Source of the DNA: Alphaproteobacteria bacterium
GTDB taxonomy: Bacteria > Pseudomonadota > Alphaproteobacteria > JAPOUT01 > G958296285
DNA length: 64,000 nucleotides
Assembly (NCBI GenBank): GCA_965204775.1
Contig: CBDBFH010000023.1
Coordinates: 2,007 to 66,006 of the forward strand
Direction: 5' to 3'
Numbering within the stretch: position 1 is the first letter of the stretch; each line of letters begins with the position of its first letter. The notes under the pieces are model-generated. The model did no database searches. It was not told the origin of the DNA and saw only the letters and a program-made list of their open reading frames with translations. This document shows, one piece after another, positions 1 to 64,000 of this stretch. The position numbers were made by a program, and so were the translations under genes.

Positions 1-1601
1 ATCTGGATTTTGCGGCTTTTATCCGGCACCGGGCGTCCTTCGAGATGTGCCCGGACGGGGTTGATGTGCGCGATTTGCCGGAAGCGTGCCTGGAATCGGC
101 GGCCACGCCCAGCGAGCTGTTTTCCAAGCTTCGGCAATGGGGATATGAGACGATGGTGATTCCGCACGGGACGAGTTGGGGGTTTACACGCCTGCCGGTT
201 CGACGCTGGAAAAGCAGTTGGTGGATCACGACGATCCCGGCCTGCAATTTCTGCTGGAGGTGTTTTCGGGCCACGGCAACGCCGAGCAATATCGTGACTG
301 GCGGGCGGTTCGTTTTGGTCCGGACGGCGAGGCCTATTGCCCGGAGCCGCAAAGCAACTATCTGCCGGCCTGCTGGCGGGCGGGGGAGATCATTGCCCAG
401 CGGTGCCGGGACGAGGGTGGCGGCGCGGAGGAATGCGCGTCGCGGGCGGAGCGGGCGCGGTCGTATTATCTGGCTTTGGGGATTTCGGGCTTTCTGACGG
501 TTCCGGGGGCGCGGGCGGAAGACTGGCTGGATGCGGGCCAATGCCAGGACTGCTATTTGCCGGCTTATCATTATCGTCCCGGGGGCTCGGCGCAGTATGC
601 GCTGGCGCTTTCGCATTTTGGCGCGCCTGGGACGCCGCCGCGGCGGTTTCGCTTTGGCCTGATGGCGGCGAGTGACAATCACACGGCGCGTCCGGGGACG
701 GGCTACAAGGAGTTTGCGCGTCACAACATGACGGAGGTTTCCGGCGCGGCGGCGCCGGGGATCGGGGGCCAGGCGTTTGATATCAATGTGGCCCGCCGGG
801 AGGTGAGTGCGGCGCCGCTCGCGCCCGGCGCGGCGCTGGAGGGGATCAGCGCGCTGCGCGCCCTGGAGGTCGAGCGCCTGGGTTCGTTTTTCGTGACCGG
901 GGGTCTGACGGCGGTTCATGCGCCGAGCCGGAGCCGGGAGGCGATCTGGGGGGCGATGAAGCGGCGCGAGGTCTATGGCACGTCGGGCGACCGGATTTTG
1001 CTCTGGTTTGATCTGGAGAACGGCCCGGAGGGCAAGGCGGTGATGGGTTCGCAGGTTGCGATGCGGTCCGCCCCCGCGCTTCACGGTGCGCGCGGCGGGG
1101 GCGTTTGAGCAGAAGCCGGGCTGCTCCGATTACTCCAAGGAGGCTTTGGGGCCGGAGCGTCTGGCCAAATTGTGCCTGGGGGAATGTTACAATCCGTCGG
1201 ACCGGCGCAAGAAGATCACGCATATTGACGTGATTCGGATTCGCCCGCAGATTCGGGAGGGCGAGCCGGTTGGGGAGTTGATCGAGGATCCCTGGAAGCG
1301 CCTGCCCTGCGCGGACGAGGGCGCGGGCTGCGTGGTCAGTTTTTCCGACCCTGAGTTCCGCCGCGACCGGCGCGACACGGTCTATTATGTGCGCGCGGCC
1401 CAGGAGCCGGGCGATGTGGTCAATGCCGGCCAGTTGCGCTGCGAGTATAACGAGCGGGGGGTCTGCATGAAGATCACGCCGTGTTACAGCGACTACCGGA
1501 CGCCGATGACGGATGATTGTCTTGCCTCGGCTCCGGAATATGCGTGGTCGTCGCCGATTTTTGTCGATTATGGGCGTCCGGCGCGGCAGGTGGGACGCTA
1601 G
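1..1601 (+). pseudogene. DUF3604-family protein gene, 5'-truncated by the window edge and interrupted by two frameshifts
   Basis: Track ORFs 45..497, 176..1108 and 1056..1601 read as one DUF3604-like protein. IPHGTSWG|VYTPAGSTLEKQL changes frame in the G5 run at 178-182. GSQVAM|PRFTVRAAGAFEQKPGC...CLGECYNP changes back near the C5 run at 1071-1075. Confidence 0.7.
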
Positions 1602-1628
1602 TGGGGGTTTTGCCTGCGCGGGTTCAGC

Positions 1629-1703
1629 GCGGGTGTAGCTCAGTGGTAGAGCACGAGCTTCCCAAGCTCGGTGTCGAGGGTTCGATTCCCTTCACCCGCT
1701 CCA
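1629..1703 (+). tRNA. tRNA-Gly (anticodon CCC), CCA encoded
   Basis: Hand-folded cloverleaf: acceptor GCGGGTG/CACCCGC, D arm GCTC-AGTGGTA-GAGC, anticodon arm CGAGC-TTCCCAA-GCTCG, T arm GAGGG-TTCGATT-CCCTT, then TCCA. Confidence 0.93.
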
Positions 1704-1747
1704 TTGGCCGTTCGTGCAGAGGAGATTGTTTCTAAAAGGAGATAAAA

Positions 1748-2626
1748 ATGGAAGTTAAGACCCTAACAAACAAGAACATTGCGTTTCTTGTAGAGCACGG
1801 GAAGCAGGATCGCCTGTGTTTTAATGATGAATATCAAAGGGCCGCTATTTGGAAATTAGATCAAAAACAAATGTTTGTCGACTCTATTCTTCGCGGCTAT
1901 TCCATTCCTGCCTTCTATTTTCATTTGAAGGGGTACGATAAACCTGTCAAGGGAGAGGCGCTTTTTCCAAAATATGATGTGATAGATGGGCAGCAAAGAA
2001 TCCGCGCTGTTCAGGAATTTTACAATGACGAATTTAAATTGCTTGATCCAAACAAGGATAGCTTCAGATTTCCCAATTTCGCCAAAGGCAAAAAGTGTCA
2101 TTGGGCAGAAAAGACTTTTTCTCAATTAGAGCCACAATACAAAAGGCAGCTCAAAAACCAGAAAATTATTATATTCGAACTTAGAACGGAAAAAGATAAC
2201 GAAATTAGAGACCTCTTTATACGCCTGCAGGGTGGCACGCCTTTAACTCCACAGGATAAAAGAGATGCTTGGCCGGGCAATTTTACGAAATATATCATAA
2301 CAATTGCTGGAAAGAGCGCTCTCAATAAAAATGAAGGGAGAGGGAAGCCGGGGTGGCCATTTTTCCGGGAAGTTGTTTCTGGAAAAGAAAGCAATAAAAG
2401 GCAATTGGCTGCTCAGATCGCCATGCTCTATTTTCACAGGCTAGAGAGCGGTCAAAAAGATTTTTGCTCAATCGGCTCTGCGAGGATAGACAGTTTTTAT
2501 CATCAGCAAATTGCATTTGATGACGCCAGCGAGGCAGCAGATTCCTTAAGAAAAATTCTGGAAACATTGACAGGAATTTTGGAAAAGGGACAAAGAAGAT
2601 TCAAAGGTACCACGCCATTCATCTAA
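1748..2626 (+). CDS. DUF262 (ParB-like nuclease/NTPase superfamily, GmrSD-type N-terminal module) protein
   Basis: Motifs EYQRAAIWKLDQKQMFVDSILRGYSIP, VIDGQQRI and FIRLQGGTPLTPQDKRDAW. AAGGAG Shine-Dalgarno sequence upstream of the ATG. About 40% G+C in a 65-70% genome. Confidence 0.8.
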   Translation: MEVKTLTNKNIAFLVEHGKQDRLCFNDEYQRAAIWKLDQKQMFVDSILRGYSIPAFYFHLKGYDKPVKGEALFPKYDVIDGQQRIRAVQEFYNDEFKLLDPNKDSFRFPNFAKGKKCHWAEKTFSQLEPQYKRQLKNQKIIIFELRTEKDNEIRDLFIRLQGGTPLTPQDKRDAWPGNFTKYIITIAGKSALNKNEGRGKPGWPFFREVVSGKESNKRQLAAQIAMLYFHRLESGQKDFCSIGSARIDSFYHQQIAFDDASEAADSLRKILETLTGILEKGQRRFKGTTPFI

Positions 2627-2658
2627 CCCTTCTTGTAGATTCGCTTGCAAAGGGATAT

Positions 2659-3456
2659 ATGTCCGGCTGGCAAGACCACCTTCTGGATGCTTTTATAGAA
2701 TTTAATGTACGGTGCCGGAAGGCGGATAAAGCACACAAAGAAAATCGGGAAAGCGAATATAGGGATTATTATTGGAAGTTTCAGACACTCACACGCTCAA
2801 GCAGTGATGAAGGGATAACAATCCAACGGCGGCATGAATTTTTTCTTGACGAAATGCTTAAGCTGCTTTCCCCTCATTTGACAAAGAAAGACCCAAAAAG
2901 AAATTTTGGTATAATAGACTGTGAAATTATTTACTCACGCGATGACAAACTGTGCCAATGGTGCAAAATGCAAGGCAAGCGCCATACGGTTCTTTGGTAT
3001 GAGAAAGAAATCCACCATATAAACCCGCATAGGATGGGGGGCAAAACAGAGATAGACAATGGCGCTTTAATGCATCGAGTTTGTCATCCCAAGGCCTCGC
3101 TGGCTGAAGAGCAATTTAGAGAATGGTGGGAGAATCCAAGAGTAAGACTGCATGGCGAAGCAGAAGACAGCAGTGATTACACCCGGACAAGAAAACCAAT
3201 AAGAGGAAGAGATATAAAGGATTTACCTGATGGGATAAAATGCTCCTTTATCTATAATGACAGGAAATTTCTGGGAAAGATTACTGAAGGCAGAGTCCGC
3301 CTTGAGGGCGTTCCTGGCGAATTTACAAGCTTCTCTGCTGCCTCCAAGGCTGTCACTGGCACTAGCCGAAATGGCTGGCAAGACTGGCAATTATATTTTC
3401 CCGAAGAAGGGAAATGGACATTGGCAGACGATTGGAGAAGAAGTTTCAGCCTGTAA
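2659..3456 (+). CDS. HNH endonuclease with a C-terminal RAMA/DUF4357-like module (possibly the C-terminal half of one DUF262-HNH protein)
   Basis: HNH signature CQWCKMQG...EIHHINPHRMGGKTEIDNGALMHRVCH. C-terminal FTSFSAASKAVTGTSRNGWQDWQL resembles the SxSxAA...NGW..W pattern of DUF4357/RAMA. This frame is open upstream back to 2524. Confidence 0.75.
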   Translation: MSGWQDHLLDAFIEFNVRCRKADKAHKENRESEYRDYYWKFQTLTRSSSDEGITIQRRHEFFLDEMLKLLSPHLTKKDPKRNFGIIDCEIIYSRDDKLCQWCKMQGKRHTVLWYEKEIHHINPHRMGGKTEIDNGALMHRVCHPKASLAEEQFREWWENPRVRLHGEAEDSSDYTRTRKPIRGRDIKDLPDGIKCSFIYNDRKFLGKITEGRVRLEGVPGEFTSFSAASKAVTGTSRNGWQDWQLYFPEEGKWTLADDWRRSFSL

Positions 3457-3609
3457 TCCATAGGTTTCCCACCAGGCTTTTCTATAAAGATTCACCAAAA
3501 GCCGCCACCGGCTGCGGATAGCCAAAGGCGGCGCACAATGCGGCTTTCCCTTTTCCTGATGGGAGAAGATCGAAATAGACGGTTTCTACCTTCCACTCGC
3601 ACCATGTGC

Positions 3610-3679
3610 GGCGTCCGGCGCGGCAGGTGGAACGCTAGCGGGGGTTTTGCCTGCGCGGGTGTAGCTCATCACCCGCTCC
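3610..3679 (+). repeat. Degenerate direct duplicate of the tRNA-Gly locus (upstream flank plus internally deleted tRNA)
   Basis: 3610-3660 matches 1573-1623 (51 bp, 2 mismatches). 3661-3668 equals tRNA nt 1635-1642. 3669-3679 equals tRNA 3' end 1692-1702. Relative to the first copy, 11 bp and 49 bp are missing. Confidence 0.9.
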
Positions 3680-4618
3680 GGCGGCTTTGTGTTCGGCGGC
3701 TTCGATGAGTCTGCGGGCCAGCATGAAATCCATCCGGCGGCGGTAGCGCCCGTCCTTGCGCAGGCCCTTGAAGGGGGTCAGAAAGACATCCTGCGTGTTG
3801 CGCCGGAAGTTTCCGACCGCCCGGTTCAGCCGCCGGATCAAGGCGGGAAGATCGCCAAAGTTCCCGTCAATTCTTGTGATGAATCTCGATGAAACTTTGA
3901 TGGCGTAACCGGAGATTTCCTTCGCGTCACAAAAGCGGATCGAGGGTGCGCTGGTGCCGTCGAAGGAAATGAAGCCAAGTTTCCCCTCCGGCGCATTGAA
4001 GCGAATATCCTTTCTGCCTTTCGGCTGGGGCAAATGCTTCTCCAGCGCGGGCAAATCGCCGATATGGCGGCGGTCATAATGGATTTGCGTTTTATGCCCT
4101 GTTTGGCCGAAGAGGGCGAGGCAGACCGGATTTTCGGTGTCGGCGAACATTACGTCATGGAGCAGAACATAAGATTGCAGACGGGAGCGGAAGAGGCCGC
4201 TTTGCAAGAAGGTGGCCGGGATGATCGCGGCGACATGGCGGCAATTCAGCAGGCAAAGTTCAAGGCAGTGCTTGTAAAGATCATCAAACCGGCTGGACGG
4301 GAAGGCAAGCCCGCGCCTTGTCGCCGAGTTGCGGGCAAGCCAGGGCGGGTTGGTCACGCAGACCTCGAAGCCTTTGGGAAAATCGCGGATCGTGTCTCTT
4401 TCCCTGACCTCCCCTGCCCCCGGCCTGATGTCATAAGAGACGAAATCGCGGCAGAGATTGAGCCTCTGCAACATATAGATCAGATTATTGCTTCCGGCAT
4501 ATGGCTCCAGAATTGTCGCCTTCGGCAGGCCGATCTGCGCCGCCCATTGCCGGAAAGCGGGCAGGGAAAACGGGCTGTTCAAAGTGTAATAGCGGCCGTT
4601 TTGCCTTTTGCAACTCAC
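3635..4618 (-). CDS. N6-adenine DNA methyltransferase (gamma-class motif order)
   Basis: GRYYT near the N-terminus, motif I-like ILEPYAGSNNL, catalytic motif IV VTNPPW. Intermediate G+C (about 45-57% in spot counts). The last 14 codons and the stop lie inside repeat 3610-3679. Confidence 0.75.
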   Translation of the reverse strand: MSCKRQNGRYYTLNSPFSLPAFRQWAAQIGLPKATILEPYAGSNNLIYMLQRLNLCRDFVSYDIRPGAGEVRERDTIRDFPKGFEVCVTNPPWLARNSATRRGLAFPSSRFDDLYKHCLELCLLNCRHVAAIIPATFLQSGLFRSRLQSYVLLHDVMFADTENPVCLALFGQTGHKTQIHYDRRHIGDLPALEKHLPQPKGRKDIRFNAPEGKLGFISFDGTSAPSIRFCDAKEISGYAIKVSSRFITRIDGNFGDLPALIRRLNRAVGNFRRNTQDVFLTPFKGLRKDGRYRRRMDFMLARRLIEAAEHKAAGAGDELHPRRQNPR

Positions 4619-4688
4619 GGAATTTCCCCCGGTCTGCGCAGCGAATCATCCGAGCGCTTTTTTATTTTCTAGCCGGTTCGGGTGTTTT

Positions 4689-5219
4689 TCACCACATCCG
4701 GCTTCCCGGCGCGCCTTTGAAAGGGCCGGTGACCGAAGAGGTAATCCAGCCGCTATAGAAGTTGCCGGGCTGGGGGCGCGCTCTTTCGCCGCCGACGAAG
4801 CAGGCGACGAGTCCCGGATAGAAGGAAATATATCCGGCGATTTGGGCGAAGGCGGCAAGCGGCTCAGGATAAGCGAAGGCGGCATCGGCGGCATGATCCG
4901 CCTTGCCGTCCGCCGGGTCGAGGACGTCGAAATAGGCGGCCTCGCCCTTCCACTCGCAAAAGGTCCGGCGCGCCGACGGGCGCAGGGCGGCGGAGTCGAC
5001 GTCTTCGGGCGGCAGGTAATAGGCCGGCGCAAGGCTGGTCTCAAGGATGCGAAAGGCCCGCGCGCTTTGCCCGACGAGCCGGCCCCCGAATTCGACGCGC
5101 ACCTCCTGGCGGACCTGCTCAAGGCGGGGGGGCCGGGGATAGTCCCAGACGCTTTCCTGCCCCGGCCCGGCGGGGGCGGGGCGGGGCCACAGGTCGGGGC
5201 GTTTCGGGGTGGGAGTCAT
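4689..5219 (-). CDS. DUF427 domain protein
   Basis: ESVWDYPRPPRLE...YYLPPEDV...CEWKGEAAYFDV pattern typical of DUF427. ATGA start/stop overlap with the upstream aldehyde dehydrogenase gene. Confidence 0.75.
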   Translation of the reverse strand: MTPTPKRPDLWPRPAPAGPGQESVWDYPRPPRLEQVRQEVRVEFGGRLVGQSARAFRILETSLAPAYYLPPEDVDSAALRPSARRTFCEWKGEAAYFDVLDPADGKADHAADAAFAYPEPLAAFAQIAGYISFYPGLVACFVGGERARPQPGNFYSGWITSSVTGPFKGAPGSRMW

Positions 5220-6664
5220 GCTTCGGGGGTGCGGATGACCATCATCCGGATTTCGGTCATATCGTCGATGGCGAAGCGCACGCCCTCGCGGCCCAGCCCG
5301 GACTCCTTGACGCCGCCATAGGGCATATTGTCGACCCGGAAGGAGGGGACGTCGCCGATCACCACCCCGCCGACTTCGAGTTGATCCCAGGCGCGATAGG
5401 CTTTGTAAATGTCGCGGGTGAAGAGTCCGGCCTGGAGGCCGAAATCGCTATCGTTGATCTGGGCCAGCGCCTGATCGAAATCAGAGAAGCGCGAGAGGAT
5501 GGCGAGCGGGCCGAAGGCTTCCTTGCGCACAGCGCTGCAATCGGGGGGGGCGTTTTCGATCACCGCCGGCGCCAGCATGGCGCCCTGGCGCGCGCCGCCG
5601 CACAGAAGTTTTGCGCCGCCGGCGCGGGCCTCTTCGATCCATCGCTCCAGCCTTTCCGCCTCGGCCTCGGAGATCATCGGCCCGATAAAGGTCTCTTCGT
5701 CTTTGGGGTCGCCCGCCTTGAGGGCGGCGGCGGCTTTGACGAAGCGTTTGCGGAATTCCTCATAGAGGCTCTCATGGACGAGAATGCGCTGGACGCCGAT
5801 GCAGCTTTGCCCCGACTGATAGAACGCGCCGAAGATGATTCGCTGAACGGCGTCGTTGAGATCGGCATCCGCGTCGACGAGGCAGGCGGCGTTGCCGCCC
5901 AGTTCCAGGACGACTTTTTTGCGGCCTGCGCGCGCCTTCAGCTGCCAGCCGACCGCGGGCGAGCCGGTGAAACTGAGCAGTTTGAGGCGGTCGTCCTCGG
6001 TAAACAGGCGCGCGCCCTGGCGGGTGCAGGGCAGGATGGAAAAGGCCCCTTCCGGCAGATCGGTTTCGGCGAGGATTTCGCCGATGATCAGCGCGCCCAG
6101 CGGGGTGAGGCTGGCGGGCTTGAGGACGAAGGGGCAGCCGCAGGCGATGGCCGGGGCGACCTTGTGGGCGGTCAGATTGAGGGGGAAGTTGAAGGGCGAG
6201 ATGAAGGAGCAGGGTCCGATGGGGACGCGCTTCCATTGACCGCGCCGTCCGCGGGCGCGGGGCGAGATTTCGAGCGGCATGACTTCGCCATAGATTCGCT
6301 CGGCCTCGGCGGCGGCGGTGCGGAAGGTGTCGATCAGGCGCTCGACCTCGCCGCGGGCGTCGCGGATCGGCTTTCCGGCTTCGATGCACAGGGCCAGGGC
6401 GAGTTCGTCGAAGCGCGCCTCGAAGCGGCGCACGCAGTGTTCGAGAGCTTCGCGGCGCTCGAAGGCGGCGAGTTCGGCCATGGGGCGGGCGGCGGCGGCG
6501 GCGGCGGCGATGGCGCGGTCGATGGCCGCCTCATCGGCCAGCGCAACGCGGGCGGCTTCCTTGCCGGAATATTTGTCGCGCACGACGAGATCGCGGTTCG
6601 GGCTTTCCGGCCGGTTGGCGAGGTAATAGGGATAGACGGATTTGAGTCCGGCGGCGGCGGTCAT
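5216..6664 (-). CDS. NAD(P)-dependent aldehyde dehydrogenase
   Basis: 482 aa. ALDH motifs VLELGGNA and GQSCIGVQR (catalytic Cys), plus FTGSPAVG. Confidence 0.88.
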   Translation of the reverse strand: MTAAAGLKSVYPYYLANRPESPNRDLVVRDKYSGKEAARVALADEAAIDRAIAAAAAAARPMAELAAFERREALEHCVRRFEARFDELALALCIEAGKPIRDARGEVERLIDTFRTAAAEAERIYGEVMPLEISPRARGRRGQWKRVPIGPCSFISPFNFPLNLTAHKVAPAIACGCPFVLKPASLTPLGALIIGEILAETDLPEGAFSILPCTRQGARLFTEDDRLKLLSFTGSPAVGWQLKARAGRKKVVLELGGNAACLVDADADLNDAVQRIIFGAFYQSGQSCIGVQRILVHESLYEEFRKRFVKAAAALKAGDPKDEETFIGPMISEAEAERLERWIEEARAGGAKLLCGGARQGAMLAPAVIENAPPDCSAVRKEAFGPLAILSRFSDFDQALAQINDSDFGLQAGLFTRDIYKAYRAWDQLEVGGVVIGDVPSFRVDNMPYGGVKESGLGREGVRFAIDDMTEIRMMVIRTPEA

Positions 6665-6683
6665 AAGGTCCCCCTGGCATCGC

Positions 6684-8336
6684 CTAGATTTGCATGTTGA
6701 TTTCGCCCAGCCGCCGGGTGAGCCGCATATTCTCGCGGTAATCGACCGGGACGACGATCAGGGACGGGCCTTTGTGGGCGAGCGCCTTTTTGAGCGCGGG
6801 GGCCAGATCGCGCGCGCGGGTGACGCGCCGGCCCTGCCAGCCGAAGGCTTTGGCCAGCTGGAGCCAGTCGGGATTGGAGAAGGCGAGATCGGTGTGGCGT
6901 CCGAACTGGTTTTGCTGCTTCCAGGCGATCAGGCCGTATCCGCCGTCCTCCCAGACCATCAAGTTTATGTTGGCGTTGAGGCGGCGGGCGGTTTCCATTT
7001 CCTGGACGTTCATGAGGAAGTCGCCGTCGCCGGCGATTCCAAGAATCTTGCGGTCGGGGAAGACCATATGGGCGGCGATTGCGCCGGGCAGGGGCAGGCC
7101 CATCGAGCAAAAGCCGTTGGGGATCAGGCAGGTATTGGGTTCATGGCAGTGATAGTAGCGGGCGATCCACATTTTATGCGCCCCGACGCCGGACAGGAGA
7201 ATATCGTCCGGCCCCAGCGCCCGGCGCACGTCCCAGAGGATTTTCTGTGGCCGAATCGTGCCGTCGGTGTCGTCGTCCTTGTGGGCTTCGAAATCCTTGA
7301 TCATGTCGCCGCGCAGGCGGGCCTGCAGATCGAGGTCATAATCGGGTGCGCCGTCGGCCTCGAGGCGCTCGTTGAGCATCCACAGGGCGTGGGCGATGTC
7401 GCCGACCACCTCGACCGCCGGATGGTAGCAGGCGTCGATTTCGGCGGGCAGGAAGTCGATATGGATGGTGGGCTTGTCGGCGCCGGGGTTCCATAATTTG
7501 GGGTGATATTCGACGAGGTCATAGCCCAGGGTGATGACGAGGTCGGCGTCGTCGATGGCGCGCGCGACGATGTCTTTTTGTCCGAGGCCGATGGTGAAGA
7601 GGCTGTAGGGGGCGTCCTTGTCGACCGCGCCCTTGCCCATGAAGGTGGACATGACGCCGATTCCGGTTTTTTCGCACAGGATGCGCAGCTGCTTGCTGGC
7701 GCGCTTGCGGATGGTTCCGTTGCCGGCGATGATCACGGGCTTTTTGGCGCTGCGGAGTTTGTCATAGGCGCGGTTGAGAATTTTTTCATCGGGGACGGGG
7801 CGGCGGAAGCGGCGGACGGGGATGGGGGCGGTGGCGGCGTCGGCCTTGGCGATGTCTTCGGGCAATTCGATCAGGGCGGCGCCGGGTTTTTCGACGCGGG
7901 CCAGGCGCACCGCCTTGCGGGTGATTTCGGGGATGGTGTCGGGGTTGATGACGGTGGTCGCCCATTTGGTGACCGGCTCGAACATGTCGACCACGTCCAT
8001 GATCTGGTGGCTTTCCTTGTGCTGGCGCGAGGTTGCGCCCTGTCCGGTGAGGACGAGGATGGGGGCGCGGTCCATATTGGCGTTGGCGACGCCGGTGATC
8101 AGATTGGCGGCGCCGGGGCCCAGGGTACCCAGGCAGGCGGCGGGGGTTCCGGTGAGGCGGCCATAGACTTCGGCCATGAAGGCGGCGCCCTGTTCGTGGC
8201 GGGTGAGGATGAAGCGGATGGTTTTGGATTTTTCCAGCGACATCATGAAGTCGGCGTTTTCCTCTCCGGGGACGCCGAAGACGAGCGTGACGCCCTCTTC
8301 TTCGAGGCAGCGGACAAACAGGTCGGAGGCTTTCAT
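6684..8336 (-). CDS. Thiamine-diphosphate enzyme of the acetolactate synthase family (catabolic AlsS-like)
   Basis: N-terminus MKASDLFVRCLEEEGVTLVFGVPGEEN...RHEQGAAFMAEVYGRLTG and ThDP motif GDGDFLMNVQE. Start set at the internal Met (cat at 8334-8336). Confidence 0.82.
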   Translation of the reverse strand: MKASDLFVRCLEEEGVTLVFGVPGEENADFMMSLEKSKTIRFILTRHEQGAAFMAEVYGRLTGTPAACLGTLGPGAANLITGVANANMDRAPILVLTGQGATSRQHKESHQIMDVVDMFEPVTKWATTVINPDTIPEITRKAVRLARVEKPGAALIELPEDIAKADAATAPIPVRRFRRPVPDEKILNRAYDKLRSAKKPVIIAGNGTIRKRASKQLRILCEKTGIGVMSTFMGKGAVDKDAPYSLFTIGLGQKDIVARAIDDADLVITLGYDLVEYHPKLWNPGADKPTIHIDFLPAEIDACYHPAVEVVGDIAHALWMLNERLEADGAPDYDLDLQARLRGDMIKDFEAHKDDDTDGTIRPQKILWDVRRALGPDDILLSGVGAHKMWIARYYHCHEPNTCLIPNGFCSMGLPLPGAIAAHMVFPDRKILGIAGDGDFLMNVQEMETARRLNANINLMVWEDGGYGLIAWKQQNQFGRHTDLAFSNPDWLQLAKAFGWQGRRVTRARDLAPALKKALAHKGPSLIVVPVDYRENMRLTRRLGEINMQI

Positions 8337-8417
8337 GGCGCGGGTTCCTTTGCGGGCGCAGAGCGGGGCGATCATACATGACGGGCGGGGGGGCGCAAAG
8401 GCCCTGCCCGGCGGGCT

Positions 8418-9989
8418 TCACGCAGCGTTGTCCGGCTGTGAGAGTCCGTGAGGGGTTTTGTCCCAGTGATGGGGGCGGCGGCACAGCTGCCAGAGGGCGC
8501 GCAGGGCGGCGGCCCCCATCAGCAACCAGAAGAGGGGGATGAAAACGGCATGGGGGGCCAGGTCTCTTTTGCCGGCTTGGCTTATGTGGCAGGCGAGGAA
8601 GCTGAAGAAGATGGCGGCGGCGTATCCGATGCCGCCCAGGGCGAGGGCGGCGGGCTTCCAGGAGATGACTCCGGCGAGAGACAGGACGATGATTGCGGGC
8701 CAGAGGGTGCAATGGGCGAGGAGGGAGATGATATAGGCGGGGATCATGCAGTGGAGCCAGAGGACGCCGCGCAGTCCGATGGCCTGGCGCAGGCGGCGGG
8801 GGCGGCGCATGGCGGCGAGCCAGGTCTGGAGCCATCCCTTGATCCAGCGCGAGCGCTGGCGCAGCCAGTTTTGGAGATGTCCGTTGGGCTCTTCGAGGGT
8901 GAGGGAATCGAGCATGGCGCAGCGCAGTCCGGCGCGGGCGATTCGCAGGCCGAGTTCGGCGTCTTCGGTCAGGTTGTATGCGTCCCAGCCGCCAAGTCTG
9001 ATGAGCGCGTCGGTGCGGAAATGGTTGGAGGTTCCGCCGAGCAGGACGGGAACGCCCAGGAGAACGCAAAGCGGCAGGAAGAGGGAGAAGTGGGTTGTGT
9101 ATTCGATGGCGAATTGCCTGGCGAGCCAGTTGTCGCTTTTGGAGCGGAAGAAGTTGAGGGGGGCCTGGAGGCAGACGAGTTCTTCGGGGGCCTGGCTGAA
9201 GGCATTGGCGGCGCGGCGCAATTGTTGGGGGTGGGGCTGGTCTTCGGCGTCATAGATGGTCAGGAGTTCGCCGCGCACGAAGAAGAGGGCGTAGTTGCAC
9301 GCCTTGGCCTTGGTCAGGGGAGGCCGGGAGGGGGTGATGACAACCTCGAAATGCGGCTCAAGCGGGAGTTTTTCGACATGGGCGATCAGCCCGGCGTCGT
9401 GGGCTTCGAGGACGAGTTTGATGTCGAGTTTGTCGGCGGGGTAATCGAGGGCGCGCAGATTGTCGATCAGTTTGTCGACGACGGCGGTTTCGCCGAGGAG
9501 GGGGGCGAGAATGGTGTAGACGGGGAGGTTATGGGTTTCGAGGGGTGTCTGGGGGAGAGGGGCGCAGGCGGCGGCGGGCGAGGTGAAGAGAAAGCGGGAG
9601 AGCATTCCATAGCGCAGGGCGACGGAGGCAAGGCACAGGAAGCCGAGGAAACTTCCGGAGTATGTGACAAAGGCATGAGGAGCGGGGACGGCGCACAAGA
9701 TCAGGCCGAGGCCGGCGGCGAGCAGGACGCAGAGCTGGCCGGGGGTGAAGAGGCGTTGCGCCGAGTCGGCGGGATCCAGTCCGGGGCGGCCATTGGCGGC
9801 CAGTTCGGCGAGCAGCGCATCATCGCCGCGCCGCGTGATTCGAGGCGGGCGCGGCGCGGGACTCCGGGCGGCGGGAGGAGCGGGAAAACTGATTCGCTTG
9901 GGGGCGAGGCCGGTCCGGCTTTGCGAAGCCTGCTGTTCCGGTGCAATGGGGCTTGCCTCGGACAAGCGCAGCGTGCCCCCCTTGGTCAC
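8418..9989 (-). CDS. Membrane-bound family 2 glycosyltransferase
   Basis: GT2 motifs YDAEDQP, TEDAELGLR and QRSRWIKGW, flanked by predicted TM helices. The exact start is uncertain. Confidence 0.75.
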   Translation of the reverse strand: MTKGGTLRLSEASPIAPEQQASQSRTGLAPKRISFPAPPAARSPAPRPPRITRRGDDALLAELAANGRPGLDPADSAQRLFTPGQLCVLLAAGLGLILCAVPAPHAFVTYSGSFLGFLCLASVALRYGMLSRFLFTSPAAACAPLPQTPLETHNLPVYTILAPLLGETAVVDKLIDNLRALDYPADKLDIKLVLEAHDAGLIAHVEKLPLEPHFEVVITPSRPPLTKAKACNYALFFVRGELLTIYDAEDQPHPQQLRRAANAFSQAPEELVCLQAPLNFFRSKSDNWLARQFAIEYTTHFSLFLPLCVLLGVPVLLGGTSNHFRTDALIRLGGWDAYNLTEDAELGLRIARAGLRCAMLDSLTLEEPNGHLQNWLRQRSRWIKGWLQTWLAAMRRPRRLRQAIGLRGVLWLHCMIPAYIISLLAHCTLWPAIIVLSLAGVISWKPAALALGGIGYAAAIFFSFLACHISQAGKRDLAPHAVFIPLFWLLMGAAALRALWQLCRRPHHWDKTPHGLSQPDNAA

Positions 9990-10145
9990 TCCCGCGAGAA
10001 TGATTCGCGTGAGAGTCTACACGTTTTCGGTGTGGGCGGCGCGGGCGGCGGGTTGTAGGGGAAGGCGAGCGGGGAATTATTTGGCCTGCCCGGGAGCCCT
10101 GCTGTAGCATGAGGGGAGGCAGCGGGAAGGCCGGGGAGGAGACAG

Positions 10146-11336
10146 ATGAGCAAGCCGAAAGCTTTCAAAATCCAGATGGCGCAGGCGGATATCGAGGCGA
10201 TTCTGGAAAGGGTCCGGGCCTATCGCTGGCACGAGATGCCGCAGATTGCACCGGACGGGGACCGCTGGGCCTATGGGACGGACATGGCCTATATGCAGGA
10301 GTTATGCGCCTACTGGGTTCAGGACTATGACTGGCGCGCACATGAGGCGCAGTTGAACCGCTTTTCGCATTTCCGGTGTGACGTGGACGGGCGGGGGGTT
10401 CATTTTATTCAGGCGAAATCTTCGAATCCGAACGCGCCGGCCCTGCTTTTGACTCATGGCTGGCCGGGCTCGGTCTATGAGTTCATGGAGGTGATCGGCC
10501 CGCTGGCGCGCCCGGAAGCCTTTGGGGGCCGGGCGCAAGACGGGATGGATGTGATTGCGCCCTCGCTGCCCGGCTATGCCTTTTCGGACAAGCCGGACAG
10601 GCCGCTGGGGCCCAAGAGCACCGCCGCTTTGTGGGACCGGCTGATGCGCGAGCAGCTGAACTATGACTCGTATATTGCCCAGGGCGGCGACTGGGGTGCG
10701 GTGGTTTCGAGTTTTCTGGGCTTGAATCATGCGCGGGGGGCGGGGGGCGGCTGCCGGGCGGTTCATTTGAATATGTACGCCCTGCGCTCTGCCGGGGCGC
10801 AGGCGCAGACGGCGGAGGAGAAACGGTGGCAGGAGTCGGCGCGCGCGGTGTTTGAATGGGAGAGCGCCTATCTGCGCCTTCAGATGACCAAACCGCAAAC
10901 CCTCTCCTATGCGATGATGGACAGTCCGGTCGGGGTGTGCGCGTGGATTGTGGAGAAGTTTCACCGCTGGTCGGACCGGCGCGGGGCGAAGCCGGGCGAG
11001 CATATCGAGAACGCTTTCAGCAAGGATCAGTTGCTGACCAATGTGATGATCTATCTTCTGACGCGCAGTTTTAACACGGCGGCGTGGTTTTACCGGGGGA
11101 TGGCGGAGGAAGGGGGCGTGGATCTGGCGGAAGGGGAGCGGATTGAGGTTCCGGTGGGTGCGGCGCTGTTTCCGCGCGAGTTCATCCCTTTTCCGCCGCG
11201 CCGGATGGTGGAGGCCGGATACAATATTCAGCGCTGGAGCGAGATGGCGCGCGGCGGCCATTTTGCGGCGATGGAGGAGCCAGGGCTGTTTGTCGAGGAT
11301 GTGCGCGCCTTTGTGCGCAGTCTTGCGCCGTCTTGA
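10146..11336 (+). CDS. Epoxide hydrolase (alpha/beta hydrolase with EHN N-terminal domain)
   Basis: HGWPGSVYEF, GGDWGAVV and the C-terminal GGHFAAMEEP pattern. Confidence 0.82.
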   Translation: MSKPKAFKIQMAQADIEAILERVRAYRWHEMPQIAPDGDRWAYGTDMAYMQELCAYWVQDYDWRAHEAQLNRFSHFRCDVDGRGVHFIQAKSSNPNAPALLLTHGWPGSVYEFMEVIGPLARPEAFGGRAQDGMDVIAPSLPGYAFSDKPDRPLGPKSTAALWDRLMREQLNYDSYIAQGGDWGAVVSSFLGLNHARGAGGGCRAVHLNMYALRSAGAQAQTAEEKRWQESARAVFEWESAYLRLQMTKPQTLSYAMMDSPVGVCAWIVEKFHRWSDRRGAKPGEHIENAFSKDQLLTNVMIYLLTRSFNTAAWFYRGMAEEGGVDLAEGERIEVPVGAALFPREFIPFPPRRMVEAGYNIQRWSEMARGGHFAAMEEPGLFVEDVRAFVRSLAPS

Positions 11337-11348
11337 GGGGCGCGAGGT

Positions 11349-12371
11349 TCAGGACCGGCGGCGGGGTTTGGCGCGGGAAGATGTGCGCCGCCGGGCGTGG
11401 ATGGCGGCAGGGGCGGCGGCGGGGGCGCGGCCCATGGCGAGGAATTTCTCGGATCGGGCGGTTTGGAGCTGTTCGGGGGTTTCGTCCTGCAATTCACGCA
11501 GATGGCGGGCGAGGGCCTGTCCGGCGGCGGCGATGGCCTCAGCGGGATTGCGGTGCGCGCCTCCCAGCGGCTCGGAGATGATCTCGTCGATCACGCCGAG
11601 GCGGATCAGGGACTGGGCGGTGATCCGCATGGCCCCGGCGGCGTCGCGGGCGCGGGCGGCGTCGCGCCAGAGGATCGAGGCGGAGGCCTCCGGCGAGGCG
11701 ACGGTGTAAATCGCATGTTCCAGCATCAAGACGCGGTTGGCAGTGGCCAGCGCGACCGCGCCGCCTGACCCGCCTTCGCCGATCACCAGCGCGAGATTGG
11801 GAACCTTGAGCGACAGGCAGCGGTCGGTGGAGCGGGCGATGGCCTCGGACTGGCCGCGCTGTTCGGCGCCGATTCCGGGATAGGCCCCGGCGGTGTCGAT
11901 CAGGCTGATCACCGGCAGGCGAAAGCGGTCGGCCAGCGTCATCAGCCGGACCGCCTTGCGATAGCCTTCGGGCCGGGCCATGCCGAAATTATGCTTGACC
12001 CGCGACTGGGTGTCGGCGCCCTTTTCATGGCCGATGACCATCACCGGCGCGCCGCGGAAGCGGGCGAGGCCGCCGAGGATCGCCTGATCGTCGGCATAGG
12101 CGCGATCTCCGGCGAGGGGGGAGAATTCGTCGAACAGGCTTTCGACATAATCCAGCATATGGGGCCGTTCGGGATGGCGGGCGACCTGACATTTCTGCCA
12201 CGGGTCGAGTTCTTTATAGAGTTTGCGCAAGAGGGCGGCGGCGCGCGTTTCGAGGCGGCGCGCCTCGCCCTTGATTTTGACCGAAGCGTCGCCTTCGGCG
12301 AGGGCGCGCAGTTCCTGGATCTTGCCCTCGAGTTCGGCCAGGGGTTTTTCGAAATCCAGATAGGCCGGCAT
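11349..12371 (-). CDS. accA: Acetyl-CoA carboxylase carboxyltransferase alpha subunit
   Basis: [18 protein letters not shown]...[16 protein letters not shown]...IGEGGSGGA. The C-terminal about 20 aa form an Ala/Arg-rich extension. Confidence 0.92.
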
Positions 12372-12467
12372 GTAAAGACCGCCTCCGCTTCCCCGTTGCG
12401 GGTGTGCCTCCTTCCTCCTCCGCCTTTGTTAAGATTCCCTTGAGCGCGGCGGATTGAGACGGGGAGT

Positions 12468-13424
12468 CTAGCCGTTTTTGGCGGGCAGGGCCAGAGGGTG
12501 GCGGGTGTTGACGATTTGGGCGAGGCGCTCTTCGAGGACGTGGGTATAGATCTGGGTGGTTGAAATATCGGCGTGACCGAGCATTTTCTGGACGACGCGC
12601 AGATTTGCGCCGCGGGCGAGGAGGTGGCTGGCGAAGGCGTGGCGCAGGACATGGGGGCTGACGGCTTTTGGATCGAGTCCGGCCTGTGAGGCTGCGTTTT
12701 TGAGGATTTGGGCGAAGCGGTGGCGGGTGAGATGGCCTTTGGCGGCGGCGGCGGAGGGGAAGACATAGGACGAGGCGGCGGCGCGCGTGGGGGCGGGGCG
12801 GGCCAGCCAGTCGTCGAGGGCGGCGCGGGCGGGGGGGCTGAGGGGGACGATGCGTTCGCGGTCGCCTTTGCCGCGAATGAGCAGGAAGCGGGGGTCATGG
12901 GCGGCGGCTTCGCGGCGCAGGCCGACCAGTTCCGAGACGCGCAATCCGGTGGCATAGAGGAGTTCCAGGAGGCAGACGAGGCGGGCGCGGGCGTGGGCCT
13001 GCGCCGGGGTCTGGCCGGGGTGCGGGCGCCGCGCGGCGGCGAGCAGGGCTTCGACTTGAGACACGCTGAGGATTTTGGGCAGGCTTTTGGCGGCGCGGGG
13101 GGCTTGCAAATCGCGGGCGGGGTTGTCGGGGCGGCGCTTTTCGAGGAGGAGGAATTTGAAGAATTGCCGCAGCGCCGAAATCTGGCGGGACTGGGTTGCG
13201 CGGGCGCGGTTTTCTTTGGCGGCGGCGGCGAGAAAGGCGCGCAGATCGGAGGCTTCGGCGCGCAGCGGGCTGCGGTCGCGGCGGCGCAGAAACCGGCAGA
13301 GTTTGTCCAGATCGCGCCGATAGGCCTGCAGGGTGTTGGCGGCGGCGGCGCGCTCGACGCTCATCATTTCGAGAAACGTCTCGATGGCGCGGGCGTCTTC
13401 CGGTTTGAGCGATTCAGCGCGCAT
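12468..13424 (-). CDS. xerD: Tyrosine site-specific recombinase XerD
   Basis: Full-length Xer pattern: LLYATGLRVSELVGL, HVLRHAFASHLL, LGHADISTTQIYTHV. Confidence 0.9.
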   Translation of the reverse strand: MRAESLKPEDARAIETFLEMMSVERAAAANTLQAYRRDLDKLCRFLRRRDRSPLRAEASDLRAFLAAAAKENRARATQSRQISALRQFFKFLLLEKRRPDNPARDLQAPRAAKSLPKILSVSQVEALLAAARRPHPGQTPAQAHARARLVCLLELLYATGLRVSELVGLRREAAAHDPRFLLIRGKGDRERIVPLSPPARAALDDWLARPAPTRAAASSYVFPSAAAAKGHLTRHRFAQILKNAASQAGLDPKAVSPHVLRHAFASHLLARGANLRVVQKMLGHADISTTQIYTHVLEERLAQIVNTRHPLALPAKNG

Positions 13425-15063
13425 GGATCACTGCGGCCTCGACGGCGATCTGCCGGGCATGATCCTCCAGTCCGGCGAGGACCAGAGCATGGGTTGCGGC
13501 ATAGAAGAGGGCGGGGTCCGGAGCGGCGCGCCGATTGGCCCGGTCGAGCAGGGCGAGGACATGCAAGACGGCCTCGCCCCGCCATCCGGCGCGGGCGGCG
13601 GCGATCATGGTCTGGGCTGATTGGGGGAGTTCCGGCGGGGCGAGGCCGGGAACGGCAAAGGCCCCGGCAAGGAGCGCAGCGAGGAGCGGCGAGTCCGGCG
13701 GCGGGGCGGTGTTTTGGGTTTCTTGATTTTCCTGGTTCCGGCGCGCGGCGGCGGCGCGGAAGAGGAGCGTCACGGCGCGGATCATGATGTCGGTTTCGGG
13801 GGTTTGATCTTCGGGGGTTTGATCTGTCCGGGCGGACGGGGCCAGCGCCGTCCAGCGGCGCAAGGCGTTGCGGTCCTGGGCGAGGAGGAAGGCAGCCAGC
13901 GCATCGGGCAGGAGGCCGCGCAAGGCCGGATCGGGGTCAAGCGCGCGCAAGGCGGGGGTATAGGCTTCAAGCAAAGCGAGGTAGAGGGCGGGGTTGCGGG
14001 CGGCGGCGAGTTGCTCTTGCAGGGCGGCGGGCAGGAGTGGGTCTTGCCCGGCGGCAGCGGGCGGGGGCGGGTCTTGCCCGGCGGTGGCGGGCGCGGGCGG
14101 GTCTTGCCTGGCGGCGGCGGGCGGGGGCGCGACGGCGCGCAGACGCAAGCGGCGGGCGGCGGCCAGCGCCAGCGGCGAGGCGGGCGCGGCCATCGACAGC
14201 AGGAGGGGAAGCAGCGCAGGGGGCGCGGCGAAGGCGGCGGTTTCGGGCGGGGTGCGCCGGGCCTGGCGGTAGAGGGCGAGTTCGACGCCGGTGAGGCGGC
14301 GGGGCGGCGCGCCGGGGTCTTCCTGCTGTCCGAGGGCGGCGGCGAGGAGGGGGAAGAAGGCGGGGTCGCCGCCGCCTTCGCGCAGGAGATCGGCGGTGAA
14401 CAAAGCGGCTTCGGCGCGACCTTCGAGGGCGGCGCACAGGGCGGCGAGATGAAGGGGGAAGGTCTCGCCCCGGCGCGCTTCCAGTTGGCGTGGGCGGAGG
14501 CGGGCGAAGGCGCAGGCGCGGCGCGGGCGGCCTTCGGCCAGAGCGAGGCGAATGCGCAGGGGGTCGAGTTCGGGATCGGCGAGCAGCGCGGGCCAGATTT
14601 CGGCCAGACGGTTGAGGGAGTCGAGGTCGCCCAGATCATAGAGGCGGGCCAGGCGCAGGCGGTTGAAGCGGCGGCGGGTTTCGGGATCGAAAGCGAGCGG
14701 GGCGGCGGTGAGCAGGAGGCGGCGGGCGAGGGCGATTTGGGCGGGCCGGTCGGCATGGAGCGTCCAGTTCTGCATGAGGGCGAGGAGGCGGGCGGGGTCG
14801 GCGCTCTGCCAGATATCTTCGCCCAGCCCCTGGGCGGCGGGGAGCAGGCCGAGGCGTTCGGGTTGGGCGGGCGGGCTTTGGAATCCGAAGACCGGGGGCC
14901 GGACCGGCGGCGGGGGCAGGGGCTTGGGGGCGGGGCGGGCGAGGCCGGGGGGCCGCACATCGAGCGGTTCGGCGCGGGCGGCGAAGGGAGAGAGGGCGGC
15001 GGCGATGATCAGAAGAAGCGCGCCGGCTGGCGGGAGGAGGTTTCTAGCGGGGGAATTGTTCAT
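13414..15063 (-). CDS. Ala/Pro/Leu-rich exported protein of unknown function
   Basis: N-terminal signal-like LLPPAGALLLIIAAALSPFAARA. 549 aa with consistent codon bias. Contains in-frame tandem repeats. Confidence 0.6.
   Translation of the reverse strand: MNNSPARNLLPPAGALLLIIAAALSPFAARAEPLDVRPPGLARPAPKPLPPPPVRPPVFGFQSPPAQPERLGLLPAAQGLGEDIWQSADPARLLALMQNWTLHADRPAQIALARRLLLTAAPLAFDPETRRRFNRLRLARLYDLGDLDSLNRLAEIWPALLADPELDPLRIRLALAEGRPRRACAFARLRPRQLEARRGETFPLHLAALCAALEGRAEAALFTADLLREGGGDPAFFPLLAAALGQQEDPGAPPRRLTGVELALYRQARRTPPETAAFAAPPALLPLLLSMAAPASPLALAAARRLRLRAVAPPPAAARQDPPAPATAGQDPPPPAAAGQDPLLPAALQEQLAAARNPALYLALLEAYTPALRALDPDPALRGLLPDALAAFLLAQDRNALRRWTALAPSARTDQTPEDQTPETDIMIRAVTLLFRAAAARRNQENQETQNTAPPPDSPLLAALLAGAFAVPGLAPPELPQSAQTMIAAARAGWRGEAVLHVLALLDRANRRAAPDPALFYAATHALVLAGLEDHARQIAVEAAVIHAR
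14041..14130. repeat. 3 x 30-bp in-frame tandem repeat inside the 13414..15063 gene
   Basis: gtcttgcccggcggcagcgggcgggggcgg, then two near-identical units. Encodes (A/P)4-5 A(R/G)QDP repeats. A separate 2 x 15-bp repeat lies at 13795-13824. Confidence 0.9.
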
Positions 15064-15181
15064 CGGAGAGGGTTTTTTCCACCTGGCGCAAGGGTGGCTG
15101 TGCGCGCTGAAGGAGGAAAGTGGCGGTTCCGGCGGCGGCGATCGCGAGCAGGAAGAGAGAGATGACGACGCGAAACATCAT
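15044..15181 (-). CDS. Possible small membrane protein (45 aa)
   Basis: MMFRVVISLFLLAIAAAGTATFLL... has one hydrophobic helix. Its end overlaps the start of the 549-aa gene. No clear Shine-Dalgarno sequence. Confidence 0.3.
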   Translation of the reverse strand: MMFRVVISLFLLAIAAAGTATFLLQRAQPPLRQVEKTLSDEQFPR

Positions 15182-15311
15182 GAGGGGAGCATGGCGGGGC
15201 GCGGGTGGGGGGGGCGGGAGGCCGAGGAGAGGATATATGTTTTTACATGTTTGGGGATGATTTTGTTTATTGTGTTCAGGTTGATTGGGTTTGTTGTGGT
15301 TTTGGGCGGAG

Positions 15312-15824
15312 ATGCGGCGGGGTTTGCGGATTGTCTTGATCGGGATGATGGGCGCGGGCAAGAGCGCGACGGGCCGGATTTTGGGCGAGCTGCTGGATAT
15401 TCCCTTTTCTGATTCGGATGAGGTGATTGCCGGGGAGGCAGGGATGCCGGTTGCGCGGATTTTTGACGCGGAGGGGGAGGCGGGTTTTCGGCGGCGGGAG
15501 AAGGAGGTGATGGCCCGTCTTTTGGCCTGCGAGCGGCTGGTTTTGGCGGCGGGGGGGGGATCGATTCTTGATTCCGGGACGCGGGGCCTGATTGCGCGCC
15601 GCGCGGCTTCGGTCTGGCTGAAGGCGCGGGCCGGGACGCTGGCCGGGCGTTTGGGGGCGGGAGCGGGGCGGCCGCTTTTGCGGGGGCGCGATCTTTGCGC
15701 GCAGCTGCGCGGCCTGCTGGCGGCGCGCGAATCTTTTTACGCGCGCGCCGATATGACTCTGGAAACCGATTCGCTTTCGCCCCGGGCGGCGGCGGAGGCG
15801 ATCTGCGCGTGGCTTGCCCGATGA
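15312..15824 (+). CDS. aroK: Shikimate kinase
   Basis: LIGMMGAGKSATGRILGELL (P-loop)...DSDEVI...FRRREKEV. ATGA overlap with aroB. Confidence 0.9.
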   Translation: MRRGLRIVLIGMMGAGKSATGRILGELLDIPFSDSDEVIAGEAGMPVARIFDAEGEAGFRRREKEVMARLLACERLVLAAGGGSILDSGTRGLIARRAASVWLKARAGTLAGRLGAGAGRPLLRGRDLCAQLRGLLAARESFYARADMTLETDSLSPRAAAEAICAWLAR

Positions 15825-16957
15825 CCGAGCGCAGATTCGCCCGCCGGGACGCATATGAGATTGAGGTTGCGGCGGGGCCTTTGTCCTATCGGGTTTTGGT
15901 GGGGCGTGATCTGTTGGCGCGGGCGGGGGAGTTGTTGCGCCCGCATCTTTCGGGCGGACGGGCGGCGATTGTGACCGACCGGGTTTTGGCGGCGCGCTAT
16001 GGGGAGCAGGTGAGGGGCGCGCTGGGGGCGGCGGGGATTGAGGCGGAGCTGTTTCTGGTCCCGGAGGGCGAGGCGGCCAAGCGTTTTGGCGAGCTGGAGA
16101 AGTTGTGCCGGGCGCTGCTGGCGGCGCGCCTTGAGCGGCATGATCTGGTCTGTGGGCTGGGCGGGGGCAGCATTGGCGATCTGGCGGGTCTGGCGGCGAG
16201 TCTGGTCCGGCGGGGCGTGCATCTGGCGCACCTGCCGACCAGTTTGCTGGCGCAGGTTGATTCCGCGATTGGGGGCAAGACGGCGATTGACACCGAACAG
16301 GGGAAGAATCTGATTGGGAGTTTTTATCATCCCCGCCTTGTGATCAGCGATATTGGGGTTTTGGAGAGTTTGCCGGCGCGGGCCATGCGCGGCGGCTATG
16401 CCGAGATTGTCAAATATGCGCTGATCGGGGACCGGGCGTTTTACGACTGGCTGGACGAGCATCTGGAGGCGATTTTATCGCGCGAGCCGGGGGCGCTGGC
16501 GGCGGCGATTGCCGAGAGCGTGCGGGCCAAGGCGCGGATTGTGGGGGAAGATCCGCAAGAATCGGGGCGGCGGGCGCTTCTCAATCTGGGTCACACTTTT
16601 GGCCATGCGCTGGAGACGGCGGCGGGCCACGGCGCGCAGCTGCCGCATGGCGAGGCGGTGGCGGTCGGGCTGGTTCTGGCCTTTGATTTTTCGGTTCGCC
16701 TGGGCCTGTGCCGGGCGGAGGAGGCGGAGGCGGTGCGCGGTCATCTGCGCCGGGCGGGTCTGCCGGTTTCGGCGGCGGGCTTGCCGGTCCGGCCTGAGCC
16801 GGATCATCTGATTGAGATTATGGGGCAGGACAAGAAAGTCTCGCGCGGGCGGCTTGGTTTCATTTTGGCGCGGGGGATCGGGCGGGCGGAGATTGTTCGC
16901 GATCCGCCGCGCGAGGAGTTGCGCGCGCTGCTGGCGGGGAGTCTGGGCCGGGCATGA
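15821..16957 (+). CDS. aroB: 3-dehydroquinate synthase
   Basis: GGGSIGDLAGLAAS, PTSLLAQVDSAIGGKTAI, NLGHTFGHALE. Start set at the ATG overlapping the aroK stop. Confidence 0.92.
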   Translation: MTERRFARRDAYEIEVAAGPLSYRVLVGRDLLARAGELLRPHLSGGRAAIVTDRVLAARYGEQVRGALGAAGIEAELFLVPEGEAAKRFGELEKLCRALLAARLERHDLVCGLGGGSIGDLAGLAASLVRRGVHLAHLPTSLLAQVDSAIGGKTAIDTEQGKNLIGSFYHPRLVISDIGVLESLPARAMRGGYAEIVKYALIGDRAFYDWLDEHLEAILSREPGALAAAIAESVRAKARIVGEDPQESGRRALLNLGHTFGHALETAAGHGAQLPHGEAVAVGLVLAFDFSVRLGLCRAEEAEAVRGHLRRAGLPVSAAGLPVRPEPDHLIEIMGQDKKVSRGRLGFILARGIGRAEIVRDPPREELRALLAGSLGRA

Positions 16958-18246
16958 GCGCCGAGGCGTTGATCTGGATTGTGGTGATCGGCTTTTTGCT
17001 GGTCTTTTCGGCCTTTTTCTCGGCCTCGGAGACGGCGATCACGGCTGCGATGCGCTCGCGGGTGCACCGCAAGGCGCAGGCCGGGTCGCGGCGGGCGCAG
17101 ATCGCCGCCTTTTTGATAGAGAACCGCCCGCGGGTGATCGGGGCGATTTTGCTGGGCAACAATCTGGTGAATATTCTGGCCTCGGCGCTGGCGACGAGTC
17201 TGTTTTTGAACGCCTTTGGCGAGGCCGGGATTTTCTACGCGACGCTGGCGATGACGGCGCTGATTGTGATTTTGGCCGAGCTGTTGCCGAAGACCTGGGC
17301 GATTGTGCGCGCCGAGCGGGCGGCGATCGGGATTGCGCCGGTTTTGCGCGCGGTTCTGGCGGTTTTGGGTCCGGCGGCGGCGGCGGCGCAGGCGATTTCG
17401 GGCGCGCTGCTGGCGCCGTTTGAGCGGCGCGGGCGCGGGCCGGGCCGGGCGGCGGCGGCGCGCGAGGAGTTGCGCGGCGCGATTGCCCTGCACCATCACG
17501 AGGGGGCGGTGATCAAGGGCGACCGGGACATGCTGGGCGGCATTCTGGATCTGGACGAGATCGCGGTGAGCGAGGTGATGATTCCCCGCACGGACATGGC
17601 CGTGGCCGACGCCGATTTGCCGGCGCTGGCTTTGGCCGGGAAGATTTTGGACTGCGGCCATTCGCGGGTTCCGCTCTGGCGGGGCCAGACGGAGAATGTG
17701 ATTGGTTTTTTGCACGTAAAAGATCTGCTGCGCGCGATTGTCCGGGCGCAGGGGCGGATTGCGGCGCTGGACGTCCCGGCGCTGGCGCGCGCGCCGTGGT
17801 TTGTGGTTGAGAGCGTTTCGCTGCGCCGGCAGTTGAGCGCTTTTCTGGAGCGCAAGAGTCATTGCGCCTTTGTGGTCGACGAATATGGCGGTCTGTTGGG
17901 GATGGTCACGCTGGAGGACATTCTGGAGGAGATTGTCGGCGAGATCAGCGATGAAGACGACCGGACGCCGCCTGCGCTGCGCGAGGAGGCGGGCTGGGTG
18001 TTTGCGCAGGGGTCGATGACGATTCGCGATCTCAACCGGGCTTTAGACTGGCGTCTGCCCGACGACAAGGCGTCGACGATTGCCGGTCTGGTGATTGAGG
18101 AGGCAGGGGAGATTCCGCAGACCGGGCGGCGGTTTTCCTTTCACGGGGTGGATTTTGAGATTGTGGGGCGCAAGGGGCGTCGGATCACCGGGATCCGGAT
18201 GCGGCGGGCGGACGGCGGCGCGGCGAGCGGGCTTCCTGGGGGGTGA
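16954..18246 (+). CDS. HlyC/CorC (CNNM) family transporter: DUF21 + CBS pair + CorC_HlyC
   Basis: N-terminal TM region with SASETA, CBS region VSEVMIPRTDM...GHSRVPL, C-terminal TLEDILEEIVGEI...IRDLN. Confidence 0.85.
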   Translation: MSAEALIWIVVIGFLLVFSAFFSASETAITAAMRSRVHRKAQAGSRRAQIAAFLIENRPRVIGAILLGNNLVNILASALATSLFLNAFGEAGIFYATLAMTALIVILAELLPKTWAIVRAERAAIGIAPVLRAVLAVLGPAAAAAQAISGALLAPFERRGRGPGRAAAAREELRGAIALHHHEGAVIKGDRDMLGGILDLDEIAVSEVMIPRTDMAVADADLPALALAGKILDCGHSRVPLWRGQTENVIGFLHVKDLLRAIVRAQGRIAALDVPALARAPWFVVESVSLRRQLSAFLERKSHCAFVVDEYGGLLGMVTLEDILEEIVGEISDEDDRTPPALREEAGWVFAQGSMTIRDLNRALDWRLPDDKASTIAGLVIEEAGEIPQTGRRFSFHGVDFEIVGRKGRRITGIRMRRADGGAASGLPGG

Positions 18247-18511
18247 GGGCGGTGATGCGCAGGGCATGGAGGCCGTTTTGCCAGAGTTCGGCGGCGGCGC
18301 GGTGGATCATGCGGTGGCGCTGAAGGCGGCTGTGTCCGGCGAAGGCGGCGGCGATGATGCGCAGGCGCAGATGGGTCTCGCCCCCGGCGGGGGCGGCGGG
18401 ATGGGTGCGATGGGCCTGGCTTTCATCGCAGATTTCGACGCGATCCGGGCGCAAGGCCTGGAGAGCCTCGCAAAGCGCGCGGGCGCGGGGTCCGTTGGCT
18501 TTTTTCAGCAA
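18185..18511 (-). CDS. bolA: BolA family protein
   Basis: VEICDESQAHRTH...HLRLRIIAAAFAGHSRLQRHRMIH...LHALRI. Confidence 0.82.
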   Translation of the reverse strand: MLKKANGPRARALCEALQALRPDRVEICDESQAHRTHPAAPAGGETHLRLRIIAAAFAGHSRLQRHRMIHRAAAELWQNGLHALRITALTPQEARSPRRRPPAASGSR

Positions 18512-18552
18512 TGTCTTGCCCTGCCGGGCGGTTGAAGCTGATAATCGCCATC

Positions 18553-19185
18553 ATGAATCCGAATTCGAAATATTTCAATATGATCCGGACCGGGGTTGTC
18601 TGTGCGCCCGGCGTTGAGGCGGTGTGCGCCGCGCCGGAATGTTGTGCTCCGGCGTCTTATCCGGCTCCGGCGCGCGCGCGGGGGCGGATTTGGTTCTGCC
18701 TGAGGCATGTTCAGGCCTACAATGCCTCCTATAATTTTTTTGACGGGATGAGCGCGGGCGAGATTGCGGCCTATCAGAAGTCGGCGGTGACCGGCCACCG
18801 CCCGACCTGGCGGCTGGGCCTGTGCGGGGGGTGGCGCGCATGGGGGCGGGGGGATGTCTTTGAGGACTGGCAGGAGCTGCTCGAGGCGCGGCGGGTGAAG
18901 CGGGCGGCGGAGCGCGGCGCACAGCCGGGGGCGGCGCAGTCGGACGCGGCACAGCCGGGCATGGCCCCGCCGGGCGTAGCCCGCGCCCGGGCGCTGGCGG
19001 CTCTGGGCCTGGACGTGGATGCGGCCTTGCGCGACATCAAGTCCCGGTTTAAGGAGTTGGTCAAACGCTATCACCCTGACCTCAATGGCGGGGGGGCGGC
19101 GCGCAATGCGCGCCTGATCGAAGTTCTCCAGGCTTGGCAGACGCTGAAGGCCGGGGCCGGTGGGCAGGCGGAAAACAGGCCCTAG
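18553..19185 (+). CDS. J-domain protein (C-terminal DnaJ domain)
   Basis: [31 protein letters not shown] (HPD motif). Conserved position upstream of cobS in alphaproteobacteria. Confidence 0.75.
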
Positions 19186-19213
19186 ACGTGGCGGGAGACA
19201 AGGCGGGCAGACG

Positions 19214-20254
19214 ATGAAATCTGTGGGAAACGGACATCTGGACGTCACCCCGGAGATGACGCCGGACCGGATGGCCGAGGCCGGGGAGGTGTTCGGCCTG
19301 AACATTGCGATGCGGGTTCCGGCGTTTTCGGCGTCCTGCGAGCATGTGCCGGAGATCGACCACGACTATTGCTTCGACCGCAACACGGTTTTGGCGATTC
19401 TGGCGGGCTTTGCGCATAACCGGCGGGTTTTGATTCAGGGTTATCACGGGACGGGCAAATCGACTCATATTGAGCAGGTGGCCGCTCGGCTCAACTGGCC
19501 GTGTGTGCGGGTCAATCTGGACAGTCATATCAGCCGGCTGGACCTGATCGGCAAGGATGCGATTGTGCTGCGCGACGGGCGTCAGGTGACGGAGTTCCGG
19601 GAGGGGATTTTGCCCTGGGCGATTCAGCGCCCCTGCGCGCTGGTCTTTGACGAGTATGACGCCGGGCGGCCCGATGTGATGTTTGTGATTCAGCGGGTTT
19701 TGGAGGTTTCGGGCAAGATGACTTTGCTGGATCAAAACCGGGTGATTTCGCCGCATTCGGGCTTCCGGCTGTTTGCGACGGCGAACACGATCGGTCTGGG
19801 CGATGCGAGCGGGCTCTATCACGGGGTTCAGCAGATCAATCAGGGTCAGATGGACCGCTGGAACATTGTCACCACGTTGAACTATCTGCCGCATGAGGCG
19901 GAGATGGAGATCATTGCCGCCAAGGCGAAGGGGTATCGGGACAAGGCGGGGCGCAAGACGGTTTCGGCGATGATTCGGGTTGCGGAGCTGACGCGCAGCG
20001 CGTTTATGAACGGGGACATTTCGACCGTGATGAGTCCGCGCACGGTTTTGACGTGGGCGGAGAATGCGGGGATTTTCGGCCATGTCGGCTTTGCGTTTCG
20101 TCTGACGTTTTTGAACAAATGCGACGAGACGGAGCGCGGGACGGTTGCGGAGTTTTACCAGCGCTGTTTTGACGAGGAGCTGCCCGAAGATGCGGGTGCG
20201 CTCAGGCTGGCGTCCGGGGCGAAGGCGGGGCGCCCGGTTCGGGCGAGCGCGTGA
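19214..20254 (+). CDS. cobS: CobS-type AAA+ (MoxR-like) ATPase, annotated as cobaltochelatase subunit CobS
   Basis: [44 protein letters not shown] and the rest of the protein match the CobS family. Confidence 0.88.
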
Positions 20255-20266
20255 CGCGCGGCGCGG

Positions 20267-22153
20267 ATGGCCGCCTCCGGGGAAGCGGACGCGTTTGAAA
20301 GCGCGCTGGCCTGCGCCTTGCGGGCGGTGGCGCATGATTCGGATGTGGAGGTTTGCTTTGGTCACGGCGCGGCGCGTCTGGAGGGGCGGGTTGCGCATGT
20401 GCCGCGGGCGGGGCGGGCGGGCAGCCGGCGGGGGATTTCGGAGCAGCGCGGGGCGGCGGATGCGCTGGCGCTGCGCCTGGCCCATCACGATGCGGGGCTG
20501 GACCGCCGTCTGACGCCGCCGGGGGCGCGGGCGCGGGCGCTTTACGAGGCGGGCGAACAGGCGCGGGTTGAGGCTCTGGGGGCGCGGGTCATGCCCGGGG
20601 CGGCGCGCAATCTTTCGGCGGCGTTGGAGAAGCGGTGCGCGGGCCTTGCGCAGGCCGAGGCTGCGCCGCCGGGCGCGGGGGCGCAGCCGCCTCCGGCGGA
20701 GATATTCGGCCTTCTGGTGCGCGCGCATTTGCGCGCCGGGCGATTGCCGGCGGCGGCGCGCGATCTTCTGGCGCCGTGGAAGGAGCGGATTGAGGCGCGG
20801 GCGGGACCGGCGTTGGCGGGGCTGGCGGCGGCGGCGGGGGATCAGGCGGCGTTTGCCGATGCTTTGCGGGAGGTGATGGCGGCGCTGGGCCTGCGCGAGG
20901 AGCTGGGCGATCCGCCGCAGGAGGGCGAGCAGGATGCCAATGAGGACAGCGCGGCGGGCGAGGATCAGGGGGGCGATGACGGCGCGGGCGCGGAGCAGGC
21001 CGCCGCCGAGGATGCGCAAGCCGCGCCGCCGGGCAGCCACTCCGAGAGCGAGGAGGGGGCGGCGCAGGCGCCCGATGATTTTGCGGAGGGCGGCGAGGAC
21101 AGCGAGGCGGCGGCGCAAGAGGCCGGGGCGCGTCCGGTTGCGGGGCGGGGCGGGGCCCGGCGGCCTTATGCGGCCTTCACCAGCGAGTTTGATGAGATTG
21201 TCGCAGCCGAGGAGTTATGCGGCGGCGAAGAATTGGCGCGGCTGCGCCATTATCTGGATCAGCAATTGGTTCTGTTGCACGGGCTGGTCGCGCGTCTGGC
21301 CAACCGCCTGCAGCGCTGCCTGATGGCGCAGCAGGTTCGCTCGTGGGATTTTGATCTGGAGGAGGGCGTTTTGGACCCGGCGCGGCTTTCGCGGGTGATC
21401 TGCGATCCGGTTTCGCCGCTCTCCTACCGGATTGAGCGCGAGACCGAGTTTCGCGACACCGTGGTGACGCTTTTGCTGGACAATTCGGGCTCAATGCGCG
21501 GACGTCCGATCACGGTGGCGGCGTTGTGCGCGGACATTTTGACGCGGACGCTGGAGCGCTGCGGGGTCCGGGTGGAGATTTTGGGCTTCACGACGCGGGC
21601 CTGGAAGGGAGGCCGGTCGCGGGAGAAATGGATAGAGGCGGGCCAGCCGCCGCATCCGGGGCGGCTGAATGATTTGCGCCACATCATCTACAAGAGCGCG
21701 GACAGCCCGTGGAGGCGGTCATGGAGCAATCTGGGGCTGATGATGCGCGAGGGCCTGTTGAAGGAGAATATTGACGGGGAGGCGCTGCTGTGGGCCCATC
21801 AGCGTCTGCTGGCGCGGGCCGAGGAGCGGCGGATTTTGATGGTGATTTCGGACGGCGCGCCGGTGGACGACGCGACCTTGACGGCCAATGCGGCGAATTA
21901 TCTGGAGCGTCATCTGCGCGAGGTGATCGGGGAGATTGAGTCGGCTTCGCCGGTTGAGTTGCTGGCGATCGGGATCGGCCATGACGTGACGCGCTATTAC
22001 CGGCGGGCGGTGACGATCATTGACGCGGACCAGTTAGGGGATGCGATGATTGGGGAGCTGGTGGATTTGTTTGAGTCGTCGCGGACCGGGTTTTCACCAC
22101 GGCGAGGAGGGCGCGATAGGGGACGAGCAAGGCGGGGGCGAGCAAGAGTTTGA
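20267..22153 (+). CDS. cobT: CobT-type vWA protein, annotated as cobaltochelatase subunit CobT
   Basis: Acidic central linker and C-terminal vWA region: [17 protein letters not shown]...[12 protein letters not shown]...[10 protein letters not shown]. Arg-rich 25-aa tail overlaps the convergent gene. Confidence 0.88.
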
Positions 22154-22679
22154 CGGCGAGGTCGCCGGCGGCCCATCCGATCCAGAGGGGGAGTTGGAGG
22201 CGGAGCGGGCCGAGGCCGTAATCGGCGCGGGGGGTGGTTCCGGCGAAGGCGAGGGCGAAGAAGAGGGCGGTGTCGCAAAGCGAGGCGAGCGCTGAGGAGA
22301 CGAGGGGGGCGCGCCACCAGGCGTAGTGGCGCAGGCGGTGGAAGATGCGGATATCGAGGAGTTGGGCGATCAGGAAGGCGGCGCCGGAGGCGAGGGCGAC
22401 GCGCAGGCTTGGGCCCAGCGCCGCCGAGAGGAGGAGGGCCGGAGGAAAGGCCAGATAAACGATCATGCGGGCGGCGCGTGGGCCGTGGAAGCGATTGACC
22501 AGATCGGTGATCAGGAACGTGGCCGGATAGACGAAGGCGGCCCAGGTGAGCAGGGCCTCCAGGCCCAGCGGGGTGAAGGGGTATTGGACGAGGATGTTGG
22601 AGAGCGCGATGACGCCGATCATGCCGGCGCCGGCGAGGGCCGGCGCCAGGCGGCGGCGCGGGGCGGGCGGGGCGCTCAA
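22017..22679 (-). CDS. yhhQ: VUT/YhhQ-family queuosine-precursor transporter
   Basis: SNILVQYPF...[21 protein letters not shown]...[10 protein letters not shown]. Start proposed at a TTG overlapping the rpmB stop (TTGA); this start is uncertain. Confidence 0.65.
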
Positions 22680-22981
22680 CGGGAAGCGGCGGGCTGCGCG
22701 GCGGTCTGTTTGAGGAGGATGGCTTTTTTGTAGCGGCGGGCGCGCGCGGAGAGTTTGGCGTCCGGGGCTTTGCGCAGATAGGCGTCGAGGCCGCCGCGAT
22801 GCTCGACCGAGCGCAGGGCGGCGGCGCTGATCTTGAGGGGGAGGCGGCGGCCCAGAGTCTCGCTGTCCAGATGGACCCGGCACAGATTGGGCAGGAAGCG
22901 GCGCAGGGTGCGGTTATGGGCATGGCTGACATTTCTGCCGGTCATGGGGCCTATTCCGGTCAATTCGCAGCGCCGGGCCAT
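22676..22981 (-). CDS. rpmB: 50S ribosomal protein L28
   Basis: [33 protein letters not shown]. Confidence 0.93.
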
Positions 22982-23101
22982 GAGGTAAAACTCCGCTTGG
23001 GGCAAGGGCGGTATAAGGCGGCGGGGCCGGGGCGTCAAGCCCGGCGGGGGGCAGGCCCCGTGCCTGATTTGAGGAGGCCAGGAGGTGAGACGCGCGGGCG
23101 C

Positions 23102-23980
23102 CTACCAGGTCAGAACCGGCATATAGGCGTCCGGAACGAAACCGGCCCGGCGGCAGAAGGCCGCAACCTCTTCCGCCTCCGCCTCGCCAAGTTGGCGGCG
23201 GGCAAGGCCGCCGGTGATAAACAGGCTGTCCAGGCCGTAATCGCCCGCGCCCTTGATATCGGTCTCAAGCCCGTCGCCGATCGCCAGAATCCGCCCCGCC
23301 CCGCCAAGCAGAGCGCAGGCGCGGTCATAAATTGGCCGGTGAGGCTTGCCAAAATAATCGACCCTGCCCCCAAGACCTTCATAAAGCCGGGCAAGCGCCC
23401 CGGCGCAGGGGATCGTCTGCTCGCCCCGCATAACCTCAATATCGGGATTGGCGCAGACCATGGGAAGATCGCGCGCGCGCGCGCGCGCCAGCACGGGGCG
23501 GTAATCTTCTGCGCTCTCGTGCACATCATCGCGCAGGCCGGTGCACAGAATGAACGCGGCCTCGTCAAGATCGCCGCAGGCAAGAGGCGCGCCGGCAAAC
23601 AGGGGGCGGTCGCGGTCCGGGCCCAGATGATGGCACACGGCGCCATAAACGCCCCTGTCCAGAGCCGCACGCACCGCATCGCCCGACGTGACGACAGCGT
23701 CATAAGCCTGCGGCGGAACCCCAATCTGCGCCAATTGCTCCCGGATCACCCCGGCAGGCCGGGGCGCGTTGGAGAGCAGGACAACTTCTCCGCCCCCGGC
23801 GCGGAAACGGGCGAGAGCCTCGCAGGCCGCCGGAAACGGGCGGGCCCCGTTATGAAGCACACCCCAGACATCGCACAAGATGCCGGTATAAGACCCGGCG
23901 GCCTCGCGCAGACCCCGCCCGCGCCGTGGGCGCGCTTGCGCCCCGGGGCCGCCCGGCTTATAACCGCAAGACGCGGTCAT
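23102..23980 (-). CDS. HAD-superfamily subfamily IIA hydrolase
   Basis: [13 protein letters not shown] nucleophile motif, LSNAPR, and C-terminal [13 protein letters not shown]. Confidence 0.78.
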
Positions 23981-24025
23981 CGCCTGCCGCTAACGATTGC
24001 GCGAAACAAATTCCGGTTTCCTGGC

Positions 24026-24280
24026 ATGAAAAAAAACCTTCACCCCGATTATCACGACATCACGGTCGTCCTGACCGACAAAACCAGCTTCCGCACCCGG
24101 TCGACCTATGGCAAGGCCGGCGAACGTCTGGTTCTCGACATTGATCCTGCCACCCATCCGGCCTGGACGGGCGGGGGGCAGCATTTGGTCGACCGGGGCG
24201 GCCAGTTGAGCAAGTTCAACAAAAGATACCGGGATTTCAACCTGAAAGCGGGTTCGGGCGGCGGGACGGGGGCGTCCTGA
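24026..24280 (+). CDS. rpmE: 50S ribosomal protein L31
   Basis: [15 protein letters not shown]...[13 protein letters not shown]. This is only the 3' end of track ORF 22799..24280. Confidence 0.92.
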
Positions 24281-24289
24281 GGAGGGCAG

Positions 24290-25003
24290 ATGGACCGCCC
24301 CTTGATGCCGCAGGCCACGGCGATCTGGCTGATTGAGAATACGGCGCTGACGTTTGAGCAGATTGGCGATTTTTGCGGCCTGCATCTTCTGGAGATTGAG
24401 GGGATCGCCAATGAGGATGTGGCGCAGGGGATTCGGGGGATTGACCCGGTGGCGTCGGGCCAGACGACGCGGGCGGATCTGGAGCGCTGCGCGCGCGACC
24501 CCGGCGAGCGTCTGAAGATGGCGCCGCCGCGCGCCGACTTGCCGGAGTTGAAGCGGCGGCGGGGTCCGCGTTACACGCCGTTGAGTCAAAGGCGCGACCG
24601 GCCTGATGCGATTGCCTGGCTGGTTCGCAATCATGCGGAGTTGACGGACGGGCAGATCAGCCGTCTGGTGGGGACGACCAAGGCGACGATTGTTCAGATT
24701 CGGGACCGGACGCATTGGAACACGGCGAATATCAAGCCGGTGGATCCTGTGACGCTGGGTTTGTGCAGTCAGGTGGAGCTGGACGCGGCGCTGGCCAAGG
24801 CGGCGCGGGCGGCGGCGCGCGGGCGCGGGAAGAAGACGGAGGCGGAAGCGGAGGCGGCCCCGGCGGCGGCCCCGGTGGCGGTGGAGTCCGGCGCTTCGGC
24901 GCAGGTGGAGAAGGCGGAGAGGACGCCGGAGAAGACGCCGGAGAAGAAGTATGATCCGGCTTCGGTCTTTGCCAAATTGAAGGAGGACCGGGAGGGGGAG
25001 TGA
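24290..25003 (+). CDS. DUF1013 domain protein (TrcR-like cell-cycle regulator family)
   Basis: [29 protein letters not shown]...[42 protein letters not shown]. Confidence 0.8.
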
Positions 25004-25497
25004 GCCGGGGCGCGCCACAGGTTGGGATCATCATGGGCAGCCGTTCGGACTGGCCGGCGATGAAGCCCGCCGCGGATATTTTGCAGACATTGCAGGTTTC
25101 GCATGAGTGCCGGATTGTCTCGGCGCACCGGACGCCGGAGCGGCTTTACGCCTATGCGCGCGGGGCGCAGGAGCGTGGTTTGCAGGTGGTGATTGCCGGA
25201 GCCGGGGGCGCGGCGCATTTGCCGGGGATGACGGCGGCGCTGACTCCGCTGCCGGTCTTTGCGGTTCCGATTGAGACCGAGGCCCTGTCGGGTCTGGACA
25301 GTCTTTTGTCGATTGTGCAGATGCCGGGGGGGGTTCCGGTCGGGACGCTGGCGGTGGGCGCGGCGGGGGCGTTGAATGCCGGGCTGCTGGCGGCGGCGGT
25401 GTTGGGGCTTGCTGATTCCGGTCTTGCCGCCCGTCTGGCGCGCTGGCGTCAGGAGCAAAGCCGGTCGGTCGGCGAGCGTCCCGATACGGGGTCATGA
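25000..25497 (+). CDS. purE: N5-carboxyaminoimidazole ribonucleotide mutase
   Basis: [11 protein letters not shown]...SAHRTP...[13 protein letters not shown]. Confidence 0.93.
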
Positions 25498-26621
25498 GCC
25501 GGGCGGCGGGCGGGGGGCGTCTGCCGGTGCCTCCCGGCGGCCGGATCGGCATTTTGGGCGGCGGGCAGTTGGGCCGGATGCTGGCGATGGCGGCGGCCCG
25601 CCTGGGTTTTTCGGTCTGGATTTACTGTCCGGAGGAGTCGGTGGCGGCGCAGACGGCGGCGCGCCATATTGCGGCGGGTTATGCGGACGAGGCGGCGCTG
25701 GCCGGCTTTGCCGAGGCGTGTGATGTGATCACCTTTGAGTTTGAGAATATTCCTCTGGCGAGTCTTGCGTTTTTGGGCGGGCGGGCTTTGGTTCGGCCCG
25801 GTGCGGAGAGTCTGCGGATAACGCAAGACCGCCTTTTGGAGAAGCGTTTCGTGCAATCGGCGGGGATCGGGCTGGCGGGGTTTGCGCCGGTGGACGGGGA
25901 GCGGGATTTGGAAGCGGGGCTGGCGGCGGCCGGCCTGCCGGCGATTTTGAAGACGCGGCGGGCGGGCTATGACGGCAGGGGCCAGCGGGCGGTGGCCTCG
26001 CGTGCGGCGGCGCGCGCGGCGTTGCGCGAACTGGGCGGGGGGGACTGCGTTTTAGAGCAGCGGATTGCGTTTGACTGCGAGATTGCGCTGATCGGCGTGC
26101 GCGGCGCGGATGGCGGGTTTTGCGCCTATGATCCGGTTGAGACGCTGCACGCCGGGGGGATTTTGCGCCAGGCGCGCGCGCCGGCGCAGATCGCGCCGGA
26201 TTTGCGGGGCAAGGCGGAGGCAACCGCGCGCCGGATTGCCGAGGGTCTGGATCATATCGGGGTTCTGGCGGTTGAGATGTTTTGCGCCGGGGGCGATCTG
26301 CTGGTCAACGAGATTGCGCCGCGGGTTCACAATTCGGGTCACTGGACGCTGGAGGCCTGCGCGATCAGTCAGTTTGAGCAGCACATCCGGGCGATTTGCG
26401 GCTGGCCGGCGGGTTCGGCGTCGCGGCATTCGGATGCGCAGATGCGCAATCTTCTGGGCGAGGAAGGCGGGGCGTGGGAGTCGGTGGCGGCGCAGAGCGG
26501 GGCGGCGCTGCATCTGTACGGCAAGCAGGCCAGACCGGGGCGCAAGGTCGGCCATGTGACGCGGCTTTATCCTTTGGGGGCGCTTGATCGCCGGGGCGGG
26601 GCGGCGCGGGAGGCGGGATAG
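25494..26621 (+). CDS. purK: N5-carboxyaminoimidazole ribonucleotide synthase
   Basis: ATP-grasp pattern [12 protein letters not shown]...GYDGRGQ...[18 protein letters not shown] overlap with purE. Confidence 0.92.
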
Positions 26622-27307
26622 CGCCACCCGGCGAGGGCTTCGGCTATGGCGTTGGGCAGGGCATCGGAGCGCAGGGCGCGGGCGAGGCGGCCCAGCGCCC
26701 CGCCCCACTGGACGACACTGCCGATCTGGCGCTGAATGAAGTCGGCGGTTTCGCTTTTTCCGGCGCTGGAGTCGTTGAGCCAGACGGCCAGACTCTGGGC
26801 GATGACCGGGGCGAGGAGGGCGCGCTTGGAGTAATAGTTGAAGTCGGTGGAGGCGTCGCCGCTGGCCCGCCAGATGGCGTCGGAGGAGGCGGCCAGCGCG
26901 CGCAGGCCGGTCGGAATGCAAGGGGGCAGCGCAAAGAAGACAGCCAGCCGCCGCACGGCCTCTTGATGGGGCAAGGCGAGGGCGAGGCGGGCGCGCAGGA
27001 AGAAGGCGACTTTATCGCGCACCCGTTCGGGCAGGCGGGCGGGATCAAGGCGGGCGGCGTCTTCGAGCAGCTGCCGGTCGCCCTCGGCGGAGAAATAAAG
27101 GGCGAGATCGCAGATTCCGGCGGGGAACAGGGCGCGGACCTGTTTGGGTTCCAGCCCGGCCTTGCGCCCGGCCTGGGCGAGCAGGGCCGAGGTCCAGCCC
27201 AGATTGGTGACTTCGGGCAGGGCGGCGTCGAGCAGGCGGCGGCGGAGGCCGGCGGAGCGTGTTTTGGGGGCGGCAGGCATGGGCAACACTGAGTGAGTGG
27301 GAGACAC
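26567..27307 (-). CDS. COQ9-like protein (RpsU-divergently transcribed protein family)
   Basis: Divergent from rpsU. Helical TetR-like N-terminus and a COQ9-like C-terminus. The family call rests on position and overall pattern. Confidence 0.6.
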
Positions 27308-27425
27308 CCGGCATATCGCCTCTGGACAGGCCGGTCAATATCTGATAGAGCCTGCCGCTTTGATGGCTGGCGCGGGCGGGGGTTTTCCCGTCCGGCGTTT
27401 TTCGTCTGATGAGGATATTTGTCTT

Positions 27426-27677
27426 TTGACCATTCAAGTTGTTGTTCGCGACAATAATGTCGAGCAGGCGCTGAAGGCGCTGAAGCGCAAATTGCAGCGC
27501 GAGGGCGTGTTTCGCGAGATCAAGCTGCGCCATTACTACGAGAAGCCGACGCAAAAGCGCACCCGCGAGAAGGCGGAGGCGATCCGGCGTTTGCGCAAGT
27601 TGGCGCGCAAGCGGGCGATGCGCGAGGGTCTGCTGACGAGCGGGGGCCGGAGCGGGGTTCGCCTGCCCCGGCGCTAG
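27426..27677 (+). CDS. rpsU: 30S ribosomal protein S21
   Basis: (M)[43 protein letters not shown] start with GAGGA 9 nt upstream. Confidence 0.88.
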
Positions 27678-29080
27678 GCGAGCGCCTTGACGATTCCCTC
27701 GACCATTTTTTTGGCGTCGCCGAACAGCATCATCGTATTGTCGCGGAAGAAGAGGCGGTTGGAGATTCCGGCATAGCCTGCGCCCAGGCCGCGCTTGACG
27801 AAGAGGACGGTGGCGGCCTTGCCGACGTCGAGGACGGGCATTCCGAAGATGGGGCTTTGAGGGTCGTCGCGCGCGGCGGGGTTGGTCACGTCATTGGCGC
27901 CGATGACGAAGGCGACGTCGGTCTGGGCGAAGGCGTTGTTGATGTCTTCCAGTTCGAAGACTTCGTCATAGGGGACATTGGCTTCGGCGAGGAGGACGTT
28001 CATATGTCCGGGCATGCGCCCGGCGACGGGGTGGATGGCGTAGGAGAGTTTGACTCCGGCGCTTTTGAGGGCGTCGGCCATTTCGCGCAGGGCGTGCTGT
28101 GCCTGGGCGACGGCCATGCCGTAGCCGGGGACGACGACCACCGATCCGGCATTGGCGAGGATGAAGGCGGCGTCTTCGGCGCTGCCGCGCTTGACGGGGC
28201 GCTCGCCGCCGGTTTGGGCGGCGGTCTCGTCGCCGCCGAAGCCGCCGAGGATGACGCTGAAGAAGGAGCGGTTCATGCCGCGGCACATGATGTAGGAGAG
28301 GATGGCGCCCGAGGCCCCGACCAGCGCGCCGGTGATGATCAGGGCCATATTGGAGAGGGTGAATCCGATTCCGGCGGCGGCCCATCCGGAATAGGAGTTG
28401 AGCATGGAGATGACGACGGGCATATCGGCGCCGCCGATGGGGATGATCAGGAGGATTCCGATCAGGAAGGCGAGGAGGGTGACGAGGAGGAAGACGGCGA
28501 GGCTGGGCTGCCCGGCGGAGAGGGTGAGGAAGAGGATTCCGGCGAGGATGGCGAGCGCGATCAGGGCGTTGATTACGTGGCGGGCGGGGAGGAGGCGGGG
28601 GGCGCCGGACATGAGTCCCTGCAATTTGGCGAAGGCGATGATGGATCCGGAGAAGGTGATCGCGCCGATGACCGATCCCAGCGCCATTTCGAGCATGCTG
28701 ACGGGGCGGATTCCGCCATTGGGGTGTGCGATCTGGAAGGCGGCGGGGGAGAAGAAGGCGGCCAGGGCGACCAGGACGGCGGCGAGGCCGACGAGGGAAT
28801 GGAAGGCGGCGACGAGTTGGGGCATGGCGGTCATCGGGATTCGGTAGGCGATGAGCGCGCCGAGCGCGCCGCCGGCGAGGACGGCGAGCGCGATCAGGCC
28901 GAGGATGGCCGGGGCATGGGACTGGAGGAGGAAGAAGGTGGTGACGACGGCGACGGCCATTCCGGCCATTCCGGCGAGGTTGCCGCGCCGGGAGGATTCC
29001 GGTGAGGCGAGGCCGCGCAAGGCGAGGATGAAGAGGACGCCGGCGGCCAGATAGAGGAGGGCGGCGAGGTTGGGGTTCAT
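27674..29080 (-). CDS. pntB: NAD(P) transhydrogenase beta subunit
   Basis: 468 aa. N-terminal TM domain, C-terminal dIII: [13 protein letters not shown]...[18 protein letters not shown]. Confidence 0.93.
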
Positions 29081-29083
29081 CGC

Positions 29084-29392
29084 TCAGCGCTCTTTTTTGC
29101 GGTACATGGCGAGCATTCTGGCGGTGACGAGGAAGCCGCCGAAGATATTGACGCAGGCCATGACCAGGGCGCAAAAGCCGAGGATGCGCGACAGGCGCGA
29201 AGCGCCGCCGAGGCTCTCGACGCCGACCGCGATCAGCGCGCCGACCACGATCACCGAGGAGATGGCGTTGGTCACCGACATCAGCGGGGTGTGGAGGGCG
29301 GGGGTCACCGACCAGACGACGTAATAGCCGACGAAGATGGCCAGGATGAAAATGCTGAGCAGGAAGAGGCCCGGCTCGACGGCGAGGGTCAT
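29084..29392 (-). CDS. pntAB: NAD(P) transhydrogenase alpha subunit part 2 (membrane dII segment)
   Basis: 102-aa three-helix protein: [32 protein letters not shown]. Confidence 0.88.
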
Positions 29393-30510
29393 GATCGGGC
29401 CTCCGGTCCGGCGCGGGCGGGGGTTTGGCGGCTGCGGGCGATGGCGGTGGCGGCGATGATTTCGTCGTCCCAGTCGACGGCAAGCGTTTTGTTTTGGGGG
29501 TCGATCATGGGGGCGATGAAATTATAGAGGTTTCGGGCATAGAGGGCGCTGGCGTCGGCGGCGATCATTCCGGCCATATTGAGGGGGGCGAGGATGGCGA
29601 CGCCGGATTCGCGCACGGTCTGGCCGGGCTGTGACAAGGCGCAGTTGCCGCCCTGGGGCGCGGCGAGATCGACGATCACCGATCCCGGCTTCATGCTGCG
29701 CACCATTTCGGGGCTGATCAGGCGCGGGGCGGGCTTGCCGGGGATCAGGGCGGTGCAGATGACGATATCCTGGCGGGCGATAGTCCGGGCGATGAGTTCG
29801 GCCTGGCGGCGCTGATAGTCCCGGCTCATTTCGCGGGCGTATCCGGCTTCGGTTTCGGCGGCTTCTTCGGCGGCGTCCTCGACCATGACGAATTCTGCGC
29901 CCAGGCTTTCGATCTGCTCGCCGGCGGCGCGGCGGACATCGGTGGCGCTGACCCGCGCGCCGAGGCGGCGGGCGGTGGCGATGGCCTGCAATCCGGCGAC
30001 GCCTGCGCCCATCACGAAGAGGCGGGCGGGGGCGACGGTTCCGGCGGCGGTCATCATCATGGGAAAGGCGCGCGCGAAGCAGGCGGCGGCTTCGATCACG
30101 GCCCGGTATCCGGCGAGGTTGGCCTGCGAGGACAAGGCGTCCATCGACTGGGCGCGGGTGATGCGGGGCAGGCGCTCCAGCGCGAAGGCGGACAGCCCGG
30201 CGCCGGCGAATTGGGCGGCGGCTTCGGGTCTGTGGGGTTCGAGGAGTCCGGCGAGGACCGCGCCTTTTTTCATCCGGGCCAGGTGCGGGGCGGCGGGCGG
30301 ACGCACCGCGAGGACGATGTCGGCCTGGGCGAGGATTTGGGGATCGTCGAAGAACTTTACGCCGGCTGCTTCATAGTCTGCGGCGGCGAAGGGGGCGGGG
30401 CTGCGCTCCAGCATGGGGGTCAGGCCGAGGGCGGCGAATTTGCGGGCGGTTTCGGGCGAGAGCGCACAGCGCGGCTCGCCTTGCGCCTCCTTGAGGGCGA
30501 TGAGTTTCAT
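29389..30510 (-). CDS. pntAA: NAD(P) transhydrogenase alpha subunit part 1 (dI)
   Basis: Alanine-dehydrogenase-like fold: [19 protein letters not shown]. Confidence 0.92.
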
Positions 30511-30668
30511 CAGACGAGCAGCACGGCCATCAGGAGCAGGATGACGGCCGCAACGCCGCCCGAGATGGCGAGGAAGCGCACGAAGCCGGCATATCCCCGG
30601 ATATGCATCTGCGCGTCCATCTCGCGATGCCAGCCGCGCGGTTTGGAAGAAGCGCCCTTGCCCGCCAT
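30510..30668 (-). CDS. Small membrane protein, aa3-type cytochrome oxidase subunit IV-like family (52 aa)
   Basis: Hand translation: MAGKGASSKPRGWHREMDAQMHIRGYAGFVRFLAISGGVAAVILLLMAVLLV. Its stop overlaps the pntAA ATG (TGATG). Below the track size cut-off. Confidence 0.55.
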   Translation of the reverse strand: MAGKGASSKPRGWHREMDAQMHIRGYAGFVRFLAISGGVAAVILLLMAVLLV

Positions 30669-30707
30669 GATCGGGGATTATAGCAGAACGGGGCGGGGGC
30701 GGACGAT

Positions 30708-31631
30708 TTATTGCGCGCCCGACCAGTCGCGCTTGACGCCGAGATTGAGGAGGAGGGGGGCGGCGACGAAGATGGAGGAATAGGTTCCGACAAAGACGCC
30801 CCAGATCATGGCGAAGGCGAAGCCCTCGATGACCGCGCCGCCCAGTATCCAGAGGGAGAAGAGGGCGATCAGGGTGGTGACCGAGGTCATCAGGGTGCGG
30901 GCGAGCGTCTGGGCGACGGAGAGGTCGATCAGGCTGTTGAGGGGCATGGCTTTGTATTTGCGCAGGTTTTCGCGCACGCGGTCATAGACGACGACGGTGT
31001 CGTTGAGGGAGTAGCCGACGATGGTCAGGATGGCGGCGATGATGGAGAGGTTGAATTCGAAATGGAGGAAGGAGAAGACGCCGATGGTCAAGATGATGTC
31101 ATGGATGAGGGCGCAGACCGCGCCCAGCGAGAACTGCCACTCGAAGCGGGCCCAGATATAGACGAGGACGAGGCCGATGGCGGCGAGGACGGCGAGCAGG
31201 CCGGTGAGGATGAGTTCGCGGCTGACTTTGGGCCCGACGATTTCGACCCGGCGATAGTCGAGATCGGGGTCGAGGGCGTTTTTGACGGCGGTGACGGCGG
31301 CCTGTTCCGGGGTTTCGGCGTCCGGCGCGGCGGGGTCCTGACGGGCCTCGATTCGGATCAGAGCCTCGCGGGGCGATCCGAAATGCTGGACTTGCACATC
31401 GCCCAGCCCGCGGCCCGACAGGCGGGTGCGGATGTCGCCCAGCGCGATGTCCTGCGCCGCGCCGATTTCGATCAGGGTTCCGCCGCGAAAATCGATTCCA
31501 TAATTGAGGCCGCGCGCAAAGAACAAGGCCGCCGAGGCCAGCATGGCGGCGGCGGAGAGGACGTAGAAGAGCCGCATCCACCGGCAGACGGGCAAGAAGA
31601 GGCCGTCGGGGAGGAGGCGCAGACTAGGCAT
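30708..31631 (-). CDS. secF: Protein translocase subunit SecF
   Basis: LNYGIDFRGGT...DTVVVYDRVREN. Overlaps the secD stop by 8 nt. Confidence 0.92.
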   Translation of the reverse strand: MPSLRLLPDGLFLPVCRWMRLFYVLSAAAMLASAALFFARGLNYGIDFRGGTLIEIGAAQDIALGDIRTRLSGRGLGDVQVQHFGSPREALIRIEARQDPAAPDAETPEQAAVTAVKNALDPDLDYRRVEIVGPKVSRELILTGLLAVLAAIGLVLVYIWARFEWQFSLGAVCALIHDIILTIGVFSFLHFEFNLSIIAAILTIVGYSLNDTVVVYDRVRENLRKYKAMPLNSLIDLSVAQTLARTLMTSVTTLIALFSLWILGGAVIEGFAFAMIWGVFVGTYSSIFVAAPLLLNLGVKRDWSGAQ

Positions 31632-33270
31632 TGTTTTCGGGGGTGGCGATGAGGGGGGCGGGCTTGAAGGGCAGGCGGGCGGGGCGGCGCAGGCGCACCC
31701 AGGAGGCGGCGAGCAGGCGGGTGAAGGTGAAGGCGGTGAAGACCGAGGTGATGATTCCGATTCCCAGGGTGACCGCGAAGCCGCGGACCGGACCGGAACC
31801 GGCGAAGAAGAGGATCGCGGCGGCGATGAAGGTGGTGATATTGGCGTCGAGAATGGTTCCCAGCGCGCGGGAATATCCGGCGTCGATGGCGTTGATCAGG
31901 CTTTTGCCGCGCCCGGCCTCTTCGCGGATTCGCTCGAAGATCAGGACATTGGCGTCGACCGCCATGCCGATGGTCAGGACGATTCCGGCGATTCCGGGCA
32001 AGGTCAAGGTTGCCTGGAGGAGGGAGAGGACGCCGAGGATCAAGACGAGATTGACGAGGAGGGCGAGATTGGCGAAGAGGCCGAAAAGGCCGTAGCTGAG
32101 CAGGATGAAGCCGATGACGGCGGCCAGGCCGATCAGGGCGGCCAGGGTTCCGGCGCGGACCGAGTCGGCGCCGAGGCTGGGGCCGACCGTGCGCTCTTCG
32201 AGGATTCGCAAAGGGGCGGGCAAGGCACCGGCGCGCAGGAGGATGGCGAGGTCGCCGGCTTCTTGAATCGAGAAGTTTCCGGAGATCTGGGCGCGCCCCC
32301 CCAGGATGGGCTCACGGATGACGGGGGCGCTGACCACCTTGCCGTCAAGGACGATAGCGAAGGGTTTTCCGACATTTTGCCGGGTGGTCTCGCCGAAGCG
32401 GCGCGCGCCCAGCGAGTCGAGCTGGAAGGTGACGATCGGCGCGTTGTTGATCTGATCGAAGGCGGGCTGGGCGTCGACCAGATTTTCGCCGCTGACCATG
32501 ATTCGGCGGCGGATCAGATAGGACGGCGCGGGTTCGCCGGGGCCGTAGAGGATGAGGGAACCGGCGGGGGGCGCGGCGGCCAGCGCTTCGGCGGCGCTCA
32601 TGGAGGTGTCGACCAGCTGGAAGTTGAGTTTGGCGGTCTGCCCCAGCAGGTTTTTGAGCCGTTCGGGATCGTCGAAGCCGGGGACCTGGACGAGGATTCG
32701 TTCGCTGCCCTGCCGCTGGATGGTGGGTTCGGTGGTTCCCAGTTCGTCGACCCGGCGGCGGACGATCTCGATCGACTGCGCCAGCGTGCGCTGGGCGGAG
32801 CGGCGGCGGGCGTCTTCGGACGGCAGCAAGGCCGCCGCGCCGTTTTCGGCGATCTCTACGCGCAGGCTGTCGGCGGCGAAGGGGGAGAGGAAATCGATTC
32901 CCAGGGGATCGGAGATTTCCTCCAGCGCGGCTTTGGCCTGCGCGCCCTGGGCCGGGTCGCGCAGTTGCAGGCGGACCTGCGCGCCCTGGATGCGCAGCCC
33001 GCGATAGCCGATTCGCTTTTCGCGGAGGATTTTGCGCACCTCGTCGCGCACGCCCTCCATGCGCTGGGTCAGCGCGGCGTCCAGTTCGACTTCGAGGAGG
33101 AGGTGCGATCCGCCGCGCAGATCAAGGCCCAGATTGACGGTGCGGTTCAGCCCGACGAAGGCCAGGGTGTCGCGCAGACGTTCGGGCAGGGCGTTGGGGA
33201 CGGCGAGGAGAGCGCCGGCGCACAGGACGGCCAGAATGGCGAGGATTTTCCATCCGGGGAAATAGAGCAT
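31624..33270 (-). CDS. secD: Protein translocase subunit SecD
   Basis: LGLDLRGGSHLLLEV...GIVLTIGMAVDANVLIFERIREE. Confidence 0.93.
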   Translation of the reverse strand: MLYFPGWKILAILAVLCAGALLAVPNALPERLRDTLAFVGLNRTVNLGLDLRGGSHLLLEVELDAALTQRMEGVRDEVRKILREKRIGYRGLRIQGAQVRLQLRDPAQGAQAKAALEEISDPLGIDFLSPFAADSLRVEIAENGAAALLPSEDARRRSAQRTLAQSIEIVRRRVDELGTTEPTIQRQGSERILVQVPGFDDPERLKNLLGQTAKLNFQLVDTSMSAAEALAAAPPAGSLILYGPGEPAPSYLIRRRIMVSGENLVDAQPAFDQINNAPIVTFQLDSLGARRFGETTRQNVGKPFAIVLDGKVVSAPVIREPILGGRAQISGNFSIQEAGDLAILLRAGALPAPLRILEERTVGPSLGADSVRAGTLAALIGLAAVIGFILLSYGLFGLFANLALLVNLVLILGVLSLLQATLTLPGIAGIVLTIGMAVDANVLIFERIREEAGRGKSLINAIDAGYSRALGTILDANITTFIAAAILFFAGSGPVRGFAVTLGIGIITSVFTAFTFTRLLAASWVRLRRPARLPFKPAPLIATPENNA

Positions 33271-33283
33271 GACGAGGCCGGTC

Positions 33284-33628
33284 TCATCTGGCCGGGGCGG
33301 CGGGTTCGTCGCCGCCCGGGGCCTTGCTGTGCAAATCGCTGATGGTCGCCTTGAGGACGCGCACCCGGATGCCTTCGGCCAGTTCGACGATGCATTCCTG
33401 CTCGCCGCTCAGGCGGTAGATTTTGCCGATCATGCCCCCGGCGGTGACCACGACGTCGCCGCGGCGCAGATTGCCGATCATCTCGCGATGGGCGCGCACC
33501 CGCTTGTTCTGGGGGCGGATGATCAGGAAATAGAAGATGACGAAGACGGCGACGAGCGGGAAGAGAATGCTGTAATCCCCCAACCCGCTGCGGGAGGCTT
33601 CTTGCGCCCATGCCGGAGTTGCGAACAC
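33284..33628 (-). CDS. yajC: Preprotein translocase subunit YajC
   Basis: LFPLVAVFVIFYFLIIRPQNKRVRAHREMIGNLRRGDVVVTAGGMIGKI. Confidence 0.9.
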   Translation of the reverse strand: MFATPAWAQEASRSGLGDYSILFPLVAVFVIFYFLIIRPQNKRVRAHREMIGNLRRGDVVVTAGGMIGKIYRLSGEQECIVELAEGIRVRVLKATISDLHSKAPGGDEPAAPAR

Positions 33629-33679
33629 GTAGATTCTGTGCGCCCCCTCGAAAGTTTCTGGCCTGCTCTGCCGGGCGGA

Positions 33680-34357
33680 CTATAGCCCGCGCTGGCCGGG
33701 CTTTGCAAAAGGCGGTTGGGCGGCGGCGGGTTGGCGCGGGGCGGGGCGTCCGGCGGGGCCTTTTTCGAGGAGGGGGAGGGCGACGTTTTCGGCGAGGAGG
33801 GTGTGGGCGAGGCCGGCTTCCTTGCGTGTGATTCGCATCAGGCGCTGTTTGGGTCCGGCGGGGGGCACGCAGACGGCGGCGATCAGGACGCCTTCGGGTT
33901 TGAGCTGTCCGGCGAGGGTGAGGGGCATGGTGGGCAGGGCGGCGGTGGCGAGGATTCGGTCGAAGGGGGCCTGTTCGGGCCATCCCGTCCATCCGTCGGC
34001 GATGCGCGGGGCGATATTGTGGAGGCCGAGTTTGGCGAAGCCGGCCTGGGCGGCGAGTGACAGGTCGCGGTGGCGCTCGATGGTGTAGATGCGGCGGACG
34101 AGATGGGCGATGACGGCGGTCTGGTATCCGGAGCCGGTGCCGATTTCGAGGACGCGGTGATCGGGCTGGAATTGGGCGGCGTCGATCAGGGAGGCGAGGA
34201 AATGGGGGGAGAGCGCGGTCTGGCCCTGCGGCAGGGGCAGGGGGGAGTCGGCATAGAGGGCGGCGGGGCCGAGGCGGGGGAAGAAGGCTTCGCGCGAGAC
34301 GGCTTCGAGGGCGCGCAGGAGGCGCATGTCGCGCAGGCCGCGCCCGCGCAGACTCAT
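33680..34357 (-). CDS. pcm: Protein-L-isoaspartate O-methyltransferase
   Basis: VLEIGTGSGYQTAVIAHL SAM motif and conserved surE-pcm pairing. Start set at an internal Met. Confidence 0.85.
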   Translation of the reverse strand: MSLRGRGLRDMRLLRALEAVSREAFFPRLGPAALYADSPLPLPQGQTALSPHFLASLIDAAQFQPDHRVLEIGTGSGYQTAVIAHLVRRIYTIERHRDLSLAAQAGFAKLGLHNIAPRIADGWTGWPEQAPFDRILATAALPTMPLTLAGQLKPEGVLIAAVCVPPAGPKQRLMRITRKEAGLAHTLLAENVALPLLEKGPAGRPAPRQPAAAQPPFAKPGQRGL

Positions 34358-34370
34358 GATCAGGCTGACT

Positions 34371-35165
34371 TTATCCGGTTCGTTTGGCACGGGGGCGGGG
34401 GGCGGGGTTGAGGCGCGCGGCCAGCGTCCGGCGGGCGGGCTGGTGGGTGAGGTCCAGATGGAGCGGGGTGACCGAGACCCGGGCGGCGCGCAGGGCATGG
34501 AGGTCGCAGCCGGGCGGCGGGGTGGAGAGGACGCGGTTATATCCCAGCCAATAGTAGTTGCGCCCGCGCGGATCGGTGCGCGGCTCGACCCGGAAGAGGG
34601 AGTGGGGGCGGCGGCCTTGCGTGGTCACCTCGACTCCGGCGACCTGATCGGGGGGGACGGGGGGGAAGTTGACGTTGAGGAGGACGCCTTTGGGCCATCC
34701 GGCTTCGATCAGCCGGCGCAGGACGGGGGGGGCGTGGGTTTCGGCGGTTTGCCAGTGGGCGGCGAAGTTGCGCTCCGGGTCGAGCGCCTGCGAGAGGGCG
34801 ATGGAGGGGATTCCGAGATGGGCGCCTTCCATGGCGCCGGCGATGGTTCCGGAATAGGTGACGTCTTCGGCGATGTTCTGGCCGCGATTGACGCCGGAGA
34901 GGAGGAGGGCGGGGGCGGGGCCCTGGATCAGATCGTTGACGGCGAGGATGACGCAATCGGCGGGGGTTCCGCTGACCGAGAATTTTCTTTCGCCATAGCG
35001 GGCGATGCGCAAGGGGTTGGACAGGGTGAGCGAGCGCGCTGCGCCGGACTGCTCGCTGGCGGGGGCGACCACCCAGACATCATCGGAGAAGTTTTGGGCG
35101 ATGCGCTCGAGCGCGGCGAGGCCGGGGGCGTCGATGCCGTCGTCATTGGTCACGAGGAGGCGCAT
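34371..35165 (-). CDS. surE: 5'/3'-nucleotidase SurE
   Basis: MRLLVTNDDGIDAPGL...GVNRGQNIAEDVTYSGTIAGAMEG. Confidence 0.92.
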   Translation of the reverse strand: MRLLVTNDDGIDAPGLAALERIAQNFSDDVWVVAPASEQSGAARSLTLSNPLRIARYGERKFSVSGTPADCVILAVNDLIQGPAPALLLSGVNRGQNIAEDVTYSGTIAGAMEGAHLGIPSIALSQALDPERNFAAHWQTAETHAPPVLRRLIEAGWPKGVLLNVNFPPVPPDQVAGVEVTTQGRRPHSLFRVEPRTDPRGRNYYWLGYNRVLSTPPPGCDLHALRAARVSVTPLHLDLTHQPARRTLAARLNPAPRPRAKRTG

Positions 35166-35976
35166 GGCGGGCGGGGGTTGAAGCGGCGGGTTGGGTGATG
35201 CGGCGCACGGCGAAGATGGAGAGTTCGTAAAGGAGGAGGGTTGGCAGGGCAAGTGCGATCTGGCTGACGATGTCGGGCGGGGTGAGGAGGGCGGCGGCGG
35301 CGAAGACGCCGACCACGGCATATTTGCGCTTTTGGGCGAGGGTCCGGGCGGTGACCAGTCCGGCGCGGGCGAGGAGGGCGAGGATGACGGGCAGTTGGAA
35401 ACACAGGCCGAAGGCGAGGATCAAGGTCATGGTGAGGCCGAGATATTCGCTGACTCTGGGGAGCATATTGATTTGAGGGGCGTTGGCGGCGGTCTGCTCC
35501 ATGGCGAGGAAGAAGGCGAGGGCGAGCGGCATGACGGCGGCATAGACGAGGGCGGCCCCGGCGAGGAAGAGGAGGGGGGCGGCGAGCAGGAAGGGGGCGA
35601 GCGCGCGTTTTTCGCGCCGGTAGAGGCCGGGGGCGGCGAAGCGGTAGAGCTGGAAGGTGATGACCGGGAAGGCCAGGGCGAAGGCGGCGAAGAGGGCGAG
35701 TTTGATCTGGGTGAAGAGGAATTCCTGCGGGGCGGTGTAGATCAAGGCGGCTTCGAGGCCGCGGGCGGCGGCGGCGCGCTGATAGGGTCCGAGCAAAGCG
35801 GCGAAGATCAGATCGGCGAAGGCGAAACAGGGCACGAAGAGGAGGGCCACTGCGGCCAGCGAAATCAGGAGGCGTTTGCGCAGTTCCTCCAGATGGCTCA
35901 AAAGCGGGGCCTTGCTGGCCTCCAATGCGCGCTCTTCCTCGGCGACCTGCGCGCCGGGCGGGGCGGGCGAGCTCAT
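35143..35976 (-). CDS. tatC: Twin-arginine translocase subunit TatC
   Basis: PLLSHLEELRKRL... and six TM segments. ATGA overlap with tatB. Confidence 0.92.
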   Translation of the reverse strand: MSSPAPPGAQVAEEERALEASKAPLLSHLEELRKRLLISLAAVALLFVPCFAFADLIFAALLGPYQRAAAARGLEAALIYTAPQEFLFTQIKLALFAAFALAFPVITFQLYRFAAPGLYRREKRALAPFLLAAPLLFLAGAALVYAAVMPLALAFFLAMEQTAANAPQINMLPRVSEYLGLTMTLILAFGLCFQLPVILALLARAGLVTARTLAQKRKYAVVGVFAAAALLTPPDIVSQIALALPTLLLYELSIFAVRRITQPAASTPARHAPPRDQ

Positions 35977-36347
35977 GGCTTTTTGGCCTGAGGCCGGCGC
36001 GGGCGGGCGCGGGCCGATTTGGCTTTGGCGGCTTTGGGTTTGGGCGATTTTTTCCGCGCCGGTCCGGCGCGGGGCGGTTCAAGCGTTTCGGCGGGGCCGG
36101 GGGCGGCGGCGGCCAGCGCCGGGGGAGCAATCGAGAGTTCGTCGTGCCGGTCCGGATCGGCCTGCCCGTCCGCCGCGGCCTCATCGGCGGCGTCCTCGAA
36201 GGCGCGGCGGAAATCTCCGGCGACGGCGCGGGCCTGGGCAAAGAAGCGCCCCCACTCGCGCAGCAGGCGGGGCAGGTCGCGCGGACCGATCAGAGCGAGG
36301 GCCAAAACGCCGATCAAGAGCAGTTCCGACCAGCCGATGTCGAACAT
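35973..36347 (-). CDS. tatB: Twin-arginine translocase subunit TatB
   Basis: MFDIGWSELLLIGVLALALIGPRDLPRLLREWG. Confidence 0.88.
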   Translation of the reverse strand: MFDIGWSELLLIGVLALALIGPRDLPRLLREWGRFFAQARAVAGDFRRAFEDAADEAAADGQADPDRHDELSIAPPALAAAAPGPAETLEPPRAGPARKKSPKPKAAKAKSARARPRRPQAKKP

Positions 36348-36356
36348 GGGGGAGCG

Positions 36357-36599
36357 TCAGCGGGGTTTTTTCGGGGAGGTGGTTTTGCCGGCCTGTTCGT
36401 GTTTGTGCGCGCCGGGCGGGGCGTCCGGCGGCTCCTGGGTTTCGGGCAGGGCGGCGGGCAGGTCGTCTTCGGCGAGACCCTTGCGGAAGCCGCGAATGCC
36501 CTGCGCCATCTCGCGCATGAGGGAGGCGATCTTGCCGCGCCCAAACAGGAGGAGAACGAGCAGGGCGACGATCAGGATTTGGGGCCAGCCGATCGACAT
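36357..36599 (-). CDS. tatA: Twin-arginine translocase subunit TatA
   Basis: [41 protein letters not shown]. Confidence 0.9.
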
Positions 36600-36627
36600 G
36601 GGAAAGGCCTCGTAATTTTGTGAGGGT

Positions 36628-37746
36628 CTATCCTCGCATGGAATCGCCTGGGCTGTCATCTTCGCCCTCCGGGAAGATGAAGACGCAGCTGTCGTCGAGC
36701 CGGAAGCCGGCGCGCTGTCCGGGGGCGAGGCTTTGGGCGGCGGCCCGGCGGCGGGCGAGGCGGGCGGTCAGGCGCAGGCTTGCGCCTTCGGGTGGCGCGG
36801 TGACGCGCAGTTGGATCAAAGTCTCGCTGCCCAGCGGGCAGACCTCCTCGATTTCGCCCTGCAAGGCGGCGGCGGCGGGTTCGGCGGGGATCAGGCCTTC
36901 GGGGCGGATCAGGATTCGCACCTTGCAGCCCTCGGGCAGGCCGGGGGCGGGCAGATCAAGCAGGCCGTTGCGGGCGCGGCCCGAGGCGATCTGCGCGGCC
37001 AGAACATTGACCCGGCCAAAAAAGCGCGCCGCCGGGGCGTCGACCGGCCTTTCATAGAGGTCGCGCGGCGCGCCCTGCTGCACGATCCGGCCCCGGCGCA
37101 TAAGGGCGATTCGCCCGCCCATGCGCATCGCCTCCTCCGGATCGTGGGTGACGAAGAGGCAGGTGGTTTTGCGCGCGCGCAGGATGGTTCGGGTTTCCTC
37201 GCGCATTTCCTCGCGCAGCATCCGGTCGAGGCTGGAGAAGGGCTCGTCCATCAAGAGGAGGGCGGGGCCGCGGACCAGCGCGCGGGCCAGGGCGACGCGC
37301 TGCTGTTCGCCGCCGGAGAGCATATGGGGATAGGCGTCGGCCTTTCCGGCCAGCCGGAGGCGGTCGAGTTCGGCGCGGGCGCGCTCTTTTTTGCCGCCCC
37401 CCTTCAGGCCGAAGGCGACATTGCCCAGCGCGGTCAGATGGGGGAAGAGCGCATAATCTTGAAAGATCAGGCCGATGCCGCGCTGTTCGGGGGGAACGAA
37501 GCGCGCATCGTCGGCGAGGACCTTGCCGTGCGAGAGGATTCGCCCGCTTTGCGCGCTCTCGACTCCGGCGATGATCAACAAGGTTGTGGTCTTGCCGCAA
37601 CCCGAAGGCCCCAACAGGCAAAGCGTTTCGCCGGGGGCGATCTGGAAGTTAATATCGTCGAGGACCGGGGTGCGGCCATAGGTTTTGGCGATCCGCTCAA
37701 GGCTGAGGGCGGGCAGACCGGCAGCGGGGTTGGGGGCGGCGGTCAC
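36628..37746 (-). CDS. ABC transporter ATP-binding protein (FbpC/PotA-type with TOBE-like C-terminus)
   Basis: Walker [10 protein letters not shown], signature [15 protein letters not shown], Walker [16 protein letters not shown] start overlaps the scpB stop (GTGA). The upstream part of track ORF 36628..38151 overlaps scpB in another frame. Confidence 0.85.
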
Positions 37747-38345
37747 GCCGTTTCGCTCTCCTGCTCCTGCGCGCCGCCGGGGTTTTCGGCGGAAGCGGGG
37801 GCCGGGGCGGGGTCGAGCAGTCCGGCGGCTTTGAGTTCGTCCAGTCCGGGCAGGTCTTTGACGCTGTCGAGGCCGAAATGGACGAGGAAAGCTTCGCTGA
37901 CCGCATAAAGGACCGGGCGGCCCGGGACGGGTTTTCGCCCGCGCAGCCGGACCCATCCGGTTTCCAGCAGCATATCGAGGGTTCCGCGCGAGAGGCCGAC
38001 GCCGCGGATTTCCTCGATTTCGGCGCGGGTCACCGGCTGGTGATAGGCGATGATGGCCAGCGTTTCGAGGGCGGCGCGCGAGAGGCGGCGCGCGCTGCGC
38101 TGCTCTTTTTCCAGGAGGAAGCGCAGATCGGGAGCGGTCTGGAACATCCATTTTCCGGCGGTCCGGATCAGTTCGACGCCGCGCCCCTGATAGTCGTCCT
38201 GCAGGCGGGCGATCAGGCCGGGAAGGTCTGCGCCCTGGGGCAGGCTTTGCGCGAGCGCGCTTTCTGAGAGCGGCGCGGCGGCGGCGAAGAGCATGGCCTC
38301 GACCATGCGCAGCTGTTCGCGCTGGTTTTGCTGTTCCTGAGTCAT
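37743..38345 (-). CDS. scpB: Segregation and condensation protein B
   Basis: VEAMLFAAAAPLSE...LETLAIIAYHQPVTRAEIEEIRGV...GRPVLYAVSEAFL. Confidence 0.9.
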   Translation of the reverse strand: MTQEQQNQREQLRMVEAMLFAAAAPLSESALAQSLPQGADLPGLIARLQDDYQGRGVELIRTAGKWMFQTAPDLRFLLEKEQRSARRLSRAALETLAIIAYHQPVTRAEIEEIRGVGLSRGTLDMLLETGWVRLRGRKPVPGRPVLYAVSEAFLVHFGLDSVKDLPGLDELKAAGLLDPAPAPASAENPGGAQEQESETA

Positions 38346-39196
38346 TCGGCGGCCTCCAGATCGGGTTGGGCGGGGCAGCGGCGCAGATAGATCGGGGCGA
38401 AGGGGGCGTCCTGCCGGATTTCGGCGATTCCTTCGCGCACCATGATCAGCGCGGCGGCGAGTGTGCTGGCCAGCGCGCTGCGCCGTCCGGCGCGGCGCGG
38501 CGCAGCCGGGGCCGCGGGCAGAAAGGCTTCGAGCCGCTCCCAGCGCGCCGAGGCTCCAAAGAGGGACTCAAGCCACTGGCGCGCCCGCTCGACGGGCACG
38601 ACCGGGGGCGGGGTGATGCGCCAGGGCCGGTCGGCGCTTTTGCGCGCGTCCTGGAGGGCATAGGCGCGCAGGAGGTCGTAGAGCGAAGCTTTCCAGACAC
38701 TGCGCTTGACGATTCGGACATTTTCCGGCGCGCCGCGCGCGAAGACCGCAAGGCCCAGCCGGTTGCGGGTCATGAGGCGGGCGGCGGCTTCGCGCATGGC
38801 CTGGAGGCGCTCCAGACGCCAGGCGAGGAGGGCGGCCTCCTGCTGCGCGGTCAGAGTGGAGCCGTCTTCCGGCTCTGCCGGAAGCAGGAGGCGCGACTTG
38901 AGATAGGCCAGCCAGGCGGCCATCACCAGATATTCGGCGGCCAGATCGAGTTGCGCGGCCAGCGCCCGGTTGACGAAGACCAGATATTGTTCGGCGAGGG
39001 CGAGGATTGAGATTTTGGCGAGATCGACCTTCTGGTTTCGGGCGAGGGCGAGGAGCAGATCGAGCGGCCCCTCGAATCCGTCGACATTGATGATGAGCGG
39101 CGCTTCGCCGCCGCCCGCGCGCAGGCGGGGCACGGGAGAGTGCGCAGCTTGCCCGGTCTTTTGGTGCGTCAATGAGGCCGGGCCTGTTTCATCCAT
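38342..39196 (-). CDS. scpA: Segregation and condensation protein A
   Basis: VDGFEGPLDLLLALARNQKVDLAKISILALAEQYL. Start at the Met overlapping the nagZ stop; an alternative Met is at 39214. Confidence 0.85.
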   Translation of the reverse strand: MDETGPASLTHQKTGQAAHSPVPRLRAGGGEAPLIINVDGFEGPLDLLLALARNQKVDLAKISILALAEQYLVFVNRALAAQLDLAAEYLVMAAWLAYLKSRLLLPAEPEDGSTLTAQQEAALLAWRLERLQAMREAAARLMTRNRLGLAVFARGAPENVRIVKRSVWKASLYDLLRAYALQDARKSADRPWRITPPPVVPVERARQWLESLFGASARWERLEAFLPAAPAAPRRAGRRSALASTLAAALIMVREGIAEIRQDAPFAPIYLRRCPAQPDLEAAE

Positions 39197-40250
39197 CTGT
39201 ATGATCCTTGGCATGATCCTTGGCGGCGGGCGGGCCGAGGAGTTCGGCGAGGCGGGCGCGGGTTTCGGCGGCGTCGAACTGCGGATCGGCGGGGCGCGGG
39301 GCGGGCAGCCGGTGGAGCAGATCGGGGGCGAGAGGGCGCAGACCCTTTGCCGCCTCGCGCATTTCAACCAGTTTGCCGGAGCAATGCAAGACGGCGTCGC
39401 ATCCGGCGGCGAGCGCTTCGGCGGCGCGCTGGCTGAGCGGCCCTTGCAGCGCATTCATCTCGAGGGCGTCGGAGAGGAGGATTCCCCGAAAGCCGATCTG
39501 CCCGCGCACGACGTCCCCGATGACATCGGCGGACTGGGTCGCCGGGCGGCGGGGGTCGAAGGCGGCATAGACAATATGGGCGGTCATGGCCAGAGGCTGG
39601 TCGCGCAGGGCATGGAAGGGAGCGAAATCATGGGCGGCGAGAATCTGGGGTTCGGTCTCGACGACGGGCAGTTGGGCGTGGCTGTCGAGGCGGGCGCGCC
39701 CATGGCCGGGGATATGTTTGATGACCGGAATGACGCCCTGATCGGCGAAGCCTTGGCAGACGGCCCGGCCCAGTTCGGCGGCGGCGGCGGGGGCGCGGGC
39801 CAGGGCGCGCGATCCGATGACCGGATGCGCGCCGGGGACGGGCAGGTCGAGGACGGGGGCGCAATTGACGTTGATTCCGGCTTCGGCGAGGTCATGGGCG
39901 ATCAGGCGGGCGTTGAGCCGGGCGGCCCGGCGGGCGGCGGCGGGGTTGCGCTCATAGAGCTGGCCGAAGCGCGCCGGGGCCGGATAAGCGGGCCAGACGG
40001 GCGGGCGGAGGCGGGCGACGGCGCCGCCTTCCTGATCGATCAGGACCGGGGCGTCGGGGCGGGCCACGCATTGGCGCAAGTTTTTGACGAGTTGGGCGAG
40101 TTGCGCGCGATTCGCGCAATTGCGCCGGAAGAGGATAAAGCCCCACGGGTTGATCTTTTGGAAGAAGTCATATTCTTCCGGTTCCAGTGTTGGCCCGCTG
40201 CAGCCGAAGAGGACGGCGGCGGGGGGGGCGGCTTCACTGCCTTCGGACAA
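39189..40250 (-). CDS. nagZ: Beta-N-acetylhexosaminidase (GH3, NagZ)
   Basis: PVLIDQEGGAVARL...KHIPGHGRA..DSH...SDALEM. TTG start proposed just after the SPOR gene stop. Confidence 0.8.
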   Translation of the reverse strand: MSEGSEAAPPAAVLFGCSGPTLEPEEYDFFQKINPWGFILFRRNCANRAQLAQLVKNLRQCVARPDAPVLIDQEGGAVARLRPPVWPAYPAPARFGQLYERNPAAARRAARLNARLIAHDLAEAGINVNCAPVLDLPVPGAHPVIGSRALARAPAAAAELGRAVCQGFADQGVIPVIKHIPGHGRARLDSHAQLPVVETEPQILAAHDFAPFHALRDQPLAMTAHIVYAAFDPRRPATQSADVIGDVVRGQIGFRGILLSDALEMNALQGPLSQRAAEALAAGCDAVLHCSGKLVEMREAAKGLRPLAPDLLHRLPAPRPADPQFDAAETRARLAELLGPPAAKDHAKDHTDG

Positions 40251-40791
40251 AGCAGGCGTCTCCTTTTTCCTGCAGACCGGCGCAGAGCGACTGCGCGCGC
40301 GTGCGGGCAAAGGGGCCGAGTTGGAGGCGGTAATAGATTCCGCGCTTGTCGAGGTCGGCGCGGCGGATTTGAGCGCGGGCGCGCATCCGGGCGAGGGCGG
40401 GATGGCGGCGGGCGAGGCGGTCGAAATGGGCGCGGGCCTGGGCCTCTTCGCGCATTGAGGAGAGTTGGACCATGTAGCGCCGGGCCGGCGGGGATTCAGG
40501 AGCGGAGACCGGCGGGGCTTCAGGAGTGGAGACCGGCGGCGCAACGGCGGCAGGCGGGGACAGCGCGGCAAGCGGGGCGGGGGCGGGGGCGGGGGTTGTG
40601 GCGGCGGCGGTGGCGGAGGTTGTGGTGGGGTTTTGCGGCGGGTTTTCGGCGGCCATGATGAGTCCGGCGAAGACGAGCAGGCAGCATCCGGCGGCGGTGA
40701 GGAGGAGCCAGGGCCATCGGCGGCTTTGCCGGACCAGAAAGCGCTCGGCGCTCCAGACGGGCTGCGGCTTATGTTTTTCTTCGCCGATCAT
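40234..40791 (-). CDS. SPOR domain protein with one TM segment
   Basis: TM WPWLLLTAAGCCLLVFAGLIM, Pro/Ala linker, C-terminal SPOR-like YMVQLSSMREEAQA...GIYYRLQLGPF. An alternative start is at 40839. Confidence 0.7.
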   Translation of the reverse strand: MIGEEKHKPQPVWSAERFLVRQSRRWPWLLLTAAGCCLLVFAGLIMAAENPPQNPTTTSATAAATTPAPAPAPLAALSPPAAVAPPVSTPEAPPVSAPESPPARRYMVQLSSMREEAQARAHFDRLARRHPALARMRARAQIRRADLDKRGIYYRLQLGPFARTRAQSLCAGLQEKGDACFVRRQ

Positions 40792-40892
40792 GTGACCTTT
40801 TGTTTGATTGATCTGTGCGCCTTTGGCGGCGGGAATCAAAAAAGGGAGGCGCCGCCCTCCCCTTTTGTCTCCCGGCGTCGGGCGGGCTGGAT

Positions 40893-42638
40893 TCAGCGCA
40901 TTTCCTCGACCGGCTCGACGCCCAGAATACGCAGCCCGGCGCTCAAGACGATCCCGGTTGCCCGAATCAGTTGCAGACGGGCCATACTAACATTTTGGTT
41001 ATCGGGCAGAAGGAAGCGCAGTTGCGGGTCTTCCTTTCCCTTGTTCCAGAGGGCGTGGAAGGCGGCGGCGAGTTCGTGGAGGAAGAAGGCGATTCGGTGC
41101 GGCTCGCGGGCGCGGGCGGCGGCGGCGAGTTGGCGGGGGAAGCGGGCGAGGCAGCGCAGGAGGCTGCGTTCGGCGGGATCGGCGAGCAGGGCCGGATCGG
41201 CCTGGCGCGGGTTGTCCGGCAGGCCCAGTTCGGCGGCGCGGCGCTCCAGCGAGCGCACCCGGGCATGGGCATACTGGACGTAGAAGACCGGATTGTCCTG
41301 GCTTTGCTCGCGCACTTTCTCGAAGTCGAAATCGAGGGGGGCGTCGTTGCGCCGGGTGAGCATCATGAAGCGGACGGCGTCGCGTCCGGCCTCGCGCACG
41401 AGGGCGTCGAGGGTGATGTAGGCTCCGGCGCGCTTGGACATTTTGACCGGCTTTCCGGCGCGCAGCAGGCGGATCAGGTGGCAGAGTTTGACGTCGAGTT
41501 CGGCCTGTCCGCCGCTCAGGGCCTGGACGGCGGCCTGCAGGCGCTTTACGTAACCGGCGTGGTCGGCTCCCCAGACATTGATCATCCGGGAGAAGCCGCG
41601 CTGGATTTTGTCGAAATGACAGGCGATATCGGCGGCGAAATAGGTCCAGTCGCCGCCGGGTTTTTGCAAGGGGCGGTCGGTTTCGTCGCCGAAGCGGCTG
41701 GCGCGAAACAGCGGCTGGGGGCGCGGGCTCCAGTCTTCCGGCGGGGGCTTGCCCCTGGGGGGATCGAGGACGCCCTGATAGACCAGACCGGCCTTGGTCA
41801 GGCGGTTGATCGCGGCCTCGATTTTGCCCGCGCGGGCGAGTTCGCTTTCGTGGACGAAGTGGTCATGGCGAATATTCAGCGCCCGGAGGTCGGCGCGGAT
41901 CCGTTTGAGCATGGCCGCAAGCGCGGCGGGGCGGGCGCGGCGGATTTGTTCGTCTTCGCTCATTTTGAGGAAGGCCTTGCCCTGTGCGCGGGCCAGCGTC
42001 TGTCCGACCGGGATCAGATAGTCACCGGGATACAGGTCATCGGCGATTTTGATTGTTTCGCCCAGCGCCTCGCGGGCGCGCAGGGCGGCGGAGCGGGCGA
42101 GGGCTTCGATCTGGGCTCCGGCGTCATTGACGTAATATTCGCGCGCGACCTTCCATCCGGTTTTCTGGAGGAGGTTGGCCAGCGCATCGCCGAAGACGGC
42201 GCCGCGGGCATGGCCGACATGGAGGGGGCCGGTGGGGTTGGCGGAGACGTATTCGATCAGGACGGGCCGCCCGCCGCCCAGATTTTGTTCGCCATAAGAC
42301 TCTCCTGCGTCGAGGATTCGGGGGAGTTCCTGCTGCCAGACATGGTCTTCGAGGCGCAGATTGATGAATCCGGGCCCGGCGACTTCACCGCTGCGCACGC
42401 CTTCGATGGCGCGCAGGGCGGGGAGGAGTTTTTCGGCCAGCGCGCGGGGGGCGCGCTGGGCCTGTTTGGCGAGGGTCAAGGCGGCATTGACGGCGAGGTC
42501 GCCATGAGCGGGGTCGCGCGGCGGCTCGACCGCGACGCGCTCCAGCGCCAGCCCGGCGGGCAGGCCGCCTTGCGCCTGCAGCCTTTCGATGGCCTGCGCC
42601 ACGAGAGCGCCGTAGCGGCTGAAAATATCTTCGGACAC
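40893..42638 (-). CDS. argS: Arginine--tRNA ligase
   Basis: SANPTGPLHVGHARG and VKMSKRAG class I motifs. GTG start at (V)SEDIFSRY. Confidence 0.92.
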   Translation of the reverse strand: MSEDIFSRYGALVAQAIERLQAQGGLPAGLALERVAVEPPRDPAHGDLAVNAALTLAKQAQRAPRALAEKLLPALRAIEGVRSGEVAGPGFINLRLEDHVWQQELPRILDAGESYGEQNLGGGRPVLIEYVSANPTGPLHVGHARGAVFGDALANLLQKTGWKVAREYYVNDAGAQIEALARSAALRAREALGETIKIADDLYPGDYLIPVGQTLARAQGKAFLKMSEDEQIRRARPAALAAMLKRIRADLRALNIRHDHFVHESELARAGKIEAAINRLTKAGLVYQGVLDPPRGKPPPEDWSPRPQPLFRASRFGDETDRPLQKPGGDWTYFAADIACHFDKIQRGFSRMINVWGADHAGYVKRLQAAVQALSGGQAELDVKLCHLIRLLRAGKPVKMSKRAGAYITLDALVREAGRDAVRFMMLTRRNDAPLDFDFEKVREQSQDNPVFYVQYAHARVRSLERRAAELGLPDNPRQADPALLADPAERSLLRCLARFPRQLAAAARAREPHRIAFFLHELAAAFHALWNKGKEDPQLRFLLPDNQNVSMARLQLIRATGIVLSAGLRILGVEPVEEMR

Positions 42639-42792
42639 GGTGATTTCCCCTGATTTCCCGCAATATCGGCCCGCCGAAGAAGCAAAGCAACCCAAGGGCC
42701 GCCAGCTTCGCCTGACTCCGGAGAAAAGTGAATTCTTTATATTTATTCCGCCCTATTGGCTAGAATGCAGGTCTTGATGGGAAGATGGGCCT

Positions 42793-43137
42793 ATGCCGAA
42801 ACCTGACTCGATTCATGACATCCAATTGAGCGCGCGCGCGGCGCGGCGCATATGCGAGATTGCGCGCAAAACAGGCGCGGCCCCCCTCTTGCGCCTGTCG
42901 GTCGGCGGGGGCGGCTGTTCGGGCTTTCAATATGACTTCGCGCTGGCCGAGCGCGCACAAGATGATGACCTGGTGGTCGAGTGCGAGGGCGCGCGATTGA
43001 TCGTCGATCCGGTCTCGCTGCCCTTCGTCAAGGGAGCGCGGCTGGATTACGCCGAGGAGCTGATCGGCGCTTTCTTCCGGGTCGAGAATCCGAACGCCTC
43101 GGCCTCCTGCGGCTGCGGGACGTCGTTTTCGGTGTGA
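42793..43137 (+). CDS. erpA: Iron-sulfur cluster insertion protein (ErpA/IscA/HesB family)
   Basis: LRLSVGGGGCSGFQYDF...SCGCGTSF. Confidence 0.9.
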   Translation: MPKPDSIHDIQLSARAARRICEIARKTGAAPLLRLSVGGGGCSGFQYDFALAERAQDDDLVVECEGARLIVDPVSLPFVKGARLDYAEELIGAFFRVENPNASASCGCGTSFSV

Positions 43138-43144
43138 TCCGGCT

Positions 43145-43936
43145 GTGATGTTTCGGATCGCCAGCTGGAACATCAATTCGATTCGCGCCCGCCTCGCCCG
43201 CCTGCTGGAATGGCTGGAGGCCGACCGGCCCGATCTGGTCTGCCTGCAGGAGACCAAAGTGACCGATGCGGAGTTTCCCCGCGCACAGATTGAGGCGCTG
43301 GGCTATGGGATCGAGACGCTGGGGCAAAAATCCTATAACGGGGTCGCCCTGCTGTGCCGCCGCGAGATGAGCGCGGCGGCGCGGGGCCTGCCCGGCGGGG
43401 CGGGAGACGATCAGGCGCGCTATATTGAGGCGCGGGTTGGTTTTAAGGGCGGGGCGGTGTTGCGCGCGGCCTCGCTGTATTTGCCCAACGGCAATCCGGC
43501 GGAAAGCGGCAAGTTTTCCTACAAACTGGACTGGATGGCGCGGCTCAATGCCCATGCGCAAAATCTGCTCGGCGGCGAGGAGATTGTGATTCTGGCCGGG
43601 GACTATAATGTGATCCCGGATTCAGGGGATGTTTTTGATCCGGAAGCTTTTGCCGAAGATGCGCTGTACCGGATCGAGGTGCGGCGGCTTTTCCGCGCGC
43701 TGCTCTATTCCGGCTTCACCGATGCGCTGCGCGCCTGCCATGATCCGCCGGGGCCGTACAGTTTCTGGGATTACCAGCAGGGGCGCTTTCGCAAGGATCA
43801 GGGTTTGCGGATCGACCATATTCTGCTCTCGCCGGCGGCTGCCGACCGCTTGTGCGGGGCTGGGGTTGTCAAGGAGATGCGGGCCGGGGAGCGGCCTTCC
43901 GACCACGCGCCGGTTTTTGCCGAGCTGGATATTTAA
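43145..43936 (+). CDS. xthA: Exodeoxyribonuclease III
   Basis: [13 protein letters not shown]...CLQETK...DHILLS...SDHAPV. Confidence 0.92.
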
Positions 43937-45678
43937 ATATCGGCGTAGGCGCGGCGCTCTTTTTGCGCGCCGGGATGGGTGACGGCGCCGCGGCGGGCGG
44001 GGCCGACATTGCGGGCATAGCGCCACAGCGCGCCTGAGCCGAAATGGGCGGGCGGCGGCGACCAGTCTTTGCGCCGCCGCTGCAATTCGGCGGGGGCGAC
44101 GTCAAGTTCGATCCGGCCCTTCTGCGCGTCAATCGTGATCCGATCGCCGTCGCGCACCAGCGCGATGGGCCCGCCCTGGGCGGCCTCCGGTCCGACATGG
44201 CCGATGCACAGCCCGCGGGTTGCGCCCGAAAAGCGCCCGTCGGTGACCAGGGCGACCTTGTCGCCCATGCCCTGTCCGTAGATGGCGGCGGTGGTGGCGA
44301 GCATTTCGCGCATTCCGGGTCCGCCTTTCGGCCCCTCGTAGCGAATGACGATGACGTCGCCGGGGCGGTAATTGCGCGCGGCGACGGCGGCGAAGGCGTC
44401 CTCTTCGCAATTGAAGCAGCGGGCCGGGCCCTGGAAGGCGAGTTGGGCGGTTCCGGCGAGTTTGACGACCGCGCCGTCCGGGGCGAGCGATCCGCGCAGC
44501 GCGGTCAATCCGCCGGTCGGCGACAAGGGCCGGTCGGCGGGGCGGATGACCTCCTGATCGGGATTGAAGGTTATGTTTTTGAGGTTTTCGGCGATGGTCT
44601 GGCCGGTGACGGTGAGGCAGTCGCCATGCAGATGTCCGGCGTCGAGCAGGACGCGCATCAGCTGGGGGACGCCGCCGGCTTCGAACATGTCCTTGGCGAC
44701 GAAGCGCCCGCCGGGCTTGAGATCGGCCAGGGTCGGGGTTTTGCGGGCGACGGCGGCGAAATCGAAGAGGTCGAAGGCGATTCCGGCCTCATGGGCGATG
44801 GCCGGAAGGTGGAGCGCCCCATTGGTGGAGCCGCCGGTGGCGGCGACGACGGCGGCGGCGTTTTCCAGGGCCTGGCGGGTGACGATCCGGCGCGGGCGCA
44901 GATCGGGGCCCTGGGCGAGGAGTTCCATGACCGCCCGCCCCCCGGCCTGGGCATAGGCGTCGCGGGACTGGTTGACCGCCGGGGGGCCGGAGGAACCGGG
45001 CAGGGCCAGCCCCATGGCCTCGGCGGCGCAGGCCATGGTGTTGGCGGTGAACTGGCCGCCGCACGCGCCGGCGCCGGGGCAGGCGGCGGCTTCCAGTTCA
45101 CGCAGGCCGGTCCGGGAGAGGCTGCCCTCCATATGCTGGCCGACGGCTTCGAAGACATCGAGGATGGTCACATCGCGCCCCTTGAAGCGTCCGGGCATGA
45201 TCGAGCCGCCATAGAGGAAGACGGCGGGGACATTGAGCCGGAGCATGGCCATCATCATTCCGGGCAGGGATTTGTCGCATCCGGCGAGGGCGACGAGGGC
45301 GTCATAGCAATGGCCGCGCATGGTCAGTTCGACGGAGTCGGCGATGACCTCGCGGCTGACGAGGGAGGATTTCATGCCCTCATGGCCCATGGCGAGGCCG
45401 TCGGTGACGGTGATGGTGCAAAATTCCCGGGGGGTTCCGCCGCCGGCCTCGACTCCGGCCTTGACCGCCTGGGCCTGGCGCTGGAGGGTGATATTGCACG
45501 GGGCGGCTTCGTTCCAGCACGAGGCGACGCCGACCAGAGGCCGGGCGATGGCGTTGTCATCGAGGCCCATGGCGTGATAAAAGGCCCGGTGTGGTGCGCG
45601 TTGCGGCCCCTGGGTCACATGGCGGCTGGGCAGTTTCGACTTGTCGAAACGCGGCGGCGGCGGAGAATCGTGAGTCAT
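43933..45678 (-). CDS. ilvD: Dihydroxy-acid dehydratase
   Basis: [21 protein letters not shown]...[11 protein letters not shown]...[12 protein letters not shown]. Start at the internal Met. Confidence 0.93.
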
Positions 45679-45784
45679 GGTTGCGTCGTCCTTTTCGCCG
45701 TTTTTGTGGCCCGATTCCGCCTTCATTTCAAGATGTCTTGAACTTAGATTGCGGCGGCGGGCGGGATGGAGACTATACTGCAAG

Positions 45785-47389
45785 ATGAGCCGAGAGAGAC
45801 TTCCCGCCATGATTCGCCGTTTTCTGTTGTGCGGCTTCGCCGTGTTTGTGCTTGCGCTGTGGCCTGCGCCGGAGGGAGCGCGGGGGGCGGAGAAGGCGGA
45901 CCGGTCGCTATTGCCGGTTCTGGCGCGCCATCTGCCCAGCCTCAAGCAGATGGCGCTGGCCGGCGATGTGCAGGCGCAATACACGCTGGGCGTGCTCTAT
46001 GCGAGCGGCAAGACGGCGCAGGTGCCGCGGGATATGGCCGAGGCTCATCGCTGGTTTTTGCTGGCGGCGCAGCACGGCCTGCCGCTGGCGCAGGTTCGGA
46101 CCGGCTTGGCCTATGCTCAGGGCGAGGGGGTTGCCCGCAACGACACGGCGGCGTTTGAGTGGATGAAGCGCGCCGCCCTGCAAGGGCACGAGCTGGGGCA
46201 GTTTTATATTGGGCTGGCCTATGATCAGGGTCTGGGGGTTGGGCGCGACGCGGCGCGGGCGCAGCGCTGGCTTCGCCTGGCGGCCTCGCAGGGCAACAGC
46301 GAGGCCGATTTGCGGCTGGCCTTTCTCTATCTGAAGGGCGCGGGGGGGGACAAGGCGGTGACGGCGCGGGCGGTGGCGAGTCTGGAGCGCGCCGGGCTCA
46401 ACGGGGTTGCCGATGCGCAGCTGGTTTTGGGCGAGATTTACACGACCGGCTATCTGGTAGGGCGCGATGCGGCGCGGGCGCGGCGCTGGCTGCGGGCGGC
46501 GGCGCTGCAGGGCTTGCCGGCGGCGCAATATATGCTGGGCGAGCTGGATTTGGACCGGCGGCGTCTGCGCGAGGCCTATGCATGGTTTTTGCTGGCCCGG
46601 GCGGGGGGCGAGGACAAGGCCCGGCAGGCGCTGGAGGCGATGGAGGCGCGCCTGTCGAAGAGCGAGCTCAGCCGGGCGCGTCAGGTGCGGGCGGTTCTGG
46701 CGGCGCAGATTGCCGACCACCGGGCGGCGCAGGACGACGATGCCGATGAGCGCTCTTATGCCAAGGCGGCGGCGGCGATCGACAATGCGGTGTTGCGGAT
46801 CGAGTCGCCGCAGGCGCTGCGCATTGAGGGCACTTTGGGGCCGGAGACTGCCGGGGCGGTTGCCGAGACGTTGCGCAAGAATCCGAAAATCTCGATTCTG
46901 ATTCTGGACAGCCCCGGCGGTCTTTTGCTGACGGCGGTTCATATTGCCGATCTGGTTGAGCGCCGCCGGCTGGTTACGATTGCCGACCAAAAGTGCCTGT
47001 CGGCCTGCACGATGCTTTTGTTTGCCTCGCATTATCCTTCGGCGCGGCCTGAGAGCGTGATCGGCTTTCACAAGCCGACGCCGATCGCGGTCAGGAACGC
47101 GAGCGGCGAAGCGTTGCGGGCGGCGGGCGCCGAGGGCGAATGGCTGGCCAAAATGCGTTATGCTTGGTCGGGCTTTCCTCCGGAGTTGATCCGGAGCATT
47201 CTCAAGGTTTCGGGCAATGCGCTCTATATCGCCTCGAAGCGCGAGTTGATCGGCCACGGCCTGCTCAAGGGCATTTTCAAAGGGAGCGCGCGTGACGGGC
47301 GTCTGGTTTCGGCGCGCGCATGGTGCCGGAGCGATCCGCGCCGCTGCGCGGCGAATCCCTCGCGGATCCTGGTTTCGCAAGACCGGTAA
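45785..47389 (+). CDS. Exported Sel1-repeat protein with a C-terminal ClpP/crotonase-like (COG3904-type) domain
   Basis: Signal-like [22 protein letters not shown]. At least 7 Sel1 repeats ([12 protein letters not shown]..., [12 protein letters not shown]...). C-terminal [21 protein letters not shown]. Confidence 0.72.
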
Positions 47390-47400
47390 GGCCGGCGGAT

Positions 47401-50132
<2,732 letters not shown>

Positions 50133-50136
<4 letters not shown>

Positions 50137-51506
50137 GGCGGGGTCTGCCCGGGCCGGGGGGTTGTCCGGTTGGCGTCGGGCGGCGGATTGGCGGGGGCGA
50201 GCCATTCGATCTGGTTTGCGGTAAGAGTGCCGACGGCGGCGAGCAAGCCATAGGCGGTGACCTGTCCGTCGCGCAGGGCGGTGGCGCGGGCGACCTGGGC
50301 GTCGAGCAATTCCTGCTGGGCGTCGAGGACGTCGAGGGTGGTGCGCTGTCCGACTTCGGCTTCCTGGCGCACGCCTTCGAGGGCGATGCCGGTTGCGCGC
50401 TCTTCTTCGCGGGCGGAGGCGAGCTGGGCGCGGGCGGCGCGCAGGGCCTCCCAGGCATTGGCGACCTGCTCTTCGATCTGGCGGGCGGCGGCGAGGAGTT
50501 CGAAGCGGGCGCGGTCGGCCTCGCGCCGCGCCTGGCGCAGGCGGGCGAGGGACGCGCCGCCGCGAAAGATCGGGATGGTCAGCCGTCCGGTGACCGAGGT
50601 CGATTCCTGCTTTTCGAGCGAAGCGGCGGGCTCTTCGGAATAGCCGTAGTTTGCTTCGAGGTTGAGCGAGGGGAGGAGGGCGGCCCGTGCGGTGTTGATT
50701 CCGAAATTGAAGGCGCTGGCCGAGAAGCGGGCGGCGGCGAGGTCGGGGTTTTGCCGCCGGGCGATCTGGAGGGCGCGCTGTTCGCTGACCGGCAGGCGTG
50801 GGGAGCGGGCGAAGGCGAGGCGGGCGGGGGCGCGTCCGACGACGCGGCGATAGGCGGCGCGGGCGGCGACCAGCTGGGCGCGGGCGGCGGCGCGCTGGGC
50901 GCGGGCGCGGCTGAGGCGGGCCTCGGACTGGGCGACGTCGGTCCGGGTCAGTTCGCCGACCTCGAAGCGGTTGCGCACCGCCTCCAGTCTTCGGTTCAAG
51001 ACGACGAGGTTGTTTTGATTGAGCGAGACGATGGCCTGATCGCGCAGGACATTGAAGTAGGCGGTGGCGGCGTTGAGGAGGACGCGCTGTTCGGCGGCGT
51101 GCAGGCCGGCCCGGGCGGCCTGAAAATTTGCGCGCGACTGGGCCTGCTGGCTGACGACGCGACCACCTTCAAACAGACTCTGGCTGACGGTGACTCCGGC
51201 GGCGAGCGGCTCGAAATCACTGCTGACGCTTGAAGCCGCGCCGGGCGGGGTGTTTTTTTGTGAGGTGAAGCCATAGCTGCCCGAGGCGGTTACCTGGGGC
51301 AGCCATCCGGCGCGGGCGGCGGCGACGGCGGCGCGGGCGGCTTCGAGTTGGGCGCGGGCGGCCTGCAGATCGGGGTTGGAGCGCAAGGCTTCGGCGAAGG
51401 CCTGCTGCAGGGTCTGGGCGGCGGCGGGGGGCGCGAGGGTCAAGGCGAGCAGCGCGAGGATGCAAAGCCGACCGGCGCAGCGGGGGTTGCGGGACGAATC
51501 AGGCAT
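50133..51506 (-). CDS. tolC: TolC-family outer membrane efflux protein
   Basis: Signal LALLALTLAPPAAAQTLQQAF, then two OEP repeats (LRSNPDLQAARAQ..., RRQNPDLAAARF...). Confidence 0.88.
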
Positions 51507-52173
51507 CGGGAGCGAGTCCGTCTGTCTGGTTGAGGCCGGGGAAGGCAAATCGCAGGGCGGGATGGGGGAATCCGGGGAGGGGGGGGGCGGCGGCGGCGGC
51601 GATGATTCGCCCGGCGATGGTCTCGCCGCTTTTGGTGAAAATCCAGGCCCGGCCCGGCGGCAAGATCGCCGCCAGCCGCCCGCCGGGTTTGATCTGGCGG
51701 AAGAGTTGATCGGGCCGGGCCGGGATTTGGCCATTGATCAAGATCAGATCATAGGGCCCCTGTTCGGGGTATCCGCCGGCGAGGGGGGCGCACAGGAAGG
51801 CGGCGTTTTCGATCTGCAGGCGGCTGAGGAGGCGGGCGGCGGTCTGGACGAGGCCGGGATCGGAGTCGAGGCCGACGACCGCCCCGGCGGCGGCGAGGCG
51901 GGCGAGGATGGCGGTCGAATAGCCGGTTGCGCAGCCGATATCGAGGATGAGCGCGCTCTCCGGCGGCTGGGCGGCCTGAATCAGGGTGGCGAGGCTGCAC
52001 GGGGCGGGCAGGAAGCGCGGGTGCTGGCGGTTTCCACCGGCCCGGACCGGGCCTTCCATATAGGCGAGGGGGCGCATGGCCTCGCCGACGAAGAGTTCGC
52101 GGGGGATGGCGCTGATGATGGCGAGCAGGCGGCGGTCGGTGATTCGGCTGGCGCGCAGTTGATTTTCGACCAT
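51499..52173 (-). CDS. Protein-L-isoaspartate O-methyltransferase-like SAM methyltransferase
   Basis: MVENQLR...ILDIGCATGYSTAILARL. Conserved alphaproteobacterial position upstream of tolC. Confidence 0.78.
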   Translation of the reverse strand: MVENQLRASRITDRRLLAIISAIPRELFVGEAMRPLAYMEGPVRAGGNRQHPRFLPAPCSLATLIQAAQPPESALILDIGCATGYSTAILARLAAAGAVVGLDSDPGLVQTAARLLSRLQIENAAFLCAPLAGGYPEQGPYDLILINGQIPARPDQLFRQIKPGGRLAAILPPGRAWIFTKSGETIAGRIIAAAAAPPLPGFPHPALRFAFPGLNQTDGLAPDA

Positions 52174-52322
52174 GTTGCGCCGCCGCGCGGGAGAAATCGC
52201 TCATCGCCGGGTCTCGATCGCAGGAAGGCGGCGGGCAAAAGGTCAGCCCCCGCCCGGCTGAAGGTTCCATATATAGGCATGGCGCTGCGCGGAATACAAA
52301 TCATGCTATAGGCTGGCGGGTG

Positions 52323-52393
52323 GGCCACGTGGCGGAGTGGCGACGCAGCGGACTGCAAATCCGTGTACCCCGGTTCGATTCCGGGCGTGGCCT
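52323..52393 (+). tRNA. tRNA-Cys (anticodon GCA), CCA not encoded
   Basis: Acceptor GGCCACG/CGTGGCC, anticodon arm GCGGA-CTGCAAA-TCCGT, T arm CCCGG-TTCGATT-CCGGG, discriminator U73. Confidence 0.9.
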
Positions 52394-52411
52394 CGATTGC
52401 ATTTTCGGTTT

Positions 52412-54046
52412 TCAGGTTTTTGGCTCTCCTGGCGGGGCGGCCCACCCGGCGAGGGTCTGGCGCAGGAGCAGGGCGGGGATCAGGCCGAGGGCGGCGAGGA
52501 GGAGGGCGGCGGGGGCGCTTTCTTCGAGGAGTCCGAGCTGGGCGCGCTCATAGATATGGATGGGCAGGGTGGTGAATCCGAAGGGGCGCAAGATGAGGCT
52601 TGCCGGGAGTTCGCGCATGGTTTCGACGAAGGCGAGGAGCGCGCCGGCGGCAATTGGCGGCCAGAGCAGGGGGGCGTGGATTTTGGCGAGGAGGGTTGAT
52701 CCGTTTGCGCCCAGGAGGCGGGCGGCGCGGTCGATATCGGGGTTCAGGCGGGCGAAGGCGGCCTCGGCGGCGCCATAGGGCAAAGCCAGGAAGCGGACGA
52801 AATAGGCGAAGGTGAGCGCCATCAGACCGGCGGCGAGGCTTTGCCCGGCGGGGAAGACGGCGAAGACGCCCAGCGCGAGGACCGCGCCGGGGACGGCATA
52901 GCCCAGGGCGGCGAGGCGGGCGAGGGGGCGGGGGGTTTGACCGATTCGCACCGCATGGGCGAGGAGGAAGGCGGCCAGGCCGGTGGCCAGCGCGGCGGCG
53001 GCGGCCAGGGCCAGCGAACGCAGGGAGTGCATGAGCAGTCCCTGTTCGAAGGCGGGGCGGAACTGGCCCCAGCTCATGCGGATCAGGCTGGCGGCGGGCA
53101 GGAGGAAGGCGAGCAAGAAGACGGCGGCGCAAAAGGCGGCGGCGGCGGCGGCGCGGGCCGGGGCGAGGGGGCGCAAGGCCGGGGCGGCGGGGCGCGGGGC
53201 GAGATGATAGCGCCGGCTGCGGCGCGCGGCGTATTCGCCGGCGGCGAGCGCAAAGACGACGAGGAGGAGGACGAGGGCGATCTGGGCGCCGGCGCTGAAC
53301 AGGCCGCGGCCCAGCCAGAGATCATAGAGTCCGGCGGTGAGGGTGCGCAGTCCAAAATGCTCGACCGCGCCGATATCGTTGAGGCACTCGATGGCGACGA
53401 GCAGGAGGGCGGCGGCCAGGGCGGGGCGGGCCAGCGGCAGGGCGGTTTTGAAGAAGCAGGCGGCGGCGGTCTGTCCGAGCAGGCGTCCGGTCTGGAGGAT
53501 TCGCAATGACTGGCGGGCGAAGACGAGGCGGGCGGCGAGATAGACGTAAGGATAGAAGGCGAGGGTCATGACCAGCACGGCGCCGCCCAGCGAGCGGATT
53601 GGGGGGAAGGGGTAGTCGCGCGGACTTTGCCAGCCGGCGAAGGCGCGCAGGGCGGACTGGACGGGTCCGGCATAGTCGAGCAGTTCGGCATAGATATAGG
53701 CGAGGATATAGACCGGGATGGCGAAGGGGAGGACGAGCGCCCAGACGAAGAAAGCGCGGCCCGGGAATTGATGGAAGGTGACGAGCCAGGCGGCGAGGCT
53801 TCCCAGGATCAAGGTTGCGGCGCAGGTGAGGGCGGCCAGTGCGAGGCTGCGCCCGATCATTCCGGGGAGGATGGTGGAGAGGAGATGCGGCCAGGGGATT
53901 TCGGTTTGGGCGGTGTCGAGGCCGTGGGGGGCGAAGGCGAACCAGGCGACGGCGAGGAGAGGGAGAAGGGCGGCGAGGGCGATGGCCGGCCCGGCCAGCG
54001 TCCAGAGGCGGGCGGCTGGCGGACTAATCGTTGAAGCCGACATCAT
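52412..54046 (-). CDS. ABC transporter permease with duplicated BPD domains (FbpB-type iron(III) permease)
   Basis: About 12 TM segments in two homologous halves. Follows an FbpA-like binding-protein gene. Start at the MM doublet at 54043/54046. Confidence 0.8.
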   Translation of the reverse strand: MMSASTISPPAARLWTLAGPAIALAALLPLLAVAWFAFAPHGLDTAQTEIPWPHLLSTILPGMIGRSLALAALTCAATLILGSLAAWLVTFHQFPGRAFFVWALVLPFAIPVYILAYIYAELLDYAGPVQSALRAFAGWQSPRDYPFPPIRSLGGAVLVMTLAFYPYVYLAARLVFARQSLRILQTGRLLGQTAAACFFKTALPLARPALAAALLLVAIECLNDIGAVEHFGLRTLTAGLYDLWLGRGLFSAGAQIALVLLLVVFALAAGEYAARRSRRYHLAPRPAAPALRPLAPARAAAAAAFCAAVFLLAFLLPAASLIRMSWGQFRPAFEQGLLMHSLRSLALAAAAALATGLAAFLLAHAVRIGQTPRPLARLAALGYAVPGAVLALGVFAVFPAGQSLAAGLMALTFAYFVRFLALPYGAAEAAFARLNPDIDRAARLLGANGSTLLAKIHAPLLWPPIAAGALLAFVETMRELPASLILRPFGFTTLPIHIYERAQLGLLEESAPAALLLAALGLIPALLLRQTLAGWAAPPGEPKT

Positions 54047-55113
54047 CAAGCAGGAGGCTGGCCTCGGCGCGATTGTCGGCGATTTGCCGTGGACTGAGGG
54101 AATCGTTGGGCAGACCGGCGAGGGAGGGGAGCAGGCGCGGGCCGGGCAGGCCGGGGCGGATCGGATATTCGAAATTGATGCGGGCATAGAGGCGCTGGGC
54201 CTCGTCGGAGGCGAGGAAGGTCATCAAGGCCAGCGCCCCGGCGGGGGTAGGGGGCATAGCGGGGCATGACCATGCCGGACAGGTTGACATGCGCCCCGCC
54301 GTTTTCGAAGACGGGGGCGATCAAGCGCAATTGCCGGGCGGCGCGGCGCTGTTTTTGGTTGCCGGAGTCGCGCATTTTGCCCAGATAATAGCTGTTGGCC
54401 AAAGCGAGGTCGCATTCACCGGCGGCGACGGCGCGCATTTGGGCGCGATCGTTTCCGGCGGGCTTGCGGGCGAGGTTCTGGCGCAGGCGGCTGAGCCAGT
54501 CTTTGGTCCAGTCTGCGCCGCGGTGGGCGATCATGGCGGCGAAGAGGGCGATATTGTAGGGGTGTTGCCCATCGCGCAGGCAGATTTTGCCGCGCCATTT
54601 TGGATCGGCGAGGGATTCATAGGTGGTGCGGCCTGAGGCGAGGGCGCGGGTGGCGCCGGCGGCCTTTGGCGGCGAAGAGGACGCGGTGGCGGGCGGGAGA
54701 GGCCGAACCAGCGCCCCTGCGGATCGCGCAGATTGGGGGGAATGGCGTCTTCGAGCATTTTTGTTTTTGAGCGGGCGGGCGATGCTGTCTCCGGCCTGAA
54801 TCAGCTGGCCCAGATCGGTGGCGAGGAGGAGGTCGGCGGCGCTGTTGCGCCCTTCCAGCGCGATGCGCTCGATCAGGCCGCGTTTGGCGAAGAGCACATT
54901 GACGCGGATTCCGGTTCTTTCCTGAAAGCGGGCGAAGAGTGGCTCGACCAGAAAGGGCTGCCGGTAGGAATAGACATTGACGGCGCGGTCGTCGTCTGCG
55001 TCTTGCGCGGCGGCGGGGGGCCGGGGCGAGCGTAGCGAGGACGGCAAGCCCGGGCGAGGGCGGCGGCGGCGCGGCGGCGGGCGCGGCGACGCAGGCGCAG
55101 GCGAAGCGGTCAT
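54024..55113 (-). pseudogene. FbpA-like periplasmic iron(III)-binding protein gene with multiple frameshifts
   Basis: Family-like segments lie in three frames: NVYSYRQPFLVEPLFARF...LIQAG (A), MLEDAIPPNLRDPQGRWFGLS (B), ARHRVLFAAKG (C), TYESLADPKWRGKICLRDG...GAHVNLSGMVMP (A), AGALALMTFLASDEAQRLYARINFEYP (B). The signal-like GLAVLATLAPAP is also out of frame. Confidence 0.75.
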
Positions 55114-55270
55114 CGAGAATCCTCCCGGTTCCGGTGGTTGCCGGAAAGTGAGAATGATACTCATTTGCGAAAAGTGGAGTCAAGGCGCGGCGGGCGGGGC
55201 GGCGGTTTGCGGGGCGCGCTTGCGGCGGGGGCGGCAAGCGGCTCTAATGCGGCGGGTCCCGGCGAGGGAT

Positions 55271-55347
55271 GCAGCCGTAGCTCAGTTGGTTAGAGCGCTT
55301 GATTGTGGATCAAGAGGTCGCTGGTTCAATTCCAGCCGGCTGTACCA
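55271..55347 (+). tRNA. tRNA-His (anticodon GUG), no encoded G-1, G1:U72, A73, CCA encoded
   Basis: GCAGCCG...GCTC-AGTTGGTTA-GAGC, anticodon arm CTTGA-TTGTGGA-TCAAG, T arm GCTGG-TTCAATT-CCAGC, CGGCTGT-ACCA. The preceding base is T. Confidence 0.9.
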
Positions 55348-55422
55348 TGGGATGTTCCGGGGGGATGTTCCGGGGCCTTTTGTGGGCGTGGGTTACCTGT
55401 TTTTTTTGCGCGAGGGGTGGGG

Positions 55423-56292
55423 ATGGCGGCTTTGATTCGCAGTGCGGTGTTTCCGGTTGCCGGGATCGGGCGGCGTCTGCTTCCGGCGACCAAGGTGATC
55501 GCCAAGGCGCTGTTGCCGGTGGTGGACCGGCCCTTGCTGGATTATGCGGTGCAAGAAGCGCGGGGGGCGGGGATTGAGCGATTTATTTTTATCACCGGGC
55601 GCGGCGGCGCGGCGGTGCGCGATTATTTCTCGCCCGATCCGGCTCTGGAAGCGCAGCTGGAGGAGATCGGGGCCGAGGCGGAGCGCGGCGTTTTGCGCGG
55701 GCTGTCTCTTCCGGAGGCGCATTTCATTGAACAGAAGGGGGCGCGGGGATTGGGGGCGGCGATTTTATGCGCCCGTGCGCTGCTGGACGGGGAGGTCTTT
55801 GCGGTTTTACTGCCCGATGATCTGATTCTTGCCGAGCCGGGTTGCCTGGCGCAGATGATGGCGGCTTATCCGGAGGGCGGCCACATGGCGGCGGTTCAAG
55901 AGATTGCCCGCGCGGAAAGCGGGCGCTACGGGATTCTGGCTCCCGGCAGGGAGGAAGGCCGCCTGATCGAGGCGCGCGGCCTGATCGAGAAGCCTGCGCC
56001 GGAAGTTGCGCCTTCGCGGCTGGCGGTGATCGGGCGCTATATTCTGGGCCCGGAGATTTTTGCGGCGCTGGCGGCGCAGGGGCCGGGGGCCGGGGGCGAG
56101 GTTCAGCTGACCGATGCGCTGGCGGCGCTGGCCGGGCGGCAGGCGGTTTATGGCTTTCGGTTTGAGGGCGAGCGGCTGGACGCCGGCACGCCGGGCGGTC
56201 TGGCGGCGGCAGGCGCGCGTCTGGCGCTGGCGCGCCCCGGGACGGCGGCGGCGCTGCGGGCGGCGGGGGTCGGGCGGACCGGCGGGACGTGA
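55423..56292 (+). CDS. galU: UTP--glucose-1-phosphate uridylyltransferase
   Basis: AVFPVAGIGRRLLPATKVIAKALLPVVDRPLLDY...LPDDLI...VIGRYIL. Confidence 0.9.
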   Translation: MAALIRSAVFPVAGIGRRLLPATKVIAKALLPVVDRPLLDYAVQEARGAGIERFIFITGRGGAAVRDYFSPDPALEAQLEEIGAEAERGVLRGLSLPEAHFIEQKGARGLGAAILCARALLDGEVFAVLLPDDLILAEPGCLAQMMAAYPEGGHMAAVQEIARAESGRYGILAPGREEGRLIEARGLIEKPAPEVAPSRLAVIGRYILGPEIFAALAAQGPGAGGEVQLTDALAALAGRQAVYGFRFEGERLDAGTPGGLAAAGARLALARPGTAAALRAAGVGRTGGT

Positions 56293-56343
56293 CGGGCAAA
56301 GCCGCCCGGATTTGTTATAAAGCGCCAGGGGGACCAAGAGACC

Positions 56344-57396
56344 ATGCCGCCTTCTGCCGAAAAGCGCGCGCCTGCCGCCGAAGAGTCTGCCGCCCGGCGC
56401 GATCATCCAGATCATGGGGATCATGATCATGATCATGGGCGGGAGCGCGGCGCGCTGGCCTCGGCCCGGCGCACAGTTGCTCTGGAGATTGAGGGGTTGC
56501 GGGCGCTGGCGGCGAGTCTGGACGAGTTTTTCGTGCAGGCGGTGGAGCGGCTGTCGGCGATTGCGGGGCGGGTGATCGTTTCCGGGATTGGCAAGAGCGG
56601 CCATGTTGCGCGCAAGGTTGCGGCGACGCTGGCCTCGACCGGGACGCCGGCGCAATTTGTTCATCCTGCCGAGGCCAGTCACGGCGATCTGGGGATGATT
56701 ACGGATCAGGACGCTTTGCTGGTTTTCTCGCGTTCGGGGGAGAGCGCGGAGTTGGGGGATTTGGCGGCCTATTCGCGCCGCTTCCGGATTTTGCTGATTG
56801 CGGTGTGCGCCAACCGGTCGAGTGCGCTGGCGGGCCTGGCGGATATTGTTTTGCCTTTGCCGGCGGCGGAGGAAGCCTGCCCGATTGGTCTGGCCCCGAC
56901 GACCTCTACGACGATGCAGCTGGCGCTGGGCGATGCGCTGGCGCTGGCGCTTCTGGAGCGCAGCGGCTTTACCGCCGCGCGCTTTCGCGATTTTCATCCC
57001 GGCGGGCGTTTGGGGGCGGGGCTGAAGAGTCTGCGCGATTTGATGCACACCCCCCCTGCCCTGCCCTTATGCGCGGAGAATCTGCCGATGTCGGAGGCGC
57101 TGCTGATCATGTCGCAGAAAGGGTTTGGCTGCATCGGGGTGGTTGATGGATCGGGGCGTCTGGCCGGGGTGATCACCGACGGGGATTTGCGCCGGCACAT
57201 GGATGCCGGTCTTCTGCGCCGCCCGGCGCGGGCGGTGATGACGCCGGGGGGGCAGAGCGCGCCGCCGGATATGCTGGCCGCCGCCGCTCTGGAGAAGATG
57301 AACCGGGCGCGGATCACAACTTTGTTCGTGGTCGAGGCCCGCAAGCCGGTCGGGCTGGTTCACATTCATGATTTTCTGCGCGCCGGCCTTGCCTGA
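56344..57396 (+). CDS. kdsD: KpsF/GutQ-family arabinose-5-phosphate isomerase (SIS + CBS pair)
   Basis: GIGKSGHVARKVAATLASTGTPAQFVHPAEASHGDLG, then a C-terminal CBS pair. Unusual His/Asp-rich N-terminal extension. Confidence 0.85.
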   Translation: MPPSAEKRAPAAEESAARRDHPDHGDHDHDHGRERGALASARRTVALEIEGLRALAASLDEFFVQAVERLSAIAGRVIVSGIGKSGHVARKVAATLASTGTPAQFVHPAEASHGDLGMITDQDALLVFSRSGESAELGDLAAYSRRFRILLIAVCANRSSALAGLADIVLPLPAAEEACPIGLAPTTSTTMQLALGDALALALLERSGFTAARFRDFHPGGRLGAGLKSLRDLMHTPPALPLCAENLPMSEALLIMSQKGFGCIGVVDGSGRLAGVITDGDLRRHMDAGLLRRPARAVMTPGGQSAPPDMLAAAALEKMNRARITTLFVVEARKPVGLVHIHDFLRAGLA

Positions 57397-57406
57397 TTTT
57401 CCGGCG

Positions 57407-59449
57407 ATGGCGCGGCGCGGGCTGCTGGCGCTGGCGCTGGCCGGCGGCGGGGCGGCGCAGACGCAGGCGCGGGCTCTGGAAAGCGACCCGCTTGTGATCA
57501 CCGGCACCGGTTTGGGGGTTTCGGCGCAGGAGCTGTCCGGGAACCTTGCCCGGATCGGCGGCGAGGCGATTGCCCGGACCGGCCACACCCATCCCGAACA
57601 GATTCTCAACCGGCTTCCGGGCGTGGCGGTGGCGCGCGGGAGCGGGCAGGAGCATTTGACGGCGATTCGCTCGCCGGTTTTGACCGGCGGGGCGGGGGCG
57701 GGGTCGTTTTTGTTTCTGGAGGACGGCGTGCCGCTACGCGCGGCGGGCTTTGCCAATGTCAACGGACTTTTTGAGGCTGTGCCGGAACTGGCCGAGGCGA
57801 TTGAAGTGGTGCGCGGCCCCGGCTCGGCGCTTTATGGCTCGAATGCGGTTCATGGTCTGATCAATGTTTTGTCGCGCGAAGCGGGGGCGGGGGATTTTCG
57901 CGCCGATGCGCTGGCCGGCCCGCATGGCCGGGCGAGCGCGGCGGTTTCGTCGAGTTCCGCGCCGGGCGGGGCGCAGGGCTGGCGGGGGGGGATAAGTTTC
58001 GCCCGTGACGACGGCTGGCGGGATTCGTCCGGCTTCACGCAGACCAAGTTTCAGGCCCGCTATGAGCGGGCCGGGGCGAAGGCGTCGCTCCGGCTGCTGT
58101 TGTCGGGGCATGACCTGAAGCAGCAGACGGCGGCCTATGTGCGCGGGGCGGACGCCTATCGCGACCTGGCGCTGGCGCGGAGCAATCCCGCGCCGGAGGC
58201 GTTTCGCACGGCGCGGGGGATTCGGCTGCAGGGCCGGATAGACTATGCCGCCGGGCCGGGCCTGCGTTTGGTTGTAACGCCCTATATGCGCCAGACCTGG
58301 ATGCGCTTTTTGATGCATTTTCTGCCCGGGACGCCGGTGGAAGAAAACGGCCATGTGAGTGTGGGGGTTCAGGCGCGGGCGCATTGGGCGCTGGCGGGCG
58401 GCCACAAGATTGCGCTGGGGGCGGATGCGGAATACACCGCGGGGGCTTTGCGCCAGGAGCAGGCCGAGGCCGGGCCGTTCGCCTCGCGCCCGGCGGGGCT
58501 TCATTATGACTATAAACTGCGCGCGCCGGTGGTGGCGCTGTTCACCCAGCAGAGCTGGAATCTGCCGGGCCCCTTGACGCTGCATGCCGGTCTGCGCTTT
58601 GAGCATGTGCGCTATGACTATGACAATCTGGCCGGGGCCGGCACGCTGGGGATTTACCGGCGTCCGGCGGACCGGCGCGATTCTTTTACGCTCCTGACGC
58701 CGAAACTGGGTCTGGTCTGGCGTGTATCGGAGTCCGAGGCGCTGTTTGTCAATCTGGCCCGGGGCAGCCGCGCGCCTCAGACCAGCGACCTCTACCGGCT
58801 GCAGGAGCAGCAAAGGCCGGGCGCGCTGGAGCCGGAGGAGTTGGACAGCATCGAGATCGGCTGGCGCGGATCGGAGCGCTGGTCGTGGGTTCAGTGGCGC
58901 TTTGAGGGGGTGGTGTATGGGATGCGCAAGCGGCATTTTCACTTCCGCAATGCCGACGGCCTGACGGTCGCCGATGGCCGCACCCGCCATTGGGGGATCG
59001 AAGCCGGACTGGAGGCCCGGCTGTTTGATCATATCCGGCTTTCGGCTTCGCGCTCCTATGCGCGCCACACCTATGACTTCAGCAATGAGATCATGAGCGA
59101 GCGCAGCCGGAGCGAGTCGATTCGCAAGGGGGATGACGTCGATTCCGCGCCGCGCTGGCTGGCCAATATTGCGCTGGCCTATGAGGACCGGCGGGGGGAG
59201 ATCGAGCTGCAATGGATTCATGTGGGCAGTTACGCGACCGACGCGGCCAATGACCACCGCTATCCGGGGCACAATTTGTTCAATCTGCGCGCCCGTCTGG
59301 CGCTGGGCCGCCGTTTTGGGGTTTTCTTTCATGTTCTGAATCTGACCGACCGGCGCTATGCGGAGCGGGCGGATTTTGCCTTTGGCAGTGACCGCTATTT
59401 TCCGGGCGAGCGGCGGCGCTTTCATTTTGGGCTGGAATTGCGGCTTTAA
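57407..59449 (+). CDS. TonB-dependent outer membrane receptor
   Basis: Signal LLALALAGGGAAQTQA. Plug-like LNRLPGVAVARGSGQEHLTAIRSPVL, IEVVRGPGSALYGSNAVHGLINV. Long beta-barrel. Confidence 0.85.
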   Translation: MARRGLLALALAGGGAAQTQARALESDPLVITGTGLGVSAQELSGNLARIGGEAIARTGHTHPEQILNRLPGVAVARGSGQEHLTAIRSPVLTGGAGAGSFLFLEDGVPLRAAGFANVNGLFEAVPELAEAIEVVRGPGSALYGSNAVHGLINVLSREAGAGDFRADALAGPHGRASAAVSSSSAPGGAQGWRGGISFARDDGWRDSSGFTQTKFQARYERAGAKASLRLLLSGHDLKQQTAAYVRGADAYRDLALARSNPAPEAFRTARGIRLQGRIDYAAGPGLRLVVTPYMRQTWMRFLMHFLPGTPVEENGHVSVGVQARAHWALAGGHKIALGADAEYTAGALRQEQAEAGPFASRPAGLHYDYKLRAPVVALFTQQSWNLPGPLTLHAGLRFEHVRYDYDNLAGAGTLGIYRRPADRRDSFTLLTPKLGLVWRVSESEALFVNLARGSRAPQTSDLYRLQEQQRPGALEPEELDSIEIGWRGSERWSWVQWRFEGVVYGMRKRHFHFRNADGLTVADGRTRHWGIEAGLEARLFDHIRLSASRSYARHTYDFSNEIMSERSRSESIRKGDDVDSAPRWLANIALAYEDRRGEIELQWIHVGSYATDAANDHRYPGHNLFNLRARLALGRRFGVFFHVLNLTDRRYAERADFAFGSDRYFPGERRRFHFGLELRL

Positions 59450-59537
59450 GGGGCGGGGCGCGGCTTTTTTGAAACTTTGCGCCACCCTATGCTACTCTTG
59501 CCGGGGCTGGGGGGCCTGACGGAGGCTTCCTGCGCCG

Positions 59538-60632
59538 ATGGTCGGCAAGATCGACCCTGCATCCCAGATTGATCCCCGGCTGGCGGCGGCGCCGGCGGCG
59601 GGCGGGGCGGCCTCGGCAGCGGGCGGGGCGGGGCCGGTCAAGATGCCGTCGCTGTCCCAGTTGATTCAGGATATGCAAGAAGAGGTCGCCTTCGCGCATA
59701 GCGAGCGGGCGGAGGAGAAGGATATTGAGTCCTATGAGTGCGAGGATTACTACGAGAATCTCTATGTTTATTTGATTGAGCGGATTGAGAAGGAATATCC
59801 GCCGGAAGACCCAGCGCATAATGGGCGGCGCAAGGTGTTTTTGGACCGGATTCGCGGGAGGGAGGCGAGCCGGGAGGAGATTGAAGCGGCGCTGGGCGAG
59901 GCGAGCGGGGATTCGGCGGAGCAGCTGGCTTTGCTGCGCGCAGCGGCGCAGGACGCAGGGGTTTCGGAGCAGAGCCGGGAGCGGCTGGCGGGTCTGGCGC
60001 GCGATCTGGTTCGCACGCAGGGGCCGCGCATGATTGCCGGCCTGAACACGGCGGCGCTGGCGCGGACGGCGGCGGCGGGCGGCGGTCTGGAAGCGGAAAA
60101 ATTGCAGGCGGCCTATCAAAATTTGGTGAGCGACTATGCCGGGATTTTGCCCGCGCTGGCCGAGCTGGTGGACAAGGCTGGGGTTGCGGGGTTTGAGGAT
60201 GCGGCGGGCTTTATTTCGCGCGCGGCGGAGCGCGACCTGGCCGCCGAGCGCGCTTCGGCGCAACCGGCGCGTCTGGGGCGGATTTTGTCGGAGTTTCAAG
60301 GCGTCAAGATTTTCAACACGCTGCGCGAATGGTCGAACGGGATTGTCGCGCGCCTGGAGGCGGGGGCGCCGGGGGAGCGGCGCTTGAAGGCGGATGCGTT
60401 TTTTTCGCGCTGCCTGAGATTCATCACCCATCCGGAGCAGTTTCAAAGCCAGATCGCCGCGCCGCTGGCGGGGCTGGCGCCGGCGCGGCGGGTGGTGGTT
60501 TTGCAGGAGCTGCGGGCCGGGCTGCACGGTCTTCCCAACTATCTGTTTGACAATCAGGATCAGTCCAAGGCGCGCATTGTGTTTCCGGTGCAAAGCGAGA
60601 TTGACCGTCTGGTCTTTGAGGAAGAGGCGTGA
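59538..60632 (+). CDS. sctW: Type III secretion gatekeeper SctW (HrpJ/YopN/InvE family with a fused TyeA-like C-terminus)
   Basis: N-terminal EEVAFAHSERAEEK pattern. C-terminal RVVVLQELRAGLHGLPNYLFDNQDQSKARIVFPVQSEIDRLVFEEE resembles TyeA. GGAGG lies upstream. Confidence 0.72.
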   Translation: MVGKIDPASQIDPRLAAAPAAGGAASAAGGAGPVKMPSLSQLIQDMQEEVAFAHSERAEEKDIESYECEDYYENLYVYLIERIEKEYPPEDPAHNGRRKVFLDRIRGREASREEIEAALGEASGDSAEQLALLRAAAQDAGVSEQSRERLAGLARDLVRTQGPRMIAGLNTAALARTAAAGGGLEAEKLQAAYQNLVSDYAGILPALAELVDKAGVAGFEDAAGFISRAAERDLAAERASAQPARLGRILSEFQGVKIFNTLREWSNGIVARLEAGAPGERRLKADAFFSRCLRFITHPEQFQSQIAAPLAGLAPARRVVVLQELRAGLHGLPNYLFDNQDQSKARIVFPVQSEIDRLVFEEEA

Positions 60633-60639
60633 GGGGGCG

Positions 60640-60996
60640 ATGATCGGTCTGCGCGGATTTTACGAAGCTCTGTCGGTGAGCAGCCCGCCGGCGCCGCCGC
60701 ATTGTTTCCGGCTGGGGGCGGAAGGGGAGGTGTTTGCGCCGGAGGAGGCGGAGGGCTGTGCGCGGCGGGTGTATTTCGTCAGCTGCGCGGTGCGGGCGCG
60801 GGAGGCTGATCTGGAGCGCCTGCTGCGCGCCGCGCTGCCGGATGAGGGCGGACTGGAGATTTTCGCCTCCAGTCTGCGCGGCGGGCGGCTGTGTTTTTGC
60901 CTGCTCTCGCCGGGGGAGGCGGATGAAAGCCGGTCTGCCGCCGCCGCGGTTTTGCATATTGCCGCCTGCCTGCGGGACGGGCGGGGTCCGGGTTAG
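60640..60996 (+). CDS. Small acidic protein, possible T3SS chaperone-like
   Basis: 118 aa between sctW and sctD, with a GAGGGGG ribosome-binding site. Size, charge and position fit class I chaperones. No motif recognised. Confidence 0.4.
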   Translation: MIGLRGFYEALSVSSPPAPPHCFRLGAEGEVFAPEEAEGCARRVYFVSCAVRAREADLERLLRAALPDEGGLEIFASSLRGGRLCFCLLSPGEADESRSAAAAVLHIAACLRDGRGPG

Positions 60997-61005
60997 GGGC
61001 GGGCG

Positions 61006-62433
61006 ATGGCCGAGGCCGCGGCGCAAAGCGAAACGGGTCCGCCGCCGCAATGGGTTTTGCGGGTTTTGTCGGGCGCGCAGGCCGGGGCCGAGATTGCGCT
61101 GGCGACCGACCGCTATACGCTGGGCAGCGGCGCGGAGTGCGCGATTGTGCTGTCGGGCGAAGGGATTGAGGCCCGGCATCTGGAGGCTTTTTTCGCCGAC
61201 GGCCATTTGTCGATTTTGCGCAGCGCCGGGGAGACGTTTGTCTCGGGCGCGCGGGTTGACGGGACTTTGCTGGACATTGAGCCGCTGCAATTGATTTTGG
61301 TGGGAGGTACGGCGCTGGCCTATGGGCAGACCGCGGGGGTTTGGCCCGGCGCGGAGGAGGTGGCCGAGGCGCTGAAGGCGCGGGAGGCGCAGGCGCAAGC
61401 GGCGGAGGCCGGGGCGGAGGGTGTGCAGGAGGCGGCCAGCGCAGCGGCGCCGGCGGCGCGCTCCGGCGGGCGGGGGAGTTGGGCGCTTGGCGCTTGTTTG
61501 CTTCTTTTGTTTCCGGTGAGTCTGGCGCTGCTGGCGGCGAGCGTGATGCCGGGGGGCCTGCCCGGGGCGGGCTGGCTGCCTTCGGGAGGCGGGAATGCGG
61601 CGGGGGCGGGGGCGAAGGCGGGGGCGAAGGCGGAAGCGCAGATTCCGCCGGAGGTCTCCGCGCAAATTTTTGGCGATCCGGCCTTTGCCCATGTGCACTG
61701 GATCGGGCGGGCGGCGGGCGAGCGGCGGGCGCCGATTTTGCGCGGTTTTGTCGAGCGCGAGGCCGATCTCAACCGGCTGATTGCTTTGGGGTCGGGTTAT
61801 GGCGCGGAGTTTCAGCTGGTCAGCCTTGACAAGCTGCGCCGCTCGCTTGAGGTTTTGCTGCCGCTCTATGGCCCTTCGATGTTTTACGAGATTTCCCCGA
61901 CGCAAAAGGACACGGTTCGCCTGCGGATCGAAGGCATGGTTCGGGCGCAGGCGCAGATCGCCGCTTTGCGCCAGACGTTGCGGCGCGATCTGCCGGCGAT
62001 TTCGCAAATTGAGATGAATGTGATTGCGCAGGCGCGGGCGGCGGCGATTGTCGAGCGCGCGCTGCGGCGGCAAGCGGCTTTTGGCGGTTTGATGATTTCG
62101 GTGCAGGATTTGCAGGTGACGATATCGGGGACTCTCCTGGGCAATTTTCGGGAGCGCTGGAGCCGGATGGAGGCGGCGCTGCCTGCGCTGCTGCCGCGCG
62201 GGGTGGTTGTGCGGCGCGCGATTGGTTTTGGTCCGGAGTTTACGGGGCGGGTGGAGAGCATTGTGATCGGAGCGCGCCCGGCGGCGCGGATTGCGGGCGG
62301 GGCGGCGGGCGAGCAGCGGCGTTACCGGGAGGGGGACCGGCTGCCCGGCGGTTTTGTTCTGGAGAAGATTCAGCCTGACGGGCTGCGCCTGAAGGATGGG
62401 GGCGGGTCGTATTTTTATCCTCTGACGCCGTGA
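61006..62433 (+). CDS. sctD: Type III secretion inner-membrane ring protein SctD (YscD/HrpQ/EscD family)
   Basis: FHA-like N-terminus WVLRVLSGAQAGAEIALATDRYTLGSGAECAIVLSGEGIEARH, single TM WALGACLLLLFPVSLALLAASVM, about 270-aa periplasmic region. Confidence 0.75.
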   Translation: MAEAAAQSETGPPPQWVLRVLSGAQAGAEIALATDRYTLGSGAECAIVLSGEGIEARHLEAFFADGHLSILRSAGETFVSGARVDGTLLDIEPLQLILVGGTALAYGQTAGVWPGAEEVAEALKAREAQAQAAEAGAEGVQEAASAAAPAARSGGRGSWALGACLLLLFPVSLALLAASVMPGGLPGAGWLPSGGGNAAGAGAKAGAKAEAQIPPEVSAQIFGDPAFAHVHWIGRAAGERRAPILRGFVEREADLNRLIALGSGYGAEFQLVSLDKLRRSLEVLLPLYGPSMFYEISPTQKDTVRLRIEGMVRAQAQIAALRQTLRRDLPAISQIEMNVIAQARAAAIVERALRRQAAFGGLMISVQDLQVTISGTLLGNFRERWSRMEAALPALLPRGVVVRRAIGFGPEFTGRVESIVIGARPAARIAGGAAGEQRRYREGDRLPGGFVLEKIQPDGLRLKDGGGSYFYPLTP

Positions 62434-62592
62434 GCGGCGGGGGCGTTGCCAATCTCGTGATCGCCGGGACAGGATTTGTGTTTGCGCGCCGGGGCCCGCG
62501 CCGGGCTAGGCTGGCGGGGGCAGACCGGGCGATGCGTGCGCATGATTGGCAAGACTCCGATATTTCCCTCTTTGCAGGACACTGAGCGGCGT

Positions 62593-64000: not shown

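Follow-up and report, generated by a model that had tools for sequence, protein, structure and literature searches.

A tRNA-Gly(CCC) locus with two alternative defence-type cassettes in tandem and a flank-fragment scar between them: a proposed additive origin in an integrase-free exchange hotspot

How does a gene of conspicuously low G+C content come to lie directly 3' of an intact tRNA-Gly(CCC) gene and to be closed, at its far end, by a damaged copy of that tRNA's own locus? The window, by which we mean the whole stretch of 64,000 nt analysed here, belongs to a genome of 1.71 Mb that is available as a 29-contig MAG. A sequence-only reading of it had reported a fall in G+C downstream of the tRNA gene, a second copy of positions 1573-1623 over 51 bp with two mismatches, a tRNA copy carrying deletions of 11 and 49 bp, and neither integrase nor transposase, and all of these observations were confirmed (for the last, among the ORFs of 1-8400). 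The answer that we favour, and consider rather probable, is that the site is an integrase-free exchange hotspot in which a restriction-type cassette, X, was added by recombination beside a resident methyltransferase cassette, M, after which the locus decayed.

Anatomy of the locus

The left flank is formed by the 3' part of a DUF3604 gene (1056-1601, forward strand, from the ORF list; the Pfam match falls on the upstream part of the gene), a core gene that also precedes tRNA-Gly(CCC) in relatives, at 62-68% amino-acid identity to the window gene. In the window this gene carries homopolymer frameshifts. The tRNA-Gly(CCC) gene itself (T; 1629-1703, forward strand; ARAGORN; Rfam RF00005, 71.5 bits) is intact and, when aligned with that of the sister genus, identical at 75 of 75 positions. 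The G+C content per 200 nt is 0.60-0.73 up to 1700, 0.36-0.47 at 1701-3500 and 0.64-0.66 at 3501-3800. On the right, the intact core gene DUF427 (D; 4689-5219, reverse strand; Pfam DUF427, 5e-30) is followed by an ALDH gene (5216-6664) and a gene for an AlsS-like ThDP enzyme (6684-8375). With the repeats described below, the final order is A-T-X-D', joined to A'-T'-M-DUF427.

The low-GC block is a single gene, X (1748-3456, forward strand; G+C 0.41-0.44; assigned by Pfam, PADLOC and intact orthologues), split by a frameshift near 2605-2612 into ORFs at 1748-2626 and 2659-3456. Its product matches GmrSD_N (4.6e-20, residues 24-174), HNH (1.2e-8) and DUF4357 (2.9e-6) in Pfam and NsnA (2.3e-26) in PADLOC, and the translation contains VIDGQQRIRAV, which holds the DGQQR motif of an N-terminal DUF262 domain; we therefore regard X as a putative type-IV-restriction-like gene, frameshifted here. 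Like the modification-dependent type IV DUF262 nucleases of the GmrSD, BrxU and SspE type, X has a DUF262/GmrSD_N domain with DGQQR at its N-terminus and is a single-gene system with a predicted C-terminal nuclease of the His-Me type. However, those nucleases carry DUF1524, whereas Pfam places a classical HNH domain (PF01844) and no DUF1524 at the C-terminus of X, which differs further in its extra DUF4357-like tail and, according to the frame analysis, in its broken frame. More than 1400 homologues were found, the best of them 57% identical and none from a genome of the window's own genus or species; intact orthologues of 561-568 aa, colinear with X of the window, occupy the same slot in relatives. 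Codon usage bears out the foreign look of the block, as GC3 is 0.41-0.42 in X against 0.79-0.84 in the neighbouring genes and 0.71 in M. The frameshifts in X and in the DUF3604 gene might be sequencing errors.

The second cassette, M (3635-4618, reverse strand; G+C 0.58; recognised as an ORF and by its homologues), is a putative N6-adenine DNA methyltransferase with the motif TNPPW. M has 1732 homologues, 309-316 aa long; LEPYAGSNN and TNPPW, which correspond to the SAM-binding and (N/D)PP(Y/W/F) motifs, occur unchanged across them, and all of these homologues end in ...LARRFINAA, that is, 19 codons earlier than M. The natural end of M (...LIEAA) lies at about 3695, its stop codon is gone, and a tail of 19 extra codons (3638-3694) runs through the damaged repeats T' and A' to a palindromic CTAG. 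Profile matches are weak (Pfam Eco57I, 0.0091; PADLOC MTase_II, 7.6e-4, the latter for the orthologue in genome L106), a PDB sequence search with M returned no match and its AlphaFold model was poor. The best match, 71% identical, is the L106 orthologue, which sits in the same slot. In L106, L109, L110 and L111, which represent three unrelated contexts, the M homologue is followed by an overlapping ORF of 220-232 aa that matched no family and of which no remnant was found in the window or the rest of the genome. We infer that this partner is putatively the nuclease of a type II restriction-modification pair with M; the methyltransferase motifs are those expected of such a system, and the adjacent gene for a cognate endonuclease is absent in the window.

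Between X and M lies a composite scar, the first half of which is D' (3460-3613, reverse strand), a decayed DUF427 fragment that matches the resident DUF427 gene in the repeat search (repeat families 74-76% identical to 4849-4970), by tblastn and in Pfam, where a 50-aa piece matches DUF427 at E = 6e-4. It consists of the middle part and a C-terminal remnant of the gene; about 160 bp are missing from its interior, it contains a stop codon, and its translation reads ...TWCEWKVETVYFDLL...AFGYPQPVAAF. By alignment, its position next to X is that of the intact DUF427 next to X in the relatives G002 and L107.

The second half begins with A' (3610-3660; repeat search, BLAST and alignment), a direct repeat of A (1573-1623), which holds the last 27 nt of the DUF3604 gene, its TAG stop codon and the spacer before the tRNA gene. 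The two copies agree at 49 of 51 positions (G/A at 1594 and T/C at 1602), with a longest exact match of 21 nt; the repeat search pairs 1573-1628 with 3610-3665, and when the whole 1.71-Mb genome was searched by BLAST, A' was the sole second copy of A (E = 1.4e-17). It continues into T' (3655-3679, forward strand), a dead tRNA-Gly copy in which nt 1-14 are joined to nt 64-74 across a 49-bp internal deletion: 3661-3668 equal tRNA positions 1635-1642 and 3669-3679 equal 1692-1702, both free of mismatches, and neither ARAGORN nor Rfam calls T' as a tRNA. Just upstream of T', 11 bp are missing relative to A-T between two copies of GCGCGGGT.

At the junction, homology of D' to DUF427 extends to 3613 and homology of A' to A starts at 3610, so that GGCG (3610-3613) is common to both, and the native DUF427 gene and A each contain GTCCGGCGCG. 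The exact placement of the breakpoint depends on the donor sequence, GGCG and GTCCGGCGCG being candidate microhomologies. The two halves of the scar have diverged unequally, with 2 differences in 70 positions between A'/T' and A/T and 21 in 86 between D' and D (Fisher p = 1.6e-4; for D' and D, 8 synonymous and 8 non-synonymous differences over 27 aligned codons). This suggests that part of the divergence of D' arose while it was still a functional gene in a different lineage, whereas A' would be a copy from the same lineage. The earlier proposal of foreign DNA captured between duplicated tRNA loci thus does not hold in that form, since the second copy of the tRNA locus is fused to a DUF427 fragment and separates two alternative cassettes. 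That DUF427 pseudogene fragment, the single frameshifted gene, the methyltransferase ORF that reads through the repeat and the candidate microhomology with DUF427 at the start of the repeat had escaped the sequence-only reading.

The slot in related genomes

What lies between tRNA-Gly(CCC) and DUF427 varies among relatives: a DUF262-HNH gene, a methyltransferase with its 220-aa partner, a pentapeptide-repeat gene or nothing. In G002, the tRNA-Gly is followed by an intact X of 561 aa and then by DUF427 on the reverse strand; G003 has the pentapeptide-repeat gene, L106 has orf220 and M, and L107 has X. An empty site, for which a comparison with close relatives had been suggested, exists in G001, but DUF427 is missing there too. 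The right-flank synteny beyond DUF427 was found in G002, G003, L106 and L107.

L106 and L107 are conspecific metagenome genomes from one sample that differ at the locus only by the cassette, X against M plus partner. Identity is 95.7% in the left flank, as far as the 3' end of the tRNA, and 97.8% in the right flank, from the DUF427 stop codon onwards; homology breaks cleanly at these two points, which is the pattern that homologous recombination in the flanks should leave. In addition, the flanks of G002 and G003 are mosaic, with identity changing from 95% to about 80% inside the ALDH gene; these signs of flank recombination come from the sister genus, not from the window's own genus. No integrase was found in the related slots (genes called in L106 and L107, ORFs listed for G002 and G003, G001 empty), and no att-like or tRNA-derived repeats were found around X in G002 by repeat search or noticed in the slots of G003, L106 and L107.

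The same core flanks with four contents and an empty state across these five genomes match an MGE-free hotspot, a type of locus diversified by homologous recombination in flanking core genes (PMC10250203). As in the hotspots described there, the core flanks are fixed (here DUF3604 with tRNA-Gly on one side and DUF427-ALDH-ThDP enzyme on the other), the content is variable and of defence type, and there is no integrase; the related flanks are mosaic and the conspecific swap is clean. There the usual result is the replacement of one allele, whereas the window holds two in tandem with a scar of flank fragments between them.

Additive recombination and its alternatives

Replacement by homologous recombination, the other explanation offered by the sequence-only reading, is supported by the clean swap between conspecific flanks, but it does not suffice for the window, as both alleles were retained and the event was thus not a plain replacement. 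We propose instead that, in a family of small-genome Alphaproteobacteria, single defence-type cassettes would be swapped between tRNA-Gly(CCC) and DUF427 by homologous recombination in the conserved flanks, X and M being two alternative cassettes of the hotspot. M would be the resident in the window lineage because its GC3 is near that of the host. A fragment comprising tRNA-Gly, X and the 3' part of DUF427 may then have arrived from a lower-GC relative carrying the X allele, and would have been added instead of exchanged. One joint would lie in the tRNA region, with its 75 bp of perfect homology across genera, and the other, illegitimate, joint at a GC-rich microhomology of 4-10 nt between the incoming DUF427 fragment and the 3' end of the recipient DUF3604 gene, 56 bp upstream of the tRNA, to give an insert between target duplications of about 131 bp. 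The repeat A'-T' would accordingly be the novel joint of the additive event, a flank duplication, and not a pre-existing duplicated locus. Later decay would have removed 49 bp from T', 11 bp from A'-T' between the GCGCGGGT repeats and about 160 bp from D', which also gained a stop codon, while M lost its partner gene and stop codon and X gained a frameshift. X of the window and its counterparts in G002 and L107 share 55-58% amino-acid identity and DUF427 is similarly diverged (58%), so that a long residence of X in the family is possible on identity alone.

As to the pathway, a circularised fragment might have entered by a Campbell-type single crossover, or sister copies might have undergone an HFIR-like or template-switch event. 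When HFIR was assayed, circularised molecules integrated by a single crossover made up most of the recombinants and duplicated 109-950 bp of the homologous locus, and the joints of HFIR itself show 3-10 bp of microhomology (PMC3240628). For additive 'sequential displacement' arrays, HFIR has been put forward as a mechanism (PMC5361080); the original descriptions (de Vries & Wackernagel 2002; Prudhomme et al. 2002) are used here as cited in these two papers. The window likewise would have one joint in homology, in the tRNA region, and one at a candidate short microhomology, and about 1.9 kb of foreign DNA is inserted with the target duplicated on both sides: the A-T segment, originally about 131 bp, flanks X-D' as expected for a single crossover, comparable to the lacZ duplications of 109-950 bp (PMC3240628). 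It differs in that the event is natural and old, is read from sequence and would have had a very short anchor (75-131 bp). Two points count against this pathway. Classical HFIR typically deletes recipient DNA, whereas the window shows a duplication, which requires two sister copies or else a circular intermediate whose A-T segment resembles that of the recipient; and a circular donor that supplied an A of 96% identity should not carry a DUF427 of 76% identity, unless its flank was already mosaic.

An alternative that we consider unlikely is an origin in two steps in situ. A lineage with A-T-X-DUF427 would first have undergone a microhomology-mediated tandem duplication from A to the middle of DUF427, and X and the 3' part of DUF427 in the second copy would then have been replaced by M and the 3' part of a diverged relative's DUF427, by an ordinary double homologous recombination, one crossover falling in the tRNA and the other in DUF427 or ALDH; D' would be the native allele and M the newcomer. 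Such a sequence of events yields the same end structure and accounts for the difference in divergence between D/D' and A/A'; GC3 in DUF427 is 0.6-0.8 in the 3' part against 0.83-0.93 in the 5' part and 0.71 in M, and allelic replacement is seen directly in L106 and L107. However, two rare events are required, GC3 points to X (0.41) and not M (0.71) as the recent arrival, and D' is lower in GC3 than D (17 of 27 codons against 21 of 27), which a lower-GC donor or decay fits better than a native allele.

An assembly artefact, in which strain haplotypes of a metagenomic population with the X and M alleles were concatenated by the assembler, seems improbable to us. The genome is a MAG in 29 contigs, strains with alternative alleles co-occur in a related sample (L106 and L107), and the reads may be error-prone, to judge from the homopolymer frameshifts in DUF3604. 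An assembler, however, would fuse undamaged sequences at a k-mer present in both, whereas the sequences at this joint share only 4-10 nt, the longest exact match of A and A' is just 21 nt, and the joined parts are damaged (D' has lost about 160 bp and gained a stop codon, T' has lost 49 bp, and A' has lost 11 bp and carries two substitutions).

We give very little credence to a decayed site-specific or CIME-like island, in which a recombinase of the tyrosine or serine type, supplied in trans or later lost, placed X at the tRNA and left an attR that has degraded into the right repeat: the 3' ends of tRNA genes are classical att sites, and the window does share with integrase-made islands variable DNA of foreign composition that begins exactly at the tRNA 3' end and a partial tRNA copy at the far end, but its repeat comprises 51 nt of upstream sequence, tRNA nt 1-14 and the last 11 nt where att duplication would be limited to the tRNA 3' segment and does not produce the 56 bp upstream plus tRNA 5' end, that repeat abuts a DUF427 fragment, no recombinase occurs in 1-8400 or the five related slots, and relatives carry the same type of cassette without att-like repeats (G002) or with homology breaking cleanly at the tRNA 3' end and DUF427 stop (L107/L106). 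The doubt of the sequence-only reading about canonical att-site integration was thus well placed.

Stacking of cassettes at a tRNA anchor

Additive recombination, the explanation preferred here, has its nearest parallel in sequential or C-terminal displacement, known from the T6SS effector-immunity arrays of Vibrio cholerae (PMC5361080) and, by citation in that paper, from Rhs/CDI orphan modules. There, as in the window, a module is added at a conserved anchor and the old module is kept, pushed downstream together with a repeated piece of conserved upstream sequence. The anchor in those arrays is the constant part of a toxin gene, whereas here it would be a tRNA gene and a gene end, and the window has only two modules, of restriction and modification type.

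The hotspot principle and the recombination pathways are already known. Here we speculate, as a tentative suggestion, that additive recombination might be a general recombinase-free route by which defence islands grow, with stacking anchored at tRNA genes, a lock through decay and conflict between X and M. If so, a fragment with a cassette and pieces of both hotspot flanks could integrate through a perfectly conserved tRNA gene even across genera that are about 65-70% identical elsewhere, the tRNA gene serving as a homology anchor between genera. The stack would then be locked once the redundant tRNA copy had decayed, since recombination between the A repeats would now cost the cell its only intact tRNA-Gly(CCC). 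X and M are mutually exclusive alleles in the sister species, and the frameshift in X may have been selected if a restriction gene of the modification-dependent type and an adenine methylase conflict in one cell.

The window may thus represent a dissected natural example of small integrase-free defence cassettes that move and accumulate beside a tRNA in streamlined uncultured Alphaproteobacteria. Additive events would occasionally leave a recognisable scar, a right-flank fragment joined to a left-flank fragment, and knowing this type of scar should help to prevent similar loci from being mistaken for integrase islands in decay. In addition, the analysis flags two under-described modules, namely the widespread methyltransferase and 220-aa ORF pair, without family annotation despite the number of methyltransferase homologues (1732), and the single-gene DUF262-HNH-DUF4357 system with its more than 1400 homologues.

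Two cassettes in tandem behind tRNA-Gly(CCC)

The window carries both alternative cassettes of this locus in tandem, in the order A-T-X-D' | A'-T'-M-DUF427, where A is the repeat at 1573-1623 (DUF3604 end, TAG and spacer), T the intact tRNA-Gly(CCC) at 1629-1703 (ARAGORN; Rfam 71.5 bits), A' and T' their damaged second copies, X a DUF262-HNH gene, D' a decayed DUF427 fragment and M a methyltransferase ORF. The sequence-only reading had proposed a low-GC cassette, bounded by a scrambled duplicate of the tRNA locus and free of integrases or transposases, and these elements were all recovered. G+C content is 0.60-0.73 before 1700, 0.36-0.47 at 1701-3500 and 0.64-0.66 at 3501-3800, the second copy of 1573-1623 is present at 3610-3660 with two substitutions, and in the sequence that follows it tRNA nt 1635-1642 are fused directly to nt 1692-1702, each match being exact. 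The 11 bp and 49 bp that the copy lacks relative to the intact locus correspond to one of two GCGCGGGT repeats plus spacer and to the interior of the tRNA, respectively, and no recombinase or transposase ORF lies within the first 8.4 kb of the window. The repeat has this single second copy in the whole 1.71-Mb assembly (E = 1.4e-17), and a scan of 1400-4800 for promoters and terminators returned sites no commoner than in shuffled sequence.

The low-GC DNA following the tRNA is one gene, X, broken into two plus-strand ORFs, of which the N-terminal one (1748-2626) encodes a GmrSD_N/DUF262 domain (Pfam, 4.6e-20) with a DGQQR motif and the C-terminal one (2659-3456) an HNH domain (1.2e-8) with a DUF4357-like tail. 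Both are colinear with intact 561-568-aa proteins of relatives, and the frame is broken by a one-base change near 2605-2612, outside any long homopolymer. The top PADLOC match of X is NsnA (2.3e-26), and its GC3 (third-codon-position G+C) is 0.41-0.42 versus 0.79-0.84 in adjacent genes.

M (3635-4618, minus strand) encodes 327 aa with the motifs LEPYAGSNN and TNPPW, and its GC3 of 0.71 is near that of the host. PDB sequence and profile searches with M returned nothing, and its AlphaFold model (pLDDT 51) is too poor for fold-based annotation. All of the 1732 M homologues are 309-316 aa long and end in ...LARRFINAA; the M of the window lacks its own stop and reads through for 19 codons across the tRNA remnant and then the copied repeat. 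The palindromic CTAG at 3635-3638 in the copied repeat represents the copied DUF3604 TAG on the plus strand and the stop of the M read-through on the minus strand. At four loci in three unrelated contexts (L106 8001-9603, which is this slot; L109 5001-6582; L110 5001-6582; L111 5001-6624), an unannotated NPPW methyltransferase gene (309-316 aa) is followed by an ORF of 220-232 aa, the two sharing about 11 nt. These partner ORFs are 51-66% identical among themselves and have no family match in Pfam or PADLOC. Profile support for the methyltransferase is weak. The pair is probably a type II restriction-modification module of a putative, uncharacterised family, in which case the M of the window would be a solitary survivor; no trace of a partner remnant was found in the window or its genome. 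At L110, MT-A70 and N6_N4 methyltransferase genes and a small HNH gene follow the pair (6579-9022) and an IS1595-like fragment precedes it, surroundings that resemble a small defence patch of mobile or phage origin.

The same slot in relatives

Four species besides that of the window represent the family, none of which belongs to its genus; the locus is nevertheless conserved among relatives and allows comparison. In G001, DUF3604 and tRNA-Gly(CCC) are followed at once by the ALDH gene. The slot of G002, namely the interval between this tRNA and DUF427, holds an intact DUF262-HNH gene (G+C 0.35-0.39 versus 0.55 for the genome) that lies 55 nt from the tRNA and 32 nt from the DUF427 stop, while that of G003 holds a pentapeptide-repeat gene (locus L023, 1047-1910) whose 287-aa product begins with a membrane-like segment and has its pentapeptide repeats (Pfam, 7e-14) in the C-terminal part, which is a third cassette type of the hotspot. 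G004 has an X paralogue (38% identical) at another place with no tRNA near, and is uninformative for the slot.

Two conspecific loci from one metagenome sample show the exchange directly. L106, on a circular 1.85-Mb contig, reads tRNA-Gly, the 220-232-aa partner ORF, a methyltransferase 71% identical to M and DUF427, and L107 reads tRNA-Gly, a DUF262-HNH gene 57% identical to X and DUF427. Their left flanks are 95.7% identical up to the tRNA 3' end and their right flanks 97.8% identical from the DUF427 stop on, so that the cassettes alone differ. Between G002 and G003 (L022/L023), identity is 90-98% over DUF427 and as far as the middle of ALDH and 77-89% thereafter, and this step from 95% to about 80% indicates a recombination breakpoint inside ALDH. 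No integrase was found in the slots of G001, G002, G003, L106 and L107, and no tRNA-derived repeats were found to flank the G002 or G003 cassette.

A metagenome scan with a C-terminal piece of DUF3604 returned 80 loci at 49-66% identity, none of them with a tRNA after DUF3604 or with synteny, and a genome-contig scan with ALDH, an enzyme widespread across phyla, recovered G003 as the only relative. In G002 and G003, DUF427 (L022 2993-3052; L023 2362-2421) contains three tandem 15-bp units encoding (V/I)SDEP, a variable in-frame insertion that the window's DUF427 gene lacks. In L107, about 300 nt of AT-rich DNA (4054-4361; G+C 0.39), in which a 46-aa ORF is called, lie between the DUF262-HNH gene and DUF427; this region is missing from G002 and a family search gave no match.

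The scar between the cassettes and its origin

Between X and A' lies, at 3460-3613 on the minus strand, a remnant of a DUF427 gene (D'), which shows 74-76% DNA identity to the intact gene at 4689-5219 (repeat families D6 and D15). Its translation reads ...TWCEWKVETVYFDLL...AFGYPQPVAAF..., a 50-aa piece matches Pfam DUF427 with E = 6e-4, narrowly short of the curated threshold, about 160 bp are gone internally and a stop is present. A paralogue search of the genome found no other DUF427 copy as an intragenomic source.

The segment between the cassettes joins a right-flank fragment to a left-flank fragment, and a fusion of this kind is expected after an additive event rather than a double-crossover replacement. 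Homology to D' extends to 3613 and homology to A' starts at 3610, giving a GGCG overlap, and GTCCGGCGCG is common to the native DUF427 gene and A at corresponding places; the joint therefore probably lies at a microhomology of 4-10 nt, within which a finer breakpoint would need the donor sequence.

Of 70 positions compared, A'/T' and A/T disagree at 2, whereas D' and the intact DUF427 gene disagree at 21 of 86 (Fisher p = 1.6e-4; 9 of 44 in a stricter 44-nt alignment, p = 0.003). This inequality rules out a simple tandem duplication as a full account. As judged from these alignments, one half of the scar differs from the other in its age or its origin. Across 27 aligned codons, D' and the intact gene show 8 synonymous and 8 non-synonymous differences, suggesting that some of the divergence dates from a time when the gene still functioned. 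Because spacers in relatives as distant as 76% in DUF427 are just 60-72% identical, and given the unequal divergence, A' would be a same-lineage copy and X-D' would derive from another, lower-GC lineage. A distant species is ruled out as the source of a circular donor that brought its own A segment, as the spacers would then be 60-72% identical versus 96% for A'/A.

Our main explanation, which we hold with moderate confidence, is that an X fragment was added next to a resident M at a homologous-recombination hotspot. The resident cassette would have consisted of M and its partner, and a fragment running from the tRNA through X to the 3' part of DUF427 would have come in from a relative carrying the X allele. 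The tRNA, identical at 75 of 75 positions across genera, would have offered the sole good homology, and since the DUF427 side is about 76% identical and hence a poor substrate, that end would have been joined illegitimately. The point of joining would be 56 bp 5' of the tRNA, with about 131 bp duplicated, and the redundant parts would then have decayed. An E. coli assay of homology-facilitated illegitimate recombination (HFIR) yielded mostly single crossovers of circularised molecules that duplicated 109-950 bp of the homologous locus; the joints of HFIR carry 3-10 bp of microhomology (PMC3240628), and HFIR was also proposed for additive 'sequential displacement' arrays (PMC5361080).

An identical structure would result if a tandem duplication came first and another allele then replaced its second copy, but this route requires two events and agrees more poorly with the GC3 data. 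Concatenation of two strain alleles during assembly is unlikely, given the decay within the joined pieces and the mere 4-10 nt that they have in common at the joint. A decayed integrase island is contradicted by the repeat content and by the slots of relatives, which are free of recombinases and, in G002 and G003, of repeats.

The hotspot principle, HFIR, Campbell-type insertion and displacement arrays are all already known; the locus is a clear natural case that unites a hotspot, HFIR/Campbell-type insertion and a displacement array at a tRNA-anchored defence slot, here in streamlined Alphaproteobacteria. If A now recombined with A', the sole intact tRNA-Gly(CCC) would be lost, which should stabilise the stack. 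In addition, we speculate that a conflict between X, of modification-dependent restriction type, and M, an adenine methylase, might have caused the X frameshift.

The DUF3604 gene upstream (1-1601) shows two frame changes, one close to a G5 run (178-182) and one close to C5/G5 runs (about 1071-1095), reflecting either homopolymer sequencing error or a pseudogene; in relatives, each orthologue is one unbroken ORF of about 720-760 aa. L106 carries four tandem DUF3604 paralogues, and the window's genome one.
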